From: Eledone cirrhosa
Taxonomy: Eukaryota
Length of the DNA: 64,000 nt
NCBI GenBank assembly: GCA_964016885.1
Contig: OZ024743.1
Span: 257,238,001-257,302,000 of the forward strand
Direction of reading: 5' to 3'
Shown: positions 1-64,000 of the stretch, piece after piece
How the letters are laid out: each line of letters opens with the position of its first letter
Numbering within the stretch: the first letter of the stretch is position 1
Notes under the pieces: model-generated
Seen by the model: only the letters and a program-made list of their open reading frames with translations
Database searches by the model: none
Told to the model about the DNA's origin: nothing
Translations under genes and position numbers: made by a program

Positions 1-890
1 TTTTGTATCTTATGTATGGAGAATCGAAATCCCTTTTTCTCATAACCTGATACATGCGTTTCACATGCTCCATGGATGTTTGTGGACTATTTTTTTCAAA
101 ATACCAATATCACAGATTAGAGCACAAAAGGAAACGTTTGATCTTCATTTATTTAAATCCAGCGCCTTATAAACCCGTGTGTATCCGGGTACACTAGCTA
201 GAAAGAGAAATGGAACCATTGATTCCTCGGTCCGATTTGACGAAAGTAGATTTAGTTCCACAGCAAATTAACAAACCATACTTGAAGACACGTTGAGGCT
301 GTTGCAAAGGGCAATAACCCTAGATACAATTTTGATCAACTTTTTTTCACCTATAGCAAATTTACCGGGACAGGTTTTTAACTATTCAAATCTACTTCAG
401 AGATCACGCATTGATGTAAAAAAATCAATAAAACTGAAGCGGGGCTCGACTTTGCGCAAAAAAACAAGGCAAAGTTACACATGGGAAAACTTTTTACAGG
501 AACTTCCGATATTCTTGAAAACTGTCACAAAAGACTCGCCATTATGCCGCGGTTAAGATAAAGGCCCTTTTAATTCTTCTTCTGCACATGTGAGCGCAAA
601 AATTGTAAAAAAAAAAAAAAACCTGAAAAAAATCGACATTTTCACCCTGCTTTAAATTAACTGAACATTCAATATCAAGCGATTTTGACTTCCGTCAGTC
701 GTGCAGAGAACAATTTCAACGATATACTGTATAACTACAATTAATAAATTACACACCTGCGTCTACTAACCTATTTTTTTTCATTGAAGTTCGAAGTTTT
801 GAACCTGTGATGCGTGGGAAGTAACTTTCACACATTCTAACAGACCAAAGGTCGACTTACACCCGGGCAACGCCGGGTACTTCTGGTAGT
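1..890 (+). mobile_element. Non-autonomous Helitron-like sequence with two successive 3' termini
   Basis: GC hairpin followed by CTAG-like end at 172-201 (AACCCGTGTGTATCCGGGTACACTAGCTAG) and 861-890 (ACCCGGGCAACGCCGGGTACTTCTGGTAGT). The second closely matches the terminus of the helicase-bearing Helitron at 5166. Confidence 0.55.
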
Positions 891-1149
891 ATATATATAT
901 AAACAAATATGTCTATGTGTGTGCGTGTGTGTGTGTGTGTGTGTGTACATTCTTATAGCTGACTCTATGTCAAAATTAGAGTAGAAATTCCATCCTATGC
1001 TTCAAATGCAAACTATGGTTCACAAAAGATGTAGTGGGATCTCATGCAGGCAGCAAAGAATGTAGGTTTTGTATGTGGTTTATGCACAGGAAGAGTAAGT
1101 AGCAAGAGCTCATGAGAAAAAAGCTCCTTTCAGGGCTCTGTAGAATTAG

Positions 1150-1720
1150 GTAATAATTTCGTTTACATAGGGGACCAGATTAGCAGTGGAGATGGGTGTT
1201 CTGAAAATATAGTAACCAGAATGAGAATGAGGTGGAAAAACTCCAGAGAGCTTCTACCACTGTTACTTACAAAAGTTTTCCCCTCAAATTGAAAAATAAA
1301 TTGTATGAAGCTTGTGTACGAACAGTAATACTACATGGAAGTGAGACCTGGGCAATATCTGCAGAGGACCAATGAAGATTGGAAAGAAATTAAGAATGCA
1401 TGCTCCATGGATGTGAAATAGCAGTGTGTCTGAGTCACAAAGCATCTGTGAGCTAAAAGAGAAACTAGGCCTAAGTGAATTAGATGCAATGTAAGGGAGA
1501 GGTTGTAGTGGTTTGGACATATGATGCCTATGGAAGATATTAATTGTATACAAATTTGCAGGACACTAAAGTTGATGTAACTATGGAAAAGGAAGAGCTA
1601 TGAAAAATTTGGGAGGAAGTGATAAAAGCTGAACTTGCTCAATTAAACTTCAAAAAGGAGATGATTCAGGATCGAGACGTCTGACTTCATGGTATACTGA
1701 AGAAGTCCCACCTTACCATA
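1150..1720 (+). mobile_element. Degenerate RTE-clade LINE 3' fragment
   Basis: Decayed version of the RT C-terminal block (LYxACVRTxxLHGSETWA...RW) also seen at 9830, 17870 and 35600. Confidence 0.7.
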
Positions 1721-3729
1721 TGAACCAAATGAAATGAAACAAACATGTAGAGGATACACTAGTGTGCATCAATCCTTTCTCCTAACCCCAACCCATTCAC
1801 TCTCCCCAGTCTTAATATTCAGCTCTCACTATGCACCTAGTCAATGTCAAATGTGCTTACATTGATATAGCCAAATGCCTTTCCTAACAATAACCAGATA
1901 TTTTGTCGTAGTACAAGGGGGTGTCTTTTTTTCCGTGTTGACATGAGGTATGGGTTGGGTTGACTGGTAAAGGGAATGAAAAACACACACCAAATTATTC
2001 AGAACAATATACAAACAAATGCCTGAACAACACCTTACAAACACATGTTTATGCTTGCTACATACACCCCATATATATGATACATACACACACACAGATG
2101 TATGTCTGGTGTAGAGTATCTGTGATCAATCATTCTGGCCAGGACTATTCTGTCTTTTTAAATGTATATTGAAGATTACATAATTCAGTGTTTCTTTAAG
2201 AAGGTAGTGTGTGTTATAGCTACTTTTCTAACATGTTCAGTGACCAGGTAGAAAACTCACTTTCAAATGAGAAACATCCTAGGAGGAAGCCAGCAAAACC
2301 TGCATAGGTATGAGCTGTAAATTATATACATATTTCTTTCATTTTCATGAGCACAAATCTCTCCAAGGTGATGCATTAGATGATAAATATATATACTGCG
2401 ATTGAGATTGACTAAGCAGAAAAAAATCTTTGCAGAATTCTATCTAAATTTCTCAAATATAAGCAATCATAACACAACATAAATATAGTTTATTTACAGA
2501 TCAACAATAATATAACTTTACAGAAAAAAAAATGTTTTTAACTGATTATTGAAGTTTTTCTCTGTCTGGAAAATAAATTTTCTTAACTCTTTTGTTACCA
2601 TGTTCATTTCTAATGAACAACATTGCTTATGCCAGCTATCACAACTGGAGCTAGTTGGACTTGACCATGGTGACGGTATGCGTCCAGGCAGGATAACTGT
2701 TCCTATTCGAGAGAGGAATACCACATGCTGCAACGTGATCTTCACCTCAACACTTGTCTCTTTGGCTGCAAACTTAGGCACTGGTACTTATAGAGGAGAG
2801 GGAAATAACCAAATGCCAGGGCTAGACCAAACACTTCCTTTTCTGGACAGTTGAAAAGGCAGCAGCCCACGCGAGGAAGGATCCACATGAGGTGGGATGA
2901 CTGTTGCAGTGGATGTCATGACCCATTCATGCAGCAATGCATTTGCATTTTTGTCCATGGGGCACAGGTGGAATTTCCTGCTCAGACTGGGCTATTGAGT
3001 CTGTCACTCCATCCCCATTTCCCTTTCAATTATTGCTCAAGTTCTTTTGCCTTTTTCTCTTTCTCTTTCATTTTCTTATTGCCATTTAAATTGTACAGTT
3101 TTTATCACATTTTCTCTTTAGCTTAATAAAATTTATACTGAGGATTGGGAAGATAATTGAAAAATATTTTGAAAAGAACCAAGAATTTTGAGGGGCTTAG
3201 TAGTATGACTTTTTCATTATCAAGCTGACGTGTTTGGTATGTAATTTAATGATTCATATATAAATTTATGACAGGAGGTTTTAAGATAAATATAAACACT
3301 TAAAAACAAACATTAGCTTGGTCTCAAGTTTGAGAATAACTACCCCCACCTTCAATAAGTCTCAAAGACCTGAAAAAAATAAAGGATCATAGATGCTGTC
3401 TTTTTCCCCCTGACTAAATGGTACAATCCCCAGAAATGTCTTCAGAGAATTCCATTTGAATTTCTCAAATATAAGCAATCATAATGCAACATAAATATTG
3501 TTTGTTATTCCAAGCAACAAATAATAATATAATATACACATAGAACAATAATGGTTTTACTGTTTGTTGAAATGTTTTGTCTGTATCTGGAAAATAACAT
3601 TTCTTGTAAACAGAACAATACTTTAGCTGTTCTCTTTGAACAGAAGTTGGCTTACTTGACTTATGTATTTATAATTGTGTATGTGAGTGTGTGTATTATG
3701 TATGTATATATATATTTTTATTTTGTGGA

Positions 3730-4060
3730 TTGAGAGACTTCTAATCTTCATTAAGTAATCTCTCTAGGAGAAGGTCACTCTGATATAAAATCTATGATTT
3801 CATTTGCATCTAATGATGTAGACCAGTTATTTTTTTGGCCAAATGTATTTGATGTTCAAAGACTGGGACTGGCATTGTGCAAAGCCTTTCATCAATTAAA
3901 AATGCTTCAAGCACAGGCATTGCTTGATATGTGACATTTTTTTGCGCTGCATGATATTGCTGGCCATAGGCAATTTCTTAGCATGACTAAAAAGCCATAT
4001 CAGTGATGCTTATGCTTAAGTATCAAGCGATGGCATTATTGAAATTAAGTTGCAGTCATC
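3730..4060. repeat. Unclassified ~330-bp dispersed repeat (second copy 29343-29662)
   Basis: Collinear similarity with 29343-29662 (e.g. ATTGCTGGCCATAGGCAA, GATGCTYATGCTTAAGTAT); both abut (TA)n. Confidence 0.7.
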
Positions 4061-4294
4061 ATATATATATATATATGCATGTAAAAGCTAAACAGAAATA
4101 ACAAAGCAAACGACACAGTACATTGAAGAAATCTATTAGTTTAATGGTGGAAATTGCAGGAAAAGAGTCATAACGTTTTGGACACTAGTCCTTCATCAGA
4201 AGATAGAGTTAGAAATAGAAGATTAAATAAAAAGATAAAGAGAAAAAAAATGAGGAAAAAAGCATACGTGCCTATTCAGTCAGCCATTTCAGAG

Positions 4295-4480
4295 AACGGA
4301 TTGGCAGTATTGGTAGTGGGTCTGAAGCCATGCTTTGCAGCAAAGAGTTACAGCCCTTTATGATCTGAATTCAAATTCTGCCGAGGTTAACTTTGCCTTT
4401 CATCCTTACGGGTCGATAAAATAAAGTACCTGTAATACACTGGGATAATTGCTGGCCTTGTGCCAAAAGTAGAAACAATT
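4295..4480 (+). mobile_element. SINE family A
   Basis: TTCAAATTCTGCCGAGGTTAACTTTGCCTTTCATCCTTACGGGTCGATAAAATAAAGTACC core. Further copies at ~9135-9345(-), 31970-32110(-), 32570-32715(-), 33800-34085(+, two), 38220-38445(-), 41790-41950(+). Confidence 0.75.
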
Positions 4481-4493
4481 ATATTATGTATAA

Positions 4494-4712
4494 AGGCACA
4501 TGGCTTTGTGGTTAAATCATTGGGCTTACATTCATGAGGTTGTGAGTTTAATTCTGGTTTTTGAGCAAGGCACTTTATTTCAGGCTGCTCCAGTTCACTC
4601 AGCTGTAGAATGACTTGCAACGTCACTAGTACCAAGCTGTATCGGCCATTCACTTTACCTTCGAAAACATTGGTGGCATAGAGAGAAGAGACTGGTATGC
4701 ATGAGTGACTGC
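4494..4712 (+). mobile_element. tRNA-derived SINE family B
   Basis: A-box-like TGGCTTTGTGG and degenerate B-box, then TTGAGCAAGGCACTTTATTTCA..GCTCCAGTTCACTCAGCTG. Related copies at 11450-11580(-) and 54320-54645(-). Confidence 0.65.
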
Positions 4713-5165
4713 ACACATACATACATATATTTTCATATATATGTTTATGTTTATAATGTTGGTAGCGGTGTAGTGTTGATGAATGGAAGTTAGGATTGTA
4801 TTAATCTAATAAACTGTACATATACTTCAAATTCCTACTGTTTGTATTATTGCATACCTAATGCTTGGTGTGAAGCATTTCTGAAAATACTACATAATAA
4901 TACACACATATGTACCTACACATATACACACACATATAGACAAACATACACATACATATTTGTATATATGTGTATTGGATATGCCCTTCAAATATCTGAA
5001 GAACATATTGTGCCATACAAAGGACGTAAAACTGTTGTGTATATTATGTGCCTGTGTGCGAAATGTTTCAATATATATATATATAATTTAGCAATGAAGC
5101 TATAACATCTCATCCTTTTTATTAATATTTATATTCTTGATTTAGTTGCTATATTTATATATATA

Positions 5166-7880
5166 CTAGCAGATGTACCCGGCGTTGCCCGGGATTTGAA
5201 ATTATGCTAAGAAGTAAAAGAAGAAAATTATTTGTCCCCAACCTGTCAAAATAAGCAGAAGTCTTCAATAATTAAGGCAAACGAATATTTAGTGCAATCT
5301 TTGTACACATAAAACTATGTTGATAATAAAAGAAAACACTGAACAGGATGTAGTTATACAAATGATTAAGGACAATACACGTTGCAAATCTGTAAAAAAA
5401 CAGGCAGTTTTCCTAAAGTACAAAAAGATGTAATGAAAGCAGAGTTGTATACAAACAAAAAAACAATGAGAGTAGAATAAGAGAAAATCTATTCTTTGAG
5501 AGTATCCTTTGCTGTGTATGGTTAAATTTTAAACTTATAATCCAAAATATCCTGCATGACATATTCATTGGTATGTTTTGTAATGAGTAAGGTGAACTCA
5601 AGGCAGAACTGTAATAAGTGTTTTTGTTAACACTAAAACACTTCAGGATAGACGATATTCTTTGTTTTTCTTTTCGGAACAAACGCAAAGAGATTATCTC
5701 GATTGCCAACTCATGAGCAGGCAACGTAGAATTGTCCGTGCAAAAAGCAAGGTTCAGCCAAGTGAATTCCAGCGACGGACCGAGTTTGACCTTGCGACTT
5801 GTTTATGGACAACGCAAAGGCAACACGAAGGGGAAATTGGGTTTGGTGAAAGGAGAAGAGAATATCCACGCCTTATGTAGTCAGGCTAATTTTTGTTATT
5901 ATCACATCCTCGCCTTTTTCACATCAGGATAGAATGGTAGCGTCAATACTAAGTGGAGACAGTTTTTTAACCACAAGGCGTGTACCATTGCATAGTTTTG
6001 GAGGAGTGATATTTCTCAGCAAAATAACTGGCGTTTCCTCTTTCAGAACCAATGTATTAGGGGGTAAACCGGGAGGATTTAAAGAATTTAGAAATTCAAC
6101 TGGATAATTGACCGCATCCTGTGGATCACATACATCATCAATAGATTTATATATCCGTGGACATCCAGGAAGAAGCTGAAGAAGCTGATCGTTAATACAG
6201 CTAACCGTGACATTTTTGGGTGCAAGAATGGCTCTTTCGCATAGCCAATCAAGATTCGTATAGTTATCACGCAAGTTCGGGAATACACTCGCCTTGAGAT
6301 CATCGACAGTTTCAACTACATTGCAGATGTGATCAATTGCTATGTGTCCATCTGTATCCGGAGGTAGGTTACCATCTCCTATTGTAATAATGTCTCCAGA
6401 AAATGTTGATGACAGAGGGTCCCCATGCAATCTTGCACGCATGCTGGTAGTTAGTCTTAATAATGTCACTTGTCGCCACAATGGTGAAGACTTAAGACAT
6501 GCATTTACCGCATCTGCTCTTGTTCCTTTCGGTATTATAGGAAGAGTCTGTCTGAAGTCTCCTGATAGCAGAAGGGTGACACCCCCATAGCATCACTGCA
6601 ATCCCGTATATCTTGCAAAGACCTGTCTAGTGCCTCAAGAGCACCTTTGTGCGCCATTGTGCACTCATCCCAAACAATAAGGTGACACCTTCGCAGCAGA
6701 TGAGCCCCTTCGGAGTCTTTGGTGATATGACAAGTAGGAGTTTCCAATTTTGCCAAATCAAGGGGCAATTTAAAAACTGAATGTGCCATCCTTCCACCAA
6801 GGAGCAAAGTTGCTGCGATTCCAGAGGATGCAACTGCTATTGCTATGTTCTTATTCTGTCTAACCTTTGCAAGAAGAAGTTTAGTAACGAAAGTTTTTCC
6901 TGTCCCCCCCTGGAGCATCGAGGAAAAATATGCCACCTCTTCTTTGAAATACCGATTCAGTAATGGCGGTATAAGCCAGTCGCTGATCAGCTAGAAGTTT
7001 TGGCTCATAATCTGTGACATAGAGGCCAAGATCATGGATGTCATAAGAAGTCTCCTGTATGATATCTGTGGGAAGTTTGTTTGAGTCCGTGCAATGAGTT
7101 TCTGGTAAACCGTAGTCACGTAAAACCTTTCCTCCACTCAGAGCTAACTTGTCCTCAATATCAATTAGAGCTCTGTTGTATAATTTATTACTAAAGCCGA
7201 CCTCTATTTCTAGAAGCAGCAATTGTGCTTGGTGTCTGTAGTTGTCCGTTAGTTCATCCCTATATTTCATCCACAAGGACAGCGGATCAGATAAGTTGCA
7301 CGAGTGCAAAAGTACCACAAATAAATTTCTTAGGCTGGCAGGTGAATGTGAAAGAGCAACTTCCGCCATCGTTGCATCCCACTGCGAACCATCTTCCAGC
7401 AATCCACGCCTCAAACATGCCTTTGTGTATGTTGGAAGAACTTTTCCGTTGAACGTTCGGAGATCATCAAAGCAGGTAGGTCCTCTGACCTCATGTAGTA
7501 GCATGCGAAGATGGAAGCACTCGTGTTTGTTTGGAGGCACAGTATAAACTCTGCCCGAGCACTCGTTGAACTTAATGCCCGGATAACCTTGGACACACTG
7601 TCCTGTTTTTCTTCGCTTCCATGTATTTTTGTCCCAAGTATAGTAAAATGGGACTTGTGGATATAGTAAGGTTTTAGCAAATGGATTGATTTGACATAGT
7701 TTAAAGAAAGCGGTAAGAGTAGTATCCTTTGGTTCTTATGCTAACTGAGCAACTGATGCACTTGGAGTTTTTGGACAGCAGGATGCCGTTGATGTATAAA
7801 AAATCTGAAAATCTGCCAGAACGCTTCATTAGAGCTAATGTATCTTCGAGTTTGGTACTGGGCCACTTCATCTCGGCTGT
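5166..7880 (-). mobile_element. Helitron, 5'-truncated (end of Rep region + PIF1-like helicase, frameshifted) with intact 3' terminus
   Basis: Motifs FLDAPGG/GTGKTF, AVASSGIAATLL, IVWDECTM, ERAILAPKN, LCNGTRL, QFPLRVAFALSINKSQGQ across ORFs 5630-7880. Minus-strand end CCCGGGCAACGCCGGGTACATCTGCTAG|T at 5166. Confidence 0.93.
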
Positions 7881-8594
7881 AATTTAGTAATGTAGTTAAC
7901 TTTCTCATTATTAAGTTGGTGTTTGAAGCATAATTCAATGACATTTTTTTATATAAAATCATAAAGGGAGGCTTTTAGATAAATATAAACATTTTATCCA
8001 ATTCTTTACCTTATTTTTTATAAAAGTCAGTGTCTATGATTTTCAAGTAATTTTCAAAATAATATAGTATTTGGAGGGATTTAATAATAAAACTGAATTT
8101 CTCATTATTAAGTTAATAAAAAATGCTTACGTAAAAAAAGGTTCTTAGATCAATATAAACACTATAAAACAGGTTTGTATTGTAAAACCAGCAGGTGTAG
8201 TTTCAGGTGGTTTGGAATCAAAAGCGTTAAGTTTATTTTGTAACTTAGTGAATGCAGCATCCATAACCTTTGCCAAGTATTTTGGAAGAAATTTTGGAAG
8301 AAAGAATGATTCCTGTGATTTAACAGAGAGAAGTAAAACTATTCTCTTATCTTGAAACAACAGACCTGGTCGGAATGGTGATGTTATATATATGTTCATC
8401 TATTTATATCTATGTATGCTTATATATAATATAGGTGATTATAGTGGAGTATTCCACTATTACTTTTTGTAAGGTGAGAGAAGCTCTATGCATACAAAAA
8501 TCCTTAGCTCATGAGGAGTTTAAAACACACAAATAAGTCTTTGAAAGTTAAAATTATTGTTATTGAGGACAGTTCAGGTAGCAGAGCATTAATA

Positions 8595-9690
8595 TGTAAA
8601 ATGACGTGGTTAATAACTTAAATCCATTCTTTAATTTCTACATCTGTTTCAATGTGGTTACAATAGTATATGCATATGAAAACAATCAGACATAATTAAT
8701 TAGTAATTAACACTCTAAATAATGCAAATACTGAATTTCTTCAGGAAATCTGAGAAGGAACAATGTTTACCAAATTCAAATGTGTTAAGAATAAACCCCA
8801 TACCAAACCCTGGGTGTAAAGCAAGCAATTAAATTTAAAAAACAGATTGTACATGAATTTAAATTTTAAAATGCATGTTACTAACAGTGTAATATGAATT
8901 CAGCCAATTCAACCTTCTACGCACATTGTATCTTCAAACCAGATTAATATTAGTATTAATGATAATCTATGTATGTTTCTTATATATATTTTTTTTACAT
9001 GCAATGCTCACTGCTGCCTCTTAAATAAGTTTGTTTCCCTTAAATTGCTTTCCACTCTTGCATATCTAACTAACAACAAGTATTATACTAGCTATATAAG
9101 GAAAAAAATGAATAATAACATTATGAATAATAACGGTTGCTTATTTAGGCACAAGGTCAGCAATTTGGGGGGAGGGTCGATGAAATGGACTCCAGTGCGT
9201 GACTGGTACTTTATTTTATCGAGCCCGTAAGGATGAAAGGCAAAGTTAACCTCGGCGGGATTTGAACTCAGATCATAAAGGGCCATAACTCTTTGCTGCA
9301 AAGCATGGTGTCCGACCCTCTACCGATACTGCCAATCCACCGCCCATTATGAATTATAATGATGTAATGCTGTTACCTCAACGTATAATCACAACTTTGC
9401 ATGTTACAACAACTCCATGTACAATCAGTTTTTATATTTGATTGCTTGTTTCACGCACAGTGTTTGATATGGGTGTATTCTTATAACTTTTTTGAATTTG
9501 GTAAACTATGTTCCTTCTCCCATTTCCTGAAGAAATGCAGTTACATGTGTTATGTATAGTGTTAATAATCAGTAATTAATTATTTTGATTGTTTTCATAT
9601 GCATGTACTATTGTAATCATATTGAAACTGATGTAGAAATTAAAGAGTGGATTTAAGTTATTAAACTTTGTCTTTTGTCATTTTGTATAT
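8595..9690. repeat. Diverged inverted repeat (arms ~8595-8860 and ~9410-9690), each arm carrying a hammerhead motif; SINE inserted in the spacer
   Basis: Arms are reverse-complement similar (e.g. AATAACTTAAATCCATTCTTTAATTTCTACATC vs GATGTAGAAATTAAAGAGTGGATTTAAGTTATT). Confidence 0.8.
9522..9640 (+). ncRNA. Hammerhead ribozyme motif, type I, long stem II (mirror copy 8634-8749 on -)
   Basis: ATTTC-CTGAAGA-(~90 nt)-GAAA-CTGATG-TA-GAAAT. Stem I ATTTC/GAAAT. The mirror copy has GAAA-CAGATG-TA. Confidence 0.6.
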
Positions 9691-9814
9691 ATATATATAT
9701 ATAAATGTGTGTGAAGACTTTGTATGTAGAAGATGAACAGGGATAATTGAGGGAAAGAGCAGCAGTGATATAAATCCCTTCAAGTTATGGGAAGTGGTTG
9801 ATAGCTTCTGTTAT

Positions 9815-10465
9815 TTTGGTGACTTAATTAGCAGTTGATGAGGGTGTTCTGAAAGCATAATAGCTAGAATATGGATAGGATGGAAGCAGTTTAGAGAAAT
9901 ACTCTCACCGTTGATAACAAAAGGTTTCTCCTTATGTACAAAAGGATGACTGTATGACACCTGTGGGTGAAGTGTGATGCTGCATGGTAGTGAAACATGG
10001 GCAGTGACAGCAGAAGACATGCATAGACTGGAAAGAAATGAAGCAGCAATGCTTTGTTGGATGTCCAATATAAATATGAGAGAAAGGCCGAGCTTGGATG
10101 AACTGAGGGAAAGACTGCATTTAAGATGAATCTGAGGTGGTGGGCCAGAGAGAAAACTGTATTGGTACGAATATACGATGTGCATGGATGATGACCAATG
10201 GGTGAAGAAGTGCCAGGAAATGCCTGTGAAAGGAAGTTGAAGTAGAGGTAGACCAAGAAAGACCTGGGCAGAGCTGGTGAGAGTTGACTTCAAATCACCG
10301 AGACTAACAGAGGAAATGACGAGGAAATGTGGTGAGTGGAGAATGACCTGTCCAAGCCATGCAAGTGTGGCAAAACAGATGTAAAAACAATGAAGATGAT
10401 GATGAATGATATATCTATCCTTATGAACATTCAAAGCAGACATTAAAATGATGATGATGATGATC
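9815..10465 (+). mobile_element. RTE-clade LINE 3' fragment with (GAT)n tail
   Basis: GWKQFRE, MLHGSETWAVTAEDM..LERNEA, GRPRKTWAE and tandem GATGAT tails. Confidence 0.85.
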
Positions 10466-11125
10466 TATCTATATCCGACAAACTGACGAAGTCTACCATG
10501 GTAGGATGGGTACAGAGCATCCAACCAGTTTCTGTAAATATTTAGAATAATTTTAAAGGAAACCTAAATATTTTGCTTAATGTCTAAGCAAATCTTAATT
10601 CTTCACCTTATTTCTATTAGCTACCTCATCTTGCCACTTGATCCTCCAGCTGCTGCAAAGCAAATTACCACTGATGCAATAAATACCGGATTATACCAAT
10701 TTGATACTTTATTTAAAAACAAAAGAAAGAAATTTGCAATTCATCAACATTTGCATATCAGGTAAGAAAAGGAAGAAAGAAGAAAATTAAATAGTAAAAG
10801 AAAAGGAAAGGAGAGTGGGATCAGCAGACTCTACATTCCAGTGTACGTGTATATCTTAGCTGTGACCCACCAACAAAATAGTTGTAAATGAACAGCCTGT
10901 ATATCGGTAATACAGCTTGATTATACAATCTATACAATAATTTATGGGAAATCTACACTACTGTCTTAGCCTCAGTTAGTTATTGTAGAAGATCACAACC
11001 TAATCCTATGGTTTCGGGTTCAATCATACTGCATAGCACTTTGAGCAAGAGTCAGTTATAGCCACAGTTTGACTCATGCCTTGTGACTAAAATTTGGCAG
11101 ATGGAAACTGAAGAAGTATGTGAAA

Positions 11126-11311
11126 TACAAGGGTTGGCTGACTATGAAGGAGTGATGCTGGAGCTGTGAAATCTTGCAGCATTAATTTCAACTCATCTTA
11201 TTAATAACGGCATTGTTTCTTTCCAAAGACTATGTTGAAAAAATGAACCTCATTTGGTCATTCCTTGAGAGTATCTTAATCAGTCAATGAACTTTTCAGC
11301 CACCAATCGTA
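11126..11311. mobile_element. Possible mariner-type MITE
   Basis: Imperfect TIRs TACAAGGGTTGGCTGA ... TCAGCCACCAATCGTA with TA ends. Confidence 0.4.
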
Positions 11312-11714
11312 TATACGTGTGTGTGGCCATCCATAATATGTTCCATAATTTAGTAGTTTAACAAATGGAGACCAATAAATTAAATAGCATCCTGGAAACA
11401 ATAAATACTGAGGTCGTAATGATCAATTTACAGGTACCACCCATTTTTTCAACTGAGTGGACTGGTGCAATGTGAAATAAAGTGTCTTGCTCAAGGACTC
11501 AACCCTATACCAGGAATCAAACTCACAACCTTACGATTATGAACCAAATACCCAAAACACTAAGCCTAGTACCTTTACACACACATATATATAAAATATG
11601 TATACATACATACATATATATATATATATGCAAAAGTTCTATTTAAATTGTTGGGATACAACAAGCAAATATTTTTATAACTGATATAAAGCACTCGACA
11701 AGTATTTGGAGTAA

Positions 11715-12229
11715 ATATACGATATTAACAAATGGAAACTATATTTATAAAACCATATCTATTTTATTATACATATTTCAAGGATACCATGTTAAATTAT
11801 GGTATGCTTTCATCAGACAAAATACAATATATACCAGTTTTATAAATAAATATTGACATACCCTTTCAAAATGCAACTGTTACTTTTGGAAGACATCAGG
11901 GATAGTGGATTTGTTTATCTTAGTAAGTCGTTGTGTTACGGAGAAGGAAAAAGACGGAGAGAGAGAAAAAAGAGAAAGAAAAAAGACTTTTCTCTCTCTC
12001 CTTCCTTTTCCTTCTCCGTAACACAACGACTTACTAAGATAAACAAATCCACTATCCCTGATGTCTTCCAAAAGTAACGGTTACATTTTGAAAGGGTATG
12101 TCAATATTTATTTATAAAACTGGTATATTTGTCTGATGAAAGCATACCATAATTTAACATGGTATCCTTGAAATATGTATAATAAAATAGATATGGTTTT
12201 ATAAATATAGTTTCCATTTGTTAATATCG

Positions 12230-12235
<6 letters not shown>
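11715..12235. repeat. ~520-bp near-perfect palindrome (PLE pLTR/retrozyme-like), hammerhead in each arm
   Basis: Arms ~11715-11968 and ~11987-12235 are reverse complements; this is why ORFs 11853+ and 11880- translate almost identically. Confidence 0.92.
11760..11824 (-). ncRNA. Minimal type I hammerhead ribozyme (mirror copy ~12126-12189 on +)
   Basis: TATTTTGT-CTGATGA-AAGCATACCAT.aatttaac.ATGGTATCCTT-GAAA-TATGTA-TA-ATAAAATA. Confidence 0.8.
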
Positions 12236-12324
<89 letters not shown>

Positions 12325-12357
12325 AGAATATTATTGGCTGTGTAGTTGTTAGTTAAG

Positions 12358-13105
12358 GTAGCTTAAAATGGAATGAGAATAAGAAGAAAGCAAGAACGGC
12401 GGGGTGGGGGTTCCTCATCAGTTGTCTACTGGGGATCTCTGATATTTCAACGCTTTAAAGACAAGATATATACCCCCAGAACGTCAATAACTGGGTAAGT
12501 TATTGGGAAAAGGAAGGAGGGAGGGAAGGAAAATAGAAGGGAAAAGGGAAGAAAAGAGAAAACAGAGAAAAAAAACCCAACAAACCGAGCGATCTGTGAG
12601 CAACTTAAGGTAAGAAAATCCAAGACCACAGCGATTACAGAACTTAAGTTCAAGAGGGCATGGGCGAACGAAAAGACACGTCTGACCCCAGCGAGGATAA
12701 GTGAGAAAAGGACTGTTAGAGGGTCAGGCGAGGGAAACAATGAGGTAGCTAGCAGAGAGAGGATGAGTGAAAGTGAGAGGGAGAAAGGGAGAGGAAGAAA
12801 GAGGGGTAAGAGTAGATAGTAACGAAATAGGTAGGTAGAAGGAGAGAGAAGACTGGTCACAGCGAAACGTGATAAAATTGCTCGCACATTGCTCGGTTTG
12901 TTGTTTTTTCGCTGTTTTCTCTTTTCTTCTCTTTTCCCTTCTATTTTCCTTCCCTCCTTCCTCCGTTTTCCCAATAACTTACCCAGTTATTGAACTCGCT
13001 GGGAGTAGATATCTTGTCTTTAAAGCGTTAGACAACTGATGAGAAAAACTCCTTCTCCCCCAGTTCTTGCTTTCTTCTTATTCTCATTCCATTTTAAGCT
13101 ATATA
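12358..13105. repeat. Element with diverged inverted arms (~12358-12600 vs ~12890-13105)
   Basis: GCTTAAAATGGAATGAGAATAAGAAGAAAGCAAGAAC ... GTTCTTGCTTTCTTCTTATTCTCATTCCATTTTAAGC. Shares a conserved motif with the 14960-15560 and 22808-23393 repeats. Confidence 0.75.
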
Positions 13106-13178
13106 TATAACATACACAAAAACAAGATGGCGTAGGACAGAACAAAGGAGAGGCACAAAAACAAAGAAAAGAATCCCC

Positions 13179-13222
13179 AGTCACTGAAGAGGTCACAGAA
13201 TGTGTGACGAAAGAACTTTGAC
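13179..13222 (+). ncRNA. Minimal hammerhead motif in repeat 13150-13380 (same family as 18620-18950)
   Basis: AGTCA-CTGAAGA-GGTCAC.agaatgt.GTGAC-GAAA-GAAC-TT-TGAC. Confidence 0.65.
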
Positions 13223-13400
13223 AATATATGAACAACTGTCCGGTTGTGGAACCAACCAACCAACCGGAAATTTATAAATACTTAAATTTATAAATTTAAT
13301 TTATAATAAATTGGAGTGAAAGCAACTGGTGCGTGTGTTTCTTATTGGCACAACATGACCCTCCCAAAGCATAACAATATATATACATATATATATATAT

Positions 13401-13460
<60 letters not shown>

Positions 13461-13924
13461 TGCACACAGGCATATATACATACATGTATGGATACAAATA
13501 TATATATATGGAATATTTTATCGAAATAGAATTTCCTACAGAGACACCAACGAATTAATTTCAACAGCTACTGTTAATCCCTCTTTCAATATGAGTGAAA
13601 TAAAAGCAATCTAGCTGATGTCTGAACTGTATGTCTATCTCTATCTCTCTCTCTCATTTCTCATAATGATTATTTGCAATTTCCACAAATCCATATTATT
13701 ACCCAACAGTTTTGAGATTACTCTATGGAGAAAATAAATGTCTATCTTCACACACAAGACATGAGAAATAGAGATTGTAGAAGTTGATGCCGAGGCAATG
13801 TAAAGTATACAATAAATGTCTCAAAATTTTAATTGTCACTCGACTCTTTAATTTCCTGTATAGCTAGAAACATGTTTTTGTTCTTTTCCTCCTTCCGTGT
13901 ATACATATAAACACACACACACAT

Positions 13925-13967
<43 letters not shown>

Positions 13968-14044
13968 CACACACACTCAAATAAATAGATATACATATAA
14001 TATCAATGTGCTAACATAGAAAGATATATTAAACACTGATGATG

Positions 14045-14121
<77 letters not shown>

Positions 14122-14269
14122 CATATATGTGGCTTTGTATGTGTGTCTGTATATTGGAAATAAAAAAAAAAAATGAATTATCTTGCCCGACATTATGTTC
14201 TTGCTTCCTCTGCTATAATCCTCCCTTCACTATCTATGTCCTGAGAAATTAGGAATAAGAGGGATCAGA

Positions 14270-14945
14270 TGCTGTTTACTTGAGAGAAAACTACGTTGGT
14301 AGGGTCACGTGATGCGCATGAAAGATGACAGCTGTATAAAAAAGTGCAGGGCGATCAAAATTGATGTAAGTTACGGAGTAGGTAGACCCAGAAAAACCTG
14401 GGACAATTTAATAAATCCGACCTAACACACAAACACACTTGCACCTCTCTAAGACAATGTCACTGGACTGAGATCTTTGGCGTCTCGTAGTAATACAGAA
14501 GACCCGCCTTGTCTATGTACAAAGCGAAACCTACATTCAGTAGGCACCTCTTCACCAAATATACACCCCTCTCACTACCCATACTCCATCCTCCCACTCC
14601 CACCAACACCACCCTTTCTCTGTAAAATTACGTTGGTACCACAACATCCAGTCCAAACTAATGAGAAAATGAGATCGAGATCGAAATCGTGTAGTTGTCA
14701 CGACAAAAACACACAGTCCACTCTGCAATGTGGCCGTATAGGTAACACGGTAAAAAGTTCCCAGTTCCACACTGTAAACATAGTTGGTGTTAGGAAAGGC
14801 ATCCAGCCATAGAAAACCTGCCAGATAGTCCTATATGAGCGAGACACGGTCACCCGGCCAATCTTGCCTCAAGTTGGACAACGCCCGTCTAACCCATGCT
14901 ACCATGGAAGATAGACGTTAAACGATGATGATGATGATGATGATA
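14270..14945 (+). mobile_element. RTE 3' end with long 3' UTR and (GAT)n tail
   Basis: HVMRMKDDSCIKKC..GRPRKTW; GTTGGTGTTAGGAAAGGCATCCAGC module; CCCGTCTAACCCATGCTA..GACGTTAAACGATGATG. Confidence 0.75.
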
Positions 14946-14959
14946 TGTATATATATATA

Positions 14960-15055
14960 TATGAAATACCAATGATGGTTGGCAAATTACTGACGAGGGA
15001 CTAATTTTATCATATGTAACCCATGTGCAACCACGCAGTATTCCTCTTTCTTCTC

Positions 15056-15105
<50 letters not shown>

Positions 15106-15692
15106 TAAAGTTAGTCCTTCATCAGTGATCTTCCAATCATCATTGGTATTTCATCGCTTTAAAGACCATATACCTCCGGTTGGTGCGAGCAACGGCTAAA
15201 AAAAGTCGTTGGGACACGTAAATAAAGGGGACACGAGAGTGTAAACTAAAAAGATGGTGAAGCAACGAAAAATGAGGAAGAAGGAGTCAAGTCCTTAATT
15301 TCCATGAATATAAGTTCGGTGAAATCGTGAACGAGAGAGAATAAAGACCATCAAACCTGGTTGGAATGTGAGCAAGGAAGGAATTCCGTACAGGTCTAAC
15401 GGGTGGAAGAAGGGATCTAGTCTGTGAATTCGGTGAACGTAAGTTCTGTGAAATCGTATACGAGAGAGAGAAAAAAAGCGACCTGCCTGACCAAGGGTGC
15501 GAAAGAAACGAATTACGCACATTTCAAACGGAACCCCGACGGTTGTTTTGACAGCTAGATCCGAGCTGTCGAAACGGCCGGAGCTCAGCCGTCAGGGTCC
15601 TGACTCTTTTCCTAGCACCCACTCTACTACCCTAAGTATCGAGTACTCTGGTGTGTTAAGGTCCACTTGGTTTCTTACCACACTTTCTTTGT
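14960..15692. repeat. Inverted/tandem repeat family (related to 22808-23393) with a half-hammerhead fold-back at 15530-15600
   Basis: 14961-15012 is the reverse complement of 15105-15155 around a (TA)n tract. AGCTGTC-GAAA-CGGC.cggagctca.GCCG-TC-AGGG at 15564-15597; similar half motif at 53837-53872. Confidence 0.65.
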
Positions 15693-16507
15693 TATATATA
15701 TATATATCAAATGAGGCAACGGAGTAAAGAACTTGCGTTAATCCATGCAATTTAATTTGAATGGTTAGATGCAATTTCTAGCAGTTTTATTTTCCCATTC
15801 AGGCCACTAGATACACTCTGAAGCACATAGTTTTCCTTTTCTCTCCCCACGTACTGACGCCTAGTTACCTAATTTCTAATTGGAAGTGAAAGGCATATTT
15901 TCTGAAACACCTGCTGATGATCTATGGAAAATGTGATTCATGCACTACTAGTGAAACAATCCCTCAACGGCACTGTACAGTTATCATAGTAATGAAAGTA
16001 CGTTTTCCATTTTTATTAATTTTTTTTAAATAATTTATTTCCTGTACCTCTCGCAGTTCTTATGTTTTTCACTCTAGTGGTAATATACCCCCTGTAATGA
16101 AAACACATTCTCTTTGTCTGTTCTCTCCTCTCTATATTATATATCATCATCATCATCATTTTACGTCCACTTTTCCCTGCTTGCAAGGGTGGGACGGGAA
16201 CTGATTCTGGCTTGATTTCTACAGCTGGATGCCCTTCCTAACACCAACCTCATTTACAGTGAGTGCTGGGCGCTTTTTTGCCGTGGCACCTCCACAACCA
16301 CTTTACAGTGGAATGATAGGAACACCAGTCCTATCATCTCATTTCTACAGCTGAGTAAACTGGAGCAATGTGAAAAAGTCTGCTGTGCACTCCCAGTTAT
16401 CTGCACCACACAGAAGACACCACTCATGTGCCCTATATGGCATAGCTCTTCCTGGCCATAATATATATATATATATATACATATATATATAGGTATGTGT
16501 GTGTGTA

Positions 16508-16545
<38 letters not shown>

Positions 16546-16546
<1 letters not shown>

Positions 16547-17495
16547 TAGCTGAGTAGCCTGTCGTTGCCATGCAATAATCACAATAGTATGTATGCCTCA
16601 AATGTTTATTGGTTTTTCCATCTGGTGTTTAGATGTAAAGATTTTTCTGACTTCCTACTCTTGAACATCCAACATAAAGCTGACCATAGGTGAAGCAGAG
16701 CTTTTCAATGTGAAAAACAGCAACCGAAAATGTTTATTCTTGTGATTTGTTGATGGTTATATCAAAAGTAAGACTCACTGGATATTGAAGTCGTTTGAAT
16801 TGAAATGGGACAGCTGTGGTGATAAAAGGAATTCTTGGAATGAACACACTCTCTCCCCTGTCACATCCTGTTGAAATTGTGGCTTGAATCACATGTGGAT
16901 ACATATATTTAACAAACAATTAAGTGCCGTTGCGTAGCCTTGGTGGGTTCAAATTCCTCAATAATATGATGGGTGCTTCTTCTTTATGATGAAGGACATG
17001 TGGAGGCATTCCTGATGGTTCTAAATAGTTGAGGAACTCTGTCGAGTAATTGACAGCTTCCGACTGTTCCAACACAGTGATGAGAGATCAACAGGGCTTT
17101 GAAACCTTTGGAATTCTTTTTAACAACCCTTGATTTACCAATTTCACAGTCACATTTTCAGGGCCAATATAGCCCTTTTACTGAGCCACTTGTGACTTGC
17201 GAACTGATATTTAAGATTAGTGAACACTTTTCCTATGATATGGAATAATTATCCCTTCATCATGCCTATGGGACTTATATCAATAGTTCCCTAACTATCT
17301 ACAGGAAGTCTTCCATCCCCAAGCATTAATAGATTATGTGCGAATTGCGCTGATTGTTTGTCTCCACCAAGATAAGCTATCATGTTTGTAGCAAGCTTCA
17401 AAACTGTGATAGAAGTCTAAAGTGTCACTTGTATTCAAACAGGCTCGAATTTGATCAGTGCAATTCCTTTTTGGGATTACTGAGAGAGTTTGTCT
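16546..17495 (-). mobile_element. Degenerate Helitron helicase remnant with 3' CTAG end
   Basis: VFIPRIP..PFQFKRLQYPVSLTFDITINKSQ, DFRQTLSVIP, PPRLRNGT; hairpin+CTAG at 16546-16575. Confidence 0.85.
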
Positions 17496-17688
17496 AAAAT
17501 CTGCTACTACTACCACCACCACCAATAACAACAACTATACTACGACCACCACCACCACTACTACTACCATAAACTCCACTACTACCACCACCATAGAAGA
17601 TATAGAAAGAGAATGAGAGAGTGTGGTAAAGATATATATAGAGGGGAAACGCATAAAATACTGAAAGAGACAGAGAGAAAAATTTAAA

Positions 17689-17733
<45 letters not shown>

Positions 17734-17867
17734 CTGGCAGTTGTAGATTCTAATGATATTCAATATTGGTGATCTTGAAGTTGATTTATATCTCGTAGCA
17801 ATTTTATTTTTCAATAACTAACAACCCAAAAACATTTTCCTTGGGATTGCAGATTTTGTGAATGAAA

Positions 17868-18428
17868 ACCGTTTTCTCCGCTTTTCCCTGCTTGCAAATG
17901 TAGGACGGGTCCTATTCAGCACAGCATCTCTCCACTTGTCACGGTCCTTCGTCATCTCCTCCGTGAGTTTCAGCGATCTGAGGTCTGCTCTCACCACCTC
18001 TGCCCATGTTTTTCGTGGTCTTCCTCTACAACTTCTTCCTTCAACTGGCATTACTTGGCACTCCTTCACCCATCGGTCATCCTCCATGCGCATCACATGT
18101 CCATACCATTGCAGTCTCCTCTACCGCACACAACAATTTATCCCTCTCAGACACACTTTCACTCTCAACACATCCATACTCGGCCGTTCATGCACATTGA
18201 CATTGCACATCCAACGGAGCATGCTTGCCTCATTTCTCTCCAGCTGTCGCATATCCTCTGCAGTTGCTGCCCATGTCTCACTACCATGCATCATCACGCA
18301 CCTCACACAGGCATCATATAACCGGCCCTTCATCAGCAGAGGAAGCAGCTCCCTAAACTTCTTCCAACCCATCCTTATTCTAGATACTATGGCCTCGGAA
18401 CACCCCCTCCCATGCTAATCTGATCATC
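17868..18428 (-). mobile_element. RTE-clade LINE 3' fragment
   Basis: GWKKFRELLPLL..GRLYDACVR..HGSETWA; GRPRKTWAEVVRADL. Confidence 0.9.
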
Positions 18429-18619
18429 TAGGTACCGGAAGCTATCAACCACTTCTTTAGCACCCACCTGCATTTGAAAAATGTGTCTATCAATGCGACT
18501 TCTACTGTCAAATTTCCCTGTACATCTACTGCATACGTATTTATATATATATATATATATATATTTCGTTTCTGAATTTGTTTAGCAAGATTCTTTATCT
18601 GAAATCGTGTGTTGAAACC

Positions 18620-18942
18620 GATATTGTTATACTTTGGGAGGGTCATGTTGCCAATAAGAAACACACGGACCAGTTGCTTTCACTTCAATTTATTATATAG
18701 GATAGAAGAAAGGAAAGGCACAGAAACAAAGAAAGGAATCCCCAGTCACTGAAGAGGTCACAGAGTGTGTGACGAAAGGACTATGACTATATATAAACAA
18801 CTATTTGGTTGTGGAACCAACCAACCAGAAATTTATAAGTTTGTAAATTTGTAAATTTATAAATTTATAAATATATAATAAATTGAAGTGAAAGCAACTG
18901 GTGCGTGTGTTTCTTATTGGCAACATGACCCTCCCAAAGTAT

Positions 18943-18950
<8 letters not shown>
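18620..18950 (+). repeat. Short element with inverted arms (18621-18698 / 18873-18950) and hammerhead at 18744-18788
   Basis: AGTCA-CTGAAGA-GGTCAC.agagtgt.GTGAC-GAAA-GGAC-TA-TGACT; stem I AGTCA/TGACT; followed by (TA)n. Confidence 0.8.
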
Positions 18951-19025
<75 letters not shown>

Positions 19026-19063
19026 TGTATATATATATATAGGTGTATATATATATATAGGTG

Positions 19064-20256
<1,193 letters not shown>

Positions 20257-20259
20257 ACT

Positions 20260-21545
20260 TTGATAACTTTGATAGGTTTCGACCAGTATTGGCCCAGGCC
20301 ATGTCTAACTTAATAGCACCACCTAGCGAAGTCTTACAAATCAGTGTTTGGGCACCATGGCCCACTTGAGCAGAGAGTTATTGTTTACGAAGGCATATCC
20401 GGGTGTAGGAGGCTTATCCGGGATTTCTTGAAGGAAATAGGGCAAAGCTGATGGAATATTTTCCACCTCATGGAGATAATGTAGCGCTCACAGCGATGTT
20501 GGAGAGAATAAAGGTTGAGCTTTTCTAATCGACTCCAATAGTCAAGGCCTGTCATGCCATCTATCTTTTCTGTAATCGATCTTTGGGGTATTTCAACTTT
20601 CATGATACTTTGTTTTGTATTGGAACAACAGTATTCAAGGTGGGGTCGGGCAAAAGTGGAGGAGAGAAGGATAACAGTGTGGATATCTCTCAGCTGGAAG
20701 GTTCTGAGAATCCAGGAACACATTCTGCGGGTCACGTCAACTTTGCTGTTTATATGAGTAGCCCAGCTTATGTTGTTGTCCACAATTACTCCCAGGTCTC
20801 TGATGTTGTTGGATGGCACTAGAGTTTCACTCGAAGGAAGAGAGTATGGTAGTTTCAGGGCATCCTTTTTTCCAAAGTGGATTAATTCAAACTTATCCTC
20901 ATTCAACAGCATATGTTCTTTTCTGCCCATTGGATAACAGCCAGTAAGTCTGACTGAAGGCAAGTCCGGTCACCAAGCTCATTGATGACCCTTTGGAGCT
21001 TGGAATCATCTGCGAAGATTCTTATGTTGCTGTGCTTGATGATGTCAGTAATGTCATTAATGTAGATGATGAAAAGAAGTGGGCCCAACACAGTGCCTTG
21101 TGGGACGCCACTGCTGACTTTGGCAGGGCTTGATTTTACTCCTTCGACTACAATATGTTGGGTTCTGTCTGACAGGAAACATTTGATCCACTGTAGTAAC
21201 TTTCCATAGACACCAATATTGGATAGTTTTTTCAGTAGAATCTTATGATCAACCCTGTCAAAGGCCTTGCTGAAATCAAGGTAGATGACATCAGTGTTGG
21301 AGCCCTCTCCCAAGGCTCTCAAAACATCGTCAAAGTGATGCAGGAGCTGCGTTAGGCAGTCCCTTCCATTACGGAACCCATGTTGGTTGGAGTTCAGCAG
21401 GCCGTTGGTTTCAAGAAAGTGGGTTATTCGTGATCTGACCACCTTCTCAAATACCTTGATAATATGAGAGGTGAGTGAGATCGGACTGCAAGGGACTTAT
21501 TTCCCTTTTTGAAGACTGGGACAGAAAGTTTTCAGGAATATAGCC
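20260..21545 (-). mobile_element. CR1/Jockey-group LINE RT fragment (decayed relative at 43200-43720 +)
   Basis: QHGFRNGRDC, YLDFSKAFDRV, SGVPQGTVLGPLLF, FADDSK, RPHLEYC. Confidence 0.92.
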
Positions 21546-21560
21546 AGAATCCAGTGAGAT

Positions 21561-22140
21561 CTGCTATCGTCCTCAGTTAGGGTCATAAAACTATCAAGTC
21601 CCTATCTCCCAATAGCTGTAAAAGACGCTGGACATCAATCAAATCTGTAGAATTACAGTCGGTCACAGTTAATGTGAGTGGGTACACACACACTCACACA
21701 CCGACGCGAGGTCAAAGAAAAGATATATATATATACATATACCAACATAGCATCAAATCTGTAGAACTATAGACGGTCACACTTAGTATGAGTACACACA
21801 CACTCACACACACACCGACGCGGTGTAAACTAGTTGTAAACTAACTTTCGGTGAATACTATGTTGGTATATTTATATTTTTTCTTTGACCTCGCGTCGGT
21901 GTGTGTGTACTCACTCACACTAACTGTGACCGTCTATAGTTCTACAGATTTGGTGCTATGTTGGTATATGTATATATATTTTTTTCTTTGACCTCGCGTC
22001 GGTGTGTGAGTGTGTGTACCCACTCACATTAACTGTGACCGAGTGTAATTCTACAGATTTGATTGATGTCCAGCGTCTTTTACAGCTATTGGGAGATAGG
22101 GACTTGATAGTTTTATGACTCTAACTCAGGACGATAGCAG
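21561..22140. repeat. Inverted repeat with internal ~110-bp sub-repeats
   Basis: 21561-21822 is the reverse complement of ~21893-22140. Both outer ends carry CTGAGGA/CTCAGGA-CGATAGCAG (5' half of a possible hammerhead). Confidence 0.85.
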
Positions 22141-22243
22141 TCCCCGTGTTTTGACTGCTTGATCTTCATATGAGGGACTAAACTCTGTGAGTGAACATCG
22201 TTAATTTTCTCCCTCATATCAAGGATTTGAAGACAATTCATTT

Positions 22244-22317
22244 TCACCTGACAAGATCAGTGATAATCGATCATGGCTACACGATCGATCTATCTCTTAT
22301 TGAAACATGTGTCGTGA
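22244..22317 (+). ncRNA. Hammerhead motif with one core mutation (CTGACAA)
   Basis: TCAC-CTGACAA-..ATCGATC.atggctacac.GATCGAT..-GAAA-CATGTG-TC-GTGA. The 3' part is duplicated at 22684-22790. Confidence 0.6.
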
Positions 22318-22382
22318 TTAAAATGATTGGAAATGTATACCATGCCTTCGGATCTTTATTTTGATATATATATATATATATA

Positions 22383-24012
22383 TAATATAATTGAATAAAC
22401 AAGAGAGATGAACACTAATATAAACATACATGTGTTCGAATCGTCTTAGAGCTATTTAATTGTAAGGGACTACCCTGAGTTCTAAACTCAATATATATTT
22501 GTCGGCTCCATCATGTAGATCTAATCTTTATTGTCCTGTCAGCCCGGCTGCTATTTTTAGCGGCAGGGAATTTCGAGACAAGATGGGTTCCGAATGACAC
22601 GTGCGATAATTCATATCGTACACAATTCATTCTCTAATATTTTTAGAAGTGAAAGGATCACTAATTTCTCAAAAACTACTGAGGATAATCGATCATGGCT
22701 ACACGATCGATCTATCTCTTATTGAAACATGTGTCGTGATTAAAATGATTGGAAATTTATACCATGCCTTCGGATCTTTATTTTGCTATATATATATATA
22801 TATATATAAAACATGAGAAGAATGAATACTGCGTGGTTGCGCATGGGTTACATATGATAAAAATAGTCCTTCATCAGTGATTTTTCCAACCTTCATTGGT
22901 ATTTCATCGCTTTAAAAATCATATACCTCCAGTTGGTGCGAGCAATAGCTAAATAAAGCTATTGGGACAAGTAAATCACGAAAAGCGAGCGAGACAAGTA
23001 AACAAACATAGAAGGATAGCAACGCAAAGATAGGAAAAAACAAGCACATGGGAGTCCCATCAGCTTAAGCTGTGTGGATTTCATGGGCGAGAGACAACAG
23101 GCCGTGCGATGCGAGTGAGGTGTGAGCAAGAAAGGACCCCACTTCAGGCCAAACGGGAGGAAGTGAGAAGGGGAGAAGCAGAGAGTGGGTGAGTGGATGT
23201 GCGAGGAGGAGGTCAGTCGAGAGAAAGTGTAACTGACAGAGGGGGCGAAAGAAGGTGAGAGAAACAGAGAGAGGGGAGAAGTAGTAAGAGAGAAACAGAC
23301 AAACGCAGCTGGGGAAAATATATATAAAAAACATGAGAAGAATGAATACTGCGTGGTTGCACATGGGTTACATATGATAAAAATAGTCCTTCATATATAT
23401 ATATATATAAGAACGAGTATATATATATAATATAATTGAATAAACAAGAGAGATGAACACTAATATAAAAATACATGTGTTCGAATCATCTTAGAGGTAT
23501 ATATTTGTCGGCTCCATCATGTAGAGCTAATTTTTATTGTCTTGTCAGCCAGGCTGCTATTTTTAGCGGCAGGGAAGTTCGAGACAAGCTGGGTTCCGAA
23601 TGACACGTGCGATAATTCATATCGGACACAATTAATTCTCTAATATTTTTAGAAGTGAAAGGATCACTAATTTCTCAACAACTACTGAGGAGCAGAGAAA
23701 CGTGAGAACTTCACTTAATCAGTTGTTGCGGAACAGTCTCCAACACTGTCTAGTTGTTACCAGGTATTTTTGCCCAATATAGGTCTATTATTTTTCTTAA
23801 TTTAATATTCAAAGTTAAGGGTAATATTCGATATTGCTGTAGTTAGTATTTTTTCATCCCAGCAAATTTTAGTCCTTACGATTCGAACACATGTATGTTT
23901 ATATTAGTGTTTATCTCTCTTGTTTATTCAATTATATTGTACGGCTCGGAAAAGCTTTTTTCTTAGAGCTATTTAATTGTAAGGGACTACCCTGAGTTCT
24001 TAACTCAATATA
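22383..24012 (+). repeat. Two copies (22383-22685, 23428-24012) of a ~510-bp unit with inverted 5' stub and partial tandem end; a separate ~520-bp tandem unit lies between them (22808-23393)
   Basis: 23430-23488 is the reverse complement of 23880-23938; TCTTAGAGCTATTTAATTGTAAGGGACTACCCTGAG recurs at 22444 and 23961; 22808-22873 repeats at 23328-23394. Confidence 0.8.
23677..23758 (+). ncRNA. Type I hammerhead with full-length stems, GAAA changed to GGAA
   Basis: AACAACTA-CTGAGGA-GCAG...TTGC-GGAA-CAGT.ctccaac.ACTG-TC-TAGTTGTT; perfect 8-bp stem I and 4-bp stem III. Confidence 0.75.
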
Positions 24013-24616
24013 TATATATATATATATTATTTTAATGAAGCATATTTGATTTGATTTTCGCCAACAAACAACGTGTGGACATGGACAGGGGGAAAAAATC
24101 ACTACATCCCTTAGGCATCGCAGTAAGTACTTCACAAAACCTATAAACAACAATATACACACAGATCTATATACAGATACATACCACACACATATACACA
24201 CAAGTGAAAAGAAACCACACTATTTCGTGTGAGACACTATACCGGTCAATCTTATGTACATTTGTAAAATCTTTCTGAACATTGACTTCGCTTCTAACCC
24301 ACATACAATTTTTAATTATATATATATAATTATATATTCGTGTGCAGATCTTTTTGCATACCCACACACATACTACATAGGAAAACAGAAATACAAAAAC
24401 AAAAACATAAACAAACATTTATCTCGTTAATTTACGCAGCATATTTATTTGTTTACATGCGCAGTTCCGTTTGTACACACGCACAACATTTAGGAAAACA
24501 GAAACAAAAATACACAAAAAACAAACATTTTATTTCTATCGTAATCAAGTGCGCTAAACCTATATTGTTTACATTCTGTGTTTTTCTACGGATTGGCAGA
24601 AATAATAAAATTGCCA

Positions 24617-25785
24617 TGGTGATATCTATGGATGAAGTATGCCACAAAACTGGTTAATGTTCCAAAATAGAACATTGCCCAGAAAATCACACCTGCCATA
24701 TCTGTACGGAACTCGAAAACTCGTTCCGTAATCACTAGGTCGAATGTGGAACCTGTCGCATCTCTGTCTGCCTTCAATGCGCCACAGGCTTCCGGAAGAT
24801 CCCAGGCTAAATAAGAAACATCATATTGCTATGATGGATGGACTCTGGGAGATGATCCAGCTAACAAATTGGTCCTTTCAGTGCCTGGACTGTATGCCTG
24901 CCTCTACCATTGCTGCTGAACAACAACAACAAAAACCGAAGATCGTGTCTTCTACTATTCTTCCTGAACAACAGCAAAAACCCAAAACCAAAAGACCAAA
25001 GACCGTAGCTTCTGCTACTACCCCCGTTGAAGGATATCATCAACAACAGCAACCCATGTCTTCCTCCCCCGTTACTTTTCAACAACAAAAACCGACGACT
25101 GTGTCTTCTCCTATCATGCCTGTTGAAGGAGAACAACAACAAAAACCGACCGTCAATACAGAGTTTGGGGAAATACGGCAAATGATTTCCCCTTTAAGCC
25201 GAGAAATATGGGGAATAAAATCAAGCGTTCGTGTAGAACCCCACAATGAGGGATCTTACCGGAGTGCCTTGTTAAAAAATTTCCGCGTACCTCATGTTGA
25301 ACCTACACGCATTGAGGATGCCACTGAATCTGTAAACCACGAAGTGATTGCCATTAGTGTACCAGAAGACAGTTGATCTTCAGGCATTTGCTGCCAGTTC
25401 ATCCAAAGACCTGGGCTGTGCTCCCGCGAAGGGTGCTCTACGCCTTGGCCGACCAGGTCCGAAACCCAGGCTAATTAGACTGTCTTTTTCGAACTCAACT
25501 GAGGCATGTTCATACTTTGTAGCCTCTGATAAAGCTAGGCGTGAAAGTCGGATTGCTTTCCAAACACGCCCTGTTCTTCCATCTGATGTACACCCAAAGT
25601 TGCGTGCTGCAGCTTCCTTAAACCGCAGCTCGGCAGAACATGAAAGCTTCAGCCTACTTGATGATGGGCAAATATGGAAGTTTGTTAAGGCTGGCGAAAC
25701 GGGGAAAAGAGATACCAGCTGGTCTGAAAACACTGTACCCACAACAACTGACAATAAAAAAACTGGAAAAACTCTGGGAAACTAA
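24617..25785 (+). pseudogene. ORF1 of CR1-like LINE (PHD-like Cys finger, Q/P/T-rich linker), disrupted
   Basis: Reading through stops and a frameshift gives CHIC...CGTC...CLQC...WSFQCLDC. The C-terminal RLGRPGPKPRLIRLSF is typical of CR1/Jockey-group ORF1. Lies directly upstream of EN-RT. Confidence 0.65.
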
Positions 25786-25789
25786 ATCA

Positions 25790-28529
25790 GAACAACCTGC
25801 CATCCCCTGCACATAATCATATACTGGAATCAAGGTACAAATTGTTGTCCTTGAATGCACGTACTCTATGCAATAAGATTCATCTTTTTGACTCCTACGT
25901 CAAAAGTATCAACCCTGACTTCATTACAGTCACGGAAACTTGGGCACATTCCTTACTCTGTGATGGGGTTTTCAGCATAACTGGTTACAATTTGTTTCGT
26001 AAAGACCGCATTAATCGTGGTGGTGGTGGTGTAATGGTCTACGTTCGGTCAAATTTGTCGAAATTCCTTGTGTTGATTTGAACCAATCACAGCAGGAAGT
26101 ATTTATCTGCGATATACGTATGACCGTGCTACTTGGAGTCGTTTACCGTCCCCCAAAGTACCATCAGGACACTCAACTATGTGATATCCTCAGAGCTTCT
26201 GCCAGGAAAACAGTCACTTATGTTTTTATTGCAGGGGACTTCAATCAGCCTGAATTTGACTGGGAAACCTTTCGTTGGCTGCCAAGTGCAAATGACTTCC
26301 TTGAGCTAGTGCTGGACTCGAATTGGTCCCAAGTAGTCACCTCCCCAACAAGAGGTGACAACACTTTGGACCTACTCTTCACCACTACTCCTGAAACAGC
26401 CATTAGTGTTACTGCTGAGAAATCTTTAGGTGACTCTGATCATGCTATGATCATTGCCAATCTACCCCTCGTGAGCAGGAACAAAAACCACAACCATCTC
26501 CAAACAGCTCACTTTGACTGGAATAAAGCCGACTTGAACTGTTACTGCACCGAGTTGCAACGTCCAAACTGGCTTGAGATGTCAACACTGTACTCCAGAA
26601 CATCCTGAGCTCAATACGGACAGCATGTGCAGGATCGGTGCCACGTAAGCAGAAAAAAACATCCCAAAAGTGCAATTTGGGAGACTGCAGCAGTCTGCCT
26701 TGTCAGAAATGAACGTTGTAATGCTGAACGTGAGTACAAACTGCATAAATCAAACATCAATAGGAAGAGGCGAAATAAATCATCCAACCCCCTCAAACAG
26801 GTGACAAAAAATGCAGTGCTTCAATTTGAGCAGAGCATAGCAACCAGCCCTGACAGTACGGTGTTCTGGAAGTATGTTCACTCAAAGCAGAGGCCTCACT
26901 CTCCAGTTGGTCCTCTTCACAATCCCCACACAAGCCAGGTTACTGACGACCCCAAGGAATGCGCAGAGCTCATTGCTGAATGCTATGCAGGCATTTTCAC
27001 TATTGAAGACCAGAGTGTACCGTCTCCACCACCTATGACACCAGATTCTATTACAACCATGGTATTTACACCTGCGATGCTGCGACGTCACCTTAAATAT
27101 AAACGCAACCATGCCTCTCCTGGTCTTGATGGTGTTACATATCTGCTTCTTAAACGTGGTGGGTACTTCCTTCTGCACCAGCTATCACGCTTCTTCCAAT
27201 TCTGTCTGAACAACGGTGCTACTCCAGAACAGTGGAAAACTGCCAGTGTCATTCTTCTGTTCAAAAAATGTGACGCACATCACCTGTGAACTATCGTCCA
27301 GTCAGTCTTACTAGTTGCATTGCCAAACTGATGGAATCCTGTGTCAGAGAAACACTTTGGAACTTCTGAATCTCTTACAGTCTTATCCGGCCCTCGCAAT
27401 TTGGATTTATCCCTAACTCCAGCTGCTGTGATCAACTTATCGAGTTTCTTGAAGACATCACCCGGATCACTGATGGCGGCTCCTTGGTGGATGTTGTTTA
27501 CCTTGACTTTGCGAAAGCTTTCAATTCTGTGCCACACAAAAGACTTATGGTAAAACTCTCTGCAATGGGTGTGAAGGATGATCTTTTTAACTGGTTGAAG
27601 TCCTTCATTCTCAGTCGAAGAGAGGTAGTCACGGTTCTGGGACAGCATTCCTCACCATATGAGATGTCATCTGGTGTACCACAGGGATCTGTTCTTGGCC
27701 CCCTTTTGTTTGTGGCATATATTAATGACATAGATGCCAACTTAAAGAATGCCACAGTACTGAAATACGCAGATGACATCAAGCTGTACCTTGAGATAAA
27801 AAGGACAGATACTGAACACTATAGATCTTGCTTGCAGTCTGACCTGGACACAATGCAACAATGGATCACAGACTGGCAACTCAAGCTAGCCGTGGACAAG
27901 TGTACCACCCTGCATTTTGGGAGTAAAAACCCAGCGTCCACATACTCCCTCCACAGTACTAATATCAAGAAGTCTTCTTGTGAACGTGACCTGGGAATTA
28001 CGGTCAGCAGCGATTTGCATTGGACGAAGCACGTCTCTAAACTTGTCAAGAGGGCCGAGGGTGTCTTAGCATCACTCAGCAAGACTTTTGTCAGCCGCTC
28101 TCCAGATATCTATTTATGGCTATGGTGCGGCCACACTTAGAATTTGCATCACCAGTCTGGAACCCCTATCTTGCTCAGAACATTGACTGCCTGGAAATTG
28201 TTCAGAGACCTTCAACAAAGCGAATACCCTCCATCAGGGATCTACCATACTCTGAACGCCTTGCTTCCCTGGGCATGGATACATTGAAGCTCCGACGCCT
28301 GGCAACTGGCTTGGTAAACACCCACAAAATGATTAACCATCTTGCCAACAACAACCCTGAGTACCTTTTTGATTTCCCCACAAAGTCAGAAAACAGCACA
28401 GTTCCCATGACTTTCGGAAACATTTTCACGCTCAGAGTTGCTGAAGCATGGAACAAACTACCTGCATCAGTTGTTAGCTGTCGAGACACTGCATCCTTTA
28501 AAACATCCATGCTTCCCGAGATTCGCTAA
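25790..28529 (+). pseudogene. ORF2 of CR1-like LINE (APE endonuclease + reverse transcriptase), frameshifted
   Basis: SLNARTL, VTETW, YRPP, GDFN, LDLLF, SDH; SPGLDG, YLDFAKAFNSV, GVPQGSVLGP, YADD, RPHLEFASPVW, RVAEAWNKLP. Confidence 0.93.
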
Positions 28530-28711
28530 CACTACACCTAATGTTCCCCCTCCATTCGCATACACACATGTATATCATGACTCATACACTATTCACTTCC
28601 TGACATTTGTATATTATTCTATGTGCTATACATGCACCTTTGATGAGTTGTATTGCACCTGAGCACTTTACACAATAATTTCCTTATTATTATTATCATT
28701 ATATATATATG

Positions 28712-28760
<49 letters not shown>

Positions 28761-28932
28761 GTATATATATATATTATATATATATATATATGTAAACATA
28801 TATATATATATACATATATATGTAAGCACTCATTTATATTTATATCCATATATCTATATTAACATTTTAACATACAGACACACTATACATATAGCCAACT
28901 ACAGATTATGTGTATATATATATATATATACA

Positions 28933-29310
28933 TATGCTCCGCTGGATGTGCAATGTCAATGTGTGTGAATGACCGAGCAAGGATGTGTTGAAAGAGAAAC
29001 TGTGTATAAGAGGGATAAATTGCAGTGTGCGGGAGTAAAGACTGTGTTGGTATGAACATGTGATGCACATGGAGGACGACCACTGGGTAAAGACGTGCCA
29101 AGAAATACCAGTAGAAGGAACACGCAGTAAAGGAAGACCCAAAAATCATGGGCAGAGGTGGTGAGAGCAGACCTCAGATTGCTGAAGCTCACGGAGGAGA
29201 TGACAAAGGACCGTGACAAGTGGAGAGATGCTGTGCTGAATAGGACCCATCCCACGCTTGCACGCAGGGAAAAGTGGACGTAAAATGATGATGATAATGA
29301 TTATGATGAT
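28933..29310 (+). mobile_element. RTE-clade LINE 3' fragment with (GAT)n tail
   Basis: Close reverse-complement match to 17868-18225. Confidence 0.9.
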
Positions 29311-29661
29311 ATATATATAGATATATAATTTTTTTTTTTCTGGAGTGAGAGACTCTTAGTCTTCATTAAGATACCTCTTTAGGAGATGGTCACTGTGACA
29401 TCATTTGCCTCCAATGGTCTAGATGAGTTCTTTTGGGGGGACAAATGCATTCGATGTTCAGAAAGTGGAACTGGCGCTGTGCAAAGCTTTTCCCAACTTA
29501 AATAAGCCCCATGCACAGGCATCACTTGACATGTGACATTTTTTTAGATGCATGTTATTGCTGGCCATAGGCAAGTCCCTAGCAGAACTAACCAGCCACA
29601 TCCCTGATGCTCATGCTTAAGTATTAAGTGATGGCATTACTAGAAATTGAGTTGCAGCCAT

Positions 29662-29703
<42 letters not shown>

Positions 29704-29707
29704 GAAA

Positions 29708-29847
29708 TATATGAAATATAAGAATCAAAGAACTGTTCAAAACATTATTGTGCTTATTGCTCCGAAGAATCCAAACCTCGGTTTGGAGGAAACAGCTGTA
29801 AGCACAATAATGTTTTGAACAGTTCTTTGATTCTTATATTTCATATA
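29708..29847 (+). ncRNA. Hammerhead (29758-29804; core CCGAAGA) enclosed by ~49-bp inverted arms
   Basis: TGCT-CCGAAGA-aTCCAAACC.tc.GGTTTGGAg-GAAA-CAGCTG-TA-AGCA; palindromic stem III ACAGCTGT. Confidence 0.75.
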
Positions 29848-30005
29848 ACTGCTCTGTAAATCATCTGATGTTTTTACATTGAGCTACTTAACTTACTGGT
29901 AATAAGGTAGTAATACATTACTGCCTACCACTATTTAGGGTGTGTGTAAAATACTTACAACTGCTTAAGGTTTTGTGTTTACATAACCATAAATAGTATA
30001 ACTAA

Positions 30006-30058
<53 letters not shown>

Positions 30059-30112
30059 TATATAGATATATATATATATACATATATATATACATATACA
30101 TGTGTGTGTGTG

Positions 30113-30490
30113 TCATCATCATCACTGTTTTACGTCCGTTCTTCCACGCTAGCATGGGTTAGACAGGTTGTCCTGTTGAGGGCAGTATCCGGTTAGCTGA
30201 CTATGCCTTGCTCATACAGGAACTGATTCTGGCTTGATTTCTACAGCTGGATGCCCTTCCTAACACCAACCTTATTTACAGTGAGTTCTGGGTGCTTTTT
30301 TCCCGTGGCGCCTACACGTCCACTTTCCAGTATGGGCTGGGTGCTTTTTTGCCGTGGCACCTCCATGATAATTTTGCCATGGGAGGGGGTGGGGGCATAT
30401 TGTCTATATGCTTCACTTTTGGCTTGTACCCATGGGAAGTCGGTTCTTCTGTATTACTGCGTGATGCCAGAGGTCACGGTCATGTGTGTG
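30113..30490 (-). mobile_element. RTE long 3' UTR fragment
   Basis: Reverse complement of 36100-36468. Confidence 0.85.
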
Positions 30491-31124
30491 TGTGGGAATA
30501 TAAATATATACACACAAACGTATATATACCCGCATATATTCATATCAACACACACACTTAAACATATACACATCTACTGAATATACTTATATATATAAGC
30601 ATTTTGGGAAGCAAATATTCCATTATTACTATACTCACTATACAGTGTTATGGTATGTGTATGTGTCTATATATATATATAAATACATCGATCTATATAT
30701 ACATATCTATATCTATATATACATATATATCTATATATACATGTATACAGGCTCACATATATACATATACACACACATAAACCCACATATTCATATACAT
30801 ACATGCATGCATGTGTGTGTACATTCATGAATGTCTGTATATTCCTTTTGTGCTATTTTTACTCACAAACATTTTTTTTTTTTTGTATTTTCTTGTATTT
30901 CGGAAATGGCTTACAGTAATGATATCAACCTAATTCCATGTAATATGGTTATAACTGACAATTTTATTTGGTTTTATTGCATTTGTATACAACCATGCAT
31001 TGTTCCTGAAAGAGATTTTAGCAGAGCACAATGTAAAAATGATGTTGTCTTGAGGTAGGTATGCTGTCTTTGTTATCGGCACATTATTGCTTATTGAGAT
31101 TACAATGTGTATGGAAAGATAAAA

Positions 31125-31400
31125 AGAACAGCTACAAGAGCAACAACAACAATAACAACAGCAGCTATAACAACTATAATGACAGCAGCTATAACATCTA
31201 TTACAGCAGTAACAACAACTATAACAACAGCAGCACAACTGCAACAGTATCAACTATAACAACAACAGCTACAATAACTACAGCAACAACAGCAGCAGCA
31301 TTAACTCAAACAGCAGCAACAATACAACAACAGCTACTATAGCAATAACAAACAACAAAAGCAGTTACAGTAATAACAGCATCAGCAACAAAAGCATCAA
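31125..31400. repeat. Compound (CAA/CAG/CTA)n trinucleotide repeat
   Basis: Direct inspection. Confidence 0.9.
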
Positions 31401-32881
31401 CCATATACTCAATAATTAGAAAAAACAACACTGAAAGCATAGCAAACTGTAGTCATGACAAAATTAAGAAGTAAACTAGGCTGTATAGACAAATAAATAC
31501 AATAACAAAAACAACCTGGGTTAGAGTGAGGACTCGATCAGACTGTAACATATAATCATCATCATCATCATCATCATTATTTAACGTCCGCTTTTCCCTG
31601 CTTGGAAATACTGCATTTGAAACAGAAGGGTCATATGTTAGAAAGGTTTTTATCAAGACAAACAATGTAGACAAACAAAATAAAAATTAAAAAAAGAACC
31701 AGTGAATTTTCTGTTAATAGACCGAATTATATCTTATGTTTTTAAAGACTCTCTTTAACCCTTTTGATACCAAATTACCAGAAACCAGCTCCCTCCTCTC
31801 ATATTTTATTATGTATATATGTATGGATATACCCCCCCCCCCCTGTAATCTCTGATGGAGACATAGGAAAATCTAAACCTGGTTGAGACCATTCCCTCTC
31901 CAGGTCTGAACACAGTAAATTTCTTCCACAGAATGATAGAGTGAGTGAGAGAGAGGAAGTGAGAAAGAGGAAGAATTGACCCCTATACTGAACTGCCAAT
32001 TGTTTTTATTGACATTGAAAAGATGAAAGGTAAAGTTGGCCTCACAAGATTTGAGTTCATAGAGCAGAAAGCTGGATAGAATATTACAAAGCATTCTATC
32101 TGTTGTTCTAACAACCTTTTCAATAAGAATTTGGTAACAAAAAATGGTTTACACAGGAAGACAGATATTAGAGGTTTTATCAAGACAACTACAATAGAAG
32201 CCATGCAGACTATCAATAACAAGTGTTTCAAAGCTATTTTCCATGCTAAAGCAGGGGTTAGCTTTGTGGTCCCCATGATAAGGTTTATGCTCATCATGGA
32301 GTTCATTTTGAAGCAATGTTTTATGGTGAGATGTGTTTCCTGGTGTCAACCCTTTTAGTCATCTCTCATAATAGACAGGAATATAGTATACCTATTCCTA
32401 ACCAGATATACACAACAGTGAGAGTGAGTATCCAATCTGATTATAGAAAGAAGATTATCATGTTTATCTAAAGACTCTTTTTAAAACAGAAGGGCATGTA
32501 CAAACATAAATTATCTAAACAACAAAACCCTTAATTAAGTTATGCTCCAAATACCATTTTGATAATTGTTTCTACATTTTGGCAGAAGGCTAGCAATTAC
32601 CCAAGTGCATTATTGATGCTTCATTTTATTGACCTCGTCAGGATGAAAGGCATAGTTAACCTCGGCGGGATTTTAAGTCAGATCGTAAAGGGCTGTAACT
32701 CTATGCTGCAAACCTGAGAAAGTCATATTACTAACTAAATCCTGCCAAATTCTTGATTAATTTCAAAACTATTTAAAAGTTAGAGGCAGTGTCTATCATT
32801 AGAAATATAGTTATGAAAGGACTAAATTCATCCAATGCCAGATATCATAAAGTTTATTTTTACAAGGGTTAGATTAAATAT

Positions 32882-33097
32882 AAACCCTTTTGATACAAAA
32901 CTATCTGAATTTCTCCTGATGATACAATGCTGTTTATATTTGTCTAAAAATTAAAGGGTTAATTGTATCCAAGGTCAGATATAAGATGTTAAATTAAGTG
33001 TATTAACCCTTTTATCAAACCACCTGAAATTACTCGTGATTCTATGATACAAAACTGTTTTACAAGATTAATAGTTGTATGAAAATGAAAGGGTTAA
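32882..33097. mobile_element. Two tiny piggyBac-type MITE-like units
   Basis: TTAACCCTTTT...AAAGGGTTAA (33003-33097) and a similar unit at 32882-32962; related left end at 31756. Confidence 0.4.
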
Positions 33098-34139
33098 TTT
33101 CATCGAACACCAAATATCACGAGGTTTGTGGGTTAATTAAAAATTAGTTTATTCCAAAGAGTGTAGAGATGTTAACTTAGCCAGCAGCATGTATTTCATA
33201 ATGACCTCTTTTCTCCAACTTTGTAATACAGACATATTCCAATTGAACACCAATTGAAGATTTATGGACTCATTTTGCTTATATGTTTTGTTTTTCACAG
33301 AATTTTAAACATTTAAGCAAGACTTTTTTTTAACCATGATCTTACTGTTTTTCTTTATAGATGTACTATAAATCCTGTAGCATACACATGCACACACTGC
33401 ACTATACACACAAATAACACACAAATACATGCAACACACACAGATATACCTGCACACACACAAACCTCAACACACAAACATACATACCAATACAGACTTA
33501 CACATATACACACCTATATATAAAAATGAGTAAAAAGAAATAAAGAATAGGTATCGTATTTTTTTATGAAGCTGACATTCTATAATGTTTTATGTCTTCA
33601 GTGAATGTAACAAATGGCTGTTAAGTTGGAATTTGCAAGTTACAGTTCTTTCAATCCTAGAGGAACATTTCATAGTTTTTTTGTAGTTATTATCGAACAG
33701 AGATAATCAATTCTGATTGCTTAGATATACACCAAATATGTAGCTAGATCAATACTTAATACCAGACAGGTTCAACAGTCTACATATGCATATTTTAAAT
33801 GGTGAATTGGCAGTCATTAGAGTGTAAGGGGGGAAATGCTTTTGCGGTATTTCTTCTGGCTCTTTGGTTAGAGTTCAAATTTCACTGAGGTTATCTTTAC
33901 CTTTCATTCTTTTAGAGCGTCAATAAAATAAAGTAGCTTTCCAGGGCAGTAGATTGGCAGAATTGTTAGATCTACAAATGAGATGCCTTGTGCTGTTTGT
34001 TTCTGCATCTGTACATTCTGAGTTCAAATCCAGCCAAGGTCAATGTTTTTCATCCCTTTGCTTATGAATAATAAAATACCAGTCCAAGGCAGTGAATTGG
34101 TAGAATTACTAGAACCTTGAATATGATGAATTGTATTTG

Positions 34140-35330
34140 TGGTAGAAAGAACACTTTGATGATCTCCTAAACCCAATCATAACAGCATTTGATGTACACA
34201 AAGCGCATTGGGGAGCTATAACTAATTTCTCTGAGGCTGAGGTCACAAGAGCAATTAAAAAGTTGAAATGTATTAAGGCCACTGGGTTGGGGTAACACTC
34301 AGCCCAAGATGTTAAAAGCCTAAAACAGAGGTATTCTCTGGCTCATACACGTGTGCTGGCTGACCGGGGCCTCTGGAAAGGCACCTAAGCAATGGCAATC
34401 AAGAGAGATAATCCTAATTTTAAAAAAGGGAGAGAAGAGAAATTGCTCTAATTATAGATTTCCTTGTTAAGCTTCCCCAGTAAATCTATGCTAAGGGTTT
34501 GGTAAAGAGATGTAGGGAGATTGTTGATCCAAGCTAGCTGATGAAAAGGTCTTTGAGAAATCATGGGAGTACTGCTATAAGGTGAATTCTTGATTCATAG
34601 ACCTCGAAAAGGCATATAATCAGATTCCATGAGACCAAATGTGGAAGGTTCTTCAGTAGTATAGGATCAATGTACAGCTTCTTGTTATTCTGATGTCTCT
34701 ATATGAATGCCCTAGTATTTGTATTCAGATAGTTGGTGCTAAATTGTAACCACTCAGTGTGAGAATCAGATTTCACCAAGGATGCGTACTGTCACCTATC
34801 CTGTCCATAATATTCATGAACAGGTTTGATATACACAGCCAGGTTGGAAGTGTAGTATCATTGGTAGGTGTAGGATCAGAGTGCTGTACAGCTAGAATGA
34901 AAATCACTGCCACAATCACTAAGACATTCATCCTTCCAAAGAAGCCTGTGCACTCTATACCTGAAGCAAGTGGAGAAGTTCAAGTATCCCAGGATTGTAT
35001 TCATAAGTGATGGAAGGCAGGAGGCTGAATTAAGTGCTGAGTTGCAGGACCTGGTACAGCAATGCACCAGCTTCAGCGTTTGGTAATTAGAAGAAGAGAG
35101 GTAGGTGTAAAAGCCAAACTCGCTATCTTCAATTCAGTATCTGTGCCAACCCTTACCTATGGTTATGAATCTTGGGTAATGACCAATCAAATACAATCAC
35201 GAATACAAGTAGCCAAAATAGGATCCCTGTGAGAGGCCTATGGAGTAACATTACTTGATAGGGTGTACATCTTAGAGATCGGAGTTGCTCCAGTTAGAGC
35301 CACTACTTCACCAAATTGGGATGGGAGCAG
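34140..35330 (+). mobile_element. Old RTE-type RT remnant (second family)
   Basis: Decayed FIDLEKAY, QGCVLSPIL, PTLTYGYESW motifs. Confidence 0.75.
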
Positions 35331-35599
35331 TTTCAATTCCCTAGTAACCTATGGCGATGTGTCCTACATTGAAGTGTTGTCAGTTCCTGGAATCTTGGTT
35401 TTGTCTTTTGTTGATGTACTACATTCCCTGTGGTGACAAAACTAGGGAAGTGGTGGTACTTCATTGGCACAAATTCACATAACAACCCAAGAGCTGCAGA
35501 AGAGCTGGATAAAAGGTTATATCTTTAAGTCACATAATAGATTCTGCTCTATTAGTTATAGAAAAAATTAACTTGGTGTCAGAAATATATTTCCATTAA

Positions 35600-36468
35600 T
35601 TGTGACCGAATTAGCAATGGAGGTGGGTGTTCAGAAAATACAATAACTAGGGTAAGAACGGGATGGAAGAAGTTTAGGGAACTACTACCACTGCTAGCTG
35701 CAAAAGGCTTCTCCCTCAGAATGAAAGGCAGACTGTATGATGCGTGTATCCGAACAGCGATGTTGCATGGTAGTGAGACCTGGGCGCTGAAGGTGGAAGA
35801 CTTACGTAGATTAGAAAGAAACGAAGCCTGCATGCTCCGATGGATGTGTAACAGTAATATACGTGAACGACAAAGCATAAATGAATTGAGAGAGAGACTG
35901 AGCATAAGAGGAATCAAATGCTGTGTGCAGGAGAGGCGGTTGCGCTGGTATGGACATGTGATGCGTATGAAGGATGACAGCTGCATAAAAAGGTGCAGAG
36001 CACTAGAAGTTGATGGAAACCGCGGAGTGGGGAGACCCAAGATGACCTGGGATGAGGTGATAAAAGCCGACCTTACCCAATTACACCTCTCAAAGACAAT
36101 GACACACGACCGTGACTTCTGGCGTCACACAGTAATACAGAGTACCCGACCTCCCATGGGTACAAGCTGAAGCATATAGACAATATGCCTCCACACCCCC
36201 CACCGCAAGGTGGTCGTGGAGGTGCCACGGCAAAAAAGCACCCAGCCCACACTGTAAAGTGGACGTGTAGGCGCCACGAAAAAGCACCCAGCAGTCACTG
36301 TAAATGAGGTTGGTGTTAGGAAGGGCATCCAGCTGTAGAAATCAAGCCAGATCAGTTCCTGTATGAGCAAGGCATGGTCAGCCGACCAGACACTGCCCAC
36401 AACAGGACAACCCGTCTAACCCATGCTAGCGTGGAAGAACGGACGTAAAACGGTGATGATGATGATGA
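35600..36468 (+). mobile_element. RTE-clade LINE 3' end with long 3' UTR and (GAT)n tail
   Basis: ORF 35721-36170 (RLYDACIRTAMLHGSETW, RRLRWYGHVMR, GRPKMTW). Confidence 0.92.
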
Positions 36469-38467
36469 TTAAATTAGAAATTTAAAATCTTTCAATATCT
36501 TATTAACATCCAAAATCATTAGAGCAAACTCCACAAGATGTCTGTCTTCTTTGCTCATTTAATCTCGCGAGGGTCATGGGGAAGAGCTCTTAGATGCACC
36601 TTTCAGATGGTGCTATCAGAAAAGAAATATTTCCAAATGATCTGGCTGTATCCTGAAACAAGACCAACTGAGCTTATGGATGTTATCCAACTGTTATGCT
36701 CATGGTCTACACCTGGTTCTCCTGTTGATTGGCTTTGCCCATAAAATCTATCAAGCATTTCTTTCTTTAGACATTCTAACTATATGTCTGATGTGTCAAG
36801 CGTTAATAACCTGGTAAATGCTGACATGTAGTAGCAACGAGTAACAGGCAATTGGCATGCATGCAAATTACCCAGTCTTGGCATTGGTGACTCTGGATAA
36901 CTTTAGTAAAATCGAAGGAGCTAGAATCCTGTTTAGCCTTCATGCAACATATCCTCCATGAGTCCACCACTAGATGACATTTGAAATTTAATGAATACAA
37001 GAGAACATTTTTTCTAGTAAGATTAAAGAAAAAAATGATAGGTAGTATTGGAGACAGATATATATTTTTAAAATATTATCATATCTTTCTATTAAATTTG
37101 AAATTTAATAGAACCCACACACATAAATCAAATATTACATTGAAGATTTAAGAAAACAAAGGTGATAGACACTGCTATTAATCAGTCTGGTTCTTAGTTT
37201 GATTATAAAATGTCCTGCTGTAGGACATTTTGTCTGTCAGATTCTAAAGACTAAATATGTGGGTGGAATTGTCTTGTATTTATAACAATGAAGCCATACT
37301 GTATTTCTTTCCACCTGTTGCCTTGAAGAAATTATCTTACATCTGTATTTTTACAGAACTCTTAACTAATATTTTTTTTCAATTTACTTTACAACCTCAA
37401 CTGCAGACATGATTCCCAAAGTAGGGGTGCTGGGGGTTTAAAGAGTGGCACAGGATGAAATGTATTCTCTAAAACAGGAGCAGTTGCACCACAAATATGA
37501 GAATCTGTCTTTAGATCTTTCCATTATATTTAAAATTTAATAAACATTTTCTTCTTCTTTTCTTTGCCCACTTATTTCTAAGAGAGTCTTTTCAGAAGCA
37601 ACCATCTCCAACCGATCCAACTGTATCCCATTTAATGAACATGAACAATAATATTGCATTTTTATAAAAATTGAAGTTGGAAAACTTATGAGTGCCTCAT
37701 TTTTTGTCCTTATATGACATGAATAGTGTGTGTCTCCTATAGATGAGTTGGGAAACCACAAGGAGAACCTAGATATAAAACCCCTACAAATTTGTTCATC
37801 CATACAAGGATACTGCCATGAACATTTGTCTATGAATACGGAAATTCAACAAATATAACATTAAATTATATTATACTGTTTAACCAGATGTTTTATTAGA
37901 GAAAAAAAATAAAATATCAATCAAAGAGTAATTGAGTACCTGTTTATTTCATAAAGGATTAAATGGTTTAAAAAGTTTAGAGATATCTGATGTAGACATA
38001 AATGAGTGATAGTTTTAAATGTTTAGTGATCTCTGAAGTACAGTTTCACATTCAGTGTAGAACAAATTTTATACATAATTACAACTAAGCTAACTGATTA
38101 TATTATCAGGCAGGGAGCTGTATCCACTCTTTGCTTGTTTTTATGTCATTGTTCAGTAAAAACCACATTTTAGAAGTTGTCGTGACATCAAAACATTTTA
38201 CAATGTATAAAAATAAATATTTAATTGTTTCCACTTTAGGGACAAGCCAGCAATTTGAGAGGTGGGTAGGGGGGGGGGGGGGGTCGATTAAATTAAGTTT
38301 ACTGATACTTTATTTTATCGACCCCATAAAAATTAAAGGCAAAGCTAACCTCGGCAGGATTTGAAATCACAACATAAAGAGACGTAATTCAATGCAAGCA
38401 TGGTTTCCAGCACTCTACTGATACAGCCAATCCACTGCTCTTACAATAATAATAATATATATATATG

Positions 38468-38930
38468 GAATTAGTATTGGTGTTCTGAAATAGCGATGTA
38501 TATTTGAATGTACGTATAGTATATTTGATAATATACTGCATATTTATTTAAAAACATTTTCAAGACCATTCGCTATGAATTTTAAAGTAGTGACTATGTC
38601 ACATACTTAGTCTCAGCAAAAGCAAAGGGAAGTAATCGACGGTCCCATTTCTTGCTCATAAGCAGTTGTCAAGACTAGATACCCTCTCCGCTTCTGCCGA
38701 GAATTATAGAAACTGGATTCTTATGGAATTCCAGTTATGTTTAAGAGCTGTTTAAACAGAGCAGTTGCCAGCTCAGCAAAGATTAGAATTTAGTATTGGT
38801 GCACTGAAATAGTGATGTATATATGAATGTACACATAGTATATTTGATAATATACTGTATATTTTAAACCATTTTGAAGACAATTCGCTATGCATTTTAA
38901 AGTAGTGACTAGATTACATACTATATATGT
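38468..38930 (-). mobile_element. Diverged relative of the 310-bp retrozyme-like unit (~319-bp period, ~1.4 copies), decayed hammerhead 38632-38677
   Basis: Minus strand TAGTC-TTGACAA-cTGCT.tatg.AGCAa-GAAA-TGGGACCG-TC-GATTACTTCCC; collinear with the 19087-19400 monomer. Confidence 0.8.
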
Positions 38931-39251
38931 TTCATCACCATGATCATTAACGTCCATTTTCCCTGCTAGCAAGAGTGGATAGGTCATCACAGACCTCTCA
39001 GATGAGATGGGTGCCTACTTCACACATATATGTACCAGCATTCTGAAAAGTGCAGTGGGTGCATTTTATTGTAGCACAAACACAAGGGAGGTCCTCATGT
39101 GTTTGATATAGCTGAAGCATCCTCTCAGCCCTTTTTGGCATAGTTGCTACTGATTGATTACTTCATGTCATCAGCCACCTTATGTATGTGTATATATACA
39201 CATATATGCATGTGTGTGTATATATGTGCATGTACACACACACACCCATAT

Positions 39252-39282
<31 letters not shown>

Positions 39283-40163
39283 CACATAAATATATATATA
39301 TGTATATATAATGACCAACTCAATCAATAACATTATACAGACATTTAGGTTTTAATATGGTATAATACTGACACAAAAATATGGAACATAACATTTAAAG
39401 TATCATCATTGCCATCCTCCTAATCATTACTATTATCATCATCGTTATTATTATTTGTTTCATTATTAGTTTCATTATCGTTATTATCATTACTATTATC
39501 ACTATCACTATTATAATTATTATCAGTTTTATTATTGTTAAAATCTTTGTTGTTGTCGATGCTTCTATTAGAAATTTACGGTCTATTACAACCAATATTT
39601 TTATACGAAATAATAAAATGAAGCCAACATTTTTTGATGTTTCGAAAATGGCTTTAATGTGTTTGCAACAACAACAACAAAAATACAATAACAAAAAAAA
39701 ATAATGAAACCTTTTTAATATCGAAGAATTTGTATTGTAAGCATGTAGCCAGTAAGGTCAGTTAAATATCTATTAATAATTATATTTGACTTTTGTTTTT
39801 TCTTAGTCTTTGTTTCTATCTATTCAGTACTTGTAATAAAGTGAACAGTATTTCTATAACAGACTAAAGTAAAAGTTGTATCACATTTTAGATTAAGTCC
39901 GTAGTGTAAGCAGAATTGTGTTCTTTGAAAACACTTTCATGTTTTTCGTTTAATTGCAGAATCATAAATGAATTTATTGAGCAGTTAATTTTTACACATC
40001 ATTTCAGATGTATTTACCAATATATTTTAGTTTTCATTCTCATCCATTTTTATGTTTATATTTATATATTTGCCGCATTCACACTTTGCCAGTTGCTACG
40101 TTTTGGGAAGAAAAAAAGCAAATCTAATTAATTATTGTTTTAAAGCCAAATGAAAGTATGTGC

Positions 40164-40167
<4 letters not shown>

Positions 40168-40256
<89 letters not shown>

Positions 40257-40930
40257 TATACATATATGTATATACACATATACCTATATATATATATATA
40301 CATGTATATGCATATATATACATATATATATATGTATATATACATATATATACATATATATATATACACATATATATATAGAAATACATATATATACATA
40401 TATATTTATATATACATATATGTATATATACATACATACATACATACATACATACACATATATACATACACGCATACAAACATATGTATATATATAGATA
40501 TATATATATATATATATATATAACGTTTGCGTGTGTGTGTAGACGGAGTGGCGGGGGTTTTAACTGATTCTGTGATTATAGATTCAAAGAATTATGTACC
40601 AAAGCCAGCCACATATTGAGATAGAGAACTAGGCTGAGCTCTCATTTGTGCACACATATACATATGTGTATGTAAGGGCATGTGTGTATCTATACACACA
40701 TACACGTCATACATGCATACATATACATATATATATGCAATACATTTGCATATATACATATATGTAATATATGTGTATACATACAGTCACACACAGACAC
40801 ACACACACACATATATATATATATAAACATATATATATATAAACATATATATATATAAACATATATATATATATATATAAACACACACACACATATATAT
40901 AAATATACACATACACACACATATATATGC
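40168..40930. repeat. Long (TA)n/(TACA)n compound microsatellite (representative of many in the window)
   Basis: Direct inspection; source of the YIYI/CVCV pseudo-ORFs. Confidence 0.95.
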
Positions 40931-41042
40931 TCATTTGTATGTGTGTAAAAAGAATGTTAGTTGTTAATTTAATTGAGTAAATGAAATGATACAGTGTCAG
41001 CTCTGTTTTTCCTTGTGACGTTTGGGAATGAATGTATGTTTG

Positions 41043-41100
<58 letters not shown>

Positions 41101-43789
41101 CAGTGGATTTATTATATTAAATTCTATATGATGGAATATATATGGCAATAACATGAAGATTAATGACAAGTCTAATCCAACATGCTAGTCTCAATTCATA
41201 TGTTAATAAAAACAACTCTCCATTAAAAATATCTATGTTTTTCAGCATTGTGGGGGCTGTTAAAATAAAATAACAGCCATGTCCTGGAGTCAATCTAATC
41301 TATTTTACTACAGCCCCATTCCTGCAAAAAATGTTAACCCTCTTTGCTATATTACAAATTATTTTTAAACAACGCCATTATAATGACTTCATCATCATAA
41401 CTCTCAGCTATTATCTGACCACCCTACCTCTGTAAAGCAAAGACTAATCTCCGACCAGTTTCAGTTGCTGCTTCCTTCTGCACCCATATAATGTTTATAA
41501 ATGTATCAATTATGTTTCTGCATTGATGTGTTTTATCTGTGTGGATTATCAACCCAATAGAAAGTCAGTTTCTTATATTCTCTGCATTTTAACACTTATT
41601 TTATAATATCTGAAGCCAGTGGAAATACATAGGCTTCAAAACTAAAAGGTAATCACTTAAAACCTACAAGATTCAGTGAGTTCATGTTTTACACATCTTC
41701 CCTTCACTTAGAAAACAAAATGAGGTTCCCATTGCAATAATTCTTTTTAGGTATATTGGTTCATTTAAAGATATCTATATTATTGCTCAGGTGGCAAATT
41801 TGCTGAGTTGTTAGAATATTGGCTAGAAAGCTTTGTAGTATTTGTTCCAGCTCTCTGCCCCCTGAGTTCAAATCTCACTGAGGTCAATTTTGCCTTCCAT
41901 CCTTTTAAAGTTGATAAAATAGTAAAAGTTGAGTACAGGGGTCAATTCTTTTGCTATATTGCTTACTTACTTTTTTTCAATCCTTCTATCCTTTTCTGAA
42001 AGAAACTGGTTATGTTCAGACCAGTGGCAAGAAGATGGGCTCTGCCAGGTTTAAAATGCCCAAGATATGTCATATATCATAGCAGCCTTTCTATGACACC
42101 ATTAGGAGTTACAGGTTCATATATACATTGTTGCTCAACCAAATCATTGTTCATAAGAGTGTGTGCTGTCTGCTTAAGTCTTTACACTATAGGTTTATGA
42201 TAAACCCACGATGCCTATTATTAGAAGGCTGAATTACATTTTGTACAATAGATCAACTATTGTATTTGATCTATCATACAAAAAGCATAATAGATCAACT
42301 CGAGTTGATGTATTACAGCCTTGGATGGAGCTTCTAAACAGTATCAAGTTGTTGTTCTTGTTGTTTAGCTCCAAGTCAACCTTCATCCAACAAACCTATG
42401 ATCAAAGCTATTCCAGTTTAAACAATACCATCCATTATTTTAAGGATATCTAGAAGTACAATCCACTATGAAGCATTTCTTCTTTGATGTGGTTGATAGT
42501 TTGGTTTAAGTGATATTTGGCTTTTATATCTAACAGTTTCAGTGCATTGATAGTACAAGCCCTCACTAGCTTGTACTTGGCTAAAGGTAAAATTAGTCAA
42601 GGAACAATTGCTGATATTACATTGGAACACTAACATAGTGTTTGGTTAATTTGTGGCTGATATTTGCTTATATTCCAAGCAGTTGGGGTACATTGACAGA
42701 GGCCCCTTCCACTTGGCTTGCAATTGGTTGAGGAGAAATTTAGTCCAGGAACGATTGTTGGAACTATATTCCATGAATTAGAACAGAAGGCATTAGTATT
42801 TGATAAATTTGGAGGATTTAGTTGCTATTACTAGCTGGTGGAATGATGACAATGATTCCCTCACTGACTCATGCTTAGTCAATGGAAAATTTAGTCAAAT
42901 AACATTTGCTGAAACTGTCTTCCAAGATATTATAACATCAGAGCTTCAGCAGCTTGGCAGACCACCAAAATTGTGTTTGATTAATGTATAATTCTACGGT
43001 GTAATATGAAATTCTCTATCATCTTTAGGATATTGTCTATAAACTTTATTTCTCTATAGATTACAAGTTCAGATGACTTTCTGATAAGATTGATACAGGT
43101 TGCAGCAGCTACTTTACTCCTATTATACCAAATGGGAGGGCACTATTACATTTACAGCTGTGGGGATAGAACAGGCAAGACTGAGTAATTAAAAATTTCT
43201 GTCTGTATTCATGTGGTAATAATAACAACATAAGCTGGGCCACTCATTTAAACAGCAAAGTTGACGTGGCCTGTGGAATGCATTCCTGGATTTTCAGAAC
43301 TTTCCAGTTAGGAGATATCCACAATATTATCCTTCTCCTCTCTACATTTGCCCAACCCCATCTTCAATACTGTTGTCCACTGTAGTCTCCCTCACACAAA
43401 AAAAAGTATCATGAAAATTGAAGCACCTCAAAAGGTCAATCACAAAAAAGATAGATGGCATAACAGGCCTTGACTATTGGGGTTTACTAGAAAGCTCAAA
43501 CTCTATTTTTTCCAACGCTGCCATGAAGGCTACATTATCTGAATGATGTGGAAACTATTCCATCATTATTGCCCAAAAGATTTTAGCATCATCTTTAAGG
43601 TACACCTATGGCTTGGGCCCAATGCTATTTAGCCACAACAAAAATCAAACTCGAGTCTCATAATTATGGCAAAATTATTTCACCTCAAATGGTCCCACTC
43701 TCTTTAATAATACTTCTAATATTTTAATGTTATCCAATTGCATTAAGTTGAAACTTACGTATAAGTTAATACAATGATTTGAAGTATCA

Positions 43790-44245
43790 TCTTTGGTTTT
43801 ATACTTGGCTGTTTGCTGCTAACTGTCCCGGTGCAGCTGCTACATGTAAAGCCTACATTCCTAACTAAGCTTCCTGAGATCCCACTACATCTCTTGTGTA
43901 CCCATAATTTGCATTTGGGGCAGAGGATAGAATTCCTACCTACACCTTTCCTACATACTGAGCAAGGGCATTTACCTGAAGCGATCTGGGTTCTGTTTTC
44001 TCATCTACGTACGAGGACCTTAGTCTTTGACAGGTTGACTTTGAGACCCCTTCTTTCTAATCCCTGCTTCCATATTTGGAATTTCTTCCTTAGTTCTGCC
44101 ATGGATTCAGCTATAAGTGTAAAATCATCTGCATACAGAAGTTCCCATGGGCATCCAGTCTTAAACTCCCCTTTCATAGGCTGCAATTATATAATAAACA
44201 GGAGAGGGCTAAGAACAGAGCTCTGGTGGACACCGACCTGTATGC
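43790..44245 (-). mobile_element. RTE-clade RT fragment
   Basis: GCPWELLYADD, GLKVNLSKTKVL. Confidence 0.85.
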
Positions 44246-44342
44246 TATATATATAAGCAACGAATTATTTAATTTGTTGATTATTCAACAAATTTAGTTT
44301 ATAACAGATTAGAAGCACTCAGCAAGATTCTTCTGGAGTATA

Positions 44343-44627
44343 ATATCAATAATATTAATAAATGGAAACTATCTTTATAAAACCATATTTATTTTATGAT
44401 ATATATTTCAAGGGTACCAAAATTTCGGCACGTTTTGAGTTCTGTTTGAATATTTCAAACAGAATTCAAAACGTTAAGTTCTAGTTTTGAATATGTCACT
44501 ATCTGTAAAACAATATTTGTATTTTATCTGATGAGAGGGTGCCAAAATGTTGGTTCCCTTGAAATATATATAATAAAATAAATATGGTTTGATAAAGATA
44601 GTTTCCATTTATTAATATTATTGATAT

Positions 44628-44632
<5 letters not shown>
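44343..44632 (+). repeat. Inverted-arm element of the 11715-12235 family with intact hammerhead 44520-44580
   Basis: TATTTTAT-CTGATGA-GAGGGTGCCAA.aatg.TTGGTTCCCTT-GAAA-TATATA-TA-ATAAAATA. Confidence 0.85.
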
Positions 44633-44689
<57 letters not shown>

Positions 44690-44902
44690 TTATATAAATA
44701 TACCGTCTAACCCATGCTAGCGTGGAAGATGGACGTTAAATATGTATACATATATATATAAATGGAATAGAATGAAACGAAATTTCATTTCTCACTCTTA
44801 GTACGGCACTTACTTAAATGTAAGTATGTATACGTACAGACATATATGTATACAGACGTACAGTAGTATGTATATATATACATACATGCACACATATATA
44901 TA

Positions 44903-45433
44903 TGCACGTATCGGTTTACCGAACATTTATTATAACAGCCCGAATTACGCCGTACAGTGTTTAGGCAACCACGTCACCTTTTTGTTCAACACTGACACAG
45001 GAACGATGTACTAGTTTCAAGCTTATTAGCTATTGTCAGCATCGTATACCTTCCTGCCAGATGGTTGAACGTCTGAAAGTATATACTTTCCTTATGCATA
45101 TTAACGGCTGAGCAGCCTAATTTGCATATCGAGTGAGTTCAGCCGGGTGCACTGTACGGCGTAATTCGGGCTGAACTCACTCGATATGCAAATTAGGCTG
45201 CTCAGCCGTTAATATCCATAAGGAAAGTATATACTTTCAGACGTTCAACCATCTGGCAGGAAGGTATACGATGCTGCTGATGATAGCTAATAAGCTTGAA
45301 ACTAGTACATCGTTCCTGTGTCGAACAAATAGGTGACGTGGTTGCCTAAAGACTACCGCGTAATTCGGGCTGTTTGTTTGTAAACAAACAAACCGAGCAT
45401 TATAATAAATGTTCGGTAAACCGATACGTGCAT
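44903..45433. mobile_element. ~530-bp palindrome of a ~199-bp hammerhead-bearing unit (HHR 45268-45313 +, 45003-45045 -)
   Basis: ACGATG-(ctg)CTGATGA-tAGCT.aata.AGCTt-GAAA-CTAG-TA-CATCGT; GTAATTCGGGCTG recurs at 45161 and 45360. Confidence 0.85.
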
Positions 45434-45441
45434 ATATATAT

Positions 45442-45586
45442 TATTTCTGAAGACGGCGTATATATGTGTTAGGTATGTATATTTAATCTTGATAATTTGT
45501 ATAATTTTGTATAATTTTGTACATAGATCTGTTGAATATGCATACCAATTATAACACATATATACCCTAGAAACGATCGTTAAATA
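45442..45586 (+). ncRNA. Hammerhead with ~115-nt stem II
   Basis: TATTT-CTGAAGA-[..GTATATATGTGTTA.GGTATGTATATT...AATATGCATACC..TAACACATATATAC..]-GAAA-CGATCG-TT-AAATA. Confidence 0.75.
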
Positions 45587-45780
45587 GTGAACTTTTTTTG
45601 TTTAATATAAGGAATTGTTTGTTCATTATTTGTTTAATATTTTATCTTGACTCTGTATACCGTTTATCTTTCACCGAAAGTGGATTTTCATTACATCTCT
45701 TCTTTCCATGATATCCGGAATACATTGAGTTCTTCATACGGATTGGACACTACCGTAAACTCTTGGTAGATTTATCTACA

Positions 45781-45855
<75 letters not shown>

Positions 45856-46689
45856 ATTTATATATATATATATTTATATATATATATATATTTATATATA
45901 TTTATATATACAAAAGTATATATTACATCAAAGGAAAAAATATTCTAGGAAAACAGAAGTAGTATCATGAAAATATAATAATAAAGGGGGAAAGAATTGA
46001 GATTATGGAATTTGTAGGTAAGTTATCTTTGTTTATATATAATTACATACTGAAATTATTGAGTAGAAATGTATTTAATAATTGATATGGTTATTTTATT
46101 ATTATTTTTTTTTCTAAATACGTAGTTGTGTATGTTCTAATGTTATGTGATAAAGTATTCATTTTAAAAGAAGGAGATAATTATCTATGTTAAAAATTAT
46201 CAATTCAATAATTTTATTTAAGTAGTTGATATATGTATATGAGAGACTATTAAAACTTTGTATAACTATTTAGAAATGAATAAAAAAGAATGTATTTATT
46301 ATAGTCGAATTTATTAATTTATATTAGATTAAATTTATTTAGATACAACCTGAATTTAAAGTAGATGAAAAATTGTAATGGAGGGAGATTATAACAGAGG
46401 AAAAAATAATTGGAGAAAAATAATGGAGAAAAATAACGTAAAAAAATAACAGAGAAAAGTAATGGAGCAAAAAATTAGTTAACTTATTTTGTCATATAGT
46501 CTAGATTGAAAAAAAATATATCATTTTAAAATTATATACAAAGGAGTAATACCTATCATATTATTATTTTTTTATATATATAAAGCTTAATTAAAAAAGT
46601 TTAAATGTATTCAAGAATAAGTGGAGGCGAGAATTAAAACAATATATAAAGGAATATTCAGTATTATGTTATCTCTTTTTAACTAAAAA

Positions 46690-47500
46690 CTCTATGGAAC
46701 ATTTTGAGAATCGGTGGAGGTACGAGTTATAGATCTCAAATTTTTTATTAATAATTATTCTCCTATTCTTAAGTATATAGAGAATTTCAGTGGTACATAC
46801 CCTTGAAATGGAAGAATTTATATAAGGTAAAGCAAAAGAAAGTTTTTGCCAAAAAAGAGAATATTCTATATTTTTATTTTTAAGTGACCAAATTTATTCA
46901 GATAAAGCAGTACTAAATTTCTTGTCGTCTCTCTTGAGCGTGTGGCAGTGATTAAACCACCTTTCTTTAAATTTAGAGAAAGTGACACCAATATAATTGT
47001 AAGACTTATCTTTTGTTTTAAAAATCTATTTGTAAACTAAATTACTGTCAAGAGTAACTGTTTTTACAATTGCAATTACCTACATTGTTATTTAATGATG
47101 CCGCTCTGTTTTCATAGTTCAGGTTATTGGTATAATTGATGTTAATCGAGGAGTTGTTTATTCTATTAGTGATTCTCTGATTATCATTAGGGGTTAATTC
47201 CCTATGAATAGTTCCGAGATTTCTCTTATTAATTTTAGCTATATTTTGGGCAATATTCATAGTGGTTGAGTATGAGAGTTTAATTGTATGTCTATTAAAA
47301 ATTCTACTATATTTATACGTTTTGGGGAAGTATTTATCAAGAGCATTGAAGAAGAGGTGAGCTACGTTTTTTTTTATTCCCAGTGATAGTTGTGGAGAAT
47401 ACCATAAAATAGAATGGGAACGGATTCTTTTACAAGGCTAATTGGTTTTATAGGAGTTATATCGATTATATGATTGATTTTGTTTAGTTCTATGGCTTAT
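46690..47500 (-). mobile_element. AT-rich Penelope-like (Naiad-type) remnant: linker + GIY-YIG
   Basis: IFNRHTIKLSYSTTMNIAQ, NCNC, YIGVT..FKERWFNH, STALS..IWSLK across stops and frameshifts. Confidence 0.8.
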
Positions 47501-48254
47501 GCTACGGATATTGTCATTATTATAACTAGCAGAAAAACCACCCTTCGTGTGGTTTTCTGCTACCATATGTAGTGTGTATATTGATATTATACGCAGGTAT
47601 ATATATATACATGTAGATATGATACATCAAATAAAATCGTAATTGACAATATATAATACATTGAAATTGAACGAAGACTGCGTTACACTGTCTTATATAA
47701 TCAGTAACGTAATCCATGGTACATTAAAAATGACGATATTATATATGAACTGCATTAGGAGAAAATTAGTATGTTTATTTAAGCGATGGCCAACCGGAAG
47801 TATTGACATTTCAGAAATTTTAAAGAAGTGAATCTTTAAATAAACAAAATATATTTAATCAACAGCCACGAAATTTAGTAGATAAATTATGTAATATTCA
47901 TTCGTTATTTATTCAAAGTAATCCAAATTATTTTACTAATAGGATAAACAAATTATAAACCGTACGCAGTCCCGCGCTCCTTACTTTATTATAGTTTAGA
48001 TTGTTATAAGATGAATGTGCATTAGTATTAAATGAATGTTGATTTACATACGGGGGGGGGGGTATTTTCATCTATATATTCAATTTTATCAGGATAACCT
48101 GCACTATTTAACGCATAGTATTTAGACTTATTTTCAAAAAATTCATTATTGGTTGAGATTCTAGAGATTCTTTGGTGAACGCTGTTAACTATAGCCTTTT
48201 TAACATTTCACGGGTGGTTTGAATGGAAGCTAACATATACATACATATATATCT

Positions 48255-49020
48255 ATCTAGGGCGGGTAAAATACCCGAGATCATGGACAAGTTCTCTCCA
48301 GCGGTCACTGTCCCTCATCATCGCTACCATGTCCTGCGTCTCCAAGAGACCTGTTTCTGTACTTAGGGCATCAACATATGTCAACCTTGGTCTCCCTCTT
48401 CTAGGCTGTCTGTGTGTGGGCTCTCACAGGAGCACTGAGAGTAGTGTCAACTCTGAATGTCGGTGAGCATGTCCACTCTGCGTTACTTTCAGTCCCCTCA
48501 GTCTTACCTTCGAGCTAACTTTTGGGAGGCTCCCATACAATTCTGAGTTCTTCATCTTTAGTGTATACTGATTAATGTTCAGAGCCATCCTCAGCAATCT
48601 CATGTAGCACCCATCCCCCATCTGAGTGAGTTTCTTGGTCAGTGTCCAAGTCCCTGCCCGAGGAAGATCTTACAGTCTTATGGAATCCCCAAGAATATAG
48701 TGGACCAGATATCACTGCTCTACACCAACACTAAAGCCCAAGTCATTACACCTAATAGGACGACGGAGTTCTTTGAGATAATGACAGGAGTTCTCCAGGC
48801 AGATACATTGGCTCCCTACCATTATATCATTACAGTGAACTATTGTAAGTGCCTCGCACTGGAGAAACACTAGGAGTTTGGCTTTACTGTAGTACTGGCC
48901 CAGAGTAGGAGAGTTAAGGGGGAAAATATATCAGATGCTGAATTTGCTGACGACATATTTCTGGTGATAAACACAGTGAAGGAGGCAGAGGAGTTGATGC
49001 AGGAGGGGGAGACTATGTCG
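48255..49020 (-). mobile_element. RTE-like LINE fragment with inverted 5' part
   Basis: 48255-48655 (-): DGCYMRLLRMALNI..RRGRPRLTYVDAL with TAGA tail. 48660-49020 (+): GVLQADTLAP, EFADDI. Confidence 0.75.
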
Positions 49021-49375
49021 ACATATATATATATAAACACATATATACACATATTTGCATATATATATATATACACATATATATATATATATATGTACAC
49101 ACACACACACATATATATATATGTATGTATATATATGTGTATATATATATATCTATATGTATGTATATACGTATGTATATTTATATATAAATGAGATAAG
49201 GGAAAATACTTTGAGAGGAAGTTGCCCCTGAAATGGGAATACAAACGGAATAAATCCTGCTAAATATGAAGGGTTTCTAAGTGTGTGTGTATGTATATAT
49301 ATATGTGTGTGTGCGTAAGTATATATATATATACCAAGTAAGAATATTTTCGAAACAGCGAGCGGGTTTGAAATT

Positions 49376-49549
49376 ATTATAAATGTAAGCTATCGCCGTA
49401 TTTTGACTAAAGAAATTATTTAGCCTGATAGTGGGGTTAAGAACCCTCAGACGTCAATACTCATCTTTTTCCATTTCTCCGAGGGTTATTAACCCCACTA
49501 TCGGGCTAAATAATTTCTTTAGTCAAAATATGGCGATAGCTTACATTTA

Positions 49550-49552
<3 letters not shown>
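49376..49552. repeat. ~75-bp-arm inverted repeat
   Basis: TTATAAATGTAAGCTATCGCC... / ...GGCGATAGCTTACATTTATAA. Confidence 0.85.
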
Positions 49553-49597
<45 letters not shown>

Positions 49598-49642
49598 AAA
49601 GTTAAATAAAAGTCAAATGATTAAAATTTAGCTTCGTTTATT

Positions 49643-49697
49643 ACTGCTATATATATTTCAGTGACAGCCATCTTTGGCTGTGACCTCTTCAGGCAGT
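49643..49697 (-). ncRNA. Minimal type I hammerhead, probably in the 3' pLTR of the adjacent PLE
   Basis: ACTGC-CTGAAGA-GGTCACAGCC.aaagat.GGCTGTCACT-GAAA-TATATA-TA-GCAGT; same strand as, and downstream of, the PLE ORF. Confidence 0.85.
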
Positions 49698-50910
49698 TTG
49701 AATTAGTATGGTATAGACAAGTACATATGTTGTTTAGGTGTATAATATTGTCAATACTCTGATATGCCCAGTTCCTTGTTGGGTTGTTAATTCACTGAGG
49801 AACTGGAGTCATATGAATTCAAACAAACGAATTTCAGTGTCAAAGGTCCCCTTCTCCTCTCATTGGTCAGTTATTAGAACATTCCTCATTCTAAGTGTTG
49901 TTATTGTTGGAGTTAGCTTAAAAATTGATAAAATGGTAGAAGGGACAAGGTGTTAAAGGAACAAAATAACAAAAAAAGTGTCAAACTTCCCATTGGTCAG
50001 TTCTGAGAGCATTCCTCAGTCAGAAGTCTATAGAATTCTTTCTGGGGTGAGGCTCCCTGTAGTGTTTTTGCCTGCTATTGTTCAGTACATTTGACCTCGA
50101 CCATTATTTTGGTACTGTTGTTGGTGTAGTGGTCAGCTTATATCTTGCTGCTGCTAACAATTTAGAAGTATCCAGTTTGTGTTTTTTCTTCATCCCTCCT
50201 GCCACCATCGTAGTGGTGGTGGTGGCGGGGGGGGGGGGGTTATTCCATGTATATGAAGATATATAAGGCAATAAATTAAGAAAACAGAAAATAAATAAAT
50301 AATATAATAAAATAATTAATATAATTTGTGTAATTTGTAAATAAATAAATAAATAGAGAATAAAGAATAAAGAATAAATGAGAGATTGGTGAAAAAGTAA
50401 TGAAAATGAATATGGAGAAGTGAGAAATAATGTAGGATAAAGTGTGTGTGTGTGTGTGTGTGCTATAACCAATCTCAAGGTCAGAATATGTTGGATAGAT
50501 TGGTATGAGACAAGATGTTAAGATGAGATATTCAAACTAAATGTGTTTGTGTTATAATCCATCTCAACTTAAAATAAATATAAGGTGATACAGTGAAGAG
50601 GGCAGAAAACAAATAACAAATTAATAAAGAGAAATCAAGATTTAAGATTGGAACTTGAAAGTCAGAAATCTGGTAAATTAAAAGTGTTTGTGTTATAGAT
50701 GTTGGCCAAATTATTATGGCTGTGTCCGATTCTATTTCTAGGCTATCATGGTGTCTGCTCCGCCTGGGTTGTTCCCTGTGGCTTGAGGGGAGTTCACAAC
50801 CTAGGGTGTTGTTATTGCCCATATAGTTTGAGGGAGGTCTGGCCGAGAGGTGTTTTCATGTTCTGTAGAAGTCCCTATAGCTTGAGGGGAGTTCACATCT
50901 TCTTGTGTTG

Positions 50911-53685
50911 CTACTGTCCATATATCTTGAGAAAGGTCTCGGCTCTAAGGTGTCTGCATGTCCCGAAGAAGTCGGTTCTGAGGTTTATCAGGCCGCTTCC
51001 CCCTCTTACTATCTCGAGGGTCTCGTTCAGGCATAGTTTGCATATGCAAGATCCCCCTTTATCGGGTGGTACTTTCCTGATTATGTACCAGGCCAGAGAG
51101 TATGGGGTCCTGTCCAGCTTAAGCTTCCAGATCAGGTCGGAGAGAGCTGTGCTTTTCCTTTTGGCCTCCTTCTTGAATGAATGGCGATGGTTGTACCAGC
51201 GGTCCTTAAAGCTCGTTGATGTGGCTCCTATGTAGAGGTGTTCGGAGTTGGGGGGTTTTAACCCTACAACCGTACACTAGGTTCTTCTTGAGGCATTCAT
51301 TACCAAGGGGGCATGATTCGGGGTTTCTGCAGTTGCAGAGGGTGGTCGGCCTTTGCGTGCCTAGATTAGGGTTCCCGTTACGTGTTACATGTTGGTCTTC
51401 CCCCCAGGCTCGGTGGGGCGTCCTCGGGTCTGTTTGAGTTTCTTGGGTGGGCTCTGGGTCCCCCCTTCCCTCCTTTCACATGGTTCTGCTGAGTGTTTGT
51501 ATTGCCATCTTATGGTTGTGTGTGGTTTTTAAGCCTACTTCTGTTGATGCTAGCTATGTGTTGGGCCAGGATCTTCAACAGCTATGTGTTGGGCCAGGAT
51601 CTTCAACAGCTATGTGTTGGGCCAGGATCTTCAACAGACACACTGTGAAGCTTTCGTATTCCACCACGAGAGTGGAATACGAAAGCTTCACAGTGTGTCT
51701 GTTGAATATCCTGTGGTATCTGTGGTCCCTCGGGAAGCATTTGTCAAGTACTCCAAAGAATAATCGGGCCAAGCTTTTCTTTAGGGCCGCTGAGTAGGGT
51801 GGCTTGTACCACGTGATTTGTCGGTGTCTCCTCCTATATGTGTGGGTCGGGGGCTTCGTGATTTGTTGGAGATTTGTTGGGTTGCTGGTGGTTTCCGCGC
51901 TGTTGCTTCCCCTTTGGGCTCTATGCTTTTTGTTATCTTCGCGGCCCGAATTTGTGGGGTGGTCGTTGTCCGCCCCGGGAGATCCATCGTGGGGTGGTCG
52001 CCCGTTCCCCCCCCCCGCCACGTGTCCTGCGGTTTGGGTCGTCCGTCCTGGGTGGTTAGCATCACGCCTGAGACTGCTACTCATATTGTGCTCCATCTCG
52101 TGGTCAAGCGCACTGGTCCCCACCGCCCGTATGGTGGTGTCGGGTACATGGTGCCTATTTGATTCTGCTCTGCCTGTATTGTTAGGGTTCACCCTCCCCC
52201 CTCGGGCAACGCGGTTGTGGGTGTCTGTTGGGCTATCCACCTCCCGGCTTTTCGGACTATATGTTATATTTTGTCCATGTGCCGCCTTCTTTAGAGCTGC
52301 GTTGTAATATTCCGCGTGGTTATTGAATATTTCCTTACTTGAGGACAGGCTGGAGATCCTGTCCGAGACACTCTTCACCACTGCCTTGGTTATGGATCTA
52401 GGGTGGTTTGATTTGGCGTTAACATATACGAGTTTCTCGTTGGGCTTGTGGTAGGGGTAGTATTGCTCGGTGTTCAGGTTTAGGGTGGTGTCTAGGAAGT
52501 TAACTACCTTCCTATTTGGGTCTATTTCTATGCTGAGCCCCTGGTTCTTAAAGAAATGGCGAATACGCCTCCTCATACCCTCCAACATATTGGTGCTGTG
52601 GTCATATACTGTGAATAGAGCATCGTCGCGATATAATCCGGTGCCCAGGCAGGGGATTTCATCTTTTATCTGCTTCAGCAGGTAGAGCCCAACCAGGTCC
52701 GTTACCTGCGCTGAGTCTCTGGAGCCCATCGTGATGTCAAATTTATTTGGCCAATCATTCCTGTTCCAAAGGTCTCCATCGAAGCGGATTAAGGTCTTTC
52801 TTGCGGCATGGATGATGCTCACCTCCTCTCGGGTTAGGTCCGTATTGGATATCGCTATAAATAGGGCCTTATTAAGTACTATGGGTGAGATTGGGGAGTA
52901 GTAGCTTGCGATGTCCAGTTGTATAAAGCTGGTCCTACTTTTCTCATGCATTATTTTGAACCATTCTATTACTTCTCTCGTGCATGACCATTGCCGTAAT
53001 TTGGTTTTCTTCCGAAGCTTGGGCAAAATCCTATCCAGTATTCTTTTACTGACGATCCCTAGGTCAGATCTGGAGGGGGATATTAGTCTGACAGGGAGGT
53101 CGGACTCAAAGTTTGGCTTGTGGTCTTTAAGGGTAATCCGCGGCTCACTTGGTTGGTATGGAGCCGTCCTGTCCTCTATGCCGATTCTGGATATAATCAT
53201 GTAAGCTGTGGCATTGATCTCATCCAGGGTAAATCCAGGTGTTTTTTGTAGCATTTCCTCAGTTCCCTGAGGATTAGCTTATTGTACAGTTCAGTGTTCA
53301 TGTTGTAGAGGTTGTTTGTTTTGTCAGCATGGACAAGTATTCCAGTTGTCCCTTTAAGTACTGTAATCCGGTTTTTCAGGTGTCTGAGGTACTCCTGACT
53401 TTTGCTTGGGTTTCCGGAGAATTTGAGGTTGGATATGATGTTAATCATCTCGTTTTCAAACTCCTCCATTAGTCTGTTGGGGGGGGGGGTGTTCCTCCTT
53501 GATCGAAAAAGGTACTCCATGTTTTGTGTGTTGGTAATTTTCTGCGTTCCTCTTTCGAAGTGGAACGCCTTCCATCTCATCCTACGGATGAGGGAGTCCG
53601 TACTCTTGATGAGATCACTGTTGTATTCTCGTTTATCAGGTAGGGGGATGTCCTTCAGTGACGCTAAGGTTGCCAGTTTATCCAT
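50911..53685 (-). pseudogene. Penelope-like element ORF, Naiad-type (RT + C-terminal GIY-YIG endonuclease), one frameshift and one internal rearrangement
   Basis: SLKDIPLP..RRMRWKAFHF; LDIASYY, ITMGSRDSAQVTDLVG, YRDD, VNFLD, SNHP; WYKPPYS; CNC..CPL..CL..NLVY..YIGAT..FKDRWYNH..CKLCLNE..CRH, stop at 50911. Confidence 0.92.
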
Positions 53686-53754
53686 AGTGACTTAGGTCCG
53701 CTACTGTTTGAAGTGCTCAACCCGTGTGGGAGTATATATATATATATATACATG

Positions 53755-53830
53755 CAGGGTGTCCTAAAAAATCTATACAAACTTCAACAGCATCCTAATC
53801 AATGTGTAAACATTTCTTTGGGACATCCAG
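53755..53830. mobile_element. Tiny Tc1/mariner-type MITE
   Basis: CAGGGTGTCCTAAA ... TTTGGGACATCCAG. Confidence 0.45.
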
Positions 53831-53894
53831 TATATAGCCGTCGAAACGGCTTGAGCTCTGCCGTCGGGGTTAAACATTTTCCAATAAATAGATA

Positions 53895-54186
53895 ATTATA
53901 TTTCTTTATTTGCCACGGGGGGCGTACAAAAATGGAACATTACAAGACGTGACGGCGGGGATTTTACATAAAAATAACTTTAACATTAATAAATAACAAT
54001 AAACTATATATATAATAAAATAACAATTGAAATCCCCAGTAGGGGGGAAACGTTACTGCACAGTTGTTTTACACCCCGTGGATAGAACAATCCTCAACAC
54101 CAGGAAGACGTTTTGTAGGTGTTCCTGTTTTCCCTCTGTTTATCCTCCTCAACCTACAGGTTTATATACAGAGAAGGCCCATTCAC
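53895..54186 (-). mobile_element. 5'-truncated 3' end of an L1/Tx1 relative
   Basis: Minus strand GTGAATGGGCCTTCTCTGTATATAAACCTGTAGG...GTGGCAAATAAAGAAAT matches 61233-61268 and 61488-61506. Confidence 0.8.
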
Positions 54187-54215
54187 TATAAATAGATAGA
54201 TAGATAGACACATAG

Positions 54216-54253
<38 letters not shown>

Positions 54254-55019
54254 ACACACAGAGGCATACACATATATATAAGCACACAGAAGCATACACA
54301 TATATATAAACACACACACATTTAAATGGAGTCACTCCGTCGGTTACGACGACAAGTGTTCCAGTTGATACGATCATCAGAACAGCCTTGTCGTGAAATC
54401 AACGTGCAAATGGCAGAGCATTCCACAGACACACCTACCCTTTATGTAATTCTCAGGGAGATTCAGTGTGACACAGTGTGGGGAAAGGCTGGTCCTTCAA
54501 ATTACAGGTACAATTTATTTTTGCCAGCTGAGTGGACTGGAACAACCTGAAATGAAGTGCCTTGCTCAAGGTCAGAACATGCCGCCAGGAATCGAACTCA
54601 CGACCTTTCGATTGTGAGCCAAATACCCTAACCACACGCTTTCACACACATAAATAAAGATATAAACACACACACATACACACACACACATATACACACG
54701 CACTCATATATAGAAGCAACACAAAAAATAAATATAAACACACATATATAAATAAACACTCATATATAAAAACACACATATATATATAAACAAACACACA
54801 CATAAATATATACATACACATATATATATCTAAACACTCACACATACACATATATAAACACTCACACACATACATATAAACATGCACACGCATATATATG
54901 CACACACACACACACACACACATATACATTTAAACACCCACACTCTTATACAGAGCCACTTTATGGTGAAACACAATATTAAAACATTTTTCTTCCCTCT
55001 TGCAATTATTTTGTTATTC

Positions 55020-55812
55020 TCTCTCAAAATATTAACTTTCTCACCCTCTCTACATAACGCTAGACGCCTCACTCTCTCTCACTAGACCAATATTCTCCCT
55101 CTCTCAATAAACCACCAAAATCTCACCCTCTCTACATCTGACTACATGCCTTACTCTCTCACTCTCACAGTTCCCCCTCTCTATATATCCAATTACATAC
55201 CTCACTCTCTTTCACTCTCACAATTCACCCTCTCTCATTAAACCGCAAAAAATCTCCTCCTCTCTATATACCACTACATACCACACGCTATCATTTTCAC
55301 AATTCCTCCTCTCACAATACAACCAAATTCTCTCTCCCTTTCTATATTCCACTACATACCACCTCACTCTTTCTCACTAGACCACCGAAATCTTTCTCTC
55401 CTGCTCTATATCTCACTACATACCTCACTCTAGCTCACTCCCTTAATTTCCTCTCTCTCATTAAACCGATAAACTATTTCCCTTTCTCTCTCTATCTCAC
55501 TACATACCTCACTCTCTCTTACACTTTCCCCTCCCTGACTAGACCACCAAATTCTCTCGCCCTATCTATACCTCACTACAAACCTCACTCTATCTCACAA
55601 TTCCCTCTCTCTCACTAAAGCAACAACCCCCCCCTCACTCTATTCCACTAAATACCTCACTCTCTCTCTCTCTCTGTCTCTCTCACAATAACCCTCTCTC
55701 ACCAAACCAATAAACTCCCTGACCCTCTCTATAACCCACTATATACCACACTAGCTCTGACAATTCACCCCTTTCTCAGTAGACCACCAAATTTTCTCCC
55801 CCTCTCTATATC
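55020..55812. repeat. CT-rich ~60-70-bp satellite (continues 61507-62115)
   Basis: Repeated CTCTATATYCCACTACATACCTCACTCTC...ACTARACCA units. Confidence 0.85.
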
Positions 55813-56018
55813 AATTACCACTTGATATAGACGTGATTTACTTTGCTCCGGATTTTTGCGGATTGTTGTAAAAAAGAACTGTGAGTTTATTGAACAATTT
55901 AATAACATTGTTTGGTTTAGCCCCTTGCCTTGGCCGTCAGACGTTAAGTCAACAAATTTTCGCCCCTTTCTGGGGCGAAATTTTCAATTTTCATCTAAAA
56001 GCTGTAGACTTGGTGGCA

Positions 56019-57786
56019 ATGGATGCCATTTCCACCTCGCATACTGTCGTGAGTGCCACGCCCACTAAGAAAAGTGGTGGAGGCAAGGTAGGAGTACAAA
56101 GCTTGCAGCCGTCCCCCCTCGCATCATCGAAAAACGTGGAAAATATCGAAACCGCGAAACCAAATCCGGCAAATAATACCAGCACCAACAACAAGAACAA
56201 TGACAACAACACCACAACCAACAACTGCAACAATAGCAACACCAATATTGCCAACAGTGACAGTAACACGAAAGACAACAACACCAAAACAACATTTGCA
56301 CAGACCGTAAAAAAAAACGAACTATACACGCCAATAGACATAACAAATGCTAAACAACTATTACAAGACGCAAAACAATTCGTGACTTTTGGCGAAAACG
56401 GTGCTTTTAGCATCAATTCTCCACAGGAATTACGTAGAGAGGCTGTCCTGAAAACTGTGGTTTTCAGGACAATATCGAACGTAACAAGAAAACCAGTTCA
56501 ATTATCACAAAATGAAATTGAGCTGGTTCTAAAAGACGCAATGAAGGACTTAACCTTCATACAAAAAGGTAAACTGTTTGGTAGCATTTCGGTGCTGATG
56601 AACAACCAGTCAACAGCTCAAAAGTACTCGATAGCACCCATTGTGTCCCCCCACTTCACCTTTTACCCCACATACAGGGGAAAAGGGACACAAAGAATAA
56701 AAATAATGAGTATCACACCAAATGTAAACATTTGGTGGATACTATGTGGAATAATAAACTTTGACGAAGACAAGATAATTTCAATAGGAAAGTCCTCCGG
56801 AGGTGTATTTGGTGGGACCACCGTAGAAGTTCTGGTGCAAATGAGCCCAGAACGAATAGCGAATATCCCACAACGCGTGCCTCTGGACGGGCTAACTTAT
56901 ATAAACATTTCAGTGGAGGGAAGGCGGCCGTCATGTTACCACTGCTTAAGCAGGGGTCACCTGAGGGCTGCCTGTCCTCAATTAACGAGTCAAAAAAAAA
57001 AGGCCCTTCTGCCAATCCCGAACACAACAACACAACAACCACCACCACCACCACCACAACAACAACACGGAAAAATAACAACACAAAACACTGTTCCACC
57101 CAACCCCTCCCCACCTAAAACAAATACAAAACAACCACAACAAAACCCCAAAATATACCCCTCCCCAACAACACGGAAGAGGACTCCGTATCAACGTCAC
57201 CCAGTGACGACGAGGAAGAACCCTTTCAACAGGTGAAAAGGAAAAAAAAAGGCACCACATTAACAAAAATGCTACAAACACACAACCACCAGCACAAACA
57301 GAACAAACATCACAAATAAAAAAACCCACCCCTCCCCAAAACATAACACGTACTACAAAACGCAAACACCCGCAAGAACAACAAACAAAAACAAACACAA
57401 CACAACAAAAACTCTATACATACATTAACAAGAACAATAAAACGTTGATGAAAGCGATAGAAAATAACCCTTCGGTGGAAAACGAAGGGATCACTTTCAC
57501 CTACGCAGCGAACAAACCGCACCTAATGATGATTAGGGTCCCAACGGAAACCTATGTAACTTTGAAAAAGAACCATCCAATGCATGTGGGGACCAACTGC
57601 ACCAAACCACATAACAGCGTCCTATTGAGATGTTTCCCCACACCAGACACCCACACCCCACCAAACACCCTAATCCCACCAAACACTGATGTCCTCACCC
57701 CACTACAAACCACCACCCCACCAAACAACCCTTCCAACACCCCCATGGAAATTGTGCAGGCTGGTCCCCAGGAGACGAAGAGGTAA
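56019..57786 (+). pseudogene. L1/Tx1 ORF1 (gag-like, CX2CX4HX4C), frameshifted in the low-complexity C-terminal half
   Basis: CYHCLSRGHLRAAC; ATG at 56019 is in frame with ORF 55881-57236; continues in a different frame to the stop at 57786. Confidence 0.75.
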
Positions 57787-57828
57787 GTAATTTCCTTTCC
57801 TCTTCCTTTTTACCTCTTCAACACCAAC

Positions 57829-60800
57829 ATGGCCAATATAAGAGTTGGATGTGTGAATGCACGCGGCTTGGGGATGTCCTGGAAACAGGGAAAACTCTTA
57901 AATGACCTCAGGTCGCACAGAGTGGATGTAATGGTTATTTGCGAGTCCAGGATCAGCAGCGAGCGCCAACTGGCCCCCATCTTCGACGACTTTGAGATCT
58001 ACGCATCTATCTGTCAGCCGAGGGGTCGGGGTGGGGTTGTCGTTCTGCTGCGAAAATACCTGGGTCTTGCCACACAGAAGGTACACCTGGACCCGGAGGG
58101 TCGACTGGTGGTTTTAGACGTCGGCAGTGGTGAAGGTGGAGCTTTCAGGCTGGTGGCAGCGTATGCCCCATCGGGGACACCGCGACCGGACTTCTTCCGA
58201 CGCCTGGAGAATTTCCTGGGAACGTCTCGCTCCTTGCTTTTAGTGGGGGACTGGAATGGTATCCTGGATGCACGTTGGGACTATGTAGGGACATGTCCCG
58301 ATAGAGTGGGGTGTAACAGCCTCAAACGATTAATCGGCCGATTTGATCTGGCCGATAGATATCGACTGGATTTTCCGACTGTGCCACGGTGCACGTGGAG
58401 TAATCTCAGCGGAACATCCAGGTCGTACCTAGATAGGTTCCTAGTTAGAAATAAGGATAGGGACATATTAAGATGTCCACGAATGTTCATGGTTGACTAT
58501 TCGGATCACAAGTTGTTGACCGGAGTGGTCAACCTTGATAGAACTCATAGACAGGGACCCGGTTACTGGAAACTAAACTTGTCTTTACCGACAAACAAAG
58601 CTTACAGTAAGCGGATTAGCACACTAGTTAAGCAGCGTTTGACGGGGGCAATTGTCAACAACAGGTGGCGGGGCTCTCTCAAGAGAGAAATTAGAATAGA
58701 ATCGATAGGTTTTAGTCGGGAATTAGCATCAGATAGGAATAGAACTGAAAGGGAATTAACAAATAGAGTAGAAGAGGCGATTAGGAGTGGCAACGTGGCC
58801 GGCGTGCTGGCGTCAAGAACGGCCCTAGACCAGTTCTTTGATGCGAAGCATGAGGGCTACGTTGTCAGGAGTAAAATACGTGCTCTGGGTAACGAGGGGG
58901 CCAAAGCTGTTAGCTGGGCCCGAGTGACAGAGGAAAAAAGTGGAAACAAATCCACGATTCGGTCTTTGAAGGACCAGGATGGACGCGTGATCATTGAACC
59001 TGAGCGGATGAGCGCGGCCTTTCAACGGCGCTTTGCACGACTGTTCGGGAGGGACAGTGGGCCGGGTGGAGCCATGGATTTCGGTCCATACCTCGACGGT
59101 CTGGCGCGGCTCTCGGACGGGGAGGCGAAGTCCTGCGAGAGGCCGATTTCAGCCGCTGAAATAGGGGAAGCGCTGAGCCAATGCGGCAAACGCAAATCTC
59201 CGGGTCTCGATGGTCTACCATACGAACTTTATGTAGCGATGCCGGGCTTGTTCTCCGGTTTCCTCGAGGCAGTCTACTGCAACTGGCAACAGAACGGGAG
59301 AATTCCCAGTTCTGTGACCAAGGGCGTAGTCACGCTGGTGAGGAAGGATGAGAACAAGGGGGATGACATAGATAACTTCAGGCCCATAACTCTGCTAAAC
59401 ACAGAGTTAAACATTTTGGCCAAGGTGTTAGCGAAGAGGTTGGCGCTTGTCGTCGGGAACCTGGTGGGAGAAGCGCAGACATGCGCAATCCCGTCCAGGT
59501 CCATACACGACAACCTCCACCTCATGCGATACATCGTAGAGAGGGTAGGGAACGAACCCGGCTTTAGTGGGGCCCTGATCAACTTGGATCAATCTAAAGC
59601 GTTCGATAGGGTTGACCATCGGTACCTGGATGCGGTGCTCGCGGCGGCAGGCTTCGGACCCGTTTTCAGGGGCTGGATTGCTGCAATACACAGCAGCAAC
59701 ATCTGCTCGAGGGTCAAGGTGAACGGCTACCTCTCGGAGCCGTTCAAAATCACGCGATCCATTCGACAGGGATGCCCTCTCTTCTCCCTCCTGTATGTGC
59801 TGGCTCTCAAGCCACTACTGAGGAGGCTGGAGCTGTTGCAGGGCATCCCCTTGGAAGCGGGATTGCAGAAAGCGGTGTCGGCCTACGCCGATGACGTGAC
59901 AGTAATGGTGTCGTGCGCCTCAGAAATCGGGCAGATCGGCACCTTACTGGAGGAATATGAAAGGTTCACAGGAGCCAAGCTGAACCGGGACAAGTCCGTC
60001 GGTTTGCAACTCGGGACATGGAGGGGCAAAACGATGCCCTCCGACGGCATCGTCGGACGCTGGACGGAGGGACCGGTGAAGCTGCTCGGGGTCTGGTTCG
60101 GACCGGACCTCCAGGTGGAGAAAAACTGGGACGAGGTAACGGGCAAGGTGTTTGCACTCGCCCAGAAGTGGGCCGAGTGCAAACTATCCCTGAAAGGTCG
60201 AACCGAGGTGGCGAACGCTTATATAGCGTCCGTCATCTACTACTGCTTGACCGTCGTGCCTTGCCCAGAGAAAACACTCGCCAAAATAGAGCGGGCGCTC
60301 TTCCGATTTCTTTGGAAGAAGCGGGCTTCTTTGGTGAGAAGATCCATCTGCTGTCAACACCCTTAGAACGGAGGGCTGGGGATGCCGTGGCTGACGATGC
60401 GTAGACACGCATTAAGGCTACGGCATCTCCAGGTATTCCTCACCGGTCAGCCGGTGTGGGCCCTGTTTGTGAGGCGAGCCTTTCCGAGACTCGTCTCACT
60501 CACCGAGCTGCAATCCTGGGTCAAGCAAAGACCGAGAAAAGTGGGCGACTGGCACATTGAATGTGCCCGGGCGCTCACGGCCCTCTGGCAAACGGATCCG
60601 GCAATCAGTGGAGACTCAACCTCAACATTCTATAGAGGGTTGGTGCGCAGTAAGTGCGACGACGCTCTCGGAGAGGCTCTGGGCATGGAGGAAGACGAGC
60701 TGGCCAGTCTGTTCGGTAGGACGTTTGGCCCGGGACCGATGGACAACTTCCAAAAGTCCCTGGCTTGGCAATGTTACCGAGGAGCTCTACCCGTTCGGGA

Positions 60801-61266
60801 CAAGCTCTACAGACACGGGCGCCCGGGTAGGGACCCCTCGAAGAAGATCTGTCCAAGATGCGTGCGTGACGAGGAAACCGTCGCACACACATTCGTACAC
60901 TGCCCGGGCGTTGCTGACCTGTGGGGCTATGGAGAACGACTACTGTCGCGGATGGGACCAATCCGGTTGACCACCGAGAACATTGTCACAATCAAACCGC
61001 CTCCCCCTTTCAAAAACGAAGGAGAGGCGGTTTTCCTCTGTGTGATAGCCATGGCGAAAGAAGTTGTATGGTGGACAAGGTTGAAAGGGCTGAGGTCAGA
61101 CACCTATCTCTCCGGCCAACAACTGGTCTTTTTTTTCAAGTACCACTTTAGAAGAAGGATCAGAATGGAGAGAGAGGTGCTCTACCCCAGCAAGTTTTAT
61201 GAAAGATGGGTGAAAGTAGCGAGAATGGCCCGAGTGAATGGGCCTTCTCTCTATATCAGCCTGTAG
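57829..61266 (+). pseudogene. L1/Tx1 ORF2 (APE endonuclease, RT, C-terminal CCHC) with a single in-frame TAG at 60364-60366
   Basis: CVNARGL, AYAP, GDWN, LDRF, SDH, KSPGLDGLP, FRPITLLN, DQSKAFDRV, RQGCP, YADD, GGLGMP, CPRC..ETVAHTFVHC. Both ORFs are in the same frame. Confidence 0.93.
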
Positions 61267-62383
61267 GTGAGAGAGGAGAAGAATGAGAAGAGGAAGGAAG
61301 CACCCGCTCTTTGTGCTCCTGAAGAGGAGGGTTGCACATGTTTTCGGGGGTGTGTGCGACCCATGTCAACGCCCCTCCCTATTGAGGACATCGATTGTTA
61401 AATTTAATTTGTTATATGTTTTTTACACGTCTTTTTAAATGTATGTAAACTCCCCCCTTTGTATTTGTGCCAATCTTTGATGCCCTGGTGGCAAATAAAT
61501 AGAAATATATATCTCACTACATACAACACACACTCTAACACTTCCCCCTCTCTCTCTAGACCTCCAAATTCTATCCCCCTCTATATATTCCACTACATAT
61601 CACACTCTCTCTCTCACACTCTTAAGCTCCCTCCCTCACTAGGCCAATAAACTCTCATCTCTCTCTATAACGCACTACATACATTACACTCTCTCACATT
61701 TCAACCACTCTCACCAGACCACCAATCAATCTCCCCCTCTCTATATCCTACTACATACCTAACTCACTCTCAGAATTCCTCCTCTCTCACTAGACACCCT
61801 ATTTCTCTCGCTCTCTCTATATTCCACTACATAACTCACTCTCTTAATTCCCCCTCTCTCACTAAACCAAAAAATACTCTCCCACACTCTATATGCCACT
61901 ACATACCTCACTCTCACTCATAATACCCCTCACGCACTAAACCAACAAATTCTCGCTCTCTATATTCCACTACGTACCTCACTCTCACAATACCCACCCT
62001 CTCACTAAACCAACAAATTCTCTCCCGCTCTCTATATCCCACTACATACCTCACTCTCTCTCACACAATTCCCCTTTTCACTTGACCACCAAATTCTCTC
62101 TCCCTTTCTATATCCTAATAAAATATTTTTGACTTTGAAACAACGAATGTTTTGATCTTCTGTAAAGAAAGACAAAGTTCTCCCCCCCCCCCCTTTGAAC
62201 CACTTGGTGTGGGGGAGATGTTTCCTTTTTTGGGTTGTGTGCTTTTGTTGCATTATTTGACAGGAGTTTAAAATATGTGGTGGTAGAGGGGTGAGGTGGT
62301 GTCGGTAGTTATGTGGTGGTGTAGAAGATGGTGGGATGATAGTGTGTTTTTGTCGGTGGTGTTTGTTTATTTTGAATATAACT

Positions 62384-62525
62384 ATCTATCTATATACTAC
62401 TAAAACTCTGTAATTGTGCGCTTGTCTGTAAAGTAATACAGCCAAAACGGCGCATAATGGGAAAATACTTTGTAACAAAGTTGCCCCTGAAATGGGAATA
62501 CAAATTGAAGAAAACAAGTTCCGCG
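62384..62525 (+). mobile_element. Possible Helitron-type 5' end fragment
   Basis: TCTATCTATATACTACTAAAAC start; shares GGGAAAATACTTTG..AAGTTGCCCCTGAAATGGGAATACAAA with 49200-49245. Confidence 0.4.
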
Positions 62526-62542
62526 TAAATCGATGACATACA

Positions 62543-62600
<58 letters not shown>

Positions 62601-62643
62601 GAGAGTAAAACAAAGAAGCCTTCAATACATCAAAAGTCTTTAT

Positions 62644-62685
62644 TAGCCGACAATGTTTCGTCATATTAAGGACTCATAAGGGCAA
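62644..62685 (-). ncRNA. Minimal hammerhead motif with core mutation (CTTATGA), at the end of an AT-rich element running off the window
   Basis: GCC-CTTATGA-GTC.cttaatat.GAC-GAAA-CATTG-TC-GGC, then AATAAA and (TA)n. Confidence 0.65.
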
Positions 62686-64000
62686 TTAAAACAACAAGAA
62701 GTAATATCGGTAGATACATGCCGGAAGCTCCGAAGAATATGGAGTGTACATACACTAAAGTATTGCAAAAATATATAATAAAAATAATAAAAATATATAA
62801 TAAAAATTACTAAGGATGTATATAACATTAAGAACCATATTACAAATATAGTCCAAAGCAAAAAAAAACCTAGAGCTAAACAAAGGTGGTTATATAGAAC
62901 AGGAATTATATATAATACAATGTAATATAATATAATATAATATAATATACCTTTACCAACATTAAAATTACAATAAAAATCAAAAGGTACAATATGCATA
63001 TGTATATATGTGCGCACACGTACACACACATACAACAATACACACATCCATCTTCAACTGCACAAATTAAATCTTATTAAGAGTTTGAATACAAAAATAA
63101 GCATGATAGGAATGAAAATAATAATAATAATAATAATACTAATACATCTACCCAATATACATGAGGTAATAATATGATATAATTATAAGTAGCACATATA
63201 ATAAATAATAAATAATACAATTATATACTATATCATACAATATAATAGGATAGATAATCTCCGGTTAATTTACACAAACAATATAGATGTCACAATAATA
63301 ATATAATAATAATATATTAACATTTACAATATACAATATACTAACATTTATAATAAACAATATAAAGGTGCTCAAGTTAACAAATCAATTCATACTGGGT
63401 TACAGAGTCGGTGAGGAAAAATAAATTGTACAATAACCCCAAAAAATGTTGGTGGCACAAAAGTACAAACATCTTACATGATATATAAAGTTTAACATAT
63501 CATAATGTTACATATAATTAACGGTAAGTAATAAGGATCAATATTACAATAAAAAATACAATATAATATAATATATTATATAAAATAAATTAACATAATA
63601 TAATATATAATTACTTATAATTACAAGGTTGGCAGACAGACATGTATATGGATGAGTGAGTAAGTGCCAGACAGTAAATATAATGCACAGTAGTATTACA
63701 AATAAAATACAAAATATAACATATAGAATAAAATAAACAAATAGAATCAACAGGAAATTAAAAAACAAAAACAAACGTATACATTTAGGTCTCACATGCA
63801 GTTAAGTAGTTAGGTAAAAACTAAGGAAACAACCCCTGTAAATGACTCGAAAACCCTATTTGATAAATTAATATTAAAAATATTTAAACTATCCAATAAG
63901 GCAGTATAATATTAGCTATAGTTTAAGTCATTAAAGTTTATAAACGTTAATATTTCGTTACAAATGTTTACAAAAAGGAATGAAAATTTGTTATTATCAT

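What the first reader, a model, noticed from the sequence alone, without database searches (positions are those of the whole stretch)
38468..38930. Diverged sister unit preserves the RNA fold by compensatory and G-U changes
Seen: the ~319-bp unit is collinear with the 310-bp monomer but clearly diverged. On the HHR strand, the long stem TCTCGATAAAAGC/GCTTTTATCGAGA becomes TCTCGGCAGAAGC/GCTTTTGCTGAGA, fully paired only if G-U is allowed. AGAATATT/AATATTCT becomes AGTATATT/AATATACT. HHR stem II changes from TTCT/AGAA to TGCT/AGCA, while GATTACTTCCC after the cleavage site is kept. Inference: selection acted on a single-stranded RNA structure of the whole unit, not only the ribozyme, as expected for a replicating structured RNA family with subfamilies.
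Basis: partly seen in the sequence, partly recalled or inferred. Interest (0 to 1): 0.75.

Follow-up and report, generated by a model that had tools for sequence, protein, structure and literature searches.

The report
Retrozyme lineages keep fold, swap core
This is a worn, likely dead copy of a small jumping repeat whose four related families in this animal genome changed many letters but kept their base pairs, including a swapped pair in the core of a predicted self-cutting RNA, so the folded RNA was likely what selection preserved.

Summary
The stretch is 1.43 units (38467-38922, minus strand) of a 317-320-bp non-coding repeat with a type I hammerhead layout, i.e. a non-LTR retrozyme. The genome holds four related families (A young; B, this one; C; E). 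Structure selection is real between families: with helices fixed beforehand, family E keeps 26 of 26 pairs in the ribozyme arm (7 double changes) and 49 of 50 outside it (2 double changes). But changes private to copies are neutral (G-U 182, A-C 178); one of the two quoted G-U pairs is CpG decay; outside the arm the support is modest and equal on both strands. Insertion ends look Penelope-made. Arm and backbone give discordant distances, suggesting a ribozyme-arm exchange. No RNA data; cleavage untested. Known class and known core variant; this scan had already noted the U3-A8 family at other loci of this genome.

The parts
38467..38922 (-). whole insertion: 1.43 head-to-tail units of family B (subfamily B3), 5'-truncated, 3' end abutting (AT)n
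   Evidence: partial unit 86% identical to the full one
38471..38789 (-). full 319-bp unit, GC 0.35, no ORF over 66 aa in or around it
38790..38922 (-). upstream partial unit (3' 133 bp of the repeat)
38611..38702 (-). ribozyme arm: 13-bp long stem (38690-38702 with 38611-38623) carrying the hammerhead at its tip
38666..38672 (-). hammerhead core strand UUGACAA, the U3-A8 covariant of CUGANGA
38652..38665 (-). stem II with a C-A mismatch at the 10.1-11.1 position
38638..38651 (-). GAAA, short near-palindromic stem III and GUC; predicted cut between 38638 and 38637
   Evidence: cut site inferred from hammerhead numbering
38632..38678 (-). stem I (38673-38678 with 38632-38637); outermost pair broken (C-C) in this copy
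38518..38537 (-). backbone hairpin H8; two double changes and one G-U across families A, B, C, E
38540..38557 (-). backbone hairpin H7; one double change in family E
38713..38735 (-). backbone hairpin H3; one double change A vs B/C, register shifted in A
19087..20171 (.). sister family A insertion: 310-bp units in two back-to-back arms, canonical C3-G8 core

Best explanation
The stretch is a decayed 1.43-unit genomic copy of a high-copy, non-coding 317-320-bp repeat family (B) whose minus-strand RNA is predicted to fold into a branched structure with a type I hammerhead ribozyme carrying a U3-A8 core pair, and which was likely copied into the genome from a self-cut, probably circular RNA by Penelope-like retrotransposon enzymes. 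Shown: the repeat, four related families, their compensatory changes, the core swap, the end pattern and neutral decay of copies. Inferred: tandem transcripts cut themselves at GUC (probably helped by pairing of two ribozymes through the short near-palindromic stem III), monomers are ligated to circles, and a Penelope-type reverse transcriptase starts at one of two sites about 27 nt apart and runs more than once round the template. Only source lineages whose RNA still folded and cut left new waves of copies, so pairing was kept between families while each inserted copy then decayed without selection.
For: Hammerhead layout on one strand in all four families, with Rfam Hammerhead_HH9 as best-E hit for family E (E 0.0018, 21.7 bits, below gathering 52) and weakly for A (E 0.11). 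U3-A8 in 34 of 36 B units, C3-G8 in 17 of 17 A variants, 28 of 32 C units and 21 of 28 E units; 28 of 30 loci picked by whole-unit similarity read U3-A8; exact patterns: 183 U3-A8 matches against 1 C3-G8 match with a B-type stem II, which is an unrelated element. Held-out test, helices fixed before family E was read: C to E arm 26 of 26 pairs kept, 7 double changes (null 1.1-1.8, p 0.0002); backbone 49 of 50 kept, 2 double changes (null 0.13-0.35, p 0.002-0.04). In 19 of 30 B loci the unit's own tail lies directly before its start, so the unit closes on itself with no ORF. 3' ends pile up at unit positions 288-290 (41 of 145) and 315-317 (39 of 145); 38 of 108 insertions are two-armed and 20 of these 38 have one early and one late end (counted by eye); 73 of 145 ends abut (TA)n. 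This matches the partial tandems, inverted 5' copy, 30-40-bp tail and (TA)n preference described for Penelope-like elements (10.1101/2021.04.23.441226, passages). An abundant RT plus endonuclease-like element with its own minimal hammerhead motif is in the genome.
Against: No cleavage or circle was measured. The B core has a C-A or A-A mismatch at 10.1-11.1 (33 of 36) where G-C is described as highly conserved (PMC4209133); Rfam finds no hammerhead in this copy. With structures predicted from one family alone the backbone result is mixed: pairs kept p 0.007 (B1 to A) and 0.0005 (C to A) but 0.18, 0.23, 0.81, 0.12 in the other four directions, and the arm itself misses 0.05 in 1 of 6. G-U versus A-C across families is 7 vs 4 overall (p 0.27); 5 vs 0 needs a split into helix-interior positions made after looking. 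Circular folding energy is as good on the opposite strand (-78.2 vs -77.3 kcal/mol). The one Penelope-like family examined shares no sequence with the unit beyond low-complexity matches (listing cut at 20 rows), so the partner is not identified. In a preprint 8 of 9 predicted Xenopus retrozymes did not cut in vitro (10.64898/2026.07.22.740005).
Confidence: 0.85

Rival explanations
1. The unit is the pseudo-LTR (or its remnant) of an autonomous Penelope-like element, and the copies are truncated ends of that element, with the fold selected in the autonomous parent.
For: Ends, inversions and (TA)n targets are Penelope-like; U3-A8 was first seen in animals in Penelope-associated hammerheads (PMC4209133); a preprint derives retrozymes from pLTRs; Penelope-like ORF pieces lie in the flanks of 3 loci.
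Against: In 19 of 30 B loci the sequence before the unit start is the unit's own tail; the three ORF pieces lie at different distances and orientations and that family's 3' region is unrelated; family A forms long pure arrays.
Confidence: 0.08
2. Only the ribozyme arm is selected as RNA; the backbone hairpins are kept as strand-neutral structure (cDNA or DNA hairpins recognised at insertion) or are repaired by template-switch mutation in short inverted repeats.
For: Backbone G-U vs A-C is 2 vs 2; keeping of folding energy in the backbone is the same on both strands (z -2.8 to -4.4 vs -2.8 to -4.8); several backbone hairpins shift register in family A.
Against: Long-range backbone helices H0 and H6 are nearly invariant across families; published retrozyme circles are predicted to be highly self-paired throughout (PMC7229834). 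This rival is compatible with the retrozyme identity and only limits the 'whole unit as RNA' claim.
Confidence: 0.3
3. The repeat spread as DNA (satellite or MITE-like unit), and the hammerhead is a passenger relic.
For: Family A forms near-identical tandem arrays; both strands fold well.
Against: The core is kept, with a tertiary-pair swap, over four families whose arms are only 50-76% identical; copies are 5'-truncated at scattered points and have fixed 3' ends; no terminal inverted repeat of the unit.
Confidence: 0.03
4. The family also replicates RNA-to-RNA like a viroid, and the fast paired evolution of the arm reflects that.
For: The arm changes 2-5 times faster than the backbone on four of five branches while keeping pairs; RNA-RNA replication is raised as a possibility for mussel retrozymes (PMC7229834).
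Against: No hammerhead was seen on the opposite strand (by eye and Rfam); family A is almost invariant over thousands of copies and in four other runs (one difference), unlike an RNA quasispecies; relaxed sequence constraint explains the rate.
Confidence: 0.05

Closest known systems
Metazoan non-LTR retrozymes of coral, mussel and axolotl (Cervera and de la Pena 2020, PMC7229834; passages and section 14 read; preprint 10.64898/2026.07.22.740005, parts 1-3 of 5 read)
   Same: 170-400-nt non-coding unit, GC under 50%, type I hammerhead, tandem and monomer copies, several families per genome, highly self-paired predicted fold, coexisting Penelope-like elements.
   Different: U3-A8 core and a mismatch at 10.1-11.1 in family B; four lineages of different age allow a covariation test that those texts, as far as read, do not report; two-armed insertions with two fixed ends; expression and cutting not shown here.
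U3-A8 hammerhead variants (Perreault et al. 2011, PMC3088659, passages; about 1,300 motifs in Schistosoma Penelope-like elements, PMC4209133, parts 1-2 of 4 read)
   Same: Same compensated swap of the C3-G8 core pair, reported as active in vitro in the paper cited by Perreault et al.
   Different: Here it is fixed in one retrozyme lineage with full-length stems I and II, between sister lineages that keep C3-G8, so it is likely a derived state with near relatives to compare.
Penelope-like element insertions (10.1101/2021.04.23.441226, passages)
   Same: 5' truncation, partial tandems, inverted 5' arm, a tail on one end only, (TA)n targets.
   Different: No ORF; tail about 27 nt rather than 30-40; no sequence match to the one autonomous family examined.

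Membership tests
non-LTR retrozyme | type I hammerhead motif in each unit | tested here: met
   three stems and core located; Rfam HH9 weak hits for sister families, none for this U3-A8 copy
non-LTR retrozyme | unit of about 170-400 bp, GC below 50%, non-coding | tested here: met
   319 bp, GC 0.348, longest ORF in the region 66 aa
non-LTR retrozyme | tandem or partial-tandem copies dispersed in the genome, no LTR structure | tested here: met
non-LTR retrozyme | self-cleavage of the RNA | not testable with these tools
   needs in vitro transcription; hammerhead fold lies within 1.5-7 kcal/mol of the arm's minimum in the six sequences folded
non-LTR retrozyme | expressed as linear and circular RNA | tested here: inconclusive
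   no RNA holder listed; only contigs could be laid
hammerhead, canonical core | C3-G8 pair or its compensated U3-A8 form | tested here: met
   U3-A8 in 34 of 36 B units
hammerhead, canonical core | G10.1-C11.1 pair at the base of stem II | tested here: not met
   C-A 24, A-A 9 of 36 B units; U-U in the young family A, A-U in C and E majorities
Penelope-like element pLTR | unit flanks an RT-endonuclease ORF at a fixed junction | tested here: not met
   sample of fetched loci only
Penelope-mobilised element | inverted 5' arm, one-sided tail, microsatellite targets | tested here: met
   against passages
viroid-like replicon | RNA-to-RNA replication, ribozymes in both polarities | tested here: inconclusive
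   no opposite-strand hammerhead seen; replication itself not testable

The most novel reading that the evidence does not exclude
Retrozyme lineages exchange the ribozyme arm as a module: the currently active family A is a B-related arm grafted onto a much more distant backbone, with the breakpoints at the base of the long stem, and the four lineages form a natural series showing that a whole small circular RNA, with a U3-A8 core and a mismatched 10.1-11.1 pair, can be selected for fold and stay mobile.
Probability: 0.3. Interest if true: 0.6.

Novelty: new member of a known kind. Interest (0 to 1): 0.36.

Why it matters
It gives direct evolutionary evidence, from four successive lineages in one genome and a neutral internal control, that retrozymes are selected for a working ribozyme fold and, more weakly, for backbone hairpins. 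It supplies matched natural variants (C3-G8 vs U3-A8; four states at 10.1-11.1; stem III of 2-5 bp) for testing what a hammerhead needs in a mobile element, shows that canonical-core searches miss a whole family, and points to possible module exchange between circular-RNA lineages. The class and the core variant are already published.

Tried and rejected
Rfam at gathering level on the window: 0 hits; no hammerhead hit for this copy at E up to 10. Run search with the family A monomer: no RNA holder listed; the runs laid were contigs only, gave one variant position for A and say nothing on expression, strand or circularity; the 'goes back 310' joint fits DNA tandems too. A-to-G editing scar: none (A>G 117 of 8009 A sites, T>C 126 of 7617 T sites, p 0.33). 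Lower decay in the core of B copies: 6 observed vs 11-12 expected, p 0.05-0.08, not relied on. First family sorting misassigned B and C rows and was redone; helix offsets were corrected; the A row was truncated and was replaced from then on (307 of 310 bases in columns). P values rest on helices picked with A, B and C in view and are optimistic; searches are the fair tests. Five segmental-duplicate rows of 90 were dropped before counts; 2 of 30 E loci were duplicates. Helices H5, H5o and H4b were left out for family A in the G-U count because they are out of register. Alignment A1 had a mis-phased C row and was not used. Pfam named nothing in two ORF pieces and only a sub-threshold RT match in a longer one; calling that element Penelope-like rests on recalled motifs plus its terminal minimal hammerhead. 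Paper searches: 'hammerhead'+'U3-A8' 1 paper, 'U3A8' 0, 'retrozyme'+'cephalopod' 1 listed, a Penelope paper, retrozyme recombination listing only, no title on arm exchange among 12 of 46 listed; supplements were not read and could hold such variants.

Full report
Observation. The stretch aligns with the 310-bp monomer at 19077-19510 at 72% identity over 448 columns and holds a 319-bp unit (38471-38789) plus a 133-bp partial unit, 86% identical to it. The insertion runs 38467-38922 and its 3' end abuts (AT)n. GC is 0.35 and the longest ORF in the region is 66 aa. The window lies in a 3.0-Gb genome; earlier scan notes call it a cephalopod, which I did not test.

Families. A search with the unit gave 3302 first-look candidates, 40 scored, 79 matches at about 83-89% for full-length copies. 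Exact patterns count 5044 matches for a canonical core (the 100 listed are all family A), 183 for a U3-A8 core, 355 for a family C motif and 466 for a family E motif; reversed-pattern controls were 0 each time. These are lower bounds. Of 90 distinct units extracted, 5 segmental duplicates were dropped and 85 sorted into A (17 variants), B1-B4 (20, 6, 4, 6) and C (32); 28 E units were added later. Divergence from the own majority is 0.5% in A, 3.9% in E, 5.5% in C and 4.7-6.7% in B at non-CpG sites, 11-22% at CpG sites in B (the E figure is over all sites). The window copy is a B3 copy. B looks extinct: only 11 exact matches to the B1 core region, none in tandem.

Ribozyme. The arm at 38611-38702 is a 13-bp stem, a second short stem and a type I hammerhead: stem I, UUGACAA, stem II, GAAA, short stem III, GUC. 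This is a family trait: 34 of 36 B units, and 28 of the 30 loci that were picked by whole-unit similarity, while A (17 of 17), C (28 of 32) and E (21 of 28) have C3-G8. A C3-G8 core with a B-type stem II occurs once in the genome, in an unrelated element. C3-G8 is a base pair of the folded core, and U3-A8 is a known natural covariant reported active in vitro (PMC3088659, passages; PMC4209133). It can only be selected on the RNA of this strand, so it is the strongest strand-specific evidence. Stem III is short and near-palindromic in all families, the layout described as favouring dimeric cleavage. Against full activity, position 10.1-11.1 is C-A or A-A in 33 of 36 B units, and Rfam finds no hammerhead in this copy though weak HH9 hits in E and A; the young, recently mobile family A has U-U there, so a mismatch is compatible with spreading.

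(1) Copy level: changes private to 96 B, C and E copies give G-U 182 and A-C 178 at Watson-Crick pairs, and stems decay as fast as unpaired sites (0.049 vs 0.051). Copies are neutral after insertion. (2) Family level, arm: with helices fixed before E was read, C to E keeps 26 of 26 pairs with 7 double changes and B1 to E keeps 26 of 27 with 12 (p 0.0002 against both permutation nulls). With structures predicted from one family alone, pair keeping has p 0.003-0.047 in 5 of 6 directions and 0.12 in one. (3) Family level, backbone: C to E keeps 49 of 50 pairs with 2 double changes (H7, H8; p 0.002-0.04), B1 to E 49 of 51 with the same two. Single-family structures give p 0.007 and 0.0005 towards A but 0.12-0.81 in the other four directions, partly because hairpins in A sit at the same places in a shifted register. 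A register-free test (folding energy against 25 permutations of the substitutions) gives z -2.8 to -4.4 on the ribozyme strand and -2.8 to -4.8 on the other. (4) Strand: G-U vs A-C states across A, B1, C, E are 7 vs 4 (p 0.27), 5 vs 0 inside helices (p 0.03, split made after looking) and 2 vs 2 outside the arm. So structure is kept over the whole unit, but single-stranded RNA of this polarity is indicated only for the arm.

How copies are made. In 19 of 30 B loci the unit's own tail directly precedes its start, as in this copy, so the template crossed the unit junction and the predicted cut site: a circle or an uncut multimer, which DNA cannot tell apart. Among 108 insertions 38 are two-armed, 3' ends cluster at unit positions 288-290 (41 of 145) and 315-317 (39 of 145), 20 of the 38 have one early and one late end (my count from the list), and 73 of 145 ends abut (TA)n. 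Penelope-like elements are described with the same features and a 30-40-bp one-sided tail, and are proposed as the mobilisers of retrozymes. An abundant element with RT-like ORFs up to 1218 codons and a terminal minimal hammerhead motif is present (33794 candidates), but it shows no homology to the unit, so the partner is inferred by class only.

Arm versus backbone. B is 89-93% identical to C and E in the backbone (B1) but 57-72% in the arm, while A is about 72% to B1 in both. Sites grouping A with B outnumber A-only sites in the arm (11 vs 9) but not in the backbone (6 vs 50); p 0.0002, or 0.006 when paired changes are collapsed and misaligned columns roughly discounted by hand. The arm is the faster part on four of five branches and the slower part only on the A branch. 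The simplest reading is that A combines a B-related arm with a distant backbone; rate shifts or saturation are not excluded with four taxa. On either reading U3-A8 is likely derived within B.

Comparison and verdict. It meets the sequence-level criteria for a non-LTR retrozyme (PMC7229834); cleavage and circular RNA could not be tested (no RNA holder listed). The class and the U3-A8 variant are published, and this scan had noted a 320-bp U3-A8 retrozyme at other loci of this genome. What this work adds is the controlled covariation test, the separation of real compensation from CpG decay, and the arm-backbone discordance. Papers seen: PMC7229834 passages and section 14; PMC4209133 parts 1-2 of 4; 10.64898/2026.07.22.740005 parts 1-3 of 5; PMC3088659 and 10.1101/2021.04.23.441226 passages; others as search listings only; no supplements.

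Noticed in passing
window 19087-20171 and loci L031-L086: Family A insertions are nearly always two back-to-back tandem arrays of almost identical 310-bp units (5044 core-pattern matches); likely the currently or recently active wave.
   Followed up: partly
L241 (G000:C2:267641675-267644702): An unrelated hammerhead-bearing element in a long palindromic arrangement, also with a U-U pair at 10.1-11.1.
   Followed up: no
L186-L210: Very abundant young RT-bearing element with a minimal hammerhead motif about 160-365 bp after the endonuclease-like ORF end (motif found in 23 of 25 loci).
   Followed up: partly
L092 152-1868: A family A two-armed array sits directly against a family B insertion, suggesting insertion at the (TA)n end of an older relative.
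   Followed up: no
window 38274-38459: A common dispersed repeat (also at 9167-9366, 75% identical) lies just beyond the 3' end of the insertion; probably a SINE-like element (recalled, not tested).
   Followed up: no
runs X1, X2, X6: Family A assembles as a single closed 340-nt contig in runs labelled as other organisms, with one shared difference from the window; the kind of run is not on record, so trace DNA or related species cannot be told apart.
   Followed up: no
window 11712-12237, 21561-22140, 44894-45441: Several other 500-600-bp palindromic (two-armed) repeats in the window, possibly other Penelope-made insertions.
   Followed up: no
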